IMG/VR virus record: IMGVR_UViG_3300030380_000823
Span: 1-56,781 of that record
DNA from: a virus
Lineage: Duplodnaviria; Caudoviricetes
DNA length: 56,781 nucleotides
Reading direction: 5' to 3' (one strand)
A program made the translations under genes and the position numbers. Shown in pieces: positions 1 through 56,781 of the stretch. The notes under the pieces are model-generated. The model did not search any database. It saw nothing but the letters and a program-made list of their open reading frames with translations, and was not told the DNA's origin. Position 1 is the stretch's first letter; every line of letters starts with the position of its first letter.

Positions 1-1
1 C

Positions 2-67
2 TTCGTGTCCGTTGCGGGTATCTTGGCGGCGTTCTTTGGCGCACAAGCATGGTCAAATAGGAAATAG
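2..67 (+). CDS. 3' end of a small membrane protein (partial, lysis region)
   Basis: Manual translation FVSVAGILAAFFGAQAWSNRK*; hydrophobic helix ending 2 nt before the holin start. Confidence 0.55.
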   Translation, partial: FVSVAGILAAFFGAQAWSNRK

Positions 68-69
68 AT

Positions 70-453
70 ATGAGTATCGTTGCATCGTTAGTTGGGCCGG
101 TTACAGGGCTGCTGGACAAGTTCATAGAGGACAAGGATCAAAAGAACGCCTTGGCCCACGAGATTGCTACTATGTCTGAAAAGCACTCGCATGAGGCGCT
201 AAAAGGCCAGCTAGAAATCAACAAGATGGAAGCTGCACATAAGTCGTTATTTGTAGCGGGATGGCGACCTGCTATCGGTTGGATCTGTGCGCTGGGCCTG
301 CTCTATAACACCATCATCGCCAACATAATCAGCATCTGGGTAGCTGTACCAGAAGTAGATACAACGCTTCTAGTGCCCGTTATGATGGGGATGTTAGGGT
401 TGGGTGCTATGCGTTCATACGAGAAGGTCAACTCCGTCGCACGGGAGAAGTAA
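70..453 (+). CDS. Holin, 3TM gene-transfer-agent-release type
   Basis: WRPAIGW motif, hydrophobic segments, C-terminal MLGLGAMRSYEK; stop overlaps the lysozyme start. Confidence 0.8.
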   Translation: MSIVASLVGPVTGLLDKFIEDKDQKNALAHEIATMSEKHSHEALKGQLEINKMEAAHKSLFVAGWRPAIGWICALGLLYNTIIANIISIWVAVPEVDTTLLVPVMMGMLGLGAMRSYEKVNSVAREK

Positions 454-872
454 TGGGTCAGTTGATTGACATGATAAAGCGCCACGAAGGCGTCAAATCC
501 AAGGTCTACAAGTGCAGCCAAGGGTACGAAACAATAGGCGTAGGTCGAAACATCTCAGAGTCTGGCCTTGGGCTGTCTGATGACGAGATAGATTATCTAC
601 TACATAACGACTTAGAGCGTTGCAATGAAGAGCTGGCTAAGGCGTACGACTGGTACAGCGAACTAGATAAACCCAGACGAGACGCAATGGTTGATATATG
701 CTTCAATCTGGGCATTACGCGGTTGCGTGGGTTCGTTAAAGCTCTGGAAGCTATGTCTCGCCAGCAATTTGACATCGCCGCCGACGAGTTCATGGACAGT
801 AGGTGGGCCACACAGGTTGGTTACCGAGCCGAAGAGGTGACAGAGATGATTCGCACAGGTACATATAAATAA
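453..872 (+). CDS. Endolysin, T4-lysozyme-like (GH24)
   Basis: HEG-x6-YKC-x2-G-x2-TIGVG catalytic region, FNLG and DSRWATQV motifs. Confidence 0.9.
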   Translation: MGQLIDMIKRHEGVKSKVYKCSQGYETIGVGRNISESGLGLSDDEIDYLLHNDLERCNEELAKAYDWYSELDKPRRDAMVDICFNLGITRLRGFVKALEAMSRQQFDIAADEFMDSRWATQVGYRAEEVTEMIRTGTYK

Positions 873-2722
873 TGGCTCTGCGTAAGTTAGCGTTTAACCC
901 CGGCGTCAACCGTGAAAATACGCGCTATGCCAACGAGAATGGCTGGTTTGATTGCGATAAGGTCAGGTTTCGAGCTGGGCTACCGGAAAAGATTGGTGGT
1001 TGGGAACGTATATCTGACAATACTTTTTTAGGTGTAGCCCGTACGTTGTTTAACTGGGTTACGTTACAAAACCAAAACTTAATGGGTGTAGGCACTAACC
1101 TAAAGTTCTATATTGAAAAAGGCGGTGTGTATTTTGATGTAACGCCCGAGCGTACGCCGTCTGGAGTATCTCTTACTAATCCTTTTACGACTGTTAGCGG
1201 GTCTAGCACGGTAACTGTAACCGATGCGGCTCTTGGGTATATAAATGGCGATTTTGTTACGTTTAGCGGCGCATCTGCTGTAGGAGGGCTTACATTAAAC
1301 GGTGAGTTTCAGCTAACGTATGCTACTGGCAATAGCTACACCATTGAAGCATCAGCAGCAGCTTCATCATCTGCTACTGGCGGCGGCTCCGTAACAGCAA
1401 AATACCAAGTAAACGTCGGCCCTGAGACTGAAGTACCGCTGTCAGGTTGGGGCGCTGGTGGTTGGAATGAAGGTGCTTGGGGTGAAGGTGTTATATCTTC
1501 AGATGCTATTCGTCTTTGGAGCCAATCTAACTTTGGAGAAGACTTAGTATTCGGCCCTCGAAACGGTAGGCTTTACTACTGGGATGCTTCTGTGGGGCTA
1601 GATACACGCGCTGTAGACGCTACTACACTATCAGGGGCATCTAACGTACCCACCGTACAAAACGTCACACTAGTATCCGATGTAAGCCGGTTTGTATTTT
1701 GTTTCGGCGCAAATACATTAGGCACTTCAACGCAAGATCCCATGCTTATTCGCTGGTCAGATCAAGAAGACATTACGAACTGGACACCCAGTGCAACAAA
1801 CCAAGCAGGAGATTTACGACTATCTAAAGGGTCAGAGATCATTACTGCACTACAGTCCCGCCAAGAAATACTGGTGTGGACAGATTCAGCTTTGTATTCG
1901 TTGCAGTATCTAGGCGGAACTGCAGTGTGGGGATCTCAGCTACTTGGAGATAACATCTCTATAGCCTCTCAAAACGCTGCGGCTTTTGCAGATGACGTAA
2001 CGTACTGGATGGGGATAGATTCCTTCTACATGTACGACGGTAGAGTGAAGGCGTTACCTTGTTCTTTGAAGCGGCATGTCTTTAATGACATAAACCATTT
2101 TCAGACTAAACAAGTCTTTGCAGGCACCAACGAAGGATTCGATGAAGTATGGTGGTTCTACTGTTCTGCCAACTCATCTACTGTAAATAAGTACGTGGTC
2201 TATAATCATGTACAAAACATTTGGTACTTCGGCAGTTTAGCCCGCTCCGCATGGGTTGATACGGGGATCAGACAGTTTCCCGTTGCAGCTACATATAGTA
2301 ACAACTTAGTCACGCACGAAGACGGTGTAGACGATAACGAGGTTGGTGAAAGAGCCGGTATCACTGCGTTTATAACCTCTGGAGAATTTGACATGGACGA
2401 CGGGGATCGGTTCGCTTTTGTACGCCGAATACTGCCCGACGTAACTTTCAATGGGTCTACAGCAGACAGTCCAAGTGCAACACTAGAATTGTTACCGCTT
2501 CAGTCCTCGGGTTCTGGGTACAACAGCCCTAGATCAGAAAGTGGTGAGAACAGCGGTGCTGTAATTCGTTCTGCTGTAGTACCTATAGAAGCCTTTACTA
2601 CTCAGATTAATACTCGGGTACGTGGTAGGCAGATGTCCATAAAGGTACAGTCTTCAGATATAGGTGTGTCTTGGCAGTTCGGTGCGCCTAGACTTGACAT
2701 ACGTCCTGACGGGAGGCGGTAA
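872..2722 (+). CDS. Tail stabilisation / nozzle protein (P22 gp10 / tail tubular protein B-like)
   Basis: 616 aa, beta-rich; IRWSDQED and EVWWFY motifs; C-terminal RLDIRPDGRR; precedes the internal virion genes. Confidence 0.7.
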   Translation: MALRKLAFNPGVNRENTRYANENGWFDCDKVRFRAGLPEKIGGWERISDNTFLGVARTLFNWVTLQNQNLMGVGTNLKFYIEKGGVYFDVTPERTPSGVSLTNPFTTVSGSSTVTVTDAALGYINGDFVTFSGASAVGGLTLNGEFQLTYATGNSYTIEASAAASSSATGGGSVTAKYQVNVGPETEVPLSGWGAGGWNEGAWGEGVISSDAIRLWSQSNFGEDLVFGPRNGRLYYWDASVGLDTRAVDATTLSGASNVPTVQNVTLVSDVSRFVFCFGANTLGTSTQDPMLIRWSDQEDITNWTPSATNQAGDLRLSKGSEIITALQSRQEILVWTDSALYSLQYLGGTAVWGSQLLGDNISIASQNAAAFADDVTYWMGIDSFYMYDGRVKALPCSLKRHVFNDINHFQTKQVFAGTNEGFDEVWWFYCSANSSTVNKYVVYNHVQNIWYFGSLARSAWVDTGIRQFPVAATYSNNLVTHEDGVDDNEVGERAGITAFITSGEFDMDDGDRFAFVRRILPDVTFNGSTADSPSATLELLPLQSSGSGYNSPRSESGENSGAVIRSAVVPIEAFTTQINTRVRGRQMSIKVQSSDIGVSWQFGAPRLDIRPDGRR

Positions 2723-2898
2723 TGCCCACATACGTTGCTGTAGCTCCTCGGCTACCTAACCCACCAAAAGAATACACACAAGCTAATTTTGAACAGCTTA
2801 ACAACGCTCTACGATTGTATTTTAACCAACTAGATGAAAATGTACGTTTAGCGGGTGCTTCTCCCGAATCTCAAGCGCAGGTGTGGTTCCTTGGCTAA
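2722..2898 (+). CDS. Small virion protein, 58 aa (not in ORF track)
   Basis: Manual translation MPTYVAVAPRLPNPPKEYTQANFEQLNNALRLYFNQLD...VWFLG*; TAATG coupling with the upstream gene. Confidence 0.7.
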   Translation: MPTYVAVAPRLPNPPKEYTQANFEQLNNALRLYFNQLDENVRLAGASPESQAQVWFLG

Positions 2899-3214
2899 TC
2901 AATACAAAAACGCAAAAGCAGATCTAACCAGCACAGGTGCCACTACGCTGTACACATGCCCTGCGGCTAAGACAGCTATAGTAAAGTCTATCTTGGTGTC
3001 CGAAGACGCGGGACTTGCCGATACCATAACTGTAACGCTTACCGACGCATCTTCTAATGTGTTTAGTCTGTTTAAGACAAAAGCTGTTATAGCCAACAAC
3101 ACACTAGAACTTCTCACAGCGCCGTTGGTGATCGAAGAATCGGAAATACTGAAAGTACAAGCTGCAACAGGTAATAGGCTGCACGTTGTAGCTAGCTTGC
3201 TGGAGGTTACGTAA
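2891..3214 (+). CDS. Small beta-rich virion protein
   Basis: Probable TTG start at 2891 (MANQYKNAK...) overlapping the previous stop; in frame with track ORF 2855..3214. Confidence 0.65.
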   Translation: MANQYKNAKADLTSTGATTLYTCPAAKTAIVKSILVSEDAGLADTITVTLTDASSNVFSLFKTKAVIANNTLELLTAPLVIEESEILKVQAATGNRLHVVASLLEVT

Positions 3215-5703
3215 TGATAGGTGGAGGTTTCGGCGGTTTTGGCGGTATGGGTCTAGGGGCACTTGGAGGGCTTGGTGGGTTCGCACCTACTCCAGAACAA
3301 ATACAGGAAAATCTGAAAGCCTATGGCATAGCAGGCTATACCCCTCCCGCGCCTGTTGCGCCCGTTGCGCCTATAAGACCAAACCGATTTCAAGAAGAGG
3401 TAGCGGCTGTTAAAAGTCCTAGACCCGCACCTGTCGTAGCGTCTAAACCTACACCAGTGATGCCCGTTGCACCTGAACGAATCCCCACATCAACGACACC
3501 AACGCCTGTCGCACCTGTTTTTTCTGCGCCCATATCGGACTTTCCAGAAGGCAGAGGGGTAGCAGACGGGCCGACGACACCAACGCCCGCAGCGCCTGTA
3601 CCCGCAACATCTGCCCCTATTCCCCCTACGGCAGACCCAGTAATAGCTGCCGACGCGCTAAAAAATGTGCGGGCCATGACTAAAAACATGACTCCAGAAC
3701 AGTTACGTGAGGTATCAACATACGCACCGGAGTTGGCTGAACAGTTAAGAGAGCCAATAACACCCAAGAGCGCCGTTCAATCGTACAAAGATATGCTACT
3801 AGGTGCTGCGGACAAGAATGTGTATAGCGTTATAGGCGATGTAGACGAAGTAGATGATTTCTACGACAGGTCGTTCAAAAACACAGTCACAGACCCACTG
3901 GGAACAGATAAAAAAGCGATAACAGCTAGAGATACAACGGACGGTGGGGCCAGAGGAAGTCAGTATTTATCAGGCAAACGAGGAGATGTATTTGCGTTTA
4001 CCTCTGACGAATACATATCTGAGGTAGGTGCTCCCGAATACTTGAAAGCGTTAAAGCGCGGCGTTGGGGTAGACAAGGATGTGCTTCGATCTACCTATGG
4101 CTCTATAGCTAATGCCGATGGTGCAGGTACTGCGGCAGCATTAAGTAACCACTATGGGTTTGACGTTCTACCTATTGATTCTGCATCAGATATTGAAAAC
4201 TTTGGTGGTAACTACGGAGAGCATACAAATGCTTCACAAGAACAAATCTCCGAGTTTCAATCACTTATCAAGCCTGTACTTGCTGAAACTATACCCTACC
4301 TACAAGCCACTGAAGGTTTAAGCTACCAAGACGCACTGCTAGAAGCATACAAGCGCGACCCTATGGTTCAGGCCATGTACGCTAAATATGGTGTGCAGCC
4401 GATACGGCAAACAAAAGACGGGTCTACTTACCTCTATGACCCCATGACTTTCGGTGAAATACGTACTAAGGAAGTCAAAGATAGCTCTGTTAAAGACGCA
4501 CTCAAGGTAGCTGCTCTGGTCGGCTTGTCCGCTTTTGGTGGCGGTGCATTAGCTGGTACGGCTGCATTTGGTGGGGGTACGTCCGCTGCTGGCTCTGCAT
4601 TGGCCTATGGCACGACATCAGCAGGTATTACCGCAGCTACAGGCGGCGATACTAACGACATTCTAAAATCCTTTGCACTTGGTGGTGTAGGCGGGTTCGC
4701 CAAAGGACTTAATGCAAACGCAGCAGGGCTGGCAGATAAAGCAAGACAAGGCGCGTTTACTTTGGGTGCTGCGGCACCAGACCCTGCGCTAATAGAAGCC
4801 GCAAATGCTGCTGCAAAAACTGCCGATTCGTTTAACAAGGTAGTGCAAGGGGCTAAATTCGTAGACGCTGCCATAGACGGAGATATAGCTGGCGCTGCGG
4901 TTTCTATGTTTGGCCCTAAATTCACCGAAACAGCAATGAACAAAGTTGGGCTAGATAAAGACTTCTTATCTGATTACAACATAAACCAAGACGATGTTGT
5001 TGCGGGGCTGGTTAAAACCCAGACGGAACTAGCTAAAGGCACAGACTTTGGAGATGCTATAGCTAGAGGTTTTGGCGAGTATATTATGGAGGGTGGAGCG
5101 TTAGCGCCTAATAACGTCAAGACACCTGAGTTCATCAAAATGATAGGCGATGCACTCAGGGAAGTCGGTAGCAAATTTGATGACGTTATCTTGCAGCCCA
5201 TAAAGGGTGTTGCAGAGCCGGTGATAGATGTTGCAAGGGACATAGGTAGCGCGGTAGACGATGCGTTCATACAGCCTATTCGAGAAGGACTTAAAGTTGT
5301 AGACGACGAGGCAATACAGCCTATTCGAGAAGGACTTAAAGTTGTAGACGACGAGGCAATACAGCCTATAAAGGAAGGGTTTGAAACAGTATATGAGTCA
5401 GTTGACCTACCCGATGTTGATGTTGACTTATCCGATGTTGATGTTGACTTGTCCAACTCTGGATCGCCCGATGCCGCTACCCCACCTTTTTTCCCCACAC
5501 TGATGCCACGATTCCGTCAGGTGGTCTCAGAGGTACCAGAAGGTCAGGAAATTACACCGTACGATTTTGGTGATGATCCGTTACTAGCATTCTTAGCTGA
5601 CAACCTAAGAAAGAACCAAGAGTATACGGCGGCAAGTGGTGGTGTAGTCAGAAGTTCTTATGGTAATCTTGACGAGCTGCTACGTATAGTTGGAGGCAAG
5701 TGA
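3214..5703 (+). CDS. Putative internal virion (ejection) protein
   Basis: 829 aa; Pro-rich N-terminus, Gly/Ala-rich hydrophobic middle; position in the ejection-protein block. Confidence 0.55.
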   Translation: MIGGGFGGFGGMGLGALGGLGGFAPTPEQIQENLKAYGIAGYTPPAPVAPVAPIRPNRFQEEVAAVKSPRPAPVVASKPTPVMPVAPERIPTSTTPTPVAPVFSAPISDFPEGRGVADGPTTPTPAAPVPATSAPIPPTADPVIAADALKNVRAMTKNMTPEQLREVSTYAPELAEQLREPITPKSAVQSYKDMLLGAADKNVYSVIGDVDEVDDFYDRSFKNTVTDPLGTDKKAITARDTTDGGARGSQYLSGKRGDVFAFTSDEYISEVGAPEYLKALKRGVGVDKDVLRSTYGSIANADGAGTAAALSNHYGFDVLPIDSASDIENFGGNYGEHTNASQEQISEFQSLIKPVLAETIPYLQATEGLSYQDALLEAYKRDPMVQAMYAKYGVQPIRQTKDGSTYLYDPMTFGEIRTKEVKDSSVKDALKVAALVGLSAFGGGALAGTAAFGGGTSAAGSALAYGTTSAGITAATGGDTNDILKSFALGGVGGFAKGLNANAAGLADKARQGAFTLGAAAPDPALIEAANAAAKTADSFNKVVQGAKFVDAAIDGDIAGAAVSMFGPKFTETAMNKVGLDKDFLSDYNINQDDVVAGLVKTQTELAKGTDFGDAIARGFGEYIMEGGALAPNNVKTPEFIKMIGDALREVGSKFDDVILQPIKGVAEPVIDVARDIGSAVDDAFIQPIREGLKVVDDEAIQPIREGLKVVDDEAIQPIKEGFETVYESVDLPDVDVDLSDVDVDLSNSGSPDAATPPFFPTLMPRFRQVVSEVPEGQEITPYDFGDDPLLAFLADNLRKNQEYTAASGGVVRSSYGNLDELLRIVGGK
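5269..5369 (+). repeat. 45-bp in-frame tandem repeat (IQPIREGLKVVDDEA, about 2.2 copies)
   Basis: Identical units start at 5269 and 5314, with a partial unit at 5359. Confidence 0.9.
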
Positions 5704-6527
5704 TGGGTTATGGAGTTTTTATGGGGAGTAATCCTCTTTCAGACGATGATTTGCTGAGTGAGTTTGGCTTCGACGAAGACAACAGATCTAATGCCGACAT
5801 ACTCGATTTTATTACAGGCGCAAGTGACTCCATGCCTTCCGACGACGACTTGTTGTTAAGTTTATTTGAGTTTGGTGAAGACGAGAGATCTAATGCTGAC
5901 ATACTCGCCTTTCTTGCGGATGCAAAAGAAAACGACTACCAACCTACAATCGTAGACAGGATTCTCGCGCCGTTTCGTGGGTCTAGTGGGTCTAGCAGCG
6001 GCGTTAGTTTAGGTAGTCTGGTAGCCCCGTTTATCCTAAGCAAAGCTCTAGGAAGCACAGGGATGTTTGATACTAAGAAGCCTCCTGTCGGCTACCAAGG
6101 TAGTATTCCTAAGCTCAAAGCAACACGAGAACAGATTACAGGTAGAGACGACACAGACCGTCGTCCCGGTAGCGGTGGCAGACGTTACTTCTCAGACGTT
6201 AGCTATACCAAAGAAGCAGATACTTTAGACATGGCTGCTGGAGGTCTAGCTTCATTAGAAGGTGGCGGGTATTTAGAGGGCGATACTGATGGGCAAGCTG
6301 ACCTTGTGCCCGCCGATATTGATGGCGTACAAGAAGCCCGCCTAAGTCACGGTGAATACGTGTTACCTGCTGATCTAGTTGCTATTCTTGGCAACGGCAA
6401 TTCTGACGCAGGTGCGAAAGCCTTAGACGAGTTTATGTCTACAGTCCGTAAAGAAGCTACGGGAACGCCGAAGCAACAAAAGAACATCGACGCAGACAAA
6501 GCTCTGCAAATACTGATGAGAGGGTAG
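5700..6527 (+). CDS. Putative internal virion protein with G-x-TDG-x-AD-x-VPA...LSHGEYV domain
   Basis: Motif seen in phage virion and tape-measure proteins; acidic duplicated N-terminus (SDDDLL...FGxDE..RSNADIL twice). Confidence 0.55.
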   Translation: MMGYGVFMGSNPLSDDDLLSEFGFDEDNRSNADILDFITGASDSMPSDDDLLLSLFEFGEDERSNADILAFLADAKENDYQPTIVDRILAPFRGSSGSSSGVSLGSLVAPFILSKALGSTGMFDTKKPPVGYQGSIPKLKATREQITGRDDTDRRPGSGGRRYFSDVSYTKEADTLDMAAGGLASLEGGGYLEGDTDGQADLVPADIDGVQEARLSHGEYVLPADLVAILGNGNSDAGAKALDEFMSTVRKEATGTPKQQKNIDADKALQILMRG

Positions 6528-6530
6528 GGT

Positions 6531-7478
6531 ATGGGAGCAAATACAAATACAGATTATGTCCCAACTGGTATACCTACAGACGGCACCGTAGGCCAATCCG
6601 CCGGATACGAAAACACATTATCCGAATACGCTGGCCCATACGTTACAGATATGCTGGCAAAGGGCGCTGCGCTGGCAGACATGCCCTACACTGCGTACGA
6701 AGGCCCGCTAACCGCAGGTACTTCTGCTCTGCAAGACCAAGCCTTTGCAGGCTACGCTGGTTTAGACACCGCTCCCGCCACAAGTTTGGGCAGTTTCTCT
6801 GCTACGGGTGCTCCTGCGATTCCTAATTTTTCAGGTATATCCGGTGTAGCCGCACCTGTTCGCCCTGCTGTGGAAACTTTCGTACCGCAGGGAGGCTCAA
6901 TCCAGTCGAACGTAGCGGCCCAGTACATGAACCCCTACCTACAAGCTGTATTAGACCCACAGCTACGTGAAGCACGTAGGGAAGCTGATATTAGTCGTAT
7001 CGCAGATGCTAGTAGACTGACTAAAGCAGGTGCTTTCGGCGGGTCACGCCAAGCTATTATGGAAGCCGAAGGCCGTCGTAACTTAGGACAGCTACAGTCT
7101 GATATTGTCGGTAAAGGCTACGCAGACGCTTTTGACCAAGCGCGTTCGCAGTTTAATACAGAAGAAGCCCGCAGAATCGCCGCAGAACAGGCTGACCGCC
7201 GATACGGTCTAGATGCTTTATCAGCAATGGAGCGTGCCGGTGCGAGACAGCGTGATATTGAACAAGAAGGCATCACTGCCGACTATTTGCAGTTTGAGAA
7301 AGAACGTAAGTATCCCTACGAGCAGATCGCGTTCCAACAGTCTCTACTTGACGGACTACCTCTTACAGCAAGGCAAGAGTCTTACATTGAGCCTAGCGGA
7401 TTTGCGTCTGGGGCTGGAGACATGAACGCGGTAATAGAATTTTTAAGGTCAATTGGCGTCATCCCTGAGACTTCTTGA
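6531..7478 (+). CDS. Putative DNA ejection / pilot protein
   Basis: YMNPY...GAFGGSRQAI motifs typical of podovirus ejection proteins. Confidence 0.65.
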   Translation: MGANTNTDYVPTGIPTDGTVGQSAGYENTLSEYAGPYVTDMLAKGAALADMPYTAYEGPLTAGTSALQDQAFAGYAGLDTAPATSLGSFSATGAPAIPNFSGISGVAAPVRPAVETFVPQGGSIQSNVAAQYMNPYLQAVLDPQLREARREADISRIADASRLTKAGAFGGSRQAIMEAEGRRNLGQLQSDIVGKGYADAFDQARSQFNTEEARRIAAEQADRRYGLDALSAMERAGARQRDIEQEGITADYLQFEKERKYPYEQIAFQQSLLDGLPLTARQESYIEPSGFASGAGDMNAVIEFLRSIGVIPETS

Positions 7479-7487
7479 GTTAGCAAT

Positions 7488-9332
7488 ATGAATAATCCTA
7501 TTAGTCAAATCGAACGCACAAAAGACGCTTATGCTGGAAACATGCAGGGGCTACAGAAACGTGCAAACGTGTCAAAAGAGCTTATCGACCTGCTTGCTAT
7601 GCAACAGCTCAAGAAAGACCTTGATGCGGCTAAACGCAATCAGATGATGCAAATGCAAGGCAACCCTGCCACGGTAAAGGATCAACTACAGCAGGGTCTT
7701 ATGGGGGAGTACCGCCAGCAAGCCGCGAAAGAGATGGGTATGATGCCCAGCGAAGGTCAGGCTATAGCTCGCGCCCAACAAGCCATGCCACAAGGTATGC
7801 CCCAACAGCAAGCACGTATGCCACAAGGTATGCCTCAAGGCGCTTCACAGCAGCCACAAATGGCGCAAGGCATGATGAGTCAAGCTCGTCCAGTGCAGTT
7901 AGCTGGCGGCGGTATTGTTGCGTTTAATAAAGGGTCAAAAGATGAAGGGCCGGTAGAAGTGCCAAAAGGGCTAGGCTCAGATGAGCTAGCTGACTTTTTA
8001 CGAGGCACCGTCCAAGGGAAAGGGCTTTCTGCTATGGAGCAGGCTAAAGAGTTCAAACGCTTGATGGCAGAACAAGGCTTTGACCCGTTAGGCAGGCCAA
8101 TTATTGAAGAAAAACCAGTTTCAGAAGGTACGACACGCAGAAGGGCAAGAGCAGGACTAGACACGGGGGTAGGTATTGCGGCAACAACACCTAGAAATTT
8201 TGATACTTCGGGCCTACAAGCACAAGTAGACGCTGAATATGGTAGGCAGGGTATAGTAAATCCTAAATATGCGCCCCCACCTAATGCAGCTCAACAACAA
8301 GAAGAGCGTGAAACACGTAGAAGTGAGGCACAGCAAAGGGCTGAACAACGTAAGAAAGAAGAGTACGAATCTAGTCTACAAGGGCAGTTAGACGCAGTAA
8401 AAACTAGCGGCATAATGTCCGGTATAACTCCTTACCAGTTAGATGAAACACAACGAACCCAAGCGGAAGCAGAGCTAGCATTAGACCCTGACAAGAAAGG
8501 ACTTGCCGCGATAGAACGCATAAGAGATCTGTCGAAAATGAGTGACAATGAACAGTTGCTCAAGGACATGCAGGATCGTGTACAGGCAACTTATGACGAA
8601 ACTGCTCTGTCCGGTATGGATAGGTTCCAAGAACTACTAAGCGCAGCCGCTATAGGTGGTACAAGAGGTGTAGGTATACGCGGTAGCCAACTAAGGCAAG
8701 CAGAACGCAACCGTCGTAGGCAGCTAGACCAAGACATAATGGGCATCCAAGCAACTACCATAGAGCTTAATCGTAACTTCGGTGCCGATGCTGCACGAGC
8801 ATACGCCGAGGCGGAAGCCAATGTAATCACGCAGAAGCAAAACGCACGCGACTTCCTACGGAACGCTGACCAAGCAGAAGTAGCAAGTATGATGGACAAA
8901 GCACGCTTGACAATGGAAGAGCAGAGAAACGTGCGTCAGTTGTTTAGTGAACAGGAACGTAATCGACTGTTAGCAGAACAAATAACCGCTACTAATGCGC
9001 GAGCGTTAGGCGGGGACATCGCTGCTGCACTAGCTAAACTCGTAACATCGCGTGCTGAAATCGCAGAGAGTGTAAGACTAAGCCAAAGATACGCAGATCT
9101 TGACTCGCTAGATCCGGTAGATGACGCACGTAAGATAAAGCTGCTAGAAGGGCAACTAGCCTCCGAAGTAGCGGCGTTAACAGCCGATATAGATGCTATG
9201 GCTGACGATTTACGGACGCGGCAGCGTGAGTTAGACCAAGCGCGACAAGCGCAGACGAAGCGATTAACTCCTTCTGAGCAAGTCACACTTTCCCCTGAAA
9301 GCCAGAGGGCTGTAGCAGAATCTGGAGTCTGA
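7488..9332 (+). CDS. Putative internal virion protein, Gln/Ala-rich coiled coil
   Basis: 614 aa, helical; LAGGGIVAF motif; position. Confidence 0.55.
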   Translation: MNNPISQIERTKDAYAGNMQGLQKRANVSKELIDLLAMQQLKKDLDAAKRNQMMQMQGNPATVKDQLQQGLMGEYRQQAAKEMGMMPSEGQAIARAQQAMPQGMPQQQARMPQGMPQGASQQPQMAQGMMSQARPVQLAGGGIVAFNKGSKDEGPVEVPKGLGSDELADFLRGTVQGKGLSAMEQAKEFKRLMAEQGFDPLGRPIIEEKPVSEGTTRRRARAGLDTGVGIAATTPRNFDTSGLQAQVDAEYGRQGIVNPKYAPPPNAAQQQEERETRRSEAQQRAEQRKKEEYESSLQGQLDAVKTSGIMSGITPYQLDETQRTQAEAELALDPDKKGLAAIERIRDLSKMSDNEQLLKDMQDRVQATYDETALSGMDRFQELLSAAAIGGTRGVGIRGSQLRQAERNRRRQLDQDIMGIQATTIELNRNFGADAARAYAEAEANVITQKQNARDFLRNADQAEVASMMDKARLTMEEQRNVRQLFSEQERNRLLAEQITATNARALGGDIAAALAKLVTSRAEIAESVRLSQRYADLDSLDPVDDARKIKLLEGQLASEVAALTADIDAMADDLRTRQRELDQARQAQTKRLTPSEQVTLSPESQRAVAESGV

Positions 9333-9336
9333 CTAA

Positions 9337-12300
9337 ATGGCAACAGTAGCGCAGGCTAGAAAAGCCATAGAGGTGTTAGAAGCTCGCGGCGATATAGCCG
9401 GAGCCGCTGCTATCCGAAGGGATCTGAGTGCTGCCGGACTATCTGCTAGCGCCACGGACTTTGAAGCGCAGGTTGCCGCAGAACGTCAGCAAAGGCTTGA
9501 GCAAGAAGAACTCCGACGCCAAGAAGACTTAGAACGTCGCATCGAACTGGCTGAACTCGAACGCGGGTCACTCGCCAGAGGCATAGACATCGGCACCGAT
9601 ATTATAGGGCAGGCCACAGGCTCTACTCTTGAAGGCGCTGGTAAGTTGTTTGGTTTAGCAGGACTTGAACAATACGGTGCTGAAGTCGCCCTTGAGAACG
9701 AAGCGGACGCACAGCGCAAAGCACGGTTTCAAACCAGATTCGATGATATTGGCGGTATCGGAGATTTTGGGTCTTATCTTGGCGGTATTGCCGCAGAAAG
9801 CGCCCCACAGATGGGGGCAACCCTTGCTGGTGGTGTAACAGGCGCGAAGATTGGTGCGGCCCTTGGCCCAGTAGGTGCGGGTATTGGCGCATTGGTGGGC
9901 GGTGCAGCCGCCAGCTTACCATTCTTCTACGGTATGAACCGCGAGCGGCAAAAAGAAGCCATAGATAAAGGGTTAAGAACTGAAGTAGACGAAGGTGCAG
10001 CAGCGTTAACTGCCATCCCACAAGCCACGCTTGACGCCATCCTTGGGCGTTTGTTCGTCGGTAAGCTCGGCCTTACTAACCGCGCAGTAGGTGGCGGCGG
10101 TATATTTACCCGTGGCGTTAAAGGGACTGCGGCTGGTGCCATAATAGAAGCACCTACAGAACTGGGGCAGCAAGTCCTAGAACGCGCACAAGCTGGGCTA
10201 CCTTTAACCAGCGAAGACGCTATTGCAGAGTATCGTGAAGCAGCTATAGCTGGTGGTCTGTTAGGTGGTTCTATACGAGGTACCGCTACCGTAGCTGGCG
10301 GTGATGTTGCCGCTAGAGAAGACGCACAGAAGGCAAAAGAAGAAAGAGACGCTGCCGCCAGACGCGCCGAAATAGAAGCCACACTAGCTGAAGAAGCCGC
10401 CGTTGAAGCAGAGGCAGCAGAGCGACAGGCAGAAGTAGAACGTCGCATACGTGGAGGCGAACCCCAACCTGATACCGTTGCAAGGCCCGCACCCCCTGCC
10501 GTAGAGGCCACGACGGAAGAAGCGGTAGACGAAGTAACAGAGGAAGGCGCACCTCCTGTCGTAGATGCCGAAGCAAAAGACGCTGCCGCCGTTGTATCCG
10601 AAACTGTAATCGAGCGCGAGGGTCAGCCGCCTGAGACAACCACGCAGACGCGGGAACAGTTTGAAGCCGCTGTTGATGAAGCTCAACAAAAGGCCGATGC
10701 CGCGCCAACCGTCCTAACCGCAAAGTTCTTCGATGACATAGGATTCGGTAAAGCAGCGAAGATACGTAAAGAACTTGAGGGCAAAGATCTTACAAATCCC
10801 GATACCCGAGACGCCCTAAGAAGAGCCGCCGCCAAGAATCGCAGCAAAAAGAAGCTAGAAATACAGGCTAATCTGGAAGAGGCATTCAAGGAACAAGAGG
10901 TAGTAGATGACCAGCAACGTGATATATCTGCCAGTACCGAAGGAAAATCTGTCGCAGCAAGAGGTAGAAAAAGCTATGCAGCTAATCTATCAGGCATGGA
11001 AGTCGATGCAGGACGTGCGAATACCGTGGAATCTGGCCCATCTGTCGGAGGAGCAGTGGCAGATGTTGGAGGAGACACTGGACGACCTGTTGTTGGAGAA
11101 GGAGGAGAGTCAGATACACTAACAGAACAAGATACAGAAGCTCTAGCAGATGAACTTACTACGCTACTAGCCGTAGAAAACAAAAGTCCCGAGCAGGAAG
11201 CTAGGCTTTCGCAGTTAATGTCTTTGGCTAGAGCAGAATTTGCGCGGCGTCAGAAACCACCTGAAGGTATGCGAGAAGCAAGTTTAGAGCTTGAAGAAGG
11301 AGCAGCTACAGAAGAGCAGGCGGCAATAGACGCAGAGACAGAAGCAGAAGCCGCAGAGCTTAGTGAAGCTATAACAAACCTACAGGAAGCGCAGAAGAAG
11401 ATTGAAGGTGGTAAGTCCAAAACTACACCTGTACGTATAGCCAAATCAATAGCTGATCCTGACAACGTAAGAATGCAACAGATACGCCAGTTCCATGCGG
11501 ACAGAGTGGCAGAGGCAAAAGAATACGGTGAGAAGCTCCCTACACTAGCGCAGTCATCAGACGAGTTCACAGCACTAGAAACCCTAAACCCGAACGTACG
11601 TAGAGTAGAAGGTACACGTTACTCTGCCACAGAGGGAGATCGTGGCTATAAACTGTCAAGGCAGCTTGAGAAAGGCTACCGCACGGAACAAGAACTAGTC
11701 GCTGAACGTGATAGCCTCCTCATGGAAACGGCTGGAAAGTCTTTAGTTGATGCTATGGAGTATTTAGCAAAGAGCGTTAACAGCCCATTTGAGAAGCTGC
11801 TAGCAAATAACATAGTAAAGCTAATAAAGCGTATGGAAAACGCCGGGTTCAGCTTTGACTATAAGATTGTAGACATAAAAGGAAATATCCAGCCTAAAGG
11901 ACTTCGGGGGCTGACTACTGTGTCCAAGGACAATAACGTCGTAGTTTCGCTTGCTGCTACGGATGACGCTTTATCGGCGGATAATGGTGTTAATCACCAA
12001 ACTTTATTGCATGAAGGTGTCCACGCAGTAACTTTAGCTGCAACTACTGCCGTAAGGAGAGGACTACTGCCGGACGGCTTGAAGCTGAAACAAGACGTTA
12101 AAGACCTATTCGATCTGTTCGACGGAATAATTAGCTACTTTAATTCTCAGATAGCCGAGCTAGACGCGGGCAGGATTAGCGAGGAAGAGCTGCACCCAGT
12201 CATATCGACTTACTATAGACGCAACGAAGCTACCTCACCTAACTTCCTTAACAATGCTGACGAGTTGCTTGCATGGGGGCTGACAGACAGCGAGATGCAA

Positions 12301-15300
12301 GATTTTCTCGATACTGTTCCCTACAACATGCGAACTGGTGAAGTAGGAGTAGAAGGTAAAGGTACAGTAACGCTGTGGGAAGCCCTCGTAAACGCACTAC
12401 GTAAGCTGTTAGACCTGCCACCTAAGGACAACACCGCCCTGAACGAACTGCTGCGCGTGCAGAATAACTTGCTTGCGCCAGAAGAAGGTGCCTTAACCGC
12501 CTTAGCGAACAGATACGGGGCTGGCACGGCGGCATCTAGGGAGCGAAACCCTGCTCTGGTTAGTAGGCCAGAAAAGATGGCGTCTGAGATCTTAAATGGT
12601 GGCCTAAAAAGTGTACCCATACTGGATTCCAAGGGCGTACAGCGAGTGCGAGACGTTGTTTCTGACGCTTCCTTGCCGGAAAAAGCTAAATCGTTTGCGC
12701 TGGGTATTCTTAGTCTCAACGGCCTAGAAATGGTCGCTAAGAAATACATACCTAAGATCGGCAAGGTCAGGGATCTAGTGCTGAAAGAAGGTGGGCGGCT
12801 ACAGGAACTTAAACGTCCTGTGGATGCAACGATTAGCAAGATCTCTGCCTTCGCCAAAAACAACAAAGAGAAGGTAGACATACTCAACAGGCTCATGCCG
12901 TACAGCTCTCTAATCGGCGTAGATCCATCCAAGGACAGGAAAACGTACGAGGAAGATGCTGATAAGCTAGCCGAATACGATGCCATGCACGCTAAGGATG
13001 GCGATTGGACTGCATTAGGGGAAGACGGGCAGAGAATCTACAGGGTTGTCCGCAACACGTACAAAAAGCTGTACGACGAGATAGCTAATGTAATAAAGAT
13101 ACGTCTGGAAGCTACAGACCTAGACCCAAAGAAACGTAAGAACGTATACGACGAACTGATTAACAAGTTATACAAAAACGTAACGATTGACCCGTATTTC
13201 CCTCTTATACGTGAAGGTAAATATCGCCTGCAATACAACGCCACTGATCCGAAGACAGGGCAAGCAGAGTTCTTTACAGAGTCGTTTGAAACCAAACGCG
13301 AACGCCGAGAAGCTATAGAAGAACTAAATGCTATGGCGGGCGAGATACAACTGAAAAACGTGCTCTCGTTTGAAGGGACGGAAAAAGTAAACTACAGCAA
13401 CGCCCCTGCTGGGTCGTTCGTAAACAATGTGCTTGGCGTGTTAAGCGCCAACAAAGTAGAAGCTGGCGTACAAGACGAGATCATAAAACTGTTTCTGGAC
13501 ACACTGCCAGAACGCTCGTTTGCACAGTCGTTTAGACGGCGCGAAGGTTTCCGTGGCTTCATAGGTGACCCAGCAAATCTTCGGGAAGCTAAGTACCCCA
13601 ATCACGATATGGTGCGGGCACTGCGAATACGAACCGCGTCTGTAACACGGCAGATCGTACGTATGGAGTTCGGCGCAGAGCTGCAAAAGGTTCAAGAAGA
13701 ACTTAACGAAGACTTCAAGGCGTACAATAACAACCCGAACGTATCAGAAAACGACAAGCAAGCCGCTGCTCAGTACCTAGCAGAAGTCGAAAAACGTATA
13801 GCCTTCGCTAAGAACCCCGACGTAGAAGACTGGGCCAAGAACCTGACTACGTTCGGCTTTGCTATGACACTAGGTATTAACTTGTCATCCGTGTTAGTCA
13901 ACTTCTCTCAGATACCTATGGTCATAGCGCCGCACTTAGCCAGCACTAGGGGTGACGACGGCGAATACTTCGGTTACAGCGATACGCTCAGTGCTATGGG
14001 TGAAGCGGTAAGGCTATTCAAAAACGCGGGTAGAAGCGACGAGAACATCAAATACCTGCCGTTTATCAAGCAACGTGAAGCTCCAGTAGAAGCGATTGGG
14101 CCAGATGGTACAGAACAGGTTATGGTTCCTTCCGCCCCATCCATAGATAACTATGACTACAACGCTGAAGGTATACCGCCAGAGGTCAAAGAGTTTGAGA
14201 TGCTGGCTAAGGTGGCAGAGGAGACAGGCCAGCTAAACAGATCCATCATGTATGACACGTTGGACATGGAAGAGATTGACAGCATACGAGGAAAGATCGG
14301 GGCGGTCTCCGGGTTCATGTTCCATCATGGCGAACGTATGACACGTCAGGTGGCTCTTGCTGCGGCGTACCGCCTAAAAGTGGACTCCATGAAGCGTGCC
14401 AAAAACAACTTGTCCAAGGCAGATTTCAAGGCTTTGTCTGCTGAAGAGAAAGCTAACCTCAAGTTGAGCGAAGCTGAGTACCGCGAAGCCGCTGAGTTCG
14501 CTGTCTATGAGGTGGAACTTACTAACGGTGGCACCGCTGCCGCTTCTGCACCGAGACTCGCTCAACAAGGGATAGGTAAGGTTGCGTTTCTGTACAAGCG
14601 ATACGGCGTGCAGATGATGGAGCTTTTATACAAGCTAGGTGCGGAGTCAATCAGAGGCACACCAGCGGAAAAGGCACAGGCCCGTAGGCAAATGGCAGGT
14701 GTATTCGGCGGTGCGGCGTTGGTTGCTGGCGCACAAGGTCTGCCAATGTACGGCGTGGCTGCTATGGTGTACGACATGTTCAAGGGCGATGAAGACGAAG
14801 ATCTTGATACTGTAGTTCGTAAGACGATAGGAGAAGAGCTTTTCGGAGGTATGGGTAACGCTGTACTAGGTGTAGACGTTGCGAGTCGTATGGGTCTGTC
14901 TGACCTAGTATTCCGAGACCGACTCATCGAAAAAGATCAGCCATTCTTATTTGACCTAATAGAAATCCTTGGTGGCCCCGTAGTCGGTGTATCAATGCAG
15001 ATGGAACGAGGGTATGACAAAGCAATAAACCAAGGTGAGCTTATGAGGGGTGCGGAAGCTATGTCCCCCGCTGCGCTACGCAATGTTTTGAAAACCTACC
15101 GATTCTACGAAGACGGTGCCAAAACCCAGCGGGGTGATGTCATTGTAGATGATATATCTGCACCTCTGCTCGTCATGCAGCTCTTTGGTTTTGCCCCAGC
15201 GGAGTACACCAGACAACTGGCACAGAATGCTCAACTCAAGAAAATATCTGGTGCGGCTGCTAGGCAGCGTACTCAATTGTTACGTAGGTACTATGCAGCC

Positions 15301-15543
15301 GTAAGAAGTGGAGACACCTCCAAGGCACGAGGCATCCGCGAAGACATGAACGAGTTTAACCGTAAGTTCCCCAGTGTGCGGATTACGCCAGATACGATCA
15401 AACGGTCTATGGCCCAGCACATGAAAACGTCAAGAAAGATGCACTACGGCGTAACTATCGACCCAAGAATGATGAGAGACATGCGACAAAGCGCCGCCGA
15501 GTACGACGATACGCTGACGATATGGGACAACTTAGGGATGTAA
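9337..15543 (+). CDS. Large internal virion / polyvalent protein with zincin HExxH motif
   Basis: 2068 aa; LLHEGVH near nt 12010; hydrophobic Gly-rich N-terminal part; last gene of the late arm. Confidence 0.65.
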   Translation: MATVAQARKAIEVLEARGDIAGAAAIRRDLSAAGLSASATDFEAQVAAERQQRLEQEELRRQEDLERRIELAELERGSLARGIDIGTDIIGQATGSTLEGAGKLFGLAGLEQYGAEVALENEADAQRKARFQTRFDDIGGIGDFGSYLGGIAAESAPQMGATLAGGVTGAKIGAALGPVGAGIGALVGGAAASLPFFYGMNRERQKEAIDKGLRTEVDEGAAALTAIPQATLDAILGRLFVGKLGLTNRAVGGGGIFTRGVKGTAAGAIIEAPTELGQQVLERAQAGLPLTSEDAIAEYREAAIAGGLLGGSIRGTATVAGGDVAAREDAQKAKEERDAAARRAEIEATLAEEAAVEAEAAERQAEVERRIRGGEPQPDTVARPAPPAVEATTEEAVDEVTEEGAPPVVDAEAKDAAAVVSETVIEREGQPPETTTQTREQFEAAVDEAQQKADAAPTVLTAKFFDDIGFGKAAKIRKELEGKDLTNPDTRDALRRAAAKNRSKKKLEIQANLEEAFKEQEVVDDQQRDISASTEGKSVAARGRKSYAANLSGMEVDAGRANTVESGPSVGGAVADVGGDTGRPVVGEGGESDTLTEQDTEALADELTTLLAVENKSPEQEARLSQLMSLARAEFARRQKPPEGMREASLELEEGAATEEQAAIDAETEAEAAELSEAITNLQEAQKKIEGGKSKTTPVRIAKSIADPDNVRMQQIRQFHADRVAEAKEYGEKLPTLAQSSDEFTALETLNPNVRRVEGTRYSATEGDRGYKLSRQLEKGYRTEQELVAERDSLLMETAGKSLVDAMEYLAKSVNSPFEKLLANNIVKLIKRMENAGFSFDYKIVDIKGNIQPKGLRGLTTVSKDNNVVVSLAATDDALSADNGVNHQTLLHEGVHAVTLAATTAVRRGLLPDGLKLKQDVKDLFDLFDGIISYFNSQIAELDAGRISEEELHPVISTYYRRNEATSPNFLNNADELLAWGLTDSEMQDFLDTVPYNMRTGEVGVEGKGTVTLWEALVNALRKLLDLPPKDNTALNELLRVQNNLLAPEEGALTALANRYGAGTAASRERNPALVSRPEKMASEILNGGLKSVPILDSKGVQRVRDVVSDASLPEKAKSFALGILSLNGLEMVAKKYIPKIGKVRDLVLKEGGRLQELKRPVDATISKISAFAKNNKEKVDILNRLMPYSSLIGVDPSKDRKTYEEDADKLAEYDAMHAKDGDWTALGEDGQRIYRVVRNTYKKLYDEIANVIKIRLEATDLDPKKRKNVYDELINKLYKNVTIDPYFPLIREGKYRLQYNATDPKTGQAEFFTESFETKRERREAIEELNAMAGEIQLKNVLSFEGTEKVNYSNAPAGSFVNNVLGVLSANKVEAGVQDEIIKLFLDTLPERSFAQSFRRREGFRGFIGDPANLREAKYPNHDMVRALRIRTASVTRQIVRMEFGAELQKVQEELNEDFKAYNNNPNVSENDKQAAAQYLAEVEKRIAFAKNPDVEDWAKNLTTFGFAMTLGINLSSVLVNFSQIPMVIAPHLASTRGDDGEYFGYSDTLSAMGEAVRLFKNAGRSDENIKYLPFIKQREAPVEAIGPDGTEQVMVPSAPSIDNYDYNAEGIPPEVKEFEMLAKVAEETGQLNRSIMYDTLDMEEIDSIRGKIGAVSGFMFHHGERMTRQVALAAAYRLKVDSMKRAKNNLSKADFKALSAEEKANLKLSEAEYREAAEFAVYEVELTNGGTAAASAPRLAQQGIGKVAFLYKRYGVQMMELLYKLGAESIRGTPAEKAQARRQMAGVFGGAALVAGAQGLPMYGVAAMVYDMFKGDEDEDLDTVVRKTIGEELFGGMGNAVLGVDVASRMGLSDLVFRDRLIEKDQPFLFDLIEILGGPVVGVSMQMERGYDKAINQGELMRGAEAMSPAALRNVLKTYRFYEDGAKTQRGDVIVDDISAPLLVMQLFGFAPAEYTRQLAQNAQLKKISGAAARQRTQLLRRYYAAVRSGDTSKARGIREDMNEFNRKFPSVRITPDTIKRSMAQHMKTSRKMHYGVTIDPRMMRDMRQSAAEYDDTLTIWDNLGM
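10907..11122 (+). CDS. Probable overprinted 71-aa gene in the +1 frame of the large virion gene
   Basis: GAGGT Shine-Dalgarno 5 nt before the ATG; amphipathic helical sequence; the host frame is a low-complexity linker here. Confidence 0.5.
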   Translation: MTSNVIYLPVPKENLSQQEVEKAMQLIYQAWKSMQDVRIPWNLAHLSEEQWQMLEETLDDLLLEKEESQIH

Positions 15544-15585
15544 AAAACCCCTCTACCGCAGGAAGGGGTAGCTACGGTAGAGGGG
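15542..15585 (-). terminator. Rho-independent terminator at the convergence of the two arms
   Basis: Minus strand CCCCTCTACCGTA...TGCGGTAGAGGGG followed by TTTTTT. Confidence 0.75.
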
Positions 15586-15701
15586 CAGGAGAGGATAAGA
15601 CCAAACAGTACGGAGAGACCATGACCTTATCGGAGCGGATCGTACCATATAGGATCACCCTGTCCAATTAGTTCCACGCGGTTCCACACGGTTCCAAAAC
15701 C

Positions 15702-16412
15702 CTATGTGAAGTCGTAATACTCCCTATCCTGCGTCTTCAAAGACCCTTCATTTGGCCTACGTTCTGCTACCGGCACTGAAATAGATATGCGTTTTGTCTT
15801 GGGTATAGCCCTGTGTTTAATCCCTTTCGGTATATACAGCAGGTCGCCTACAGTGAGGTCGAGCGATGTGGAGTCGCCATCATCGTTCTCAAAGCTGTTG
15901 TGGACTTCCCAACTAACGTCCCCTTGAGCATGTACTAAGAAGTTATCGTCATAGTCAATATGGGCACTAAACGTTGAGGCGTTGGACACACCGCTGCAAT
16001 AGAAATGTGCGTCCGCTGCGCCCATATAGTAGCGTTCAATAGCACCCGCAATCATGCTGATCCTCGGTGTCAATAGAGATGCTTTAGTCAAGATCAGAGA
16101 GCCGCCTTGTGTCCAAAGGTCATGTAGGTACTTCTTCTCGTAGTAATCCTTACGGCTCCAGTTGGGTCTGCTCTCGCGTTCGAGGTTGCCCTGTTCCATA
16201 CACAGTTTTCGCCCATCTAGGGTAATCGCCTGCATACCGGCGGTTGCTCTGTCGTTGTTGATGTAGCTGCTGAATTGCTGCCAATCTATGATGTTGTCGA
16301 ACAGTTCTGTTCGAGCCTCGGTTCGAGGAAACACGGCAAAGGCTTTGCCACGATGCTTCTCTTCAAATTCAACGACTGTCATGGGCGCAATCAGGTCTGC
16401 AAAATCTAACAT
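15702..16412 (-). CDS. JmjC/cupin 2OG-Fe(II) oxygenase (RoxA/YcfD-like)
   Basis: FSAHIDYDDNFLVH (HxD) and GDLLYIPKGIKH; start at 16412 (GGAG SD, TAATG coupling). Confidence 0.8.
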   Translation of the reverse strand: MLDFADLIAPMTVVEFEEKHRGKAFAVFPRTEARTELFDNIIDWQQFSSYINNDRATAGMQAITLDGRKLCMEQGNLERESRPNWSRKDYYEKKYLHDLWTQGGSLILTKASLLTPRISMIAGAIERYYMGAADAHFYCSGVSNASTFSAHIDYDDNFLVHAQGDVSWEVHNSFENDDGDSTSLDLTVGDLLYIPKGIKHRAIPKTKRISISVPVAERRPNEGSLKTQDREYYDFT

Positions 16413-16636
16413 TATAGTAATCTCCAAACACGCACACCTGTGTGCGAACCACTTATGACAGCCTTGGCTGTAACGTCCCACCCCATCTCATCTACACAGA
16501 TGCGTTTCACCTGTTGTAAGGCTTTGTTCGTGTTAATGCACGGTATGAATACCGAACTGCCCACCGCCATAGCACCCCAGTCCACCACGATACGTACGCC
16601 ATCAGCGTCTATATCATGTAGCTTCAGCGTTATCAT
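16412..16636 (-). CDS. Small phage protein (M-x-[VL]G[DS]S-x-x family)
   Basis: WGAMAVGSSVFIPC...GVRVWR; similar to 28851..29117. Confidence 0.65.
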   Translation of the reverse strand: MITLKLHDIDADGVRIVVDWGAMAVGSSVFIPCINTNKALQQVKRICVDEMGWDVTAKAVISGSHTGVRVWRLL

Positions 16637-19526
16637 CTGTAGCGCTTTCGTCGCCGCCTGTATCGAACGTCTTGCAGTTGACGATGATTACCCTGCTGGT
16701 GGGTAACTCGAAGTTGGTGCCCTTAGCTAACCGTATGGTTCCCCGTTTACCACCTAACTTCTTAATCATGTCGTCTACAAAGGCGTTGTAATTTATCTGC
16801 TGTGCCGCGCACCAAGCCTTCAAAGGCTTCGGAACTAGGTACGCTTTCTTCGTGTCCGTTTCATACCGAGCCACTAGCTTTCCGCGTGGCAGAGCATCCG
16901 GTATAACGATGCTATCTAGCCCGTTACCAGACCCACTACGTAGGTCGTCGGTGCTTTTAATCATCAGGATATTGTTGTAGTTCTCAGTCAGATAGTCGCT
17001 GACCGTCTGCTCCACTGACACGCCCATGTCCATAACAGACTGCTTGTTAGCCTTGAGCATGTTAATAGTCCACTTAAATAAGCCTTTTATGTCGTAGTCA
17101 ACTAGATCCAGCTTATTGGCAATGTACGCTCCAGCTAGTGTGGTAGCAGCTCCGGCAGACCAGAAACGGTTTTCTGCCGTAAGCCCCGCTGCCTCGTCTA
17201 TCTCTTGCTGGAACTTAAACACCAACGCCTTGACCGACTCCAAGTTTTGCATGACCCACTGGATGTAAATGATCCCAGCGTGCCCATAGTTCTGCTCTAT
17301 AGAAGCATCGAATGCGTCAGTCTTTTTCTTGTCTTCAGTGCTAGAGAACACCCGCTGTGCTTTCCACTCCAGCATACGCTGTGCTTCTGCTTTCGGTTGC
17401 TGTTTCTCAAGAGCAATACGTTCAATCACACTAGCATTACCAGTAGTAACCGACAGGAACTTCCAAGGCTCACCCCTAACACGTTCTAAGTTTGCTCCAC
17501 CTGCCATACGACCACGCTGCTGCCCAGAAGATAGCTGATAGGCTAAGTCACTGAGCTTGTTGCTTTTCTCGTTGGTAAGTTCGTCTACGTAGAAAGGTAG
17601 GTTATGCAATACCTCTGCGCGGTTAAACTTCATAGAGTCGGTGTCGCGCTCCTCGACCATGAGAGCCTTCTCGTAGCCCCATACAGAAGCCGCTACGCGC
17701 ACTGCCGCTGTCTTACCGCACCCACTAATAGAGCTGTGTATATGCAAAGCACAAGAGTTCTGGGGCATAAAAGTCATCAGCGGAGAACCAAAAGCCGTAC
17801 ACACAACGTACTGGTGCATCGTTAGTTCCGGCATAGTGCCGTAAAAATTAGCCATCTTCTTCCACGCTTCTAACGTACCCTTTGGTTTGAAGTACGGAAT
17901 CAGTGCGGCTGTCGGTGTTGACGGAGGGTTATGCCGAATCTCGTCAGCCTGTACTTCCCTTTCCCCAACAATGAATGCTGTGCATGTATCGTCTACCCAA
18001 CCAAACTGCCGGTGCGCCGTGTCCGCCGTAGACGTTGCCTGTAATTCGTTTACCCAAGTAATCATATAGTTCATCAAATCGTCTAGTCGTGGGACAGCTA
18101 CACCTTGCATGGACATGTTCTTGCGAAACTCGTCCCGTGAAGTGACCGCTGTAAGTGGCATTGTAAACTCGCGTACGCCATCTTGCGGTAAGTGTATCCT
18201 ACAGACCACAGATTCACCGGCTTCTACATCCACTAATCTGCGAGTAACGTACAAATCGTTGTGGTACAGCACATGCTCATCCACTTCGCCGTCTACAGTT
18301 ATGTCTCTGATGTACACACCGCCGTTCTGCCCACGAAAATACGGGCGCGGGTAGACTGGTATAACGTGTTGTGTAGAAAGTTCTTGACCAGTATTTTCTG
18401 CAACAAGCGTACCTTCTATTAAATCACCCGACTCACCCGACTCACCCGACTCAATCAGGTAAGTACCGTCCTCGGTAGCTTCTGCTTCTTTGATCTTACG
18501 TCCCAAGATGATGGGTGATTTGACCTTACCCCAGTGAGGGCATTCCGTGCAGATACCGCCCTCGTTCTCATCGAACGTCGTGCAACGGTACGGCCCCTTA
18601 ATCAGATCTAACTTCTTCAGTGTCAGTTCTGGTGTGTACTCAGGGTGCTGGTTTGAAATCTTGTGAGCAGCTTTCTCGCCGTCTTCACAAAACTTAGCGA
18701 TGGACAGCCCTGCCCTCCACATAGGCTCACTTGTTTCGGCCTGACCTTTTATTATGCGGCGTAACTGTTCACAGCCGTTGCCGTTCTGTGCTTTCCGCAG
18801 TATCTCTCTGAAGCTGTAGTTTATGTTTTCCAACAAAGCATCGCGCAGACTAGCTGGCCCGTCCGCACCCGTACGCTTCTGAGGAACCTGTATGGTGTCC
18901 ATACCTAACCGACTGGCGAAGAAGTCAAAGTTAACTGCGTCGGGCTTCTTGTTGACCAGCACTACCGGTGCAGGTACATCCGGCTTATGGTTGTGCGTAC
19001 CCACCACACGTAGCACCCGAGCTACATCTGAAGGCACAGCAGGGTCAATCTCTAGCCCAAATTCTTTGCACTTGGCTTTGAACTGGTCAGCTACGACTTT
19101 CCACTGTTCAACTGGCACGGATTCTTCCAAGACCCAGTAAACGTGTATGCCTCGTCCAGAGTTAACAATAAGAGGTTTTGGTAGCTTGAGCGCAGCGCAG
19201 AACTCTTGCAGTCTACGTATTGCGTCCCTTTGCGTAGCAAACCCCTCACCTTTAGCTACTTTGTCTTCGCCACAATCCAAGTCTAAAAAGAACGACTTGA
19301 TGTGTTTGGCGTCTTCTCCTCTACGAGTACCCTCTTCCTTGAAGTTACTCATAGCAAAGTATATGTCCCAGCCTTCACTGTCGTAGTGTTCGGCGGCTTC
19401 CGCTAGTTCATCAACGGTATGGAAATAGACTTGCTTAATTCCGTTACCGAGAGCGGCGCTATGCCGAAACAGGACATACACACCTTCTGTGGGTAGTACC
19501 CACCGTAAAAATTCTCTTGTATTCAT
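16614..19526 (-). CDS. DNA primase-helicase (AEP/RepB-like primase plus DUF927 helicase)
   Basis: FFLDLDCG, VNSGRGIHVYW and RVLRVVGTHNHK primase motifs; P-loop SGCGKT; YVDELTN; FGW motif of DUF927. Confidence 0.8.
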   Translation of the reverse strand: MNTREFLRWVLPTEGVYVLFRHSAALGNGIKQVYFHTVDELAEAAEHYDSEGWDIYFAMSNFKEEGTRRGEDAKHIKSFFLDLDCGEDKVAKGEGFATQRDAIRRLQEFCAALKLPKPLIVNSGRGIHVYWVLEESVPVEQWKVVADQFKAKCKEFGLEIDPAVPSDVARVLRVVGTHNHKPDVPAPVVLVNKKPDAVNFDFFASRLGMDTIQVPQKRTGADGPASLRDALLENINYSFREILRKAQNGNGCEQLRRIIKGQAETSEPMWRAGLSIAKFCEDGEKAAHKISNQHPEYTPELTLKKLDLIKGPYRCTTFDENEGGICTECPHWGKVKSPIILGRKIKEAEATEDGTYLIESGESGESGDLIEGTLVAENTGQELSTQHVIPVYPRPYFRGQNGGVYIRDITVDGEVDEHVLYHNDLYVTRRLVDVEAGESVVCRIHLPQDGVREFTMPLTAVTSRDEFRKNMSMQGVAVPRLDDLMNYMITWVNELQATSTADTAHRQFGWVDDTCTAFIVGEREVQADEIRHNPPSTPTAALIPYFKPKGTLEAWKKMANFYGTMPELTMHQYVVCTAFGSPLMTFMPQNSCALHIHSSISGCGKTAAVRVAASVWGYEKALMVEERDTDSMKFNRAEVLHNLPFYVDELTNEKSNKLSDLAYQLSSGQQRGRMAGGANLERVRGEPWKFLSVTTGNASVIERIALEKQQPKAEAQRMLEWKAQRVFSSTEDKKKTDAFDASIEQNYGHAGIIYIQWVMQNLESVKALVFKFQQEIDEAAGLTAENRFWSAGAATTLAGAYIANKLDLVDYDIKGLFKWTINMLKANKQSVMDMGVSVEQTVSDYLTENYNNILMIKSTDDLRSGSGNGLDSIVIPDALPRGKLVARYETDTKKAYLVPKPLKAWCAAQQINYNAFVDDMIKKLGGKRGTIRLAKGTNFELPTSRVIIVNCKTFDTGGDESATDDNAEAT

Positions 19527-19616
19527 GGTTGCACCCAATGCCGAGAGACACTATGGCAGGGATGTCGGCGCATCCTTTTCGGCAAAACCTAGCCATAGTG
19601 GAGTGATTGTTAGTGG

Positions 19617-20366
19617 CTAGTCATCCCAACCGTCAACAATGGCACTCAGATCGTCGTCATCTTCCTTGGGTGCGGGGGCAGATTTCTTTACGACCTTCTT
19701 GGGTTCCTCCACTTCGGAGGTATCTGGCTCATCACCAAATATATCGTCAGAGTCATCGTCGTCTAACGCGACATCGGTGCTCTTGACACTGCTAGTAGTA
19801 TCATTAAACGGGTTATCAGGTTGTGCTACGAAGCCGCCTTCCACAACACCGAAGGGCGAACGTGACACCATCGGCACGTATTCGATCACCTGTACGCCGT
19901 TCAGACGCAGGCTAACGCCGTTATCACGCATAGAGTACGGTACGAAAGAGAAGGCAAGGTTCACGGTGCTGCCGCTGGTCAACTGAAAGTCCGCTGGCAG
20001 TTTGTTGTTCTGCGCGTCCACTTGTAGTGGTGGCGTGGTCTTGTCGGTGCCATAAGCACCTTTCAACTTGGCCTTACCGACGTAGTTACCGTCATCGTCC
20101 TTCTTGAACGGTAGGGCAAACTTGTCAGGCCAGCTCTTTTCTTTCTTGGCTTTGTAAGCCGTTGCCATTGCCTTGTACAAGGCTTTAGCTTCGCTTTCAG
20201 ACATCACAAAGGACATCTCGTATGCCGCGCCGTCATCCAGCGGGTCACACTTAACAGACCCACCCTTACCGCCGTTCGCTTTGTTATCGAACTTGTAGGT
20301 AGCGTCGAGTCTTGGGTAGAGAGCTTTCACGCCCTCAATTGTGTAGTACATATTCGCTTCAGCCAT
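19617..20366 (-). CDS. Single-stranded DNA-binding protein, T7 gp2.5-like
   Basis: SGSTVNL...GVSLRLNGVQVIE motif; acidic C-terminal tail ending GWDD. Confidence 0.7.
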   Translation of the reverse strand: MAEANMYYTIEGVKALYPRLDATYKFDNKANGGKGGSVKCDPLDDGAAYEMSFVMSESEAKALYKAMATAYKAKKEKSWPDKFALPFKKDDDGNYVGKAKLKGAYGTDKTTPPLQVDAQNNKLPADFQLTSGSTVNLAFSFVPYSMRDNGVSLRLNGVQVIEYVPMVSRSPFGVVEGGFVAQPDNPFNDTTSSVKSTDVALDDDDSDDIFGDEPDTSEVEEPKKVVKKSAPAPKEDDDDLSAIVDGWDD

Positions 20367-21033
20367 TGTTGGTCTCCTTACTTTGGCTAGTTATCGTGAA
20401 CCCTTCAGTCGCAGCGAAGGGCGAACCTTCGCGGTTGTGTGGAACAATGTCGAAAGCAATCGCTGCTAACGTGTCATCTGCATCCACCATCAATTTAACT
20501 TCTTGTAGTTCCTCTTCTTCTAATGGTCGTTGTGGGTAGAAGAACAGCTTTGGCACAGGGCTACCCGCATCAAAACTAATCCTTGTCACTACCGCCGCAC
20601 TCGGCGTCCCGTGCCCACTCAAAAACTTGGCATAAGCCTGTAGAGGCATAGAGCTTCTACCTTGAGCTTTGCCAAATATGGACGAGGCAGGTACTTGTAG
20701 TTGATACACTGTGTCTAACGCTTGTTCTTCAACAACAGCTAAACGCTGGCTAAACCTACAAGCCCTACCCCCTCCATTGCCAGAACCTCGGACATTCTGC
20801 GTGCAGTCGATGCAGCGCGTACTCTGTCTCTGGCTCGGCGGCACCTCGGGAGCTGGTCTCTGGGTATCGCTAGACCAACATGTCGGAAGCCGCTTGGCGT
20901 TAGGATCGTAGTCGTCTTTGTAAAATGCGCGGGATACTACCGCTGCATTCACAATAACCACGTCCATAACTGTGCTATCCGACTGAATGTCTAACCCAGT
21001 GAACTTGCTACCCTGTATACTGATTCGGCGCAT
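20359..21033 (-). CDS. Cys-containing ssDNA-binding / annealing-like protein
   Basis: PTCWS, CIDC, GSG-x3-RACRF and PKLFF motifs common in phage replication modules. Confidence 0.55.
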   Translation of the reverse strand: MRRISIQGSKFTGLDIQSDSTVMDVVIVNAAVVSRAFYKDDYDPNAKRLPTCWSSDTQRPAPEVPPSQRQSTRCIDCTQNVRGSGNGGGRACRFSQRLAVVEEQALDTVYQLQVPASSIFGKAQGRSSMPLQAYAKFLSGHGTPSAAVVTRISFDAGSPVPKLFFYPQRPLEEEELQEVKLMVDADDTLAAIAFDIVPHNREGSPFAATEGFTITSQSKETNNG

Positions 21034-21308
21034 TAAATGTCCGCATCAGGGTCGAATGCCGATGGATCAAAGTCTGCGGTGTCTGGCACATCAGCCAGAT
21101 CTACACCACCTACCATTGGGCCATCATCTTCTGAGTCACCTTTTAGCAAAGCCTCTGCGATGCTCGCCAAAGCGAACCGCTGCGTTTTACCCACTTTTAT
21201 GTAGGTGTTACTCGGTATGACCCCATCCCGCACCCATTTACGGGTCGTGGATAATGACACACCAAAGTGCTTTGCAACATCCTCAATCGGAACTAATTGC
21301 TCCATCAT
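21033..21308 (-). CDS. Excisionase/MerR-like HTH DNA-binding protein
   Basis: IEDVAKHFGVSLSTTRKWVRDGVIP. Confidence 0.75.
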   Translation of the reverse strand: MMEQLVPIEDVAKHFGVSLSTTRKWVRDGVIPSNTYIKVGKTQRFALASIAEALLKGDSEDDGPMVGGVDLADVPDTADFDPSAFDPDADI

Positions 21309-21715
21309 GCCTTCCTTATCGTGAGCGCGTATTCTGAGTCTACGTTCAAGCCCTTTGGCAGAAGATCTGGGTTTTCCTCAAGGAACTCCCGTACGTTCTT
21401 CTGATTTAGGCGCTTATCTAAGAACTCAGGTACACCATGCTCAAGGATAAACTCGTGCATGTGTTCCCAATCGCTAGTCCAATACTTCTGCTTGACCGTA
21501 CGATAAAACGTACCAGCATCTGTTTTGACACTCTTGATGTCGTTCTCTTTTAAGTAGCTCAGTAGCGCACTTTTTATTTTGTTTTGCTGATTGACTAGCT
21601 TGTCATCAGCCTCCTTAAATTCCGCAGATAGGCGCTCCCGTTCAGCCTTAATCTTGAGGTAAACCCCAGTCATCTTGCCTAGCGGCACACCGTCTACGTC
21701 TTTTGCATCAGCCAT
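21305..21715 (-). CDS. Conserved phage replication-module protein
   Basis: N-terminal coiled coil, SVKTDAGT, DW, KRLNQ and LPKGL motifs. Confidence 0.6.
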   Translation of the reverse strand: MADAKDVDGVPLGKMTGVYLKIKAERERLSAEFKEADDKLVNQQNKIKSALLSYLKENDIKSVKTDAGTFYRTVKQKYWTSDWEHMHEFILEHGVPEFLDKRLNQKNVREFLEENPDLLPKGLNVDSEYALTIRKA

Positions 21716-21766
21716 GATCTTCGTCCTTCCATTGCCGAGAAAGGTAATATAGTGGTAGGTAATGGC

Positions 21767-23302
21767 TTAATCAAGTATTTCTTTGTAAAGATCAATAATT
21801 TTTGTATGTGTGTCTATTTTGTTATCTAGTAATGCGTACACGCGCTTTTCTATGTGAGATCCTTGTAGCTGTACCACTGTACACTTATGATCTTGCCCCG
21901 CTCTGTGGATACGTGCGTTGGCCTGTGCATAGGTTTCTACTGAACTGGTTGGCCCCCACCACACGATTGTGTTCGCAGCGGTCAGCGTAACGCCGTGTGC
22001 CGCAGCCTGTGGCTGGATGACCAGCACTCGTGGGGTATCTGTCTCTTGGAACTCTTTGAATATGCGCGTGCGCTCGGTGGCACTGACAGCCCCGCTAATT
22101 ACCTCGGTAGGTATCTTGTCCTTACGTAGTTTGTCAGTAAGTAGCTGGATCGTATGCTTGAACGGCACGAACACGAGTACCTTCTTACTGGACTCGTCAA
22201 TTACCTCACGTAGCACTTTGTATCGGTGCTTGATGTCGAACTCCACCACCTCATTGTCATCGGTGTACACCGCACCAGAACTGATTTGTAGCAGCTTATT
22301 CATGTTGACCGCTGCCGTAGCTGCCGTGACTGTCTCTTCCGCAGCCTCCATGACCATGCGGTTCTTCAGCTCTTTGTAGTATTTCTCTTGCTGGCGTGTC
22401 AGCGGTACTTCGCGGTTGGTGTACACCATGTCAGGTAGATCCAGACACTCTTCCTTCGTGTACCGTATGGCTGGTTGTAGTGCGCCGAACACTATCTCGG
22501 TAGCCTCCGGCTTAGGTACCCATTTGAAGTTGGTCACTTTGTACATTACCTGATCGCGGAACGAACCAAAGAAGCGTGGCACAGCTTTCGGGTTAACAAG
22601 TTTAGCCAGACCGTACGCATCCAGCGGACTCTGTGCAGCGGGTGTACCCGTCATCATCCACAGCCACGTATCAGGGCTGAGTAGCTTGTTGAGTGTCTTC
22701 CACCTGTCAGTCTGGGCATTCTTGTAGTGCGTGGCCTCGTCCACAATCACTAGGTCAAACCCACCGTTGGCTATGGCATCCGCTACAATTGCCACACCGT
22801 CATAATTTATTACCACGAATTCCGCATCGCTTTCGATTACAGCGGTTCTCTTCTTCGCTGAACCGTGGGCTATATCTACCTTGCGGTGCATAGCGAAGCT
22901 GAACAGATCTTCTCGCCATGCCGAATCCATAATAGATAAAGGGCAGATGACCAGAGCGCGTTTGATACGGCCTTGCTTCATTAGGAAGTCCGCTGCCCAG
23001 ATAGCACTAGCGGTCTTGCCCGTACCCTGTTCGTTGAAACAGAACGCACGTTTGTTGAGTGTCAGGAACCCAGCCGTGGTCTTTTGATGCTCGAACGGTT
23101 TGTACTTGCCCGTCCACTTATACTTACCTTCGATGGGCGATGGCGCGTTGATGTTTAGATTCTTGAGTACGTGGGCCTCGTCTACGCCCCAGTTAACCAC
23201 CACACGGTTACCTGATAACTCCTTACTCTTTGGTATAACCTCGGTAACTTTCCGTGGGTCACGTAGCCGCAATAGCAGCGCCTTGTTATCTATTACTTTC
23301 AT
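21767..23302 (-). CDS. SNF2-family helicase
   Basis: QGTGKT, VDEATH, MTGTP, HGVTLT and QANARIHRAGQ motifs. Confidence 0.9.
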   Translation of the reverse strand: MKVIDNKALLLRLRDPRKVTEVIPKSKELSGNRVVVNWGVDEAHVLKNLNINAPSPIEGKYKWTGKYKPFEHQKTTAGFLTLNKRAFCFNEQGTGKTASAIWAADFLMKQGRIKRALVICPLSIMDSAWREDLFSFAMHRKVDIAHGSAKKRTAVIESDAEFVVINYDGVAIVADAIANGGFDLVIVDEATHYKNAQTDRWKTLNKLLSPDTWLWMMTGTPAAQSPLDAYGLAKLVNPKAVPRFFGSFRDQVMYKVTNFKWVPKPEATEIVFGALQPAIRYTKEECLDLPDMVYTNREVPLTRQQEKYYKELKNRMVMEAAEETVTAATAAVNMNKLLQISSGAVYTDDNEVVEFDIKHRYKVLREVIDESSKKVLVFVPFKHTIQLLTDKLRKDKIPTEVISGAVSATERTRIFKEFQETDTPRVLVIQPQAAAHGVTLTAANTIVWWGPTSSVETYAQANARIHRAGQDHKCTVVQLQGSHIEKRVYALLDNKIDTHTKIIDLYKEILD

Positions 23303-23416
23303 TCACCCTTCCATGCAAAAAAGCGCGAAGTGGGTGTCCACTACACGCGGTTAAGAAACCCCGCCATACGACCACACCGGACGGGAACGGTGCCAACAGG
23401 CAGGAAGTGCCTTGGC

Positions 23417-23518
23417 CTAAACTGTTATTAACACAGTAAGAAGAAAAGACAGTACGTTGATCGCTACAATAATACCGATACCGACCAGTACACCTGTCTT
23501 TACGTCTTCCTTACTCAC
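23417..23518 (-). CDS. 33-aa single-pass membrane peptide (not in ORF track)
   Basis: MSKEDVKTGVLVGIGIIVAINVLSFLLTVLITV*; GTGA overlap with the upstream stop. Confidence 0.55.
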   Translation of the reverse strand: MSKEDVKTGVLVGIGIIVAINVLSFLLTVLITV

Positions 23519-23814
23519 TGTCTACGTCGAGGTCTATGCCCCGCTTTCTTGGGACTCTGCCCGTTACGGCTGCGGTTAGCACTCTTACTTTCTATTCGCA
23601 CACCGTCTTTGTTACTGCCACCACGACTCAACATCTTATTGTGACTGACATCTTTGCCTTCACGCTTATCTGCCTTGCCGTTCTTGTTGGCATCACGGCC
23701 CGTTCTATCCATAGCGCGTCTAGCACGTTGTCTCTCCATCCGTGCTTCATGCGCCTTACTGCCGACAGGAGGGTTCTTCTGTTTCTTACGGTCTGCTTTG
23801 TTCTTGTACGGCAT
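23515..23814 (-). CDS. Small basic HNH-like protein
   Basis: DVSH-x5-GGSN...NRSRN; start MPYKNK coupled to the exonuclease stop. Confidence 0.65.
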   Translation of the reverse strand: MPYKNKADRKKQKNPPVGSKAHEARMERQRARRAMDRTGRDANKNGKADKREGKDVSHNKMLSRGGSNKDGVRIESKSANRSRNGQSPKKAGHRPRRRQ

Positions 23815-24485
23815 TAGTTCTTTCCGTTGTGTGGGCACTCCAACACAGGGCACCATGCTTTACACAGCCCGCTAGGGTTGGGGTTCCACGTATCGTTGTC
23901 AAAAGCTGTTTCCATGTCGCTGTATTTACTCAGCCACTTAGTCCACAACCTATCCTCTTCTTCTATCGTGTAGCGATCTCGTATCAGATCATTACTTACT
24001 ACAAACAACAGCCCAGCCCGAACGGTCTCCACCTCGGGGTAGTGCTTGAAGGTAGCCAGAGCCATAAGTTCTAGCTGCCCTTTGTCAGCATATCTTGCCG
24101 ACTTGCCGGTCTTGTAGTCAATCACCCATGCAAGATTGTCTTCGCGGTTCAAGATCACAAGATCGGCAATGCCTCGGAACCAAACGTCGGAGTCAAAGAA
24201 GCTACACGCTTCCAAGTCTTTGGTCAGGCCCATCTTGATCTCGCACAGCTTCTCGCCTTTCTTGGCGTTGAGTGCGTCTAACGCGCCTTGAGCGTAGCTG
24301 AACCGTGGATCTAGCTCACCACCGTCGCGGATGTAAGTCTCCGCAGCTTCGTGAAAAGCTGTTCCATACAGTGTCGCTTCAGACTCCTTGAACGGGTACT
24401 GCTTGAGTACCTTCTCGTGGTAGAACTGTTTAGGGCACTGCTGGAACGCCTTTATCTTACTGAATGACCACGGTGCTACGCTCAC
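23814..24485 (-). CDS. PD-(D/E)XK Cas4/RecB-like exonuclease
   Basis: WSFS..CP, GTAFH, RGIAD, IDYKTGK, QL and C-terminal C-x3-C-x4-C. Confidence 0.85.
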   Translation of the reverse strand: MSVAPWSFSKIKAFQQCPKQFYHEKVLKQYPFKESEATLYGTAFHEAAETYIRDGGELDPRFSYAQGALDALNAKKGEKLCEIKMGLTKDLEACSFFDSDVWFRGIADLVILNREDNLAWVIDYKTGKSARYADKGQLELMALATFKHYPEVETVRAGLLFVVSNDLIRDRYTIEEEDRLWTKWLSKYSDMETAFDNDTWNPNPSGLCKAWCPVLECPHNGKN

Positions 24486-24493
24486 AAACTACC

Positions 24494-24988
24494 TCATACT
24501 GTTAGCTTCAAGATCACGTAAAACAATACTATAGCACAAGAAGTACCAAGCAACGCACCAAGATACTCCCGTGCGAATTGCGAAGAAGTATTCGGCTGTT
24601 CCGCAATAGCCGCAGTCCTAGCTTGTTGCCGGTCTTTCTTAACCTTGTACTTACGGGCAGTGTCCGCGTTCCTTTCAACAATCGCTCTATGTTCTTCGGA
24701 CGTTGCCAGTCGGTAGTTATCCTTACTTACCCGTACAAAGTACCCCTTACTGGTGGCGCTTTGACTAATCCAATCACGTAGCTGCTGCCTGTTTTTGGGT
24801 CTGGTTTTTAAGTCTGAGGCAGGAACCATTCTCCAAATCGCTGTTAACGAGGCACTACCGCCCAGACTAGACATTATGTCGTACAGGTGCGCTGACCTAC
24901 TGCTTTTTTTGACTGGGCGAGGAGCAAGCTGCTCTGCACGGTCTTCAGTAGTTTTGGTTCCAAACATATTTTTTACTTTCGTATCCAT
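24494..24988 (-). CDS. Hypothetical protein: possible winged helix plus C-terminal transmembrane anchor
   Basis: Start coupled to the polA stop (TAATG); basic helical core with YFVRVSKDNYRL wing; hydrophobic C-terminus. Confidence 0.5.
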   Translation of the reverse strand: MDTKVKNMFGTKTTEDRAEQLAPRPVKKSSRSAHLYDIMSSLGGSASLTAIWRMVPASDLKTRPKNRQQLRDWISQSATSKGYFVRVSKDNYRLATSEEHRAIVERNADTARKYKVKKDRQQARTAAIAEQPNTSSQFAREYLGALLGTSCAIVLFYVILKLTV

Positions 24989-26820
24989 TATTCGCAATCT
25001 CCGTATGCGTTTGCTACACCACTCTCACATTCAAGTGGCAACCCTTCGGCCCATGTCGGGACGTACCTCATGCACTTCTCGACGTACTGCTGGGCTTCTT
25101 CTGCTTCAGACTCAGGTACACATGCGATAACTGAGTCGTGAACTGTAAGTACCGCTCGGTACTTGTTATTTATTAAGAGCATCTGGTCACCTATCACACA
25201 CCGTGCTAAGGCTTGGCAGACATTCTCTATGACTTTACCACCGTAAATCCGCGTCCTACCGTTGCGCGTCTTGTAGCTGTACTCCGTACCTTCAGAGTTA
25301 CGCTCCCCACGTAGATCCTGATAACGCATTAGGAGCTTAGACGGTAGACGTATGGCTTCCCGGTTTCCTATAACTTCAATCACACCCTTCTTACCAAACT
25401 GGTAGTTGTCCCCTCGTTCCATAGCGGCAACCATGTGCTGTGCTTCCCGCCACACATGACTAATTCTCCAGTTTGCATCACGGTAGATGTTTATAATCCG
25501 CCGTGCTTCATCAAGTGATATGTCCGTACCAAAAGATTTCAACTGCGCTTGAAACTTGACGGCACCCATACCATAGCCAGCGCCAAGGATCGTGGTCTTG
25601 CCTACGAACCGCTGGTCTTTTGTTATCTGGTCTTCCGATGTTTCGTAGATCCGTGACGCCATCTTGACGTACACATCTTCTTTGTTACGGAACGCATCGG
25701 TCAGATCATCCTGCCCTGCGAACCATGCCAGCACCCGTGCTTCGATCTGCGACGAGTCGCAATCTATGAGTGTGTATCCGTCAGGCGCGACAATGCTTTT
25801 CTTTAACTTCTTACCGTTTGGCCCACGGCTAGGTAGGTTCTGTAGGTTGATCTTGTCATCCCCACCCCACCTACCAGTGTGTGCCGCATAGTACCGAACA
25901 GGAACCGGCAGAGTGCCGCGACCTGCTATGTCTATGAACCGCTGCGTACGAGTCTCTTCCAACGTACTCTTGTTGCCTAGCCTAGCAGCCGCTAGTGCCT
26001 GCACTTCTGGGTTTTCGTGCGTTATAAGGCTCTTGAATCCGTCGTCTGTCTTTGCGAATGCGTAAGCCTCTTTGCCCGTAGTGGGGCTGACCTTGATAGG
26101 TGGTTCGACACCTTTGGAGCGCAGCAGATCAGCAAACTTATCGTTACTCATCAGCTCTTTCTTGTCAGCCACGCCAGCATCACATAACAACTTATCTTTA
26201 TGGAGCTTGATGTCGTATAGGTGATCCTCAAGTAAATCGCAATCTAGCTCCAGCATAGGATGTATAAACATCCGTAACGTGCAGTCGATGATCCTGAGTT
26301 CTTTCTTAGGAAAGCCTTGCTTCAGCAACCGGTTAAACAGCTTGTAGGTAAGCTCTACATCATTAATGCAGTAGTCACCGTAGCTGTCTAACTCGTCATC
26401 AGTGAAGTCTAGGCGACGTTTTCCTAGAGCGTTGAGTATCTCAGTGCCCTTAACGCCTAAATTATACCGTTCCGCGAGCGCCTTGAGACTTCCACCAACT
26501 TCCACCCCATGTACAGCACGGGCAATACAAAGAGTATCAGCCCAAACCCGAGGGCGAATATCAAATAGCCAAGATAATATAGCGCCATCGAACATAGTGT
26601 TGTGAGCCAGCACCATACTGTTAGCCCAGTCAAACCCGTCAAAGTACCTTTTAAGCTCTTCGTGCGTTCCAGAAGCCCACTCCGTGTCACCATTATTTAC
26701 CTTTATCCCTACGCCTACGATCTCAAAACGCGGATCGCGTACGTACTCTTCGGTTGTCATTTTTGTTAGTGAGAAGTCCTTACTATAGAACGTCTCAAAA
26801 TCCAAAGTTATAAGCTGCAT
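24988..26820 (-). CDS. polA: DNA polymerase family A with 3'-5' exonuclease
   Basis: LDFET (ExoI), AHNTMFD (ExoII), DSSQIEARVLAW (motif A), RFVGKTTILGAGYG (motif B), TVHDS (motif C). Confidence 0.95.
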   Translation of the reverse strand: MQLITLDFETFYSKDFSLTKMTTEEYVRDPRFEIVGVGIKVNNGDTEWASGTHEELKRYFDGFDWANSMVLAHNTMFDGAILSWLFDIRPRVWADTLCIARAVHGVEVGGSLKALAERYNLGVKGTEILNALGKRRLDFTDDELDSYGDYCINDVELTYKLFNRLLKQGFPKKELRIIDCTLRMFIHPMLELDCDLLEDHLYDIKLHKDKLLCDAGVADKKELMSNDKFADLLRSKGVEPPIKVSPTTGKEAYAFAKTDDGFKSLITHENPEVQALAAARLGNKSTLEETRTQRFIDIAGRGTLPVPVRYYAAHTGRWGGDDKINLQNLPSRGPNGKKLKKSIVAPDGYTLIDCDSSQIEARVLAWFAGQDDLTDAFRNKEDVYVKMASRIYETSEDQITKDQRFVGKTTILGAGYGMGAVKFQAQLKSFGTDISLDEARRIINIYRDANWRISHVWREAQHMVAAMERGDNYQFGKKGVIEVIGNREAIRLPSKLLMRYQDLRGERNSEGTEYSYKTRNGRTRIYGGKVIENVCQALARCVIGDQMLLINNKYRAVLTVHDSVIACVPESEAEEAQQYVEKCMRYVPTWAEGLPLECESGVANAYGDCE

Positions 26821-27329
26821 TAGCTTTGTTCCTTTTGTTTAGTAACCTCAAACACCTTGTCTTTCTTTTTCTGATAGATGTTAAGGGTGTATCTCGGTTC
26901 CTTTGTTTTGTTGTGGTAAAAATGTAACTGGCCCGTGTTGCGCCATGTCACCAAGCGGTTAGGACGCCAGACAATTTCCTCCATAACCTTGCCCTGATCG
27001 CCCCTGTCTTCTTTCAAGAAATACGTCCCGTTACCAATCTTTGGGCGCAGGTACACCACAGAGCTAACTAACTTGCTTGGGTGGTCGTAGTGTAGGTGGT
27101 ATTGGTATTCTGGCCCACAGCGTACAACACCCGCTGAGAAGAACCCCTCGGCCTTGGCTACCTTATCTTCGTAGCACTGCTTGATTCCCTGACACACGGA
27201 CTCGTCTAAATCTGCTTCAAACTTTTTCGCTTCTTCCGTCCCATCAATGAATCGGTACGACAAGCTATGGATGTCCCGTATAAGTCTGTCGTAAAGATCA
27301 GGGTATAAGAAGTTATCTACTATCTTCAC
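26820..27329 (-). CDS. 2OG-Fe(II) oxygenase
   Basis: HYD (HxD), VVYL, GT, WRPNRLV, distal His and RYTLN. Confidence 0.8.
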   Translation of the reverse strand: MKIVDNFLYPDLYDRLIRDIHSLSYRFIDGTEEAKKFEADLDESVCQGIKQCYEDKVAKAEGFFSAGVVRCGPEYQYHLHYDHPSKLVSSVVYLRPKIGNGTYFLKEDRGDQGKVMEEIVWRPNRLVTWRNTGQLHFYHNKTKEPRYTLNIYQKKKDKVFEVTKQKEQS

Positions 27330-28045
27330 TTGGCGTTCTCTTTCGCCGCACGTAGCTTAGTCATTAACGCTTTGTACCTTGTGGGCTGACGTACACCGAT
27401 GCTTTGCTGCACGATCTCTAATGGTTGGTCTAACAAGACAGGCCAATCTATGCCTGCAAGCCACTCTGATTTTCTGCCGTGCCAATACGCCTCGAAGGAC
27501 GCGCTAAGGACACCCCAGCCCTTCTTCCTAGCGTGGGTTATGGTCATGGGTATGGTCATTGCGATGATGCCTAGATTCGCAAAGTTACCGTGCAAGAACC
27601 AAAGGAGTACCACCTCACCGAAAGGGTTACGCTCGTAACCGGTGACCGTATGCGTCAGATCATGCTGATCTCTGTACCACTTGATGTAGGTATTAAACCC
27701 TGACTCTGATGGCTTCTCGCCTTTGCCCTTAGTATCCCCCGCAAACTGTGCGGTGGAACGGCTTGTTTCTATTAAGAACTTCGAGTATTCGTTGCCAAGA
27801 CTACCGGCAGGCATAACCCGTAATCTGTACACATCATCTAATACGTTAACCAGAGACTCTCTGCCCGCGATTACACGAGAACCCAAAGGCGTATGTCTGA
27901 ATACATCGTACTGCTTACGCACCGACTTGGTTGACAGCCAGTTAAAAAGGATGAACGCCGCTTCCAGATCATCTGGATCTTTATATAGACGGCGTAACGC
28001 ACCGCCCACTTCACGCCACTTTAGTTTGAACTTTGCTATATCCAC
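27326..28045 (-). CDS. Coq4-like metal-binding protein
   Basis: HDLTH-x11-E signature (HDLTHTVTGYERNPFGE); MPAGSLGNEY. Confidence 0.8.
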   Translation of the reverse strand: MDIAKFKLKWREVGGALRRLYKDPDDLEAAFILFNWLSTKSVRKQYDVFRHTPLGSRVIAGRESLVNVLDDVYRLRVMPAGSLGNEYSKFLIETSRSTAQFAGDTKGKGEKPSESGFNTYIKWYRDQHDLTHTVTGYERNPFGEVVLLWFLHGNFANLGIIAMTIPMTITHARKKGWGVLSASFEAYWHGRKSEWLAGIDWPVLLDQPLEIVQQSIGVRQPTRYKALMTKLRAAKENAK

Positions 28046-28860
28046 TTTTTATACCCCTCAACAATTTGCGGTTTTGCACATGGGACATCACACGATGCAC
28101 AAGGCGCAACAGCATCTCTGTTCCCGTTTATAAGCTCGGTAGAGATACGACGTAGCTCTTCGTTATCGCGCCATTCTCTGAACAGGTTTACATCTTTGAC
28201 GTTGGCGAAGCCGATCTGATGCGACCAATCGTTGCAGCACATCTGCAACTGTCCATCGAAGTTAATGAATATGCCCCTCATGGGATGAACGCATGGCCCC
28301 TTCACAGCAGTACCGCCAGCTATCAACCCAGCCCTGTGATTGAATTGATGCTTCCATCTAATCGGCCTACCCTTCGGGTCAGCATAATCAGGAAGCTCAT
28401 TTACATCCTCAACTGACCCGCCGTCAGGCTTCCAATAGTCCTCAATCCGCTCACCGTTATCTAGGCGTGGGTACTTCGTACGTCTGGCGAAGAAATCTTC
28501 TTCTGTCGTGTAGGTGTTCAGCACAAGGTTGTCTAGCTGACGATAGTATTTCCAGTAACGATCAAGTCTCCAGCCATTAGTTGTTACCTGTGCGCGGTAT
28601 CTTCTGGGCTTACGGAGAAGACGCTGTATTATCTTCTCGAATTTTGGATTGTTGGTGCTTTCCCCTCGACCTGCCAGTATGACAGTACCATCAAAGCGCC
28701 ACTCTTCGATCTGATCCATGATCCGAGCAAACAATTCCAGACTCATGTTCTGGTTGTTGTTGGGGTATATGGACGCATCAGACCGTGGGCAGAACGAACA
28801 GGTACGGTTACACAAATCTGTAATGTTTATATCGACCTGTAGCACACCCTCTAAGTCCAT
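28036..28860 (-). CDS. Radical SAM protein with SPASM/twitch domain
   Basis: CNRTCSFC (CxxxCxxC), GRGES, TTNG, C-terminal CVHP...CCND...CASC. Confidence 0.9.
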   Translation of the reverse strand: MDLEGVLQVDINITDLCNRTCSFCPRSDASIYPNNNQNMSLELFARIMDQIEEWRFDGTVILAGRGESTNNPKFEKIIQRLLRKPRRYRAQVTTNGWRLDRYWKYYRQLDNLVLNTYTTEEDFFARRTKYPRLDNGERIEDYWKPDGGSVEDVNELPDYADPKGRPIRWKHQFNHRAGLIAGGTAVKGPCVHPMRGIFINFDGQLQMCCNDWSHQIGFANVKDVNLFREWRDNEELRRISTELINGNRDAVAPCASCDVPCAKPQIVEGYKKWI

Positions 28861-29117
28861 GTTTTGCCGTCTTTTTCTGTCAGCCAGATGCGATGTTCGC
28901 CATCATTACTTATCTTACGGCTCGTAATGTTCCAGCCCCTACGTTTGGCGGACACGCGAAACGCACGTACTTTATGCCCATAGGGATCGTCTACGACAAA
29001 CGAGTCCCCCAGATTCATACGGTCTAACGTGTTCTCGTATGCACGCTGGTGACTGTACTGCTTATCAAACAGCAACACACCTTTCTCAATCACGATCTTT
29101 TCGAGTTCAACACTCAC
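28851..29117 (-). CDS. Small phage protein (M-x-[VL]G[DS]S-x-x family)
   Basis: LDRMNLGDSFVV...RIWL. Confidence 0.7.
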   Translation of the reverse strand: MSVELEKIVIEKGVLLFDKQYSHQRAYENTLDRMNLGDSFVVDDPYGHKVRAFRVSAKRRGWNITSRKISNDGEHRIWLTEKDGKTWT

Positions 29118-29296
29118 GCCTCCTCCTTTTCTACAACGCGGGTGACAATCACATCAGTAGTGGTGGGTTTGCGTAACCAATTACCCCAAGTACCACGGTC
29201 ATCTATAATGGCAAACCGTGCTTCCTCATCGTTCTTGGCCTCTACTATCACCTGACGTTGTATGGTTTCCTCGAAGGTTACGATAAACTTCTTCAT
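29114..29296 (-). CDS. Hypothetical protein, 60 aa
   Basis: MKKFIVTFEETIQRQVIVEA; GGGGG SD; probable start 29296. Confidence 0.6.
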   Translation of the reverse strand: MKKFIVTFEETIQRQVIVEAKNDEEARFAIIDDRGTWGNWLRKPTTTDVIVTRVVEKEEA

Positions 29297-29297
29297 C

Positions 29298-29438
29298 TCA
29301 ACCCCCATCTTTTGGTCTGGTCGCGTTGACAAGCTGCCACGCAAGCTCATGTATGTGAGATTCACTCTCTCCTTCTTCGCACGCCCAGTTAATCTGATTG
29401 ATTAGCAGAATAGCGCGTTCTTCTAATTCTGACTCCAT
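29298..29438 (-). CDS. Hypothetical protein, 46 aa (not in ORF track)
   Basis: MESELEERAILLINQINWACEEG...PKDGG* fills the gap exactly. Confidence 0.55.
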   Translation of the reverse strand: MESELEERAILLINQINWACEEGESESHIHELAWQLVNATRPKDGG

Positions 29439-29439
29439 A

Positions 29440-29670
29440 TCAACCCCCTAACCGTTTGATTTCAGCGTCAATATAGAAGCGAATCTTCTTCGCATCACGT
29501 AACTCATCACTGTGAGATGCCTCGCCCATACGGTAACACGCACGGAATATCTCACCGATCTGTGCGTTCATATTCTTATGGGATATTAAATCCTGTAGCT
29601 CCTGCGCGTCAGCAGGTAACTCGTAATACGATGCAGTGCTGCCATCACTGACAGTGGTACCCTTCTTCAT
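29440..29670 (-). CDS. DUF3310/SaV-like protein
   Basis: DGSTASYY...GEIFRACYR...DAKKIRFY. Confidence 0.6.
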   Translation of the reverse strand: MKKGTTVSDGSTASYYELPADAQELQDLISHKNMNAQIGEIFRACYRMGEASHSDELRDAKKIRFYIDAEIKRLGG

Positions 29671-29679
29671 CTGTCTCTC

Positions 29680-29994
29680 CTAGAAATCAAATATCAACTG
29701 CACAGGCGTTGCGTCCAATAGCTCCGCTACGTCGTGCATGTTGTCTTCGTTAACCACAAACGCCATACCTTCACTTGCGGCAATCTCTTTGAGGTTCCTC
29801 TCCTGTAGCGCAGTGGGTTTGTTACTTCCCGCCTTACACTCAATACCAAAGAACTTACCGTTGTAGCACCCCACAATATCCGGTACACCGCTCTTACCGT
29901 ACCCGCCTGTCACGGGGTAAAAGTAGTATGCACCTAACTGCTTTAGGGTAGCCGTTACTTTCTTCTTAACCTTCGCTTCCGGCGTCATCGCCAT
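29680..29994 (-). CDS. VRR-NUC domain nuclease (possible Holliday junction resolvase)
   Basis: TPEAKVK, GVPDI, IECKA and PTALQ motifs. Confidence 0.85.
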   Translation of the reverse strand: MAMTPEAKVKKKVTATLKQLGAYYFYPVTGGYGKSGVPDIVGCYNGKFFGIECKAGSNKPTALQERNLKEIAASEGMAFVVNEDNMHDVAELLDATPVQLIFDF

Positions 29995-30199
29995 TGCGTA
30001 CCTCCTTTAACAAGTTAACCACACTGGCTGTGAGCTTTTTCATCTCGCGTTGGTTAGCTGAAATAGTCTTTGATAAAAACTGTAAGTCATCCAGCATCTC
30101 TCCTGTCGTCTTAGCAAGGTTTTCCACCGCCCGTAGGCCAGTAAGAACTTCCTCCAACGTCTGCTCATCAATCTCAAGCTCAACGCTTATCTTCGCCAT
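29966..30199 (-). CDS. Hypothetical coiled-coil protein
   Basis: ORF with GGAG SD, in operon orientation. Confidence 0.6.
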   Translation of the reverse strand: MAKISVELEIDEQTLEEVLTGLRAVENLAKTTGEMLDDLQFLSKTISANQREMKKLTASVVNLLKEVRNGDDAGSEG

Positions 30200-30234
30200 A
30201 CCGTTTCTCCGTGGGCGCTGGTATCAGCGTCTCG

Positions 30235-30549
30235 TTATCCGTAAACCCAAAAGCTATCATCACCTGTTCGTAACCCTACTCCGGCTACTTCAGACTGTTG
30301 TGGCTCTAACATATTCAGAACCACCAGCTTTTTCCGCAGGTCAGTAGGTAGGGTTTCCATGCCACGATAGATAGGTTTGTACGGCGAGTCAACACATTCC
30401 GTACCTAAACATGTGATCTTCCACGTATCTTGGTTAGGGTCTACCTTTACGTGGTAGATTGGCCCCTTATGTGTTAACTTGTTTTGGTTACCTAGCGTGG
30501 TGGCTATGTCCTCGATCATGCGTAGCGTCTCGAAGTATCTAGCTGACAT
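30235..30549 (-). CDS. Hypothetical protein
   Basis: C-terminal KLVVL...VAGVG.R...FWV motif shared with the adjacent gene. Confidence 0.6.
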   Translation of the reverse strand: MSARYFETLRMIEDIATTLGNQNKLTHKGPIYHVKVDPNQDTWKITCLGTECVDSPYKPIYRGMETLPTDLRKKLVVLNMLEPQQSEVAGVGLRTGDDSFWVYG

Positions 30550-31393
30550 AGAACTCATCCTCATCCACACGCATACCAACGCCATGAACGTAGTCACCTA
30601 GCTGCGCCACGCTCAGTACACTCAGCTTACCGATTAGCTCGTTGTATTCTTCTGACCCCTCAGTAAAGCGTACAGGCCGAGCGTCATCCTCCAAACGTAC
30701 AGATCTGTAGTTAACTTGCTTTAGGGGAATACCCGCGACTGTCTGACGCCCACTACGGTCTTGACCTACATGAACGAACATGGGGCTTTCGCCAGACCCT
30801 TGTAGCTCCCCCACATTTTGGTTGTACAGTAAGGTGTCCTGCACGAGTTGTTTAGTCTCGCCATCGGTGATCTGCTCTACCATAGCTACTAAGGAACGAA
30901 ATGCAGGGCAAGCCACATTGCTCACACCTAACTTGTCCACAGCTTCTTGACGTTTACCTTTCTCCTTCTGTAGCTGCTCGTCTCGGTTCGAGCAGTACAC
31001 ATGGGAATTCATCGTGGCGATCTCAGTCACGCTGAACTCGGGCAGTGCTGCCGCAGCTTTCTTAACCGCCGTGTTAAGGTTCTTGCTCCACTGCATATAG
31101 TGTTCTCGGTTGGCGGGGTGGTACCTGCCGTTCTTGATTGTACGACTATGAACCGCATAATTCTTATACCCTTCGCCCACACTGATGATGCCCCTCGCGT
31201 ATTTCTCATGCGGGTAATAGACCCAGCACGAAGTGTAGGCACCTTTGGTAAACCTTACCCCCCGCATCTTTCGGCTAAGTACATGCTGAAAGTCGGCTAA
31301 GTCTTGGCGTGGAGTCCTTTCTTGGAGTTCAGCCGTTATCTCTTTGACCTTAGCAACAAGTTCGCGGTTAGGCTCGTATATGTATTGAGTCAT
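30539..31393 (-). CDS. Hypothetical protein
   Basis: Start MTQYIY after GGGAG; C-terminal KLSVL...VHGVG.R...FYV. Confidence 0.65.
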   Translation of the reverse strand: MTQYIYEPNRELVAKVKEITAELQERTPRQDLADFQHVLSRKMRGVRFTKGAYTSCWVYYPHEKYARGIISVGEGYKNYAVHSRTIKNGRYHPANREHYMQWSKNLNTAVKKAAAALPEFSVTEIATMNSHVYCSNRDEQLQKEKGKRQEAVDKLGVSNVACPAFRSLVAMVEQITDGETKQLVQDTLLYNQNVGELQGSGESPMFVHVGQDRSGRQTVAGIPLKQVNYRSVRLEDDARPVRFTEGSEEYNELIGKLSVLSVAQLGDYVHGVGMRVDEDEFYVS

Positions 31394-31395
31394 GG

Positions 31396-32478
31396 TTACT
31401 CTCCCTTCGTTGTTGTAACTAAACCGCAGGCGCGGTTGGCCCATCGGTTGAAGTGTGCGCGTACTCTCTTAGCGTCTTCTGGTGTACAAGCGTATCTCAT
31501 ATCAGACTTTATCATGTAAGCGGTAAGCAATGGTACACGTAACTCATGGTCACTTGTAGTGATTATCTCTTGTACCTTGTCACCGTCAAACGAGTCATGG
31601 CTTGACCAGACGCCGCCTTTCAACACATTGTGCTGGCGCAGTATGGCCTTGGCATCGCGCACGTACTGCCAGTCATCAATGGCTAACATCTTTCCTACAG
31701 AACACGCCCACTGCCAGAACTCATCAAGGTGTGGCTTTAGCTCCTTCTTACGTTCCTTGTCCACACGCGACTTGGGGTTGACCGGCTTGAACTCAGGGCT
31801 GATTAGCTTCCAAGGCTGTAGGCTGTTTGGAAGTACCCCAGTCTTTTCCATAAGCTCTACGTCTGGCACGTATGCCTCCCTAGCGAACACCAGATACTTG
31901 TGGTCATCCTCACGCTGGTAGTGTTCAGCCCAGTGTTGGGAGCTTTTACTGTTCACATAATAGTCCCACTGTGCTGCACCGACTGACCGACTCTTGGGTA
32001 AGTAATACTTAACCTGCCGTAGCCTGTCTGGGTTCGGTATATAGATGTGCTGCCTACCATCAGTGCCGCCGCTATATCGCAGGGACGTAGGTAAGAACTC
32101 AGCTAGAAACTGATACCGGCTGGTATGTGCTTGGTCGCCTGACCCGTTGCGTATCTTAACCGTCTCTAGGTATGAGCCATCAGGTTGCAGTTGAATGTCC
32201 CACACAATAGGTGACAGGCTATATGTATCTACAATCGACGTAGGTATTGGATCGCGCCGAGCGTAGGTGCGGGTAAATATCGGGTCACCGTACCCGCCGT
32301 CGCACAAGGCGTAGCAGGTAGGTGATAACTTAACAATGTGTTCCCACTTACGATCCCGTCTGTCGGCAGGGCGTAGATCATCCTCCTTCTTGTGGTACTT
32401 ACTGACCAACGGTTTGGTCTGGTTGTATTTGCGCTCGACATGCCAGAACGAGTCCAGCCCTTTGCTTAGTGTGTACAT
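31396..32478 (-). CDS. Hypothetical early protein, 360 aa
   Basis: Long ORF tightly packed in the operon. Confidence 0.65.
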   Translation of the reverse strand: MYTLSKGLDSFWHVERKYNQTKPLVSKYHKKEDDLRPADRRDRKWEHIVKLSPTCYALCDGGYGDPIFTRTYARRDPIPTSIVDTYSLSPIVWDIQLQPDGSYLETVKIRNGSGDQAHTSRYQFLAEFLPTSLRYSGGTDGRQHIYIPNPDRLRQVKYYLPKSRSVGAAQWDYYVNSKSSQHWAEHYQREDDHKYLVFAREAYVPDVELMEKTGVLPNSLQPWKLISPEFKPVNPKSRVDKERKKELKPHLDEFWQWACSVGKMLAIDDWQYVRDAKAILRQHNVLKGGVWSSHDSFDGDKVQEIITTSDHELRVPLLTAYMIKSDMRYACTPEDAKRVRAHFNRWANRACGLVTTTKGE

Positions 32479-32480
32479 GA

Positions 32481-33815
32481 TTAGTGGATCTCCGCTGGAT
32501 CAATGTGTACGACCTTGCCGTTGTCGGGAGTCGCATGTTTGTTGTCGATCACACACCACAGGGTTGGGCAGTCCCATGTACCCCAGTCACCGAACAGGTA
32601 ACCATCGGTGAGGATGATCGTTGCTTGTGGCTTGATCTGATGCTGCTGCATGTGCTCGACCACGCACTCAACATCGGTACCGCCGCCACCTCGGGGTTTG
32701 GTAGATTGCGCCAGCGTGTCTAGCTCGTGGGACTCGTATGACTCGTCACCCACAACCTTGTGACCCCAGTACAGTAGGCGAACCTTGTCGGGCTTGACCG
32801 TAGTGCAGATCGACTGAACTTCTGACAGGAACACAGCCAGATCAGCGTCGGGGATAGACCCTGACGTATCAACAGCAATCACAAGCTCATCGACCTTCTC
32901 GCTGATACCGCTAGGCATATAGACACCGGCACCAATGTATCGACGGTTGGGACGTTTCCATGTGGAGTAGTCGTTGCCAGTACAGGTTGTCTGAATGAAC
33001 TCGCGCAGTACCTCACGCCAATCGACCTGCGATTGCATAAGCTCATCGAGTAGACGATTGCCCGTAATGCCCGACTTGCCAGCGATAATGCTGCCCTGAC
33101 GTATCGCTATGTCTACCTCTTTCTCAAGCTCTTTGACTTCATCGTCTGACAGGTTATCTGCACCATCCCAGTCGTGCTCATCGAAACCCCGTGGCTCGTT
33201 GCCTTCTGGCTCTCCGTTACCGGAACTCCGTGAATCGGTTGGTTCACCGATACCGTCATCGTCACCGCCCTTGCCGGTAGGTGGAAATGGGAAACCGCCG
33301 CCACCTTTGGGCGGTTGCTGCGTACCATCATCCAATGTCTTGAAGATCACAGCAGTATCAGACCATGATCCATCGGGCTTGCGGAACTGTTCATCGTACA
33401 GCCCCATACGTTCGCCTACGTGTTCGCCATCTTTGTAGATAGGCATAGTGGCAAAGCCATCCTCTCGGTTCTCATCGACCAGCTTGCCGTTGATGTTGTA
33501 GTCGCATGACGCATTAGCGAGTTTGTGGTTCTTGTCGTGCAAGTGTTTCCACGTTATCAGGTGCCGGTACATCTTGTGATAGCACTCATGCAGTATCACG
33601 AAGCGAAGCTCGGCATCGGTCAGGGAATCAACGAACGCTCGACCATAAGTCTCGTCACGCCCGTTGGTACATGCAGTTGGTACGTCATCGCTGACAGTCT
33701 TGCTGCCTACCATGAGTACACCAGCCAAGGCCATGTACCGTGGGTGAGCAGTAATAGCTATCACTGCTTTGGTGATCCGCTGCTCGGCGGTCAGTTGTTG
33801 GTTTAGTGCTAACAT
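32481..33815 (-). CDS. DUF2201-type metallopeptidase plus VWA domain protein
   Basis: TACTNG, ILHECYH (HExxH), DTSGS MIDAS, GGGGTD and LTDG motifs. Confidence 0.85.
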   Translation of the reverse strand: MLALNQQLTAEQRITKAVIAITAHPRYMALAGVLMVGSKTVSDDVPTACTNGRDETYGRAFVDSLTDAELRFVILHECYHKMYRHLITWKHLHDKNHKLANASCDYNINGKLVDENREDGFATMPIYKDGEHVGERMGLYDEQFRKPDGSWSDTAVIFKTLDDGTQQPPKGGGGFPFPPTGKGGDDDGIGEPTDSRSSGNGEPEGNEPRGFDEHDWDGADNLSDDEVKELEKEVDIAIRQGSIIAGKSGITGNRLLDELMQSQVDWREVLREFIQTTCTGNDYSTWKRPNRRYIGAGVYMPSGISEKVDELVIAVDTSGSIPDADLAVFLSEVQSICTTVKPDKVRLLYWGHKVVGDESYESHELDTLAQSTKPRGGGGTDVECVVEHMQQHQIKPQATIILTDGYLFGDWGTWDCPTLWCVIDNKHATPDNGKVVHIDPAEIH

Positions 33816-33946
33816 GTTATCTCCTTACTCCACACATCCTTATCTGTGTCCTCTTCAAGACACTCCTCACTACAGTATCCCCACACACCACCGTAATTGA
33901 TGGGCGTATCGCAGCCGTCTTTCAAACACTTATCTTGCTCGTCCAT
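33809..33946 (-). CDS. 45-aa Cys-rich (Zn-finger-like) protein (not in ORF track)
   Basis: MDEQDKCLKDGC...GYCSEEC...; AAGGGGG SD. Confidence 0.5.
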   Translation of the reverse strand: MDEQDKCLKDGCDTPINYGGVWGYCSEECLEEDTDKDVWSKEITC

Positions 33947-33956
33947 GTCTACCCCC

Positions 33957-35060
33957 TTACACCTTGTCCGCTGCGAACATGTAGCCGTTCTCTATAGCCC
34001 ACTGAGTAAACAGCTTGCTCTGCATAACCATAGACTGTCTGGCTTTGTTGTATCTGCTGGATCGAACACCGTTGGCGAACAGACCTTGAGCTTCTTTGTC
34101 CAGCCGATCCACGTATGTCATCCACGCATCAATCCAATCACGCTCCACCGCAGCCAGTGCTTTGAACACCACCATGCAGGTAGCAGCTACGGACGTTGGC
34201 ACCGTGGCATTGTCGGGATCGTTCTTGATTGACTCCAATGACGGTAGCTGGTCAGCCAGTTTGAGGAATGCCATAAAGTCTGCGGCGGCTCGGACACCGA
34301 TAGTGCCCATGAGTGCTGCCTGTAACGTGTTATCGTCCAGCCCCTCACGACGTTTCAAGATGTCACTCGCTGCATGTAGTGAACGTGGCGTGCAGAACGC
34401 AGCCCGATCCACAGCTTTGGGGTGAAAGATGTACTGGTTGTCATCTGGATTCGGTACATCGCGGAAGTCTTGCATGACTGCGGAATTCTCTTTGACCCAG
34501 CCCAGTATTGTGTGGTCGAGATCGTTACCAACGCCCCACTCGACCCACTCCATGTGGTCAGGCTTTTTAGTCTCGACCACGGTGATACGGTTACGGGCAT
34601 GTGCAGGTAACAGATCACCCACACCCTCGCTGCCGAGGTTGGTCGTGGCGAATATGATGGAGTCGGGGTGCAGTGTGTAGCTGCCGATCTTACGTTCGAG
34701 GATCAAACGTAGCAGGGCATTCTTGACTGCGGGGTTGGCCTTACCGAACTCGTCAATCATCAGGATGATCGGCTTGTCGTGGTGGGCACCCAATTCCTCG
34801 TTGGTCAGGTACGTCACATAGCCAGTGCCGTCATCCAGCTTGGCGATGTTGGGTATCGTGATGTCACCCAAGTCCTTGGTCGTGCAGTCGAGAAAACATG
34901 CTATGTAATCCGGCAGTGCCTCTGAGATTTCGGTAAGCAGTGATGACTTACCTGTACCCATGTGGCCTTGAAGTAAGACTGTGCGAAGCCGACCGATTGC
35001 CAAGATTAGTGCCTTGGCTTGTTCGAGGCTCAGTGCGTAAGTTTGTTGTGCATAGCTCAT
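33957..35060 (-). CDS. MoxR-like AAA+ ATPase
   Basis: Walker A GHMGTGKS, Walker B LMIDE, ATTN and TPRS; start MSYAQQ after AAGGAG. Confidence 0.85.
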   Translation of the reverse strand: MSYAQQTYALSLEQAKALILAIGRLRTVLLQGHMGTGKSSLLTEISEALPDYIACFLDCTTKDLGDITIPNIAKLDDGTGYVTYLTNEELGAHHDKPIILMIDEFGKANPAVKNALLRLILERKIGSYTLHPDSIIFATTNLGSEGVGDLLPAHARNRITVVETKKPDHMEWVEWGVGNDLDHTILGWVKENSAVMQDFRDVPNPDDNQYIFHPKAVDRAAFCTPRSLHAASDILKRREGLDDNTLQAALMGTIGVRAAADFMAFLKLADQLPSLESIKNDPDNATVPTSVAATCMVVFKALAAVERDWIDAWMTYVDRLDKEAQGLFANGVRSSRYNKARQSMVMQSKLFTQWAIENGYMFAADKV

Positions 35061-35085
35061 GGCTATCTCCTTTCCGTTTTGTTGT

Positions 35086-35125
35086 TTTGGTTTTGTGTAT
35101 AAGTCATACACAAAGTTGGTTAGTG
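35086..35125. repeat. 40-bp exact repeat (copy 1) containing the palindrome TTTGTGTAT-N5-ATACACAAA
   Basis: Identical to 36765-36804. Confidence 0.9.
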
Positions 35126-35155
35126 GTAGGCAGTATTGCCCTGTGGTGAATCACC

Positions 35156-35184
35156 ATTATACATGGTATTTCGTGTTATGTCCA
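35156..35184 (-). promoter_or_regulatory. Sigma70-type promoter TGGACA-17-TATAAT
   Basis: Near-consensus hexamers, 17-nt spacer beginning TAACACG. Confidence 0.7.
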
Positions 35185-35198
35185 GTTACCTACCGACC

Positions 35199-36131
35199 TC
35201 AGAGATCCAAGGACGGTAGTTTGCTGATGATGTCTTTGACCTGCTGCTGCTTGTCTAGCCGCAACGTCTCGCTGTTCTTGAGCGCATCGGTGTTCACGCC
35301 GTACAGCGCATCCTCTAGCTGGTCTGCAATCGCAGTCATCTGAGTGTCGCCAGTGATGTTGAACCTACGCATCATACGAATCAGCTCCAGCGACGTATCG
35401 AAGACGCTATCGTATAACTTGTTATATTTTTGATTACCCTTGGCATCTAGCTCATCTTTCGGGGATAGCTGACGCAGCACAGTCGATAGGTTCTTGTGCA
35501 GTCGCGTCCAGATGTCATTCATCGCGGCTTCAATGTTCTCGCTGTAGAACTCGTCATACTGTTGCTTGACTACCTCCAGAGCTTCTGCCGGTAGATCCAA
35601 ACGTGGGTCGCCACGCCTCGGCACCTCGGAGAACACAATACGCCAGCGGAACTTTCTGCGTAGCTCGTCAACCGGCGGGTACTCGCTGTGGTCAAACATG
35701 TTACCTAGCTCTGCCATCGCGGTAGATGTACGCCACTGGTACGCATCCTCGAACAGTTGGTATAGCCGGTGGAACTCTTGCTCCAGATCCGTCATCACGT
35801 TCAGGTAGTCGAAGTATTCAGATGTCGGTATCAGGCGCAGCCCCATGTCAGACCACGGTAGGGTCATCGCGTAGTGGGTGTTGCGTGCGTTACCTACAAA
35901 CTTCTTTAGGTCTTCCAGCTCAGTACAACCGGCGAGCAGGTTCTTGTTGTAGTTACCGGCTTTGGCTGACGCACCGCTGTCACGGGCTACCTTGGCTGAC
36001 GCGGCTTTGTCTTTCTTACGCGCAGTCCACGTTGAGACTTGCATCTGCGATAGCATGAAAGCCGTGTCGAATGCTGGCGCGTTTACGGTTGGGCCTTGGG
36101 CCAGTGATTGAATGTTGCTTACTTGTTCCAT
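35199..36131 (-). CDS. DUF3150-like protein
   Basis: WTARKKD, TLPWSDMGLRL and YPPVDELRRKF; usual neighbour of AAA/VWA pairs. Confidence 0.6.
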   Translation of the reverse strand: MEQVSNIQSLAQGPTVNAPAFDTAFMLSQMQVSTWTARKKDKAASAKVARDSGASAKAGNYNKNLLAGCTELEDLKKFVGNARNTHYAMTLPWSDMGLRLIPTSEYFDYLNVMTDLEQEFHRLYQLFEDAYQWRTSTAMAELGNMFDHSEYPPVDELRRKFRWRIVFSEVPRRGDPRLDLPAEALEVVKQQYDEFYSENIEAAMNDIWTRLHKNLSTVLRQLSPKDELDAKGNQKYNKLYDSVFDTSLELIRMMRRFNITGDTQMTAIADQLEDALYGVNTDALKNSETLRLDKQQQVKDIISKLPSLDL

Positions 36132-36156
36132 TGGGAACTCCTTATCGTTGGTTTGG

Positions 36157-36744
36157 TTAAAAGTTGCCTTCGGCTACCTGTAAGCAGGTTATGCCGTTGG
36201 ATCGCCACATATCGACCACACGCTGGCGGTCATCTACTGCGAACAAGATGTTGCTCTTGTCCACGGTTTTCAGTATCTCGTTGAACATGTCCTGCTTGAT
36301 GTCTTTGTCGGGGTCATGCCTACGGTTATCAGGACGCATCATCAGGTAGGTATCCAGATGAGCTTCGATAGACTCGCGGGTATAGCCCTCGTCTGCATAA
36401 AGATCATCGTGATACGAACCTTCGTAAGAGCACTTATCCAATAAGAAGTTACGAGTAACCTCGCGGTACTGCTCCATACGCCCAGTACAGAAGATGATCT
36501 GCTTGGCTGAGTCCTCGCACATCCACAGTAGATCCACTATAGGTTCGTTGGGTGTGTCCCACTCCATCGCCGCGTTGAAGGCATCGAAGTCCTTTTTCTT
36601 GCCGGTGACAAAGTGCCTTCGGTGTTCGATGTCAGCCAGTGTGCCGTCGATGTCAAAGATGACGGTTGGCACGTTATCAATCGGTTCGGGCAGGATAACC
36701 CTGCGACCTGTGTTCCTATCTTCATGGGCTGTAAAAAATGGCAT
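36157..36744 (-). CDS. HAD phosphatase, T4 polynucleotide kinase 3'-phosphatase-like
   Basis: FDIDGTL, CTGR, LMMR and VDDR motifs. Confidence 0.85.
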   Translation of the reverse strand: MPFFTAHEDRNTGRRVILPEPIDNVPTVIFDIDGTLADIEHRRHFVTGKKKDFDAFNAAMEWDTPNEPIVDLLWMCEDSAKQIIFCTGRMEQYREVTRNFLLDKCSYEGSYHDDLYADEGYTRESIEAHLDTYLMMRPDNRRHDPDKDIKQDMFNEILKTVDKSNILFAVDDRQRVVDMWRSNGITCLQVAEGNF

Positions 36745-36764
36745 TGCTGCCTCCTTATCGTTGG

Positions 36765-36804
36765 TTTGGTTTTGTGTATAAGTCATACACAAAGTTGGTT
36801 AGTG
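36765..36804. repeat. 40-bp exact repeat (copy 2) with palindrome
   Basis: Identical to 35086-35125. Confidence 0.9.
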
Positions 36805-37182
36805 AACTGACACAAGCACCGCGCTTTTACGCAATGCCATGAGGTTGACGGTGCCGTGGCGCGAACAGTCGAGATACTGAACGCCGCCCTTGATGTATAC
36901 ATGCTCGGGCATGTCGAGCAGACGGAACAGCGCATTGAGTCGGGACTGTGTAGTGCGCGACGGTGCGAGTACCTTACGCCCGTTCACCTCCTTCTCGTAT
37001 CCGCCACAGGACACCCATAACTTCTTTACCCCATCTCGATTCGACATGGTGGCGATGCGGTTGCCATGCAGTAACAGGTCGAGACTGCGGGTGGCTTGGT
37101 TGAACACGGACTGCGTGTTGCCCATTGCTTTGGTGTCGCCCTTGATGAACGCACCGATAACTTCTTTTTCGATCTTACGCAT
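36799..37182 (-). CDS. Conserved hypothetical early protein
   Basis: MRKIE...LHGNRIA...TTQSRLNAL. Confidence 0.7.
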   Translation of the reverse strand: MRKIEKEVIGAFIKGDTKAMGNTQSVFNQATRSLDLLLHGNRIATMSNRDGVKKLWVSCGGYEKEVNGRKVLAPSRTTQSRLNALFRLLDMPEHVYIKGGVQYLDCSRHGTVNLMALRKSAVLVSVH

Positions 37183-37498
37183 TACTGTCTCCTAACAGGT
37201 CACACATACGGTCTAGCTGGTACTCGGTAACGTGCGGCTTGTTCTTGGCTAGACCGGCCTGCGCTATGGTCACGAGTGTGTTTAGCTTTTCCAGCAGGTC
37301 ATCGTGCTCGGCTTTGACCAACCTGATCTTGGCTTCGTGGTGAGCTTGGTCGTCCCAACGTAGAGTCTCGCTGGCCTTGTTTACAGATTCGAGGTGTCTG
37401 ATCTCAAACGCGGCTGTCCTTAACGTCACATAACTATGCGGAATTGAGTCTGCGAGTTGCTCCAATTGCTCGGGCAAGCTCTTTTCTTCATCTGACAT
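37175..37498 (-). CDS. Hypothetical early protein
   Basis: Start MSDEEK after AAGGAG. Confidence 0.6.
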   Translation of the reverse strand: MSDEEKSLPEQLEQLADSIPHSYVTLRTAAFEIRHLESVNKASETLRWDDQAHHEAKIRLVKAEHDDLLEKLNTLVTIAQAGLAKNKPHVTEYQLDRMCDLLGDSNA

Positions 37499-37520
37499 TG
37501 CTGTCTCCTTTCGTTGTTGG

Positions 37521-37545
37521 TTTTGTGTATAAGTCATACACAAAA
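37521..37545. promoter_or_regulatory. Palindromic site TTTTGTGTAT-AAGTC-ATACACAAAA
   Basis: Perfect 10-bp arms; further copies at 35091, 36770, 38051 and 39123. Confidence 0.8.
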
Positions 37546-37586
37546 AATGAGTGTGTCGGGCAGGGGTCTCCTCACCGACAAGAGAT

Positions 37587-37615
37587 ATTGTCTCACATAT
37601 AACGTGTTATGTCAA
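37587..37615 (-). promoter_or_regulatory. Sigma70-type promoter TTGACA-17-GACAAT
   Basis: Consensus -35, TGn extended -10, spacer beginning TAACACG. Confidence 0.65.
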
Positions 37616-37627
37616 GCGGTGGTCAGG

Positions 37628-38003
37628 CGTGGTATCTGGTGGTGAGAAGTGTAATGTTACGCAATGTTACGTCCTATGGGCTGGTAAGTCCTTGATAAGT
37701 AAGCAATGTTACATTGTTGCGTTTTTCAGGGAATTGAATGGGTCTGAGCGCAGACGCTCGGGAACGTAACATTAGTTCTGTGTAACGAGATTTTCTGCAA
37801 GTAGGGGGGTCAACGGGCGAGGTATATATACTTTTTGGTAAAAACGTAACATTGTAAGGACTACTATATATATATACAGGTTTTTGTATAAATACATACT
37901 AATACTTACAACCAGATACCACGAAATACAACGAGGATAATGTTGCCTTTTTGCCATTTCAAAACGCAACATTGCGTAACATTAGCGTTTCGGACGTAAC
38001 ATT
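37628..38003. repeat. Non-coding cluster of CGTAACATT-type repeats around an AT-rich core (origin-like)
   Basis: At least 8 copies in both orientations; TATATATATATA core near 37865. Confidence 0.7.
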
Positions 38004-38008
38004 AGCCC

Positions 38009-38170
38009 CGCACCTCGAATCTAGGAGCTGGTATCGTGGTAACGTGTTACTTTGTGTATGAACTATACACAAAACGTATCATCCTGTGCCGCACATCTAA
38101 TCTAGGAACTGGTGTCGGAGGCGCACTGCACAATGCGTTTGGCGCACCTCGAATCTAGGAACTGGTATCG
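38009..38170. repeat. Three 28-bp direct repeats CGCACCTCGAATCTAGGAACTGGTATCG
   Basis: Copies at 38009-38036, 38090-38117 and 38143-38170, with 0-3 mismatches to the consensus. Confidence 0.85.
38051..38074. promoter_or_regulatory. Palindromic site TTTGTGTAT-GAACT-ATACACAAAA
   Basis: Same arms as the other four copies. Confidence 0.75.
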
Positions 38171-38183
38171 AAAAATTCGAGAC

Positions 38184-38210
38184 AAAAAAAATCCCCGCCG
38201 AAGCGGGGAT
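38184..38210 (-). terminator. Rho-independent terminator with UUCG tetraloop
   Basis: Minus strand ATCCCCGC-TTCG-GCGGGGAT followed by a T run, just after gene 38232..39002. Confidence 0.9.
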
Positions 38211-38231
38211 CTCTCTGGGTTGGTGGGTGGA

Positions 38232-39002
38232 TTACTTGGCTTTGCGGTGGCTCAGAGTGCGAGTCAAACCTTCCAGCAGGTTTTGCACTGCTTGGCTTTC
38301 AGCGATTACTGCCTGCTGGCCTACATCGAATGCCGCTAGCTTGTTAACCAGTTCAATCAACACGGGGTGTTGAATCGAGCGCGGCGCTGGTGAGGTTTTA
38401 GCCTCAGTCACTGGGCCGGACTCAATGTGCGTGTCAGTTGAGACGCCGCCGGTTTGGGTATCCTTACCCTTGGCAGTTTGAGCCTTAGGCGCTTTGGTAG
38501 GCTTAACTACCGTGGGAACGCCCAGCATATTGTTAACCTCATTGCGGAGGTTCGCCATGCCGGTGCTGATACGGTTAGACGATGTGCGCTGCGCCTTGAT
38601 GAAAGCCGCTACCGCATTCTTCTGCGATTTGGTAACGGGTTTTTTGTTGCCGCCGGACAGCTTCAACTTGTGAGCCTTCACCGCATCGCGATCCATGCTA
38701 AACAGTTCAAGCATGTTGAATCCGGCGAGGCCAACGGTACCGAACCGTTCATAGTTCGCCATGACATATCCACGTTCCAGCGCATGGAATTTGCTGTTAT
38801 CGGCATATTGCGCTTTATTGAATGACAGATCAGTAACATTAATCATGGGCTTTGCGCCCTTGGCCTTGATGTACTGCGCCGTCTTCGACGACCATGTTAA
38901 GCCTAGCAGCGCCGCAGTAGCGTCTTTCTGCGCGGCTTTACTGCCCGCGAATGCCTTTGAGTGCGCCTCGATTCCTGCAAGATTGTAGTTTGAATTTGGC
39001 AT
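38232..39002 (-). CDS. First early gene, Lys/Ala-rich hypothetical protein
   Basis: Own promoter, SD and terminator; no recognisable domain. Confidence 0.7.
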   Translation of the reverse strand: MPNSNYNLAGIEAHSKAFAGSKAAQKDATAALLGLTWSSKTAQYIKAKGAKPMINVTDLSFNKAQYADNSKFHALERGYVMANYERFGTVGLAGFNMLELFSMDRDAVKAHKLKLSGGNKKPVTKSQKNAVAAFIKAQRTSSNRISTGMANLRNEVNNMLGVPTVVKPTKAPKAQTAKGKDTQTGGVSTDTHIESGPVTEAKTSPAPRSIQHPVLIELVNKLAAFDVGQQAVIAESQAVQNLLEGLTRTLSHRKAK

Positions 39003-39060
39003 AATGCCTTTCTCCGTTTTGTTAAGTTAATGCCGGTGGATCACCCCGCCGACGCCCCAA

Positions 39061-39089
39061 ATTATAACACCATGACGTGTTACACACAA
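39061..39089 (-). promoter_or_regulatory. Extended -10 promoter TTGTGT-17-TATAAT (TGtTATAAT)
   Basis: Spacer contains TAACACG like the other two early promoters. Confidence 0.65.
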
Positions 39090-39122
39090 GTAAACCGTGG
39101 TATATGGCGGCAAATAGTGGTT

Positions 39123-39147
39123 TTTTGTGTATAAATCATACACAAAA
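39123..39147. promoter_or_regulatory. Palindromic site TTTTGTGTAT-AAATC-ATACACAAAA
   Basis: Perfect 10-bp arms, in the divergent intergenic region. Confidence 0.8.
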
Positions 39148-39431
39148 CCGGCAAATCTGACCCCACCGCCCCCCGACCCCCGCGCACTGCTAGCAGCTAC
39201 GCACGGCGCATGTATTACTAATTCGCTCAAATAATCACTATCACCACGAGTTTGCACATCATTTTGTATTTTCTGGTAGTATCTGATGGTTTTTTGAGGC
39301 CGTTCCCTACTAATCCCCACACAGGAAACCCCCCACCCCAAAAATAAAAGTCTCCCCGAAAAAAATTTTTGCTATATCTGGTGGTTTTTGATGTATATTC
39401 GCGGCAACGACTTACAGTCTGCGTACAATTT

Positions 39432-40082
39432 ATGACTCTATTTATAGAACCTGAGATCGGTGTGCCGCTGACAGATGACACGCCGAATATAGATCTGAAG
39501 GAACGCGCCGAAGCAGCGTGCAATACTGCGCTGAAACTGGCAGAGCATGGATTAGATTTGGAACCAACAGCCGAAGATGAAGATGTAGCGGCAAAGCTCG
39601 CTATGTCTTATGCCGACGACCCCGAAAAGACTTCTCGCAAGGTCACCGCGAAGAAGGCGGCTACCCTCACACCCGCTTCTATGGTTCTGACAAACAACAT
39701 ACTGCAAGAGTTTGGACATTCGGTTGCAGAGAGTGCGACTCAGATCCGGCATCTAGTTACCAACAAACTTCTTTTAGAGTCCGAGAACGACGATCCGCGC
39801 ATTCGCATACGGGCTTTGGAACTTCTAGGTAAGATCTCAGACGTAGGACTGTTCGCAGAGAAGTCAGAGGTGACCATAACGCACCAGTCCACGGATGATC
39901 TGCGTGACAAGTTACGTGGTAAGTTGGAGAAGCTGGTACAGCCTGTAGACGACATAGCAGAGGGCGACTACGAAGACGTAGTGCTGGACGGCGAAGTGCT
40001 AGACCTCAAGAAAGAGCTTGGTCTGGACGACGTTGAAGCGGCTGCGAACGAGGTAGCGCAGGACGAGGACTACGATGGTTGA
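39432..40082 (+). CDS. terS: Putative terminase small subunit
   Basis: Directly upstream of and overlapping terL; RIRALELLGKISDVGLF motif. Confidence 0.6.
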   Translation: MTLFIEPEIGVPLTDDTPNIDLKERAEAACNTALKLAEHGLDLEPTAEDEDVAAKLAMSYADDPEKTSRKVTAKKAATLTPASMVLTNNILQEFGHSVAESATQIRHLVTNKLLLESENDDPRIRIRALELLGKISDVGLFAEKSEVTITHQSTDDLRDKLRGKLEKLVQPVDDIAEGDYEDVVLDGEVLDLKKELGLDDVEAAANEVAQDEDYDG

Positions 40083-41628
40083 GGCCGTTCCCAGTTTTAC
40101 TGAGGAAGAAGTACAGCAGATGCTGGACAACCTCGACGCCTTTTCAGATGAGGAGGTTGTGGAGATAAATCGCATCGTGGATGAGCTGGAAGTACGCAAA
40201 ACGAACGAGGCGGCGTACGACGACCTCATAGAGTTCTGCAAACGGATGCAGCCAGACTACATTGTGGGCAAACATCACCGGATCTTGGCGGATATGTTGA
40301 TGGCTATTGAGGCGGGTAACAAGGATCGCATCTGTGTGAACATCCCACCGCGCCACGGCAAGTCCCAACTTGTCTCTATCTTCTTTCCAGCGTGGTTTTT
40401 GGGGCGGAATCCGAACAAAAAGGTGATGATGGTGTCGCATACCACTGACTTGGCAGTGGATTTTGGTCGAAAAGTGCGGAATCTCATCTCTACAGACGAC
40501 TATCAGGCCATATTTTCTACTGTACAGCTCGCCAGCGACTCAAAATCAGCCGGTAGATGGAACACAAACTCCGGTGGCGAGTATTATGCGTGCGGTATTG
40601 GCTCTGCACTGGCTGGTCGTGGTGCAGATCTGCTGTTGGTGGACGACCCACACTCGGAACAGGACGTAATTAACGGCAACTTCACGGTATTTGAGAAGGC
40701 ATACGAGTGGTTTACCTTCGGTGCGCGTACTCGTCTAATGCCGGGAGGCCGTGTGGCGATAATCCAGACCCGATGGCACCAAGATGACCTGACTGGGCGC
40801 GTTATACGCGACATGACGCAGAATGACAGGGCGGATGAGTACGAGGTGGTCGAATTCCCTGCCATACTGGAGATTGAAGACGAGGACACGGAAGAGATTG
40901 TCGAGAAACCGCTGTGGCCTGAGTTCTTTGACCTAGAGGCGCTGCTGCGGACTAAGGCGTCGATGCCTACATTCCAGTGGAACGCGCAGTATCAGCAGAC
41001 ACCCACGGCAGAAGAGGCCGCGCTGGTCAAGCGCGAGTGGTGGCAGATCTGGGAGCAGGACAGCCCGCCGTCATGTGAGTATATAATTATGTCGCTGGAC
41101 GCAGCGGCAGAGAAACACAACCGTGCGGACTACACGGCGCTGACTACATGGGGTGTGTTCCTCAACGAAGAGTACGACAACTATCACATCATCCTGCTGA
41201 ACAGTATAAAGAAGCGGTTGGAGTTCCCAGAGCTGAAGGACTTGGCGCTGGAGGAGTACACTGAGTGGGAACCCGATGCGTTCATTGTAGAGAAGAAGTC
41301 ATCAGGTACGGCGCTGTATCAGGAGATGAGGCGTATGGGACTGCCTGTCTCAGAGTACACGCCTCACAGGGGATCAGGTGATAAGTTAGCGCGTCTTAAC
41401 TCAGTATCTGATATTGTAGCGTCTGGTTTGGTGTGGGTACCTCCCACACGGTGGGCAGAAGAGGTAGTTGAAGAGATTGCTGGATTTCCGTTTATGAGCC
41501 ATGATGACTTGGTTGACTCAACAGTCATGGCTCTTATGCGTTTCAGGCAGGGCGGATTCATACGACTGCCAACAGATGAGCCGGAAGAACCAAGATACTT
41601 TAAGTCGCGGCGGGGCGGCTTCTACTAG
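40075..41628 (+). CDS. terL: Terminase large subunit
   Basis: PPRHGKS Walker A, LLVDDP Walker B, QTRWH, nuclease SLDAA and HDDLVDS. Confidence 0.95.
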   Translation: MVEAVPSFTEEEVQQMLDNLDAFSDEEVVEINRIVDELEVRKTNEAAYDDLIEFCKRMQPDYIVGKHHRILADMLMAIEAGNKDRICVNIPPRHGKSQLVSIFFPAWFLGRNPNKKVMMVSHTTDLAVDFGRKVRNLISTDDYQAIFSTVQLASDSKSAGRWNTNSGGEYYACGIGSALAGRGADLLLVDDPHSEQDVINGNFTVFEKAYEWFTFGARTRLMPGGRVAIIQTRWHQDDLTGRVIRDMTQNDRADEYEVVEFPAILEIEDEDTEEIVEKPLWPEFFDLEALLRTKASMPTFQWNAQYQQTPTAEEAALVKREWWQIWEQDSPPSCEYIIMSLDAAAEKHNRADYTALTTWGVFLNEEYDNYHIILLNSIKKRLEFPELKDLALEEYTEWEPDAFIVEKKSSGTALYQEMRRMGLPVSEYTPHRGSGDKLARLNSVSDIVASGLVWVPPTRWAEEVVEEIAGFPFMSHDDLVDSTVMALMRFRQGGFIRLPTDEPEEPRYFKSRRGGFY

Positions 41629-41637
41629 AGACAGATT

Positions 41638-44097
41638 ATGGCTATAGAAAAAGGTTTATACGCTGCACCTGAAGGCATTGATGTAGGCGAAGAGGAAGAG
41701 GCATCACTAGAGATTGAGATTGTCGATCCAGAGATGGTGACGCTAGACGACGGCAGCGTCGAAATCACAATCATACCTGACGCTGACATGGGCGACATGA
41801 TGCCCTTCGATGCAAACTTAGCCGAAGGTATGGAAGAGTCAGACCTGAATGAGTTAGCGGATGACCTAGTAGGTTTGGTGTCAGCCGACATCGACAGCCG
41901 CAAGGACTGGGCCGATACGTTTGTTAAGGGTCTGGACGTGCTGGGCTTCAAGTACGAAGAGCGCACTGACCCGTGGGAAGGCGCGTGTGGCGTGTACTCT
42001 ACAGTCCTCGCTGAAGCTGCTATCCGTTTCCAAGCAGAAACCATGTCTGAGACGTTCCCAGCCGCTGGCCCTGTAAAGGTCAAGATCATTGGCCTAGAAG
42101 ACAAAGACAAGGAAGAGTCTGCGAAGCGCGTAAAAGCGGACATGAACTACGAACTTACCGAGCGCATGGTGGAGTACAGGCCAGAGCATGAGCGGCTTCT
42201 GTACAGCCTTGGCTTGGCTGGCAGTGCGTTCAAGAAGGTCTACTTTGACCCGAACATAGGCCGACAGGTAGCTCTATACATCCCTGCCGAAGATGTGGTT
42301 GTGCCCTACGGTGCCTCACATATTGAAACAGCAGAACGTGTTACGCACATCATGCGTAAGACAAAGAACGAGCTGAAGAAGCTACAGGTTAGTGGGTTCT
42401 ATCGTGACGTGGATCTGGGTGATCCGCAGGCGTACCACACCGACATTGAAGAGCGTAAGGCTGAAGAGGGTGGCTACTCTATTCAGGACGACAACCGCTA
42501 CTCTATATACGAGATACACGCCGATCTGGTTATTGAAGCGTCAGGTGACTCCGAAGATGGGATCGCCAAACCATACGTGGTAACGCTGGAGCGTGGCACA
42601 AACGAGGTTCTGGCAATACGCCGTAACTGGAACCCCGAAGATTCACTGACTTTGAAGCGACAGCATTTCGTGCATTATGTGTATGTGCCCGGATTTGGGT
42701 TCTATGGGCTTGGTCTTATCCACATCATAGGGGGATACGCTAAGGCTGGAACGTCGTTGATACGGCAACTGGTGGACGCAGGCACACTGTCGAATCTACC
42801 GGGGGGCTTGAAAGCCCGTGGATTACGCATCAAAGGCGACGATACGCCGATTGAGCCGGGAGAGTTCAAGGATGTAGACGTGCCGTCAGGCAGCATCCGC
42901 GACAACATCATGCCGCTCCCATACAAGGAGCCAAGCCAGACTCTGTTAGCCCTGCTGAACCAGATCACGCAGGAAGGCCGTCGTCTGGGCGCTATCAGCG
43001 ACATGAACATCTCGGACATGTCAGCCAACGCTCCGGTGGGCACTACACTGGCCCTGTTAGAGAGAACTCTCAAGCCGATGGCAGCAGTGCAGGCCCGCGT
43101 GCATTATGCCATGAAGCAGGAGTTCAAGCTCTTAAAAGGCATCATGGCGGAATATGCTTCTGAGGACTACGCATACGAGCCGATTCGCGGCGAAGTGTCT
43201 GCACGTCGATCTGACTACATGTCAGTGGATGTGATCCCAGTCAGCGATCCAAACAGCTCTACGATGGCCCAGCGCGTTGTGCAGTACCAAGCGGTATTGC
43301 AGATGGCTCAGTCAGCGCCGCAGATATATGACCTGCCGCAGCTACACAGGCAGATGATCGAAGTGTTGGGCGTTAAGAACGCCGAGAAGCTGGTACCGAC
43401 AGAAGACGATATACGTCCGACTGACCCAGTTAGTGAGAACATGAACGCTCTGAATGGTAAGCCTATGAAGGCGTTTATCTATCAAGACCACGATGCTCAC
43501 ATGGCAGCACACCAAGCGTTTCTACAAGATCCTATGGTTGCAGCGACAATCGGGCAAAACCCGCAGGCGAAGCGCATCATGGCATCTTTACAGGCTCACA
43601 TTATTGAGCACCTCGGCTTCAAGTACCGCAAGCAGATGGAAGAAAAGCTGGGCGCACCGCTACCCAACCCGAACGCCGAACTGCCAGAGGATATGGAAGT
43701 CAACTTAGCTCGCTTGATCGCTACCGCTGGGGCGCAAGTGACACAACAGAACCAGCAGCAAGCGGCCCAACAAGCTGCCCAGAAGAAGGCTCAAGACCCT
43801 GTTGTGCAGATGCAACAGGCCGAGCTACAGATCAAGCAGCAAGAAGTGCAGCGTAAGGCGGCTAAGGATCAGGCAGACGCCCAGATCGAACAGGCCAAGC
43901 TACAGCTACAAGCGCAAGAAAACATGCAGGACGCCCAGATGGATCAGGCAGAGCTTGCGCTCAAGCAGCAAGAGCTACAGATCGACGCTCAGAAGGCAGG
44001 TGTGAAAATGGCTGCGGAACGCCGCAGAGATAACGCAAAAGCAGACTTGGATTTGCTCAAGACAATAAAGGATTCCAACAACAATAGAGGCCAATAA
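41638..44097 (+). CDS. Portal protein, P22-like with Gln-rich C-terminal barrel
   Basis: 819 aa after terL; GSAFKKVY and GFYGLGL motifs; long coiled-coil tail. Confidence 0.85.
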   Translation: MAIEKGLYAAPEGIDVGEEEEASLEIEIVDPEMVTLDDGSVEITIIPDADMGDMMPFDANLAEGMEESDLNELADDLVGLVSADIDSRKDWADTFVKGLDVLGFKYEERTDPWEGACGVYSTVLAEAAIRFQAETMSETFPAAGPVKVKIIGLEDKDKEESAKRVKADMNYELTERMVEYRPEHERLLYSLGLAGSAFKKVYFDPNIGRQVALYIPAEDVVVPYGASHIETAERVTHIMRKTKNELKKLQVSGFYRDVDLGDPQAYHTDIEERKAEEGGYSIQDDNRYSIYEIHADLVIEASGDSEDGIAKPYVVTLERGTNEVLAIRRNWNPEDSLTLKRQHFVHYVYVPGFGFYGLGLIHIIGGYAKAGTSLIRQLVDAGTLSNLPGGLKARGLRIKGDDTPIEPGEFKDVDVPSGSIRDNIMPLPYKEPSQTLLALLNQITQEGRRLGAISDMNISDMSANAPVGTTLALLERTLKPMAAVQARVHYAMKQEFKLLKGIMAEYASEDYAYEPIRGEVSARRSDYMSVDVIPVSDPNSSTMAQRVVQYQAVLQMAQSAPQIYDLPQLHRQMIEVLGVKNAEKLVPTEDDIRPTDPVSENMNALNGKPMKAFIYQDHDAHMAAHQAFLQDPMVAATIGQNPQAKRIMASLQAHIIEHLGFKYRKQMEEKLGAPLPNPNAELPEDMEVNLARLIATAGAQVTQQNQQQAAQQAAQKKAQDPVVQMQQAELQIKQQEVQRKAAKDQADAQIEQAKLQLQAQENMQDAQMDQAELALKQQELQIDAQKAGVKMAAERRRDNAKADLDLLKTIKDSNNNRGQ

Positions 44098-44291
44098 TGG
44101 CTAAAACCGTCTTAGACGTGCTAAAGGAACGAATCGAGTCCGATAAGGACTCTGCACTACAATTTCTCAGTGGTGGAGGGGCTAAAGACTTCTCCATGTA
44201 CAAGGAAACCACAGGTTTGATTCGAGGTCTCGAAACCTGTCTGGGCTATGTAGACGACCTCTCGCGCAATTTGGAGTATGACGATGAGTGA
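44097..44291 (+). CDS. Small conserved head-module protein
   Basis: Coupled to the portal stop; Y...G.IRGL motif. Confidence 0.65.
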   Translation: MAKTVLDVLKERIESDKDSALQFLSGGGAKDFSMYKETTGLIRGLETCLGYVDDLSRNLEYDDE

Positions 44292-44652
44292 AGCTGTTGA
44301 CACAGTTGAAGAGCTAGAAGCGCAACTACCTGTCCCTGTGGGGTATAGGGTGTTGATCGCGTTACCGCAGATCGAAGAAACCTTTGACGGGACTAACCTG
44401 TTAAAGACAGACACGATTAAGAATCAGGAACATATCATGTCGATTATCGGCCTAGTGGTCGATATGGGCGAAGAAGCGTACTCTGACAAAGAGCGGTTTC
44501 CTAGTGGGCCTTGGTGTAAACAAGGTGACTATGTTATGTTTCGTGCTAATTCAGGCACGAGATTCAAGGTTGGTGGATTAGAGTATCGTTTGATGAATGA
44601 TGACTCTATTGAAGCTGTTGTAGCAGACCCTGCTGGCGTAACACGAGCGTAA
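44284..44652 (+). CDS. groES: GroES-like co-chaperonin
   Basis: PVGYRVLI, WCKQGDYVMF, YRLMNDDSIEAVV. Confidence 0.85.
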   Translation: MSEAVDTVEELEAQLPVPVGYRVLIALPQIEETFDGTNLLKTDTIKNQEHIMSIIGLVVDMGEEAYSDKERFPSGPWCKQGDYVMFRANSGTRFKVGGLEYRLMNDDSIEAVVADPAGVTRA

Positions 44653-44661
44653 GGAATAACT

Positions 44662-45702
44662 ATGCCTTTTCAAAAAGTAGAATTTGAGTTTCCAGAAGGA
44701 GACGCGGATGAAACAAAAGATACTATTGAAGTGGAAGACTCAGGCGAAGTCGAAATTGACATCTCTGGTAAAAAGACTGCGGACGACTACGCGGATACTC
44801 CAGTCGAACCTGAAGTTGAAGTTAAATCAGAACCAGATGAGCTGGAAATTGAGGTTGTGGATGATACGCCAAAGGCTGATCGTAACCGCAAGCCATCTGA
44901 GCCACCGGCTGACGTTACAGATGAAGAACTTGAAGGCTACTCTGAAAAGGTACGTAACCGGATCAAGCATTTTAGCAAGGGGTACCATGACGAACGACGT
45001 GCTAAAGAAGCCGCTTTCAGAGAAAAACAAGAGCTAGAAGCCCTCACCCAACGCTTATTGCAAGAAAATAAGACGTTAAAGGGTGATGTGGGTACAACAC
45101 GCGAGGCTTTGTTGGAACAAGCCAAACGTGTGGTTGACTCTGAGCTTAACGGAGCCAAAATAGCGTACAAGGACGCCTACGAGAGTGGTGATGCTGATAG
45201 GCTGTTAGAGGCTCAAGAGCACTTAACCACTGCCAAACTGAAGGCAGACAAACTAGATAATTTCAAATTACCTTCTTTACAAGAAGAAGAGACTGAGGTA
45301 CAAGAACCTCAACCCGCTCCAGAACGGGTGCGTGATCCGAAGGCAGAGGCATGGGTAGAAGAAAATTCTTCTTGGTTCCATGTTGATGACGAGATGACAG
45401 CATACGCTATGGGGCTGCACCAGAAATTAGTTAAGGGTGGGGTTGACCCACGCACTGATGAATACTACGAGACTATTGATGCTCGTATGCGAAAAGTATT
45501 CCCAGAGAACTTTGACGATGTGGAACTTGAGATAGAAGAGCCAGAGCCGCGAAAGCAACCGAACGTTGTCGCTCCAGCTACTAGAAGCACCTCACCAAAT
45601 AAGGTGACGCTTACTAAAACTCAGGTAGCACTTGCTAATAGACTCGGGGTACCACTAGAAGAATACGCCAGACAGGCTGCACTACAAAAGAGGAACGGAT
45701 AA
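44662..45702 (+). CDS. Putative capsid scaffolding protein
   Basis: Acidic N-terminus, coiled coil, C-terminal ANRLGVPLEEYA; upstream of the capsid genes. Confidence 0.65.
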   Translation: MPFQKVEFEFPEGDADETKDTIEVEDSGEVEIDISGKKTADDYADTPVEPEVEVKSEPDELEIEVVDDTPKADRNRKPSEPPADVTDEELEGYSEKVRNRIKHFSKGYHDERRAKEAAFREKQELEALTQRLLQENKTLKGDVGTTREALLEQAKRVVDSELNGAKIAYKDAYESGDADRLLEAQEHLTTAKLKADKLDNFKLPSLQEEETEVQEPQPAPERVRDPKAEAWVEENSSWFHVDDEMTAYAMGLHQKLVKGGVDPRTDEYYETIDARMRKVFPENFDDVELEIEEPEPRKQPNVVAPATRSTSPNKVTLTKTQVALANRLGVPLEEYARQAALQKRNG

Positions 45703-46151
45703 TGGCTCAGAATCGAATTAACCGTGAAAACGAAGCACGGGAAACACAAGTTCGTAAACGGTCATGGCAGCGACCCGAGGTACTACCCTCACCTACGCCA
45801 GAACCGGGATATGTGTTTCATTGGGTTCGTGTAGCTATGCAGGGGCAGGTGGACGCCCCTAACGTGTCCTCGAAATTGCGCGAAGGTTGGGAGCCTGTAA
45901 AGGCTGTAGATCATCCTGAAATTGCTTTGGTAGCCGTAGAGAATGAACGCTTTGCGGAAAACGTAGTGATTGGTGGTCTGATGCTGTGTAAAGCTCCAGA
46001 GGAACTTGCGAGCGAGCGGAATGCGTATTACAACGAACAAGCTCAGTCGCAAATGAACTCCGTAGACAACAACCTTATGCGTGAGAATGATCCACGAATG
46101 CCTTTGTTTAACGAAAGAAAGACAAAGGTTACATTTGGTAACGGAACTTAA
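45702..46151 (+). CDS. Conserved head-module protein
   Basis: WVR, EGWEPV and GGLMLCK motifs. Confidence 0.65.
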   Translation: MAQNRINRENEARETQVRKRSWQRPEVLPSPTPEPGYVFHWVRVAMQGQVDAPNVSSKLREGWEPVKAVDHPEIALVAVENERFAENVVIGGLMLCKAPEELASERNAYYNEQAQSQMNSVDNNLMRENDPRMPLFNERKTKVTFGNGT

Positions 46152-46163
46152 CAGGAGCTAAAA

Positions 46164-46757
46164 ATGGCTTATCCTACTGTAAGTGGCCCTTATGGCCTCG
46201 TTCCGGTAAAACTGCTTAGTGGCACTCCCTATGCTGGCACTGTACGCCAGTACAAAATCGCAAGTGGCTATGGCACTGCTATCTTTTACGGAGACGCTGT
46301 AAAGCTGGTTACCGGTGGTACTGTTGAACGTGATACGTTTGATGCTGCCATGACTCCAATTGGAGTCTTCATGGGTGTTTCATACACCGACCCCAACACC
46401 AATCAAAAGACCTTCCGGCAGAACTACATTGCTAGCACCGCCGCTTCTGATATTGAAGCGTACGTTTGCGATGCAACTGACGTTCTGTTCAAGGTCGCTG
46501 TAGTGTCTTCTGGTACTACTATTGGTGACTTAGCGCAAACTGATGTTGGCGCAAACGTAGCTGGTGTAGACAACACTGGTGATAGCATCAACGGTAACTC
46601 TCGTTGCGCTATCTCAGACACGTCTGCTACCACTAACACACTCCCATTCCGCATTGTTGAACTGGTTGAAGAAACCAAGAACAGCTCTGGCGGGTTCACC
46701 GAAGCCTATGTGAAGTGGAATGCAGGTCATGCGTTCGACAACGCGACTGGTATTTAA
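46164..46757 (+). CDS. Putative capsid decoration / cement protein
   Basis: PYGLVPV, IFYGDAV and GVFMG; directly before the major capsid gene. Confidence 0.6.
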   Translation: MAYPTVSGPYGLVPVKLLSGTPYAGTVRQYKIASGYGTAIFYGDAVKLVTGGTVERDTFDAAMTPIGVFMGVSYTDPNTNQKTFRQNYIASTAASDIEAYVCDATDVLFKVAVVSSGTTIGDLAQTDVGANVAGVDNTGDSINGNSRCAISDTSATTNTLPFRIVELVEETKNSSGGFTEAYVKWNAGHAFDNATGI

Positions 46758-46768
46758 GGAGTTAATCA

Positions 46769-47677
46769 ATGGCTATTTCAAGAGCACAATTGCTAAAAGA
46801 ACTCCTGCCCGGACTGAACGCTTTGTTTGGAATGGAGTATGCTAAGTATGGTGAAGAACATAAGGAGATCTTTGAATCAGAGACTTCTGACCGTTCTTTT
46901 GAAGAAGAAACCAAGTTGTCAGGCTTTTCAGCAGCCCCCGTCAAAGGCGAAGGTTCTGCTATTGAGTACGACAACGCGCAAGAAGCGTTCACTGCACGCT
47001 ATACGCACGAAACTATTGCTATGGGCTTTAGTGTTACCGAGGAAGCAATCGAAGATAACCTCTACGATTCGCTGTCAGCGCGTTACACGAAGGCACTAGC
47101 CCGTGCTATGGCGTACACGAAACAAGTAAAAGGCGCGTCCATCTTGAACAATGCGTTCGCAGCAGGCACCACTTACGGTGACGGCAAGACGCTTTGTGCG
47201 ACGGATCACCCGCTTGTTTCTGGTGGAACCAACTCAAACCGTCCTGCTACGGCTTCTGACCTTAACGAGACTTCTTTGGAAGCCGCCGTTATCCAGATCG
47301 CTGGTTGGACTGATGAGCGTGGTTTGCTGATTGCAGCACGTCCTCGTAAGCTGGTAATCCCACCCAATCTTCAGTTTGTTGCAACTCGTTTGCTTGAAAC
47401 CGAAGGTCGTGTAGGGACTGCGGATAATGACCTGAATGCGATTCGCAACAACGGTTCTATCCCAGAAGGTTACACTGTTAACCATTACCTGACCGATACG
47501 GACGCTTGGTTCTTGACCACCGACGTACCGAATGGCTTGAAGCACTTTGTTCGTACCCCGATGGCTACATCTATGGATGCAGACTTCGATACGGGCAACT
47601 CGCGCTATAAAGCCCGCGAGCGATATAGTTTTGGCGTGTCCGACCCACTTGGGATTTTCGGTTCACCCGGAGCGTAA
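46769..47677 (+). CDS. Major capsid protein (HK97 fold)
   Basis: MAISRAQLLKELLPGLNALFG start and YKARERYSFG end; followed by a terminator. Confidence 0.85.
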   Translation: MAISRAQLLKELLPGLNALFGMEYAKYGEEHKEIFESETSDRSFEEETKLSGFSAAPVKGEGSAIEYDNAQEAFTARYTHETIAMGFSVTEEAIEDNLYDSLSARYTKALARAMAYTKQVKGASILNNAFAAGTTYGDGKTLCATDHPLVSGGTNSNRPATASDLNETSLEAAVIQIAGWTDERGLLIAARPRKLVIPPNLQFVATRLLETEGRVGTADNDLNAIRNNGSIPEGYTVNHYLTDTDAWFLTTDVPNGLKHFVRTPMATSMDADFDTGNSRYKARERYSFGVSDPLGIFGSPGA

Positions 47678-47687
47678 AACGCTGCAT

Positions 47688-47720
47688 GAGAAGGGGCACA
47701 TTGTTGCCCCTTTTCTTTTT
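47688..47720 (+). terminator. Rho-independent terminator after the major capsid gene
   Basis: GAGAAGGGGCA-CATTGT-TGCCCCTTTTC followed by TTTTT. Confidence 0.8.
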
Positions 47721-47790
47721 CTACTGTATAAGTAGATTATCCCTGACAGGCGCATACCGTGCCTGACATAACCCAAGACAGGAGATACAC

Positions 47791-48300
47791 ATGGGTACTA
47801 CAACCTTCTCTGGTGCTATTCGTTCAGAAAGCACGGTCAAAACCATTAGCAAAAATGCCTCAACGGGTACAGTTACAGAGATTGTAACGCTTGGTGACGG
47901 GCCTGTTAGCCTTGCTGATGCCGACGTAACGCTTACCAATGCAACTCACAGTGGCAGGATTCTTCTTGTTCCAGATGGTGGTCAAGATAATACTTATACG
48001 CTTCCGGCTCCTATTGCTGGATCTGTTTTTAAGTTCGTATACGCTGGTGGCGCTGCTGATGCTACGGACGCGATTATTGTTACTCCCGGCAACACTAATT
48101 TTTACATTGGTGGTGTTACTTTCCTAGATACAGATGGCAACGAAGTTAGCTCAGTATTCTCTGATGGAAACTCCAACAGCAGCATACAGTTGAACGTACC
48201 TGCTGGTTTTGAAGTGACCATAATCGGTCTTGATACGACCAATTATCAGATTTTTGGGAATGTAACGAGCACTACTGCGCCTGCATTTGCTGACCAGTAA
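47791..48300 (+). CDS. Virion structural protein (possible head fibre)
   Basis: MGTTTFSG start, YTLPAP motif, beta-rich. Confidence 0.6.
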   Translation: MGTTTFSGAIRSESTVKTISKNASTGTVTEIVTLGDGPVSLADADVTLTNATHSGRILLVPDGGQDNTYTLPAPIAGSVFKFVYAGGAADATDAIIVTPGNTNFYIGGVTFLDTDGNEVSSVFSDGNSNSSIQLNVPAGFEVTIIGLDTTNYQIFGNVTSTTAPAFADQ

Positions 48301-48312
48301 TAGGAGATAGTT

Positions 48313-48591
48313 ATGCCTAGCTCTGATATTCAGACTAAACGCATTACAGCTACAGGCGCTCTATCAGTTGGCCCTGCCCGAGTACGTCAGGTACAGGTAG
48401 TGTCAGCCAGTTCGGGGTCGCCAAGACTCACTATTACTGATGGCAGTGGTGGCGCTACGGTACTGGATCTAAGTTTCAGTACCGGAGTTACTACTTCGGT
48501 GAATATACCCGCTGACGGTCTCCGCTGCACAAGCGACATACACGCCAGCGTGGTTACCAACATTACCGCAGTGACAGTGTTCTATAGCTAA
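48313..48591 (+). CDS. Small virion structural protein
   Basis: AGGAG SD; beta-rich; ends VTVFYS. Confidence 0.6.
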   Translation: MPSSDIQTKRITATGALSVGPARVRQVQVVSASSGSPRLTITDGSGGATVLDLSFSTGVTTSVNIPADGLRCTSDIHASVVTNITAVTVFYS

Positions 48592-48592
48592 T

Positions 48593-48913
48593 ATGCGTAG
48601 TTACTACAAAAAAGCATCGCCGTGCCCCTCGTTCAAAAAAGGTGGTATGGCGGGCATGTCTGTAAAAAGTGGGGATAAACGTCCCACCAAGTCTGGCGCT
48701 GGTATGACAGCAAAAGGCGTTGCTAAATACAGACGGCAGAACCCCGGTAGTAAGCTACAGACCGCAGTAACGGAAAAGAAACCCACTGGAAAGCGTGCAG
48801 CACGTCGAAAGTCGTTTTGTGCGCGTTCCGCTGGACAAATGAAAAAGTTCCCCAAGGCCGCTAAAGATCCTAATTCTAGGTTGAGGCAGGCAAGGAGAAG
48901 ATGGAGGTGTTAG
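48593..48913 (+). CDS. Small basic protein (RRKSFCAR family)
   Basis: GAGMTAKG, NPGSKL, RRKSFCARS and RRWRC. Confidence 0.7.
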   Translation: MRSYYKKASPCPSFKKGGMAGMSVKSGDKRPTKSGAGMTAKGVAKYRRQNPGSKLQTAVTEKKPTGKRAARRKSFCARSAGQMKKFPKAAKDPNSRLRQARRRWRC

Positions 48914-49594
48914 TTGGCGTACTTGCAGAGCAACGTACCGTATTTCAAATGCTGGGTGAGGAAAGAGTACACCCATAACCACGAGAAGTATCATGGCGAG
49001 TTTATTCACGCTATGGCGATTGCAGTAACGACGATGCCAACTAGGTGTTTGAGTTTTCAGGTAATTTTTACTGGGGCTGAAACATACGACGAAGAAGGCG
49101 AACCCAATGTGCATGGAGGTGCGATGTGGGCACGTATGCCGATTACAGCGTTGGTAGGAGACACCCCTCTGGAGGAGTGGCCCGAACCCATGCCCGTATG
49201 GGCAGCACAGCCTTGGGATTGCAGTTCGAGGGATCACGCAGTGTACGTGCTTGACAGAGCCACACCGTGCCCTTGGCTGGCAAAAATAGATGGGGAGATG
49301 TACCCCGCGAAGTATATGTTCACAGTGGACTATACGAACAACGAGATTGCTGATGACCCTGCACAACATAAGCAGAGTCATGTGATGGAGCTATTGGATG
49401 CTGGTGAGTGGACTGGCAACATTGTAGCTCTACCAAATAATAGGGTGCGGGTGACACATCCCGCTTGGTTTGAAACGGGAGAGGGCGCACCAGATTTTCG
49501 TCCTTCCCAACACATTCACTACAGCAAGTCTGATCTGGACTACACGCTGGACGTGAATCAAGTGTTTGATAATCTGTACGCGGATGAGGAGTAG
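48914..49594 (+). CDS. Conserved phage hypothetical protein
   Basis: TTG start; GGAMWARMPI, QPWDC, HKQSHV and PNNR. Confidence 0.7.
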   Translation: MAYLQSNVPYFKCWVRKEYTHNHEKYHGEFIHAMAIAVTTMPTRCLSFQVIFTGAETYDEEGEPNVHGGAMWARMPITALVGDTPLEEWPEPMPVWAAQPWDCSSRDHAVYVLDRATPCPWLAKIDGEMYPAKYMFTVDYTNNEIADDPAQHKQSHVMELLDAGEWTGNIVALPNNRVRVTHPAWFETGEGAPDFRPSQHIHYSKSDLDYTLDVNQVFDNLYADEE

Positions 49595-49597
49595 GGC

Positions 49598-50575
49598 ATG
49601 AAGCCGAAGAAGATGTTTCTAGGTGGTTTGTTAGGTCGTAAAAAGAAAGACGATGATAAGCCTATGACAATGACCCAGAGAAAAGCTGAAGAAGCTAAGA
49701 AACGTGCGAGAGCCGCGCAGATGCGTAGTGAGTCTAAAGCGCGTAGAGGTCGTACAGCTAGTACAACGGCTGTAGGTGGGCAACGTAACAAGCGACAAGC
49801 TCCTATGGACGCAGAACGTGCAGCTAACATGGCTATGGTCAAGAAAGACCGCCCAATGCCTAAGCGCCCTTCTGCTATCAGCTTGGCTAATGCGGCTACA
49901 CCAAAGCCTACTCGCCCTGCAAAGCCACAAAAAGCGCCTACAACTGCGCCACGCCCACCTAAAGCAGAGGCTCCTGCGAAGCCAACAGCTAAGAAGCCAC
50001 CACGTCCATTACGCGGCACGGTGACTGGTAAAGGCGGGCGTAATGTCGGTGAAGGCCGAGACAAGCGTGCTAACGTAACTCGTGAACAGCTAAAAGAGAC
50101 GGGTATGACTTTGCGTCAGTACCTAAACTTTATGGATCGTGAAGGCAAGCGTCCACCTAAGAAGTCTGGAGTGGATAAAGTACCCAACAAAAAAGACCCA
50201 CGTAAGAAAGTGATGAGGGGTGGCATGATGAAGTCGAAAATGAAAGCCAAGGGCATGAAAGCTGGCGGCAAGATGAAGTCCAAAGGTTACAGTGCTGGCG
50301 GCAAGATGAAGTCCAAAGGTTACAGTGCTGGCGGCAAGATGAAAGCCAAAGGCATGAGTGCTGGCGGTGGCCCACTGAAGAAAGCCCCAGAAGGCAATAC
50401 GGGACTCAAAAAGCTACCTGAAAAAGTACGCAACAAGATGGGCTTCATGGCTAAAGGCGGCATGATGAAGACCAAAGGTTACGCTAAAGGTGGCGCTGCT
50501 GGTGGTAAGAAGAAGCAGAAGGTTCGCGGTGCCGGTATTGCTCGTAAGGGCGTACGTCCAGCGAAGATGCGATGA
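49598..50575 (+). CDS. Very basic Lys/Met/Gly-rich repeat protein (possible capsid-internal DNA-binding protein)
   Basis: Repeated KG[YM]xAGGKMK units. Confidence 0.65.
   Translation: MKPKKMFLGGLLGRKKKDDDKPMTMTQRKAEEAKKRARAAQMRSESKARRGRTASTTAVGGQRNKRQAPMDAERAANMAMVKKDRPMPKRPSAISLANAATPKPTRPAKPQKAPTTAPRPPKAEAPAKPTAKKPPRPLRGTVTGKGGRNVGEGRDKRANVTREQLKETGMTLRQYLNFMDREGKRPPKKSGVDKVPNKKDPRKKVMRGGMMKSKMKAKGMKAGGKMKSKGYSAGGKMKSKGYSAGGKMKAKGMSAGGGPLKKAPEGNTGLKKLPEKVRNKMGFMAKGGMMKTKGYAKGGAAGGKKKQKVRGAGIARKGVRPAKMR
50261..50343 (+). repeat. 33-bp in-frame tandem repeat (AGGKMKSKGYS, 2.5 copies)
   Basis: Units start at 50261, 50294 and 50327. Confidence 0.9.
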
Positions 50576-50751
50576 GACACTACTATAAGTCAGGCGGTAA
50601 GGTGAAGTCGGGCGGCAAGATCTGCCCGAAAGGTAAGGCGTGGGCAAAGCGCACGTTTGATACCTACCCGTCTGCTTACGCAAACATGGCGGCTTCTAAG
50701 TATTGCAAAGACCCTAACTATGCTAAGGGCAGCAAGAAGAAGAGTAAGTAA
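50572..50751 (+). CDS. 59-aa basic protein (not in ORF track)
   Basis: MRHYYKSGG...TYPSAYANMAASKYCKDP...; ATGA and TAATG coupling on both sides. Confidence 0.7.
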   Translation: MRHYYKSGGKVKSGGKICPKGKAWAKRTFDTYPSAYANMAASKYCKDPNYAKGSKKKSK

Positions 50752-51074
50752 TGGGACAGCTTAAACAGTGGCGTGACCAGCAGTGGGTTCGTATCGGCAC
50801 CGATGGCAAGATCAAAGGGCCATGCGGCACGTCAAAGAACAAAAAGAACCCAGATCGCTGTTTACCCAAAGCTAAGGCGCAGTCACTGAGTCAGTCTGAA
50901 CGTGCTACTACAGCACGTAAGAAGAAAAAGGCTGGTTCTAGGGGGCAGCAGGTGGTGTCTAATACCCCTAAAGCCAAGGTTAGAACGGCAAAGGCCGGTG
51001 GTCAGATACGCGCAAACCACAGAGGTTGCGGTGCAGTAATGAATAACAGGCGTAAAAAGACCCTGTACGTATAG
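50751..51074 (+). CDS. Small basic protein
   Basis: LKQW...WV, CG, CLP and RGCGAV motifs. Confidence 0.7.
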   Translation: MGQLKQWRDQQWVRIGTDGKIKGPCGTSKNKKNPDRCLPKAKAQSLSQSERATTARKKKKAGSRGQQVVSNTPKAKVRTAKAGGQIRANHRGCGAVMNNRRKKTLYV

Positions 51075-51083
51075 GAACATACA

Positions 51084-51773
51084 ATGGCTACATCTGGAAC
51101 AACTGCATTTGATATGGACTTCACGGAGATCGCTGAAGAGGCGTGGGAGCGTGCAGGTCGTGAAATGCGTTCTGGGTATGACCTACGTACCGCCAGACGC
51201 TCTATGAACCTGATGACCATTGAGTGGCAGAACCGAGGCATTAACCTGTGGACTATTGACGAAGGCACTGTCGATATGGTCGAAGGTACAGGGCAATACG
51301 ATCTACCCGCCGACACTATAGACCTGCTGGAACAAGTTATACGCACGGGCAGTGGGAGCACCACTACGCAGTCTGATCTGACCATAAGCCGTATTAGTGT
51401 CAGCACATACGCATCCATACCTAACAAGTTAACAGAAGGTAGACCGATTCAGGTTTACGTAGAACGTCTTAGAGATAACCCTAAGATCAACGTATGGCCT
51501 GTACCTGATAAGAGTAACGAGTACGTATTTAAGTATTATCGTATGCGCCGTATTCAAGACGCGGGCACTGGCGTAGAGACTGCGGACATGAACTTCCGTT
51601 TCTTGCCCTGTCTAGTATCGGGGCTGGCGTACCACATAGCCATGAAAGATCCAGAGCTTATGCCGCGCATACCCATGTTAAAAGACGTTTACGAAGAGCA
51701 GTTTATGTTGGCTGCTGGGGAAGATAGAGACAAAACGGCTGCTCGTTTCGTACCTCGTGTTGGTAGAATCTAA
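51084..51773 (+). CDS. Putative head-tail adaptor protein
   Basis: ARRSMNL...WQNRG, GRP, WPVPD and GLAYH. Confidence 0.6.
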   Translation: MATSGTTAFDMDFTEIAEEAWERAGREMRSGYDLRTARRSMNLMTIEWQNRGINLWTIDEGTVDMVEGTGQYDLPADTIDLLEQVIRTGSGSTTTQSDLTISRISVSTYASIPNKLTEGRPIQVYVERLRDNPKINVWPVPDKSNEYVFKYYRMRRIQDAGTGVETADMNFRFLPCLVSGLAYHIAMKDPELMPRIPMLKDVYEEQFMLAAGEDRDKTAARFVPRVGRI

Positions 51774-51775
51774 CA

Positions 51776-52141
51776 ATGGGCAATCGGTACGCTTCCACTA
51801 AACGTGCTATAGCAGAGTGTGACATCTGTGGGTTTCAGTATAGACTACGAGAGCTAAAGAACTTAATACGAAAAGGGCAGGACACTAACTTAAAAGCATG
51901 TCCTGAGTGTTGGAGTCCAGATCACCCGCAGCTCAAACTAGGTGAAGTTCCAGTACACGATCCGCAAGCTATAAAAGACCCTCGGCCTGATAGGAGTTTA
52001 GGTGCGGCAGGGGTTACAAGTAGTAGGCAGATACAGTGGGGATGGAATCCTGTTGGCGCAGGTAGTGACCCATTTGACCTAACTCCTAACGACTTAGTAG
52101 CAACTGGTCAGGTAGGCACGGTAACAGTAACAACAACCTAG
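51776..52141 (+). CDS. Zn-ribbon-containing virion-module protein
   Basis: CDICG and CPEC; HPQL. Confidence 0.65.
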   Translation: MGNRYASTKRAIAECDICGFQYRLRELKNLIRKGQDTNLKACPECWSPDHPQLKLGEVPVHDPQAIKDPRPDRSLGAAGVTSSRQIQWGWNPVGAGSDPFDLTPNDLVATGQVGTVTVTTT

Positions 52142-52149
52142 AGGTGTTT

Positions 52150-52287
52150 ATGAAAAAGACTAGTAATGTTAAGCCAGTAAAAGAAGCTCCTAAGCCAGAC
52201 ATGTCTGGTGTTAAGACTACTGGAATCAAGGTACGCGGTACCGGCGCTGCAACCAAAGGCACGATGGCCCGTGGCCCTATGGCGTAA
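52150..52287 (+). CDS. 45-aa basic protein (not in ORF track)
   Basis: GAGGTG SD; MKKTSNV...KVRGTGAATKGTMARGPMA*. Confidence 0.7.
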   Translation: MKKTSNVKPVKEAPKPDMSGVKTTGIKVRGTGAATKGTMARGPMA

Positions 52288-52290
52288 AAC

Positions 52291-52920
52291 ATGAACTACA
52301 CCGAGCTAAAAACAAATGTTCAGGACATCTGTGAAACTTCTTTTACGGATGACCAGCTTGCTTTGTTTACAGAACAGGCGGAACAGAAGATATACAACAC
52401 TGTGCAGATACCCGCGCTACGTAAGAATGTGAGCGGTGTTATGACTTCTAGCAATGAGTATCTGTCTACTCCATCAGATTTCTTGTATGTCTATAGCCTT
52501 GCAGTTGTAGACGGCAGCGGTAATTTTACGTTTTTGCTCAACAAAGACGTTAACTTCATACGTGAGGCGTATCCCAGCTCTTCTTCTACGGGAACGCCTA
52601 AGCATTATGCGTTGTTTGATAACGACACGATTTTATTAGGGCCAACGCCTAATTCTGGGTTTACGACACAGCTTCATTACGGGTATTACCCACAATCTAT
52701 TGTTGTAGCAGGCACTACTTGGCTTGGAGAAGAGTTTGATTCTGCGCTGCTAAACGGCACTCTAGTAGAGGCCATACGCTTTATGAAGGGTGAGCCAGAC
52801 ATGATCGCGCTGTACGAAAAAATGTATGCTAGTGCCGTAGCGTTGTTGAAGATACTAGGCGACGGTAAGTTGCGCTCTGATACGTATCGTTCTGGGCAAA
52901 CAAGGTTGACGGTTCAATAG
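52291..52920 (+). CDS. Putative tail tubular protein A / adaptor
   Basis: MNYTEL, AEQKI, GTPKHYA and LGPTP. Confidence 0.6.
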   Translation: MNYTELKTNVQDICETSFTDDQLALFTEQAEQKIYNTVQIPALRKNVSGVMTSSNEYLSTPSDFLYVYSLAVVDGSGNFTFLLNKDVNFIREAYPSSSSTGTPKHYALFDNDTILLGPTPNSGFTTQLHYGYYPQSIVVAGTTWLGEEFDSALLNGTLVEAIRFMKGEPDMIALYEKMYASAVALLKILGDGKLRSDTYRSGQTRLTVQ

Positions 52921-52928
52921 GTATCTAA

Positions 52929-53219
52929 ATGTTTTTTGAAGCTCCACAATCAGAAATTGGCAATGTTTTAGTATCTACTACAGAGCATAAAGGGCATGAT
53001 CCCGACTTCTGGGCAGAGTCCGCAGCGGACAGAATTGTGAGCGTAGGTGGAAACTGCCATCCTGTAATCGCAGAACAGGCAAACGAATTCAAAAGGGCTG
53101 TCAGGGCGACGGTCTTATTCTATATCAAAGAAGCGATTCGTAGTGACAGAGTTACTCTTGCCGCAGAATTTGAAAACCAAGGCCATGCTGATATGGCGAA
53201 CATCATAAGGAGTCTATAA
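52929..53219 (+). CDS. Conserved hypothetical protein
   Basis: ORF coupled to the next gene. Confidence 0.6.
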   Translation: MFFEAPQSEIGNVLVSTTEHKGHDPDFWAESAADRIVSVGGNCHPVIAEQANEFKRAVRATVLFYIKEAIRSDRVTLAAEFENQGHADMANIIRSL

Positions 53220-53650
53220 TGGCTATCACGACTGCAATGTGTACGTCTTTCAAGAAAGAGCTTTTGGAAGCGGTACACAACTTTAAGAACTCTGGTGGAA
53301 GTACGTTTAACTTGGCGCTGTATACAAGCAGTGCTTCTCTGGGCGCAGGCACCACCGCATACACGACATCTAACGAAGTGTCGGGCACAAACTACACCGC
53401 AAAGGGCGCGGCTCTGACTCGCGTAGATCCGTCTTCGTCAGGCACGACTGCGTTGACAGACTTCTCCGACCTTACGTTCTCGAATGCGACAGTCACGGCG
53501 AGAGGCGCACTTATCTTCAATGATTCCGCATCAGGCGATCCCGCTGTCTGTGCATTGGACTTCGGTGGCGATAAGACCTCAACAGCAGGTGATTTCACTA
53601 TTCAGTTCCCTACTGCGGATGCGTCTAACGCCATTATCCGAATTGCCTAG
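53219..53650 (+). CDS. Tail-associated structural protein
   Basis: SFKKELL, LALYT, LDFGGDK and FTIQFP. Confidence 0.65.
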   Translation: MAITTAMCTSFKKELLEAVHNFKNSGGSTFNLALYTSSASLGAGTTAYTTSNEVSGTNYTAKGAALTRVDPSSSGTTALTDFSDLTFSNATVTARGALIFNDSASGDPAVCALDFGGDKTSTAGDFTIQFPTADASNAIIRIA

Positions 53651-53653
53651 TGC

Positions 53654-54541
53654 ATGACAGATATAACCGGCTGGGGTAGAGGTGGCTGGGGAGACGGTGC
53701 TTGGGGCACTTCTCTCCCCGTAACGGTTAGTGGCGTATCTGCTACTGGCGCGGTCACTGCTGCCTCAACGGTTACTAATAACACCCTAGCTGTAACGGGT
53801 GTTGAAGGAACGGCATCTGTAGGGTCTGTCTCTGTTGCGTTAGGAGCAACTGTCCCTGTAACGGGAGTATCAGCCACTGGTTCTACCGGTTCTGTATCCA
53901 CAATATCTAGCAACACCCTCCCCGTCACAGGTGTTGTGGGTACAGGGCAGATAGGGACACCTTCTTTCTCTTTGAGCATTGTTCAAGGAGTTACTGGGGT
54001 AGAGGGCACTGGATCATCAAACACTGGCACCGCAACTGGTGGCGCAACCGGCGCACCTTCAGGTGTTGAAGCTACTGGATCTGTAGGCACAGTATCCACG
54101 ATAAGTAACAACACACTGCCGGTTACAGGTGTTGAAGGAACAGGAACGCTAGGTTCGCCTACGATTCTTCTCAGCATCAATGCTCCTGTTACGGGTGTTG
54201 TGGGTACAGGTGCCGCTGGAACGGTTGACGCTGATCCAGACGCTGCAATCATAGGGGTTTCTAGTACAGGGCAGGTTACCGCTCCATCCGTCGCAGCGGG
54301 CGCTACAGCGACTGTGACAGGTATTTCTGCAACGGGAGGCGTAACTACTGTTACAACGACTGCAGCAGCTTCTGCTATTGTTACGGGTATAGCCGGTACA
54401 AGCGCACTTGGTAGTGTTACTGTGTCAGGAAAAGCAACGACACCTATAACTGGAGTTGGCGCAACTGGGGCAGTTACTGCTATAAATATATGGGGACTTG
54501 TTGATACAAGTCAGACACCAAACTGGACAGAGGTAGCTTAA
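53654..54541 (+). CDS. Tail fibre-like protein with about 12 repeats of 22 aa (VTGVxxTGxxGxV)
   Basis: Visible periodicity; N-terminal GWGRGGWGDGAWG. Confidence 0.65.
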   Translation: MTDITGWGRGGWGDGAWGTSLPVTVSGVSATGAVTAASTVTNNTLAVTGVEGTASVGSVSVALGATVPVTGVSATGSTGSVSTISSNTLPVTGVVGTGQIGTPSFSLSIVQGVTGVEGTGSSNTGTATGGATGAPSGVEATGSVGTVSTISNNTLPVTGVEGTGTLGSPTILLSINAPVTGVVGTGAAGTVDADPDAAIIGVSSTGQVTAPSVAAGATATVTGISATGGVTTVTTTAAASAIVTGIAGTSALGSVTVSGKATTPITGVGATGAVTAINIWGLVDTSQTPNWTEVA

Positions 54542-55174
54542 ATGGCAGTCTATACCAACGATTTACGGCTCAAAGAAATTGCCACGGGCGAAGAGTCAGG
54601 TTCGTGGGGCACAAGTACAAATACAAATTTATCACTAATAGGTGACTCTTTAGGTTTTGGTACAGAGGCGATCACGACAAACGCAGACACGCATACATCT
54701 ACTGTAGCAGACGGTACTGCTGATGCTGCTCGTGCAATGTATATTAAGTATACAGGCACCTTGGATTCAGCCTGCACGATCACGATTGGCCCTAATACAA
54801 TAAGTCGGGTTCACATCATAGAGAATGCAACAAGTGGGTCGCAGAATATCATCATCAGCCAAGGTTCAGGTGCTAATGTTACGATTGCTGCTGGCAACGT
54901 AAAAGTAGTGTATTTAGATGGCGCAGGAAGTGGCGCTGCTGTAACCGATGCTCTAGTAGATTTAGACTTGACTGGCACGACCACTATAGCAACAGCAGAC
55001 ATTAATGGTGGAACTGCTGATAATGTTGTTATTGGTGGCAGCACGGCGGCGGCTGGTACGTTTACTGATATTGTGTCTAATGGCAAAACTGTGGGCACAC
55101 AGTCCATTGTTAGCTCGAATCCGACATCTGCCTCTGGGTTCCCAGACGGGCATGTGTTCTACGTCATTAGCTAG
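54542..55174 (+). CDS. Tail fibre base / adaptor protein
   Basis: GEESGSWGTSTNTNL N-terminal motif common in phage tail fibres. Confidence 0.6.
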   Translation: MAVYTNDLRLKEIATGEESGSWGTSTNTNLSLIGDSLGFGTEAITTNADTHTSTVADGTADAARAMYIKYTGTLDSACTITIGPNTISRVHIIENATSGSQNIIISQGSGANVTIAAGNVKVVYLDGAGSGAAVTDALVDLDLTGTTTIATADINGGTADNVVIGGSTAAAGTFTDIVSNGKTVGTQSIVSSNPTSASGFPDGHVFYVIS

Positions 55175-55183
55175 GAACAAACA

Positions 55184-56158
55184 GTGGCTATATTTATTAA
55201 CGACAATGGAACGCTGAAGGAGCTAGATAACGACTCGCAGATTACTGTGGTCGCTACTGCCAATACGATTCATTCGGTGAATTTCATCGTCGTTAATAAC
55301 GGCGGTACGCTGGCTACGGTCTGGAACGCCATATACAACACGACTAGAGCTACTGCGACATCACTCGCAACGGCTACGTCTAACGCTACTCAGACTAGTC
55401 GGTCTACTAGTCAATCAACGACTACATCGTTCAACACTACGACTACGTTTGGCACTAGCAATAACACCACTACGTCGTTCAACACTACGACTACGTTTGG
55501 CACTAGCAAGAACACGTCAACTAGCTATAACACTAGTTTTAATACCACGACTTCGCGTGGCACTAGCAGGAACACGTCAACGTCGTTTAACACGTCTTTC
55601 GCCACGGCCACGAGCAGGAACACTTCGAGGAACACTAGTAGGAACACCAGTCGGAATACATCTAGGAACACGACCACTACGTTTGCTACGCTTTCTGGTA
55701 AAAACAACATAAATACAACGAGAAGCACGGCTACATCGTTCAGTACGTCGTTTTCTACATCGTTCTCTACATCGTTCAGTACGTCCTTTAACACCACGAC
55801 TTCGAGGAGCACGAGCAAGAACACATCTACATCGTTCAACACGTCTTTTGCTACGGCTACGAGTAGAGGCACAAGCAGAAATACATCAACCAGTTTCAAT
55901 ACAACCAGATCAACTGGAACGAGCAAAAGCACCTCGACTTCGTTTAATACGACAAGATCAACGGGCACTAGCAAATCAACTACAACGACTTTCAACACAG
56001 CGTTCGACACCACGACTACGTTCAACACCACAACGACTTTCAACACGAACACTGTTATATTCGAGCGATTAACTGCTACTGGTAATGACACTGAGGTTAC
56101 GTCTGGTAGCGCACATAACGCTAGATATCATGACGGATCGCAATGGACGGAAGACTAG
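55184..56158 (+). CDS. Thr/Ser-rich mirror-complementary fibre protein (predicted giant beta-hairpin)
   Basis: 324 aa; AGGA SD and GTG start; residues about 53-290 are T-x repeats with mirrored F/Y versus R/K pattern. Confidence 0.8.
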   Translation: MAIFINDNGTLKELDNDSQITVVATANTIHSVNFIVVNNGGTLATVWNAIYNTTRATATSLATATSNATQTSRSTSQSTTTSFNTTTTFGTSNNTTTSFNTTTTFGTSKNTSTSYNTSFNTTTSRGTSRNTSTSFNTSFATATSRNTSRNTSRNTSRNTSRNTTTTFATLSGKNNINTTRSTATSFSTSFSTSFSTSFSTSFNTTTSRSTSKNTSTSFNTSFATATSRGTSRNTSTSFNTTRSTGTSKSTSTSFNTTRSTGTSKSTTTTFNTAFDTTTTFNTTTTFNTNTVIFERLTATGNDTEVTSGSAHNARYHDGSQWTED

Positions 56159-56310
56159 AGGACGAGTTAAAGGCTATAAACAAGCGCATAGAAACAATGC
56201 TAGACATAGTCCTTGAGCATTTCGGTGATGCCGAAGATCGTTTCGATGAGTTAGAAAAGATGATTTCTGATCTGCGCAAGGCTAACGTAGAGACTAAAGA
56301 TGTCGATTGA
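56143..56310 (+). CDS. 55-aa coiled-coil protein (not in ORF track)
   Basis: MDGRLEDELKAINKRIETMLDIVLEHF...VD*; overlaps both neighbours. Confidence 0.6.
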   Translation: MDGRLEDELKAINKRIETMLDIVLEHFGDAEDRFDELEKMISDLRKANVETKDVD

Positions 56311-56781
56311 CCGGTTAGCTGTTGATGATCGCCTTGGCAACGCTGGGGCGCATTTCTTCAAAAGCGGCAACATTCTTAGAAACCCTAAGTGCAACTCCTT
56401 AAATCTAGCTAGCTTGCTTCCTGATCGCGGCCTGTATAACACCAACCTTGAGTATGATCTTTGGTACTCAATCGGAGGTAACAAAAAAATACATGGCTAC
56501 GTTTATACCGATGCGCTTGAAGACTACTTATACATAAAGCCAGCTAACGTGCATTTCGCTGAAATGGCTATGTATGCAAGTGTAAAGCTTGACCCAACCG
56601 GATATGGCGAAAAGCTAGTTGATCAGATGGGCAAGGGTATTGAAGACAAGTACAGGCTCCGACGCTCAAGCGCAAAGCACAGGTTTGTCATATTCTTGCC
56701 CGGAACCAACTGCATAAAGAAAGTCTTCGATTGGGATAAAGCAAAAGCCGCCGTTGATCAAGGCGCTGTTATAAAGCCTCA
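56300..56781 (+). CDS. Partial ORF, possible glycosyltransferase / capsule-biosynthesis (KpsS/KpsC-like) protein
   Basis: Open to the window end (MSIDRLAVDD...FVIFLPGTN...GAVIKP, next codon CAn); the ending resembles the K-x-HP strand of GT-B sugar transferases. Confidence 0.4.
   Translation, partial: MSIDRLAVDDRLGNAGAHFFKSGNILRNPKCNSLNLASLLPDRGLYNTNLEYDLWYSIGGNKKIHGYVYTDALEDYLYIKPANVHFAEMAMYASVKLDPTGYGEKLVDQMGKGIEDKYRLRRSSAKHRFVIFLPGTNCIKKVFDWDKAKAAVDQGAVIKP

What the first reader, a model, noticed from the sequence alone, without database searches (positions are those of the whole stretch)
55184..56158. A self-complementary 'protein palindrome': tail-region protein with an aromatic:cation pairing code across a ~240-residue hairpin
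Seen in sequence: on both sides of a central turn (L170-S-G-K-N-N-I176, nt about 55691-55711) every second residue is Thr, except for isolated large residues. These large residues mirror each other exactly at i+j=347: F167:R180, R161:F186, R157:F190, R153:F194, R149:F198, R145:F202, F139:R208, F135:K212, R129:F218, R125:F222, F119:R228, Y115:R232, K109:F238, F105:R242, F99:K248, N93:F254, F89:R258, F83:K264, Q77:F270, R73:F274, N67:F280, L61:F286. That is 22 consecutive pairs: 18 aromatic:R/K, 3 aromatic:N/Q and 1 L:F. There is no aromatic:aromatic or basic:basic pair, and the irregular 4/6 spacing is mirrored without a slip. For example, (TSRN)x5 faces (TSF[S/N])x5. The alternate positions are almost all S/T/N/A/G. 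Established: Thr favours beta strands, and cross-strand or diagonal cation-pi pairs stabilise beta-hairpins. Inference: the protein folds into one antiparallel ribbon of about 115 residues per arm (about 38-40 nm at 3.3-3.4 A per residue). Its register would be set by a binary, base-pair-like code, with the N- and C-terminal ends joining into a virion-anchoring base. I do not know of a described phage fibre family with this logic.
Basis: partly seen in the sequence, partly recalled or inferred. Interest (0 to 1): 0.92.

Follow-up and report, generated by a model that had tools for sequence, protein, structure and literature searches.

The report
Self-pairing phage fibre with aromatic-cation code
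A marine phage gene encodes a threonine-rich protein whose two halves mirror each other, every arginine or lysine on one half facing a phenylalanine or tyrosine on the other, and dozens of relatives keep the same rule through matched insertions and swaps, which points to a very long self-paired beta-hairpin fibre of a kind not yet described.

Summary
ORF 55184-56158 (324 aa) has 18 aromatic:cation pairs at i+j=347 and no like:like pair. All 35 other positions on that face are Thr:Thr. Shuffling the C-arm units never reached this score (0 of 20,000). No DNA or RNA inverted repeat explains it.

The window is a 91%-complete HTVC023P-like marine phage genome, and the gene lies in its structural module.

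Relatives of 139 to over 1,100 aa obey the same rule. With the register fixed only by conserved terminal motifs, I counted 167, 110 and 642 aromatic:cation pairs in three sets. Like:like pairs numbered 0, 0 and 42, and I attribute most of the 42 to the tip knobs. Arm lengths stay matched. Near-identical phages differ by paired indels and concerted R:F to F:R flips.

Most relatives carry a globular knob at the tip. This copy is one of nine knob-less forms, all with a Gly-Lys apex.

Best reading: a virion fibre whose shaft is an in-register antiparallel beta pairing of its two arms. The 3D geometry and oligomeric state are not shown, because AlphaFold2 gave no confident arm model. No Pfam, PHROG, PDB or literature match was found.

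The parts
55173..55176 (+). Shine-Dalgarno-like AGGA, 8 nt before the GTG start
   Evidence: Read directly. Relatives L003 and L005 start at the same Val codon.
55184..56158 (+). Whole coding sequence of the hairpin protein (324 aa plus stop)
   Evidence: Homologues with the same ends were found in three searches: 34 proteins, 101 proteins and 41 viral loci.
55184..55339 (+). N-terminal conserved domain, aa 1-52, predicted to be small and all-beta
   Evidence: Conserved across alignment A1. AlphaFold2 places strands at 3-45 with pLDDT about 72.
55340..55693 (+). N-arm, aa 53-170. Thr occupies every second position, and F/Y/R/K (or N/Q/L) occur at spacings of 4 or 6.
55694..55711 (+). Apex turn, aa 171-176 (S-G-K-N-N-I). 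The mirror axis falls between K173 and N174.
   Evidence: The Gly-Lys apex is present in 9 of 9 knob-less relatives.
55712..56059 (+). C-arm, aa 177-292, the mirror complement of the N-arm
56060..56155 (+). C-terminal conserved segment, aa 293-324 (the F-E-R-L-T ... R-Y-H-D-G-S-Q-W-T-E-D end)
   Evidence: It contains many of the invariant columns of A1. There is a weak DUF2510-like match at aa 310-323, E 0.0064, 16.6 bits against a cut-off of 24.
56143..56310 (+). Downstream 55-aa coiled-coil-like ORF that overlaps the hairpin gene's end by 16 nt. It is a candidate assembly helper.
   Evidence: It is conserved directly downstream in 34 of 41 related loci. There are only weak coiled-coil Pfam matches. 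The helper role is an inference.
54542..55174 (+). Upstream 210-aa gene (phrog_31104, unknown function). Only a short stretch (about 25-29 residues, mapping just upstream of the hairpin gene) is conserved in most related loci. It is a candidate attachment partner.
   Evidence: (29 of 41 loci, most matching only 25-29 residues just upstream of the hairpin gene). The partner role is an inference.

Best explanation
The gene encodes a virion fibre protein of an HTVC023P-like marine phage. After a small N-terminal domain, the chain runs out as a roughly 118-residue Thr-rich beta strand. It reverses at a Gly-Lys turn and runs back as a second strand of the same length. It ends in a conserved C-terminal segment that lies next to the N-terminal domain.

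The two arms lie antiparallel at equal height, with residue i opposite residue 347-i. One face carries only Thr:Thr pairs, interrupted every 4 or 6 residues by one aromatic facing one Arg or Lys (or, near the base, a polar residue). The other face carries small polar residues (S/N/T/A/G).

The aromatic/cation pattern acts as a register code. Only one alignment of the arms avoids placing aromatic against aromatic or cation against cation.

Most relatives carry a globular knob at the distal end, probably for receptor binding. This phage's copy has lost it or never had it.

What is shown: the mirror, its statistical weight, its conservation, the paired indels and the concerted swaps.

What is inferred: beta-strand conformation, direct cation-pi contact, intrachain rather than interchain pairing, oligomeric state (a trimer is likely for a phage fibre), virion location and adsorption function.
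For: 1. Mirror in the window protein. There are 18 aromatic:cation pairs, 0 like:like pairs and 35 of 35 remaining positions Thr:Thr. Shuffles matched this in 0 of 20,000 trials.

2. Not a nucleic-acid effect. Only 2 inverted repeats were found, and neither joins the arms. Base complementarity between the arms is at most 0.41.

3. Register fixed by terminal motifs alone.
- Small family (29 proteins): 167 aromatic:cation, 0 like:like.
- Close family (28 proteins): 110 aromatic:cation, 0 like:like. In both sets other shifts give 30-100 like:like pairs.
- 26 distinct full-length proteins from viral contigs: 642 aromatic:cation against 42 like:like, counted over the whole half-protein with knobs included. 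At shifts of +/-4 and +/-6 the counts are 135-222 against 133-223.

4. Arm lengths. The N-arm equals the C-arm minus 1 or 2 residues in 25 of 27 homologues, while arms range from 66 to 90 residues (r = 0.95). The rule holds for arms of 364 pairs (L041, 40:0) and about 490 pairs (L039, 60:0).

5. Rapid compensated change. Phages whose flanking genes are 83-97% identical have hairpin proteins only 66-67% identical. They differ by 4-6 paired-indel events and by concerted R:F to F:R flips. One-sided class changes were nearly all polar/cation swaps opposite a conserved aromatic (13 listed; 2 exceptions, A:T>F:S and F:S>N:T), and none produced a like:like pair.

6. Apex. In 9 of 9 knob-less forms the axis lies 1-4 residues from an invariant Gly-Lys. 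Together they have 233 aromatic:cation pairs against 1 like:like.

7. Fibre context. The gene sits between the capsid and virion structural genes. Thr-rich arm plus knob modules are fused to a Peptidase_S74 fibre chaperone domain (P0105, E 3e-13) and match phrog_1980 'tail fiber protein' (E 1e-18).

8. No fixed parallel offset stacks the key residues. The best, offset 16, gives 18 like:like against 39 key:other. This argues against a regular solenoid.
Against: - No structural evidence exists. AlphaFold2 gave pLDDT below 50 for residues 48-313 of this protein. It also gave low confidence for the mid-arms of a short relative, although it placed low-confidence strands at 9-22 and 194-207, the segments the register pairs.
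- Thr-rich F/R repeats also occur as a single arm before a knob and an S74 domain or other domains (P0031, P0105, P0075, P0080). The repeat can therefore exist without an intrachain partner arm.
- A fully extended ribbon would make L039's arms longer than 200 nm, which is surprising.
- The arms carry 20 R/K against 1 D/E, a high charge density.
- Exceptions exist. In L028 the register drifts by +1 per 'TDIGDT' repeat, and L019 and L037/P0019 give weak signals.
- The homologues are related to each other, so pair counts are not independent events.
- In one search a crude composition rule cut the arm short in many proteins. P0001 itself contributed only residues 53-58 there.
Confidence: 0.72

Rival explanations
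1. The same antiparallel register applies, but between chains. The N-arm of one subunit pairs with the C-arm of another in a domain-swapped dimer or trimer, rather than forming an intrachain hairpin.
For: Sequence covariation cannot distinguish intrachain from interchain contacts at i+j=347. The unit aa 119-145 is self-complementary and repeated in both arms. One-armed Thr-rich proteins exist.
Against: The mirror axis falls on a short conserved Gly-Lys turn in 9 of 9 knob-less forms, or on a compact knob that AlphaFold2 folds as one chain at pLDDT 92-94. That geometry brings the two arms of one chain together. Both termini are conserved together.
Confidence: 0.13
2. The arms are compacted into a beta-solenoid, triple beta-helix or other coiled fold. 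Mirror positions then share only the same height along the fibre and are not hydrogen-bonded cross-strand neighbours.
For: Any up-and-down fold with equal rise per residue in both arms gives i+j = constant. Arms of 360-640 residues would be more credible if compacted. T-x-T arrays are typical of solenoid antifreeze proteins (recalled, not tested).
Against: No constant repeat period exists. Spacings of 4, 6, 8, 10 and 16 are mixed, and five consecutive 4-residue units occur. The best parallel offset stacks only 18 like:like against 39 mismatched. The strict one-to-one aromatic:cation rule with 0 like:like suggests direct contact.
Confidence: 0.08
3. The region is a disordered low-complexity Thr/Ser-rich linker. 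On this view the mirror is a by-product of repeat turnover or chance and has no structural meaning.
For: AlphaFold2 and ESMFold2 give no confident structure. The composition is extreme: T 91, S 52 and N 28 of 240 arm residues. The only NCBIfam match is a compositional one to a serine-rich protein, 20 bits against a cut-off of 650.
Against: Shuffles matched the mirror in 0 of 20,000 trials. Repeat turnover acts on direct repeats and cannot make a mirror, and there is no inverted DNA repeat. Arm lengths and complementarity are kept across proteins from 139 to over 1,100 aa with different patterns. The strict period-2 alternation and absence of Pro fit strands rather than disorder.
Confidence: 0.03

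Closest known systems
Receptor-binding tip of the phage T4 long tail fibre (gp37 needle plus head domain)
   Same: It is an elongated trimeric shaft, with iron sites along a needle, ending in a small distal receptor-binding domain (passages of PMC6957217). From memory (Bartual et al. 2010, not seen here), each chain runs up the needle and back, so that the N- and C-proximal parts meet in a collar. That is the same up-knob-down topology as the arm-knob-arm relatives found here.
   Different: There is no sequence relationship: 0 PDB sequences matched either family profile. gp37 is held by His-x-His iron sites, whereas this protein has no His in its arms. The gp37 needle is tens of residues per strand, while these arms run from about 30 to over 600 residues. 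No aromatic/cation mirror code is described for gp37.
Cross-strand cation-pi and aromatic pairs in designed beta-hairpins (tryptophan zippers, Lys/Arg-Trp hairpins; recalled literature, not seen here)
   Same: An aromatic opposite a cation, or aromatic pairs on one face of a two-stranded antiparallel hairpin, stabilise it and fix its register. Thr is a strong beta former.
   Different: Those are peptides of 12-20 residues. Here the rule would run over more than 100 residues per arm, and up to several hundred in relatives, in a natural and evolving protein.
Phage tail fibres and tailspikes with a C-terminal Peptidase_S74 intramolecular chaperone (PF13884)
   Same: Relatives P0105 and P0031 join the same Thr-rich F/R repeats, and in P0105 a knob-like segment, to an S74 domain. 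P0105 matches phrog_1980 'tail fiber protein'. S74 domains aid trimerisation and self-cleave (passage of PMC12143355).
   Different: The window protein has no S74 domain. It has two arms and no distal domain.
gp38-type receptor-recognising adhesins
   Same: The confidently modelled knob of relative P0045 had as its best viral fold match a 'Receptor-recognising protein Gp38 domain-containing protein' of Rhizobium phage RL2RES (Foldseek E 1.8e-3, TM 0.24).
   Different: The match is marginal and there was none in the PDB. The window protein lacks the knob altogether.
Single-layer or core-less beta rods (OspA central sheet, SasG E-G5 rod) and T-x-T antifreeze solenoids (recalled, not tested)
   Same: They are extended beta structures stabilised without a conventional hydrophobic core, with flat Thr-rich faces.
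   Different: They have a different topology: three-stranded sheets, or parallel solenoid coils of constant length. No mirror complementarity between two halves of the chain is known for them.

Membership tests
T4 gp37-type needle tip | His-x-His motifs that coordinate iron along the needle | tested here: not met
   His occurs only at residues 30, 311 and 316, with none in the arms 53-292. The iron sites of gp37 are taken from passages of PMC6957217.
T4 gp37-type needle tip | Detectable sequence similarity to solved gp37 or related fibre chains | tested here: not met
   Profiles A1 and A2 matched 0 of 177,635 distinct PDB sequences at E up to 1.
T4 gp37-type needle tip | Trimer with each chain going up and back, giving a six-stranded shaft | not testable with these tools
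   The up-and-back topology is inferred from the mirror. The oligomeric state is unknown, because the three-copy fold gave no answer (see Tried and rejected).
Peptidase_S74 fibre or tailspike family (PF13884) | C-terminal intramolecular chaperone domain | tested here: not met
   There is no PF13884 match in P0001 at E up to 1. It is present in relatives P0105 (E 3.1e-13) and P0031 (precomputed).
DUF2510 (PF10708) | Score above Pfam's gathering cut-off | tested here: not met
   16.6 bits against a cut-off of 24, at aa 310-323. Relative P0007 scored 17.6 bits.
Any PHROG, NCBIfam or Pfam family for the arms | A significant profile match | tested here: not met
   PHROGs gave none. Pfam gave none apart from the weak DUF2510 hit. 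NCBIfam gave only a compositional 'serine-rich protein' hit of 20.2 bits against a cut-off of 650.
Regular beta-solenoid (for example T-x-T antifreeze type) | A constant coil length, so that like residues stack at i and i+P | tested here: not met
   The best parallel offset, P=16, gives 18 like:like, 3 aromatic:cation and 39 key:other over both arms. Five consecutive 4-residue units cannot be coils.
The arm-knob-arm (or arm-turn-arm) family defined here | Two Thr-rich arms of matched length between conserved ends, with aromatic:cation complementarity at the register set by the ends | tested here: met
   P0001 has 18:0 at i+j=347, which equals the terminal-motif anchor.

The most novel reading that the evidence does not exclude
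This would be a natural two-letter pairing code for beta strands. An aromatic faces a cation, each such pair is insulated by Thr:Thr pairs, and the pattern fixes the register of two strands over hundreds of residues much as base pairing fixes a nucleic-acid hairpin. It would define a new fibrous fold, widespread in uncultured marine phages, whose length evolves quickly by matched gain and loss of repeat units in both arms. Its rules could be copied to design beta ribbons of programmed length and register.
Probability: 0.5. Interest if true: 0.92.

Novelty: new variant of a known kind. Interest (0 to 1): 0.82.

Why it matters
Structure. If the arms pair as inferred, this is an undescribed way to build a long protein rod. 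It has no hydrophobic core, no metal sites and no fixed repeat length. Its register is specified by a simple complementary pattern that tolerates rapid, compensated change.

Protein design. The family gives a ready-made natural data set of arm patterns for learning rules of beta-strand pairing. It already includes dozens of distinct patterns and arms from about 30 to over 600 residues. It also marks a clear blind spot of current structure predictors.

Phage biology. The family identifies a fast-evolving, length-variable appendage gene in HTVC023P-like phages, a group reported as widespread among marine phages (abstract of PMC9599517). That makes it a candidate determinant of host adsorption.

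Tried and rejected
DNA or RNA palindrome as the cause: rejected. The repeat finder found only two inverted pairs, both outside the arm-arm axis. Base pairing between the arms at or near the protein apex is at most 0.41.

Antisense ORF 55525-56091 (188 aa, Val-rich): treated as a mechanical by-product of the Thr codons. The forward frame has conserved homologues.

AlphaFold2 monomer of P0001 with alignment A1: mean pLDDT 41 and no secondary structure in residues 48-313. This is uninformative. A1 also misaligns the middle of P0001 against the knobs of the other rows.

AlphaFold2 of the short relative P0045 with A2: only the knob is confident.

Foldseek of that model: nothing in the PDB at E <= 0.001, and one marginal gp38-like hit in BFVD.

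Three-copy complex prediction of P0001: verdict 'no answer', score 0.00, controls not run. It counts neither for nor against oligomerisation.

ESM Atlas: only unnamed viral clusters below 0.9, and no model held.

tblastn of P0001 and P0014 against 50,697 phage records: no match. The low-complexity filter may hide the arms. I looked at HTVC023P's annotated structural region but did not find or test a counterpart there.

Literature searches found no description of such a protein. The RBPseg fibre atlas text contains neither 'hairpin' nor 'threonine'.

Internal mirrors in one-armed Thr-rich proteins: only what periodic repeats give trivially. How those proteins fold remains unexplained.

A second, interchain register: no other shift is free of like:like pairs, so nothing was learned about neighbouring chains.

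In those counts the knob of P0002 is misplaced, giving a difference of -15. The arm-end rule stopped early in many proteins, so the counts there are lower bounds.

In one search I gave 30 of the 41 loci. I left out L004, L006, L007, L008, L009, L012, L017, L021, L023, L032 and L033 as identical, near-identical or partial copies seen. Four of the 30 (L034, L035, L036, L039) lack the N-terminus. Three of these (L034, L035, L039) were analysed from the apex; L036 was not analysed further.
Full report
WHAT IS THERE

The finding lies on one open reading frame, 55184-56158 on the + strand. It has a GTG start, encodes 324 aa, and has an AGGA 8 nt upstream.

The window is a whole IMG/VR virus record of 56,781 bases, estimated 91% complete. 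Its capsid protein (46769-47677) is 70% identical to those of Synechococcus phage MinM2 and Planktothrix phage Pag-Yong1. It is 63-64% identical to those of Pelagibacter phages HTVC023P and HTVC027P.

The gene sits in the structural module. Upstream lie the large terminase (40075), portal (41638), capsid and several 'virion structural protein' PHROGs. Across the arbitrary contig ends lie further structural proteins and a 2,068-aa protein.

CHECK OF THE OBSERVATION

At i+j=347 there are 18 aromatic:Arg/Lys pairs, 3 aromatic:Asn/Gln pairs and 1 Leu:Phe pair, with no aromatic:aromatic or cation:cation pair. The next best register, 343, has 8 complementary and 2 like:like pairs.

The face that carries these residues holds nothing else but Thr:Thr, in 35 of 35 remaining positions. 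The other face is S 51, N 24, T 20, A 12, G 6, and 5 others of 118.

The arms contain 20 R/K against 1 D/E, and no His, Pro or Cys.

IS IT CHANCE OR A TRIVIAL BY-PRODUCT?

I shuffled the order of the 21 C-arm units and took the best of 55 registers. This reached a score of 18 in 0 of 20,000 trials, with a maximum of 15.

The mirror is not a nucleic-acid palindrome. Only two inverted repeats exist in the gene and neither links the arms. Base complementarity between the arms is at most 0.41.

One stretch, aa 119-145 and 202-228, is a direct DNA repeat of 83% identity. Its F/R pattern is its own mirror complement, so direct duplication of a self-complementary unit contributes to the mirror. The five R units facing five F units, and the outer parts of the arms, cannot be explained in that way.

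RELATIVES

A word-indexed search found 34 proteins. A full profile search of 1.84 billion representatives found 101. A scan of viral contigs found 41 loci. None carries a name. P0001 has no Pfam, PHROG or NCBIfam family. No PDB sequence matches either family profile. No cultured phage record matched.

The close family shares both ends of the window protein. Between the two Thr-rich arms, however, it has a 68-94-residue aromatic-rich segment.

A second, shorter family of 139-263 aa has different ends but the same arm-knob-arm plan. AlphaFold2 folds the knob of one member as an all-beta domain at pLDDT 92-94.

The module also occurs inserted in larger proteins (P0060, P0125). The knob occurs without arms (P0108, P0111, P0114).

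The window protein is therefore a knob-less variant of a stalk-and-knob module.

THE DECISIVE COMPARATIVE TESTS

Test 1: arm lengths. With boundaries taken from alignment columns, the N-arm equals the C-arm minus 1 or 2 residues in 25 of 27 homologues, while arms range from 66 to 90 residues. P0019 differs by 0. P0002 differs by 15 because its knob is misplaced by the columns. The correlation is r = 0.95, against 0.31 between N-arm and knob length.

Test 2: register. I fixed i+j from conserved terminal motifs only, without looking at the arms.
- The short family gave 167 aromatic:cation pairs and 0 like:like.
- The close family gave 110 aromatic:cation and 0 like:like.
- In both sets, shifts of +/-4, 6 or 8 gave tens of like:like pairs each. 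These counts are lower bounds, because my arm-end rule stopped early in many proteins.
- For 26 distinct full-length proteins translated from the viral loci, counting the whole half-protein with knobs included, the anchored register gave 642 aromatic:cation against 42 like:like. At +/-4 and +/-6 the counts were 135-222 against 133-223.
- The rule holds in proteins of 806 aa (60:3) and 1,074 aa (83:2).

Test 3: compensated change. Five loci (L003-L007) have flanking genes 83-97% identical to the window's, but hairpin proteins only 66-67% identical and 348 or 368 aa long. I aligned the proteins as columns of facing pairs.
- They differ by 4-6 paired-indel events covering 14-30 columns.
- They differ by concerted R:F to F:R flips and one F:R to T:T change.
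- One-sided class changes were nearly all swaps between a polar residue and a cation opposite a conserved aromatic (13 listed; 2 exceptions, A:T>F:S and F:S>N:T).
- No change made a like:like pair.
- Elsewhere, P0020 and P0023 carry an 8-residue unit in place of the usual 10-residue unit at mirrored places in both arms.
- In P0074, one arm carries almost only aromatics at the paired positions and the other almost only cations.

Test 4: apex. Nine distinct knob-less forms were found, with 76 to about 490 observable pairs. All have Gly-Lys at the apex, with the best axis 1-4 residues from the Lys. Together they have 233 aromatic:cation pairs and 1 like:like. L039 has a C-arm of 637 residues, with 60:0 over the part whose partner is on the contig.

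The code is asymmetric. Cations rarely face anything but an aromatic, whereas aromatics often face N, Q, S or D, mostly near the base.

EXCEPTIONS

In L028 the best local register moves by +1 with each 'TDIGDT' repeat. This suggests a one-residue bulge per repeat that is matched by a different motif in the other arm. L019 loses register in its distal half. L037/P0019 has few cations.

Thr-rich F/R repeats also occur as a single arm before a knob-like segment and a Peptidase_S74 domain (P0105, P0031) or other domains (P0075, P0080). I found no convincing internal mirror in these. How they fold is unexplained, and it is the main caution against a purely intrachain model.

STRUCTURE PREDICTION

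AlphaFold2 gave no usable model of the arms, either for this protein or for a short relative. In the relative it did place two 14-residue strands at 9-22 and 194-207, the base segments that the register pairs, but at pLDDT of about 55 and without contacts that I could inspect.

The knob's best fold match was a gp38-domain receptor-recognising protein at E 1.8e-3, which is a lead only. The PDB gave nothing.

MOST LIKELY MECHANISM

The strict period-2 alternation, the absence of Pro, and i+j = constant kept over hundreds of residues together indicate two extended strands running antiparallel at equal rise. Facing residues share one face.

On that face, each aromatic:cation pair is insulated by at least one Thr:Thr pair, since spacings are never below 4. 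The one exception is a Y-x-F motif in L041 whose second aromatic faces Gly.

Only one register avoids like:like clashes, so the pattern can set and proofread the register. The conserved N- and C-terminal parts would then lie together at the base.

Several observations make a virion fibre the best functional reading:
- the gene's position among structural genes;
- its rapid change between near-identical phages;
- the S74 and 'tail fiber protein' links of relatives;
- the conserved small coiled-coil ORF overlapping its stop, present in 34 of 41 loci. This recalls small fibre-assembly helpers such as T4 gp57A (recalled, not tested).

Without a knob, binding might occur along the cationic, aromatic and hydroxyl-rich shaft, or the protein may serve as a spacer or whisker. 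That part is speculation.

RIVALS

Pairing between chains in the same register cannot be excluded by sequence. It fits poorly with the tight Gly-Lys apex and the single-chain knob.

A compacted solenoid-like fold would explain the very long arms. It conflicts with the mixed unit lengths and the lack of any stacking offset.

Disorder or chance is contradicted by the conservation tests.

COMPARISON WITH WHAT IS KNOWN

The nearest architecture is the T4 gp37 tip, a trimeric needle ending in a small head domain. The iron sites are taken from passages of PMC6957217. The up-and-back chain path is recalled from Bartual et al. 2010, which I did not see.

This protein shares the inferred topology. It does not share the sequence, the His-iron sites or the scale, so it is not a member of that family.

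Cation-pi and aromatic cross-strand pairs are known register-setting devices in short designed hairpins (recalled). Here the same physics would operate at a scale roughly one to two orders of magnitude larger in a natural protein.

A fibre atlas built on coliphage fibres does not mention such a class in its main text, and its supplements were not available. Five literature searches found no description.

VERDICT

The pairing interpretation is strongly supported by covariation and paired indels. Geometry, oligomeric state, virion location and function remain inferences.

I rate it a new variant of a known kind: a phage fibre with an undescribed shaft logic. There is a fair chance that it is a new fibrous fold.

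Noticed in passing
window:56143-56310 (+): A 55-aa ORF with weak coiled-coil matches overlaps the hairpin gene's last 16 nt. It is kept directly downstream in 34 of 41 related loci. It may be a fibre assembly helper. The analogy to T4 gp57A is recalled, not tested.
   Followed up: partly
window:54542-55174 (+): The upstream 210-aa protein (phrog_31104, unknown function) is conserved along its whole length only in the closest phages. In most of the other matching loci (29 of 41 in all) only a stretch of about 25-29 residues, mapping just upstream of the hairpin gene, is conserved. This may be a joint to the hairpin protein's N-terminal domain.
   Followed up: partly
window:53654-54541 (+): A 295-aa ORF is made of Val/Thr/Gly-rich short repeats (V-T-G-V-x-G-T-G type). 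It has no Pfam, PHROG or NCBIfam match and relatives in only 5 of 41 loci. It is a second repetitive, probably fibrous, protein next to the finding.
   Followed up: no
L028:1537-3117: This 527-aa relative has an N-arm that repeats 'TDIGDT' and a C-arm that repeats a different 'TDTF' motif. The best local register moves by +1 per repeat, as if each repeat held a matched one-residue bulge.
   Followed up: partly
L039:1-3504 and L011:937-4158: Family members reach at least 1,168 aa (knob-less, N-terminus cut by the contig end, C-arm 637 residues) and 1,074 aa (with knob). Both are still in perfect register. If extended, such arms would exceed 150-200 nm.
   Followed up: partly
proteins P0031, P0105, P0075, P0080, P0032, P0122: The same Thr-rich aromatic/cation repeats occur as a single arm. 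They are fused to Peptidase_S74 (P0031, P0105), to other globular domains, or to what looks by eye like a Hint/intein-type domain (P0032, P0122; not tested). No clear internal mirror was found.
   Followed up: partly
L041:802-3246: In this 815-aa knob-less relative a 'S-Y-S-F' motif faces 'S-G-S-R'. The Tyr faces Arg and the extra Phe faces Gly, which hints at large:small complementarity in addition to the aromatic:cation rule.
   Followed up: no
window:9337-15543 (+): A 2,068-aa protein has a C-terminal third that matches PHROGs annotated 'DarB-like antirestriction' (E 5.8e-55) and an N-terminus that matches a virion structural protein family. It is probably a large ejected virion protein.
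   Followed up: no
window:48914-49594 (+): A gene matching phrog_3704, annotated 'ferredoxin' and classed as an auxiliary metabolic gene (E 1.1e-28), sits inside the structural gene block.
   Followed up: no
window, whole: A paper on HTVC023P-type pelagiphages reports curli-type secretion genes (CsgF, CsgG, CsgA/B) in such genomes (passages of PMC9599517). I did not check whether this window has them.
   Followed up: no
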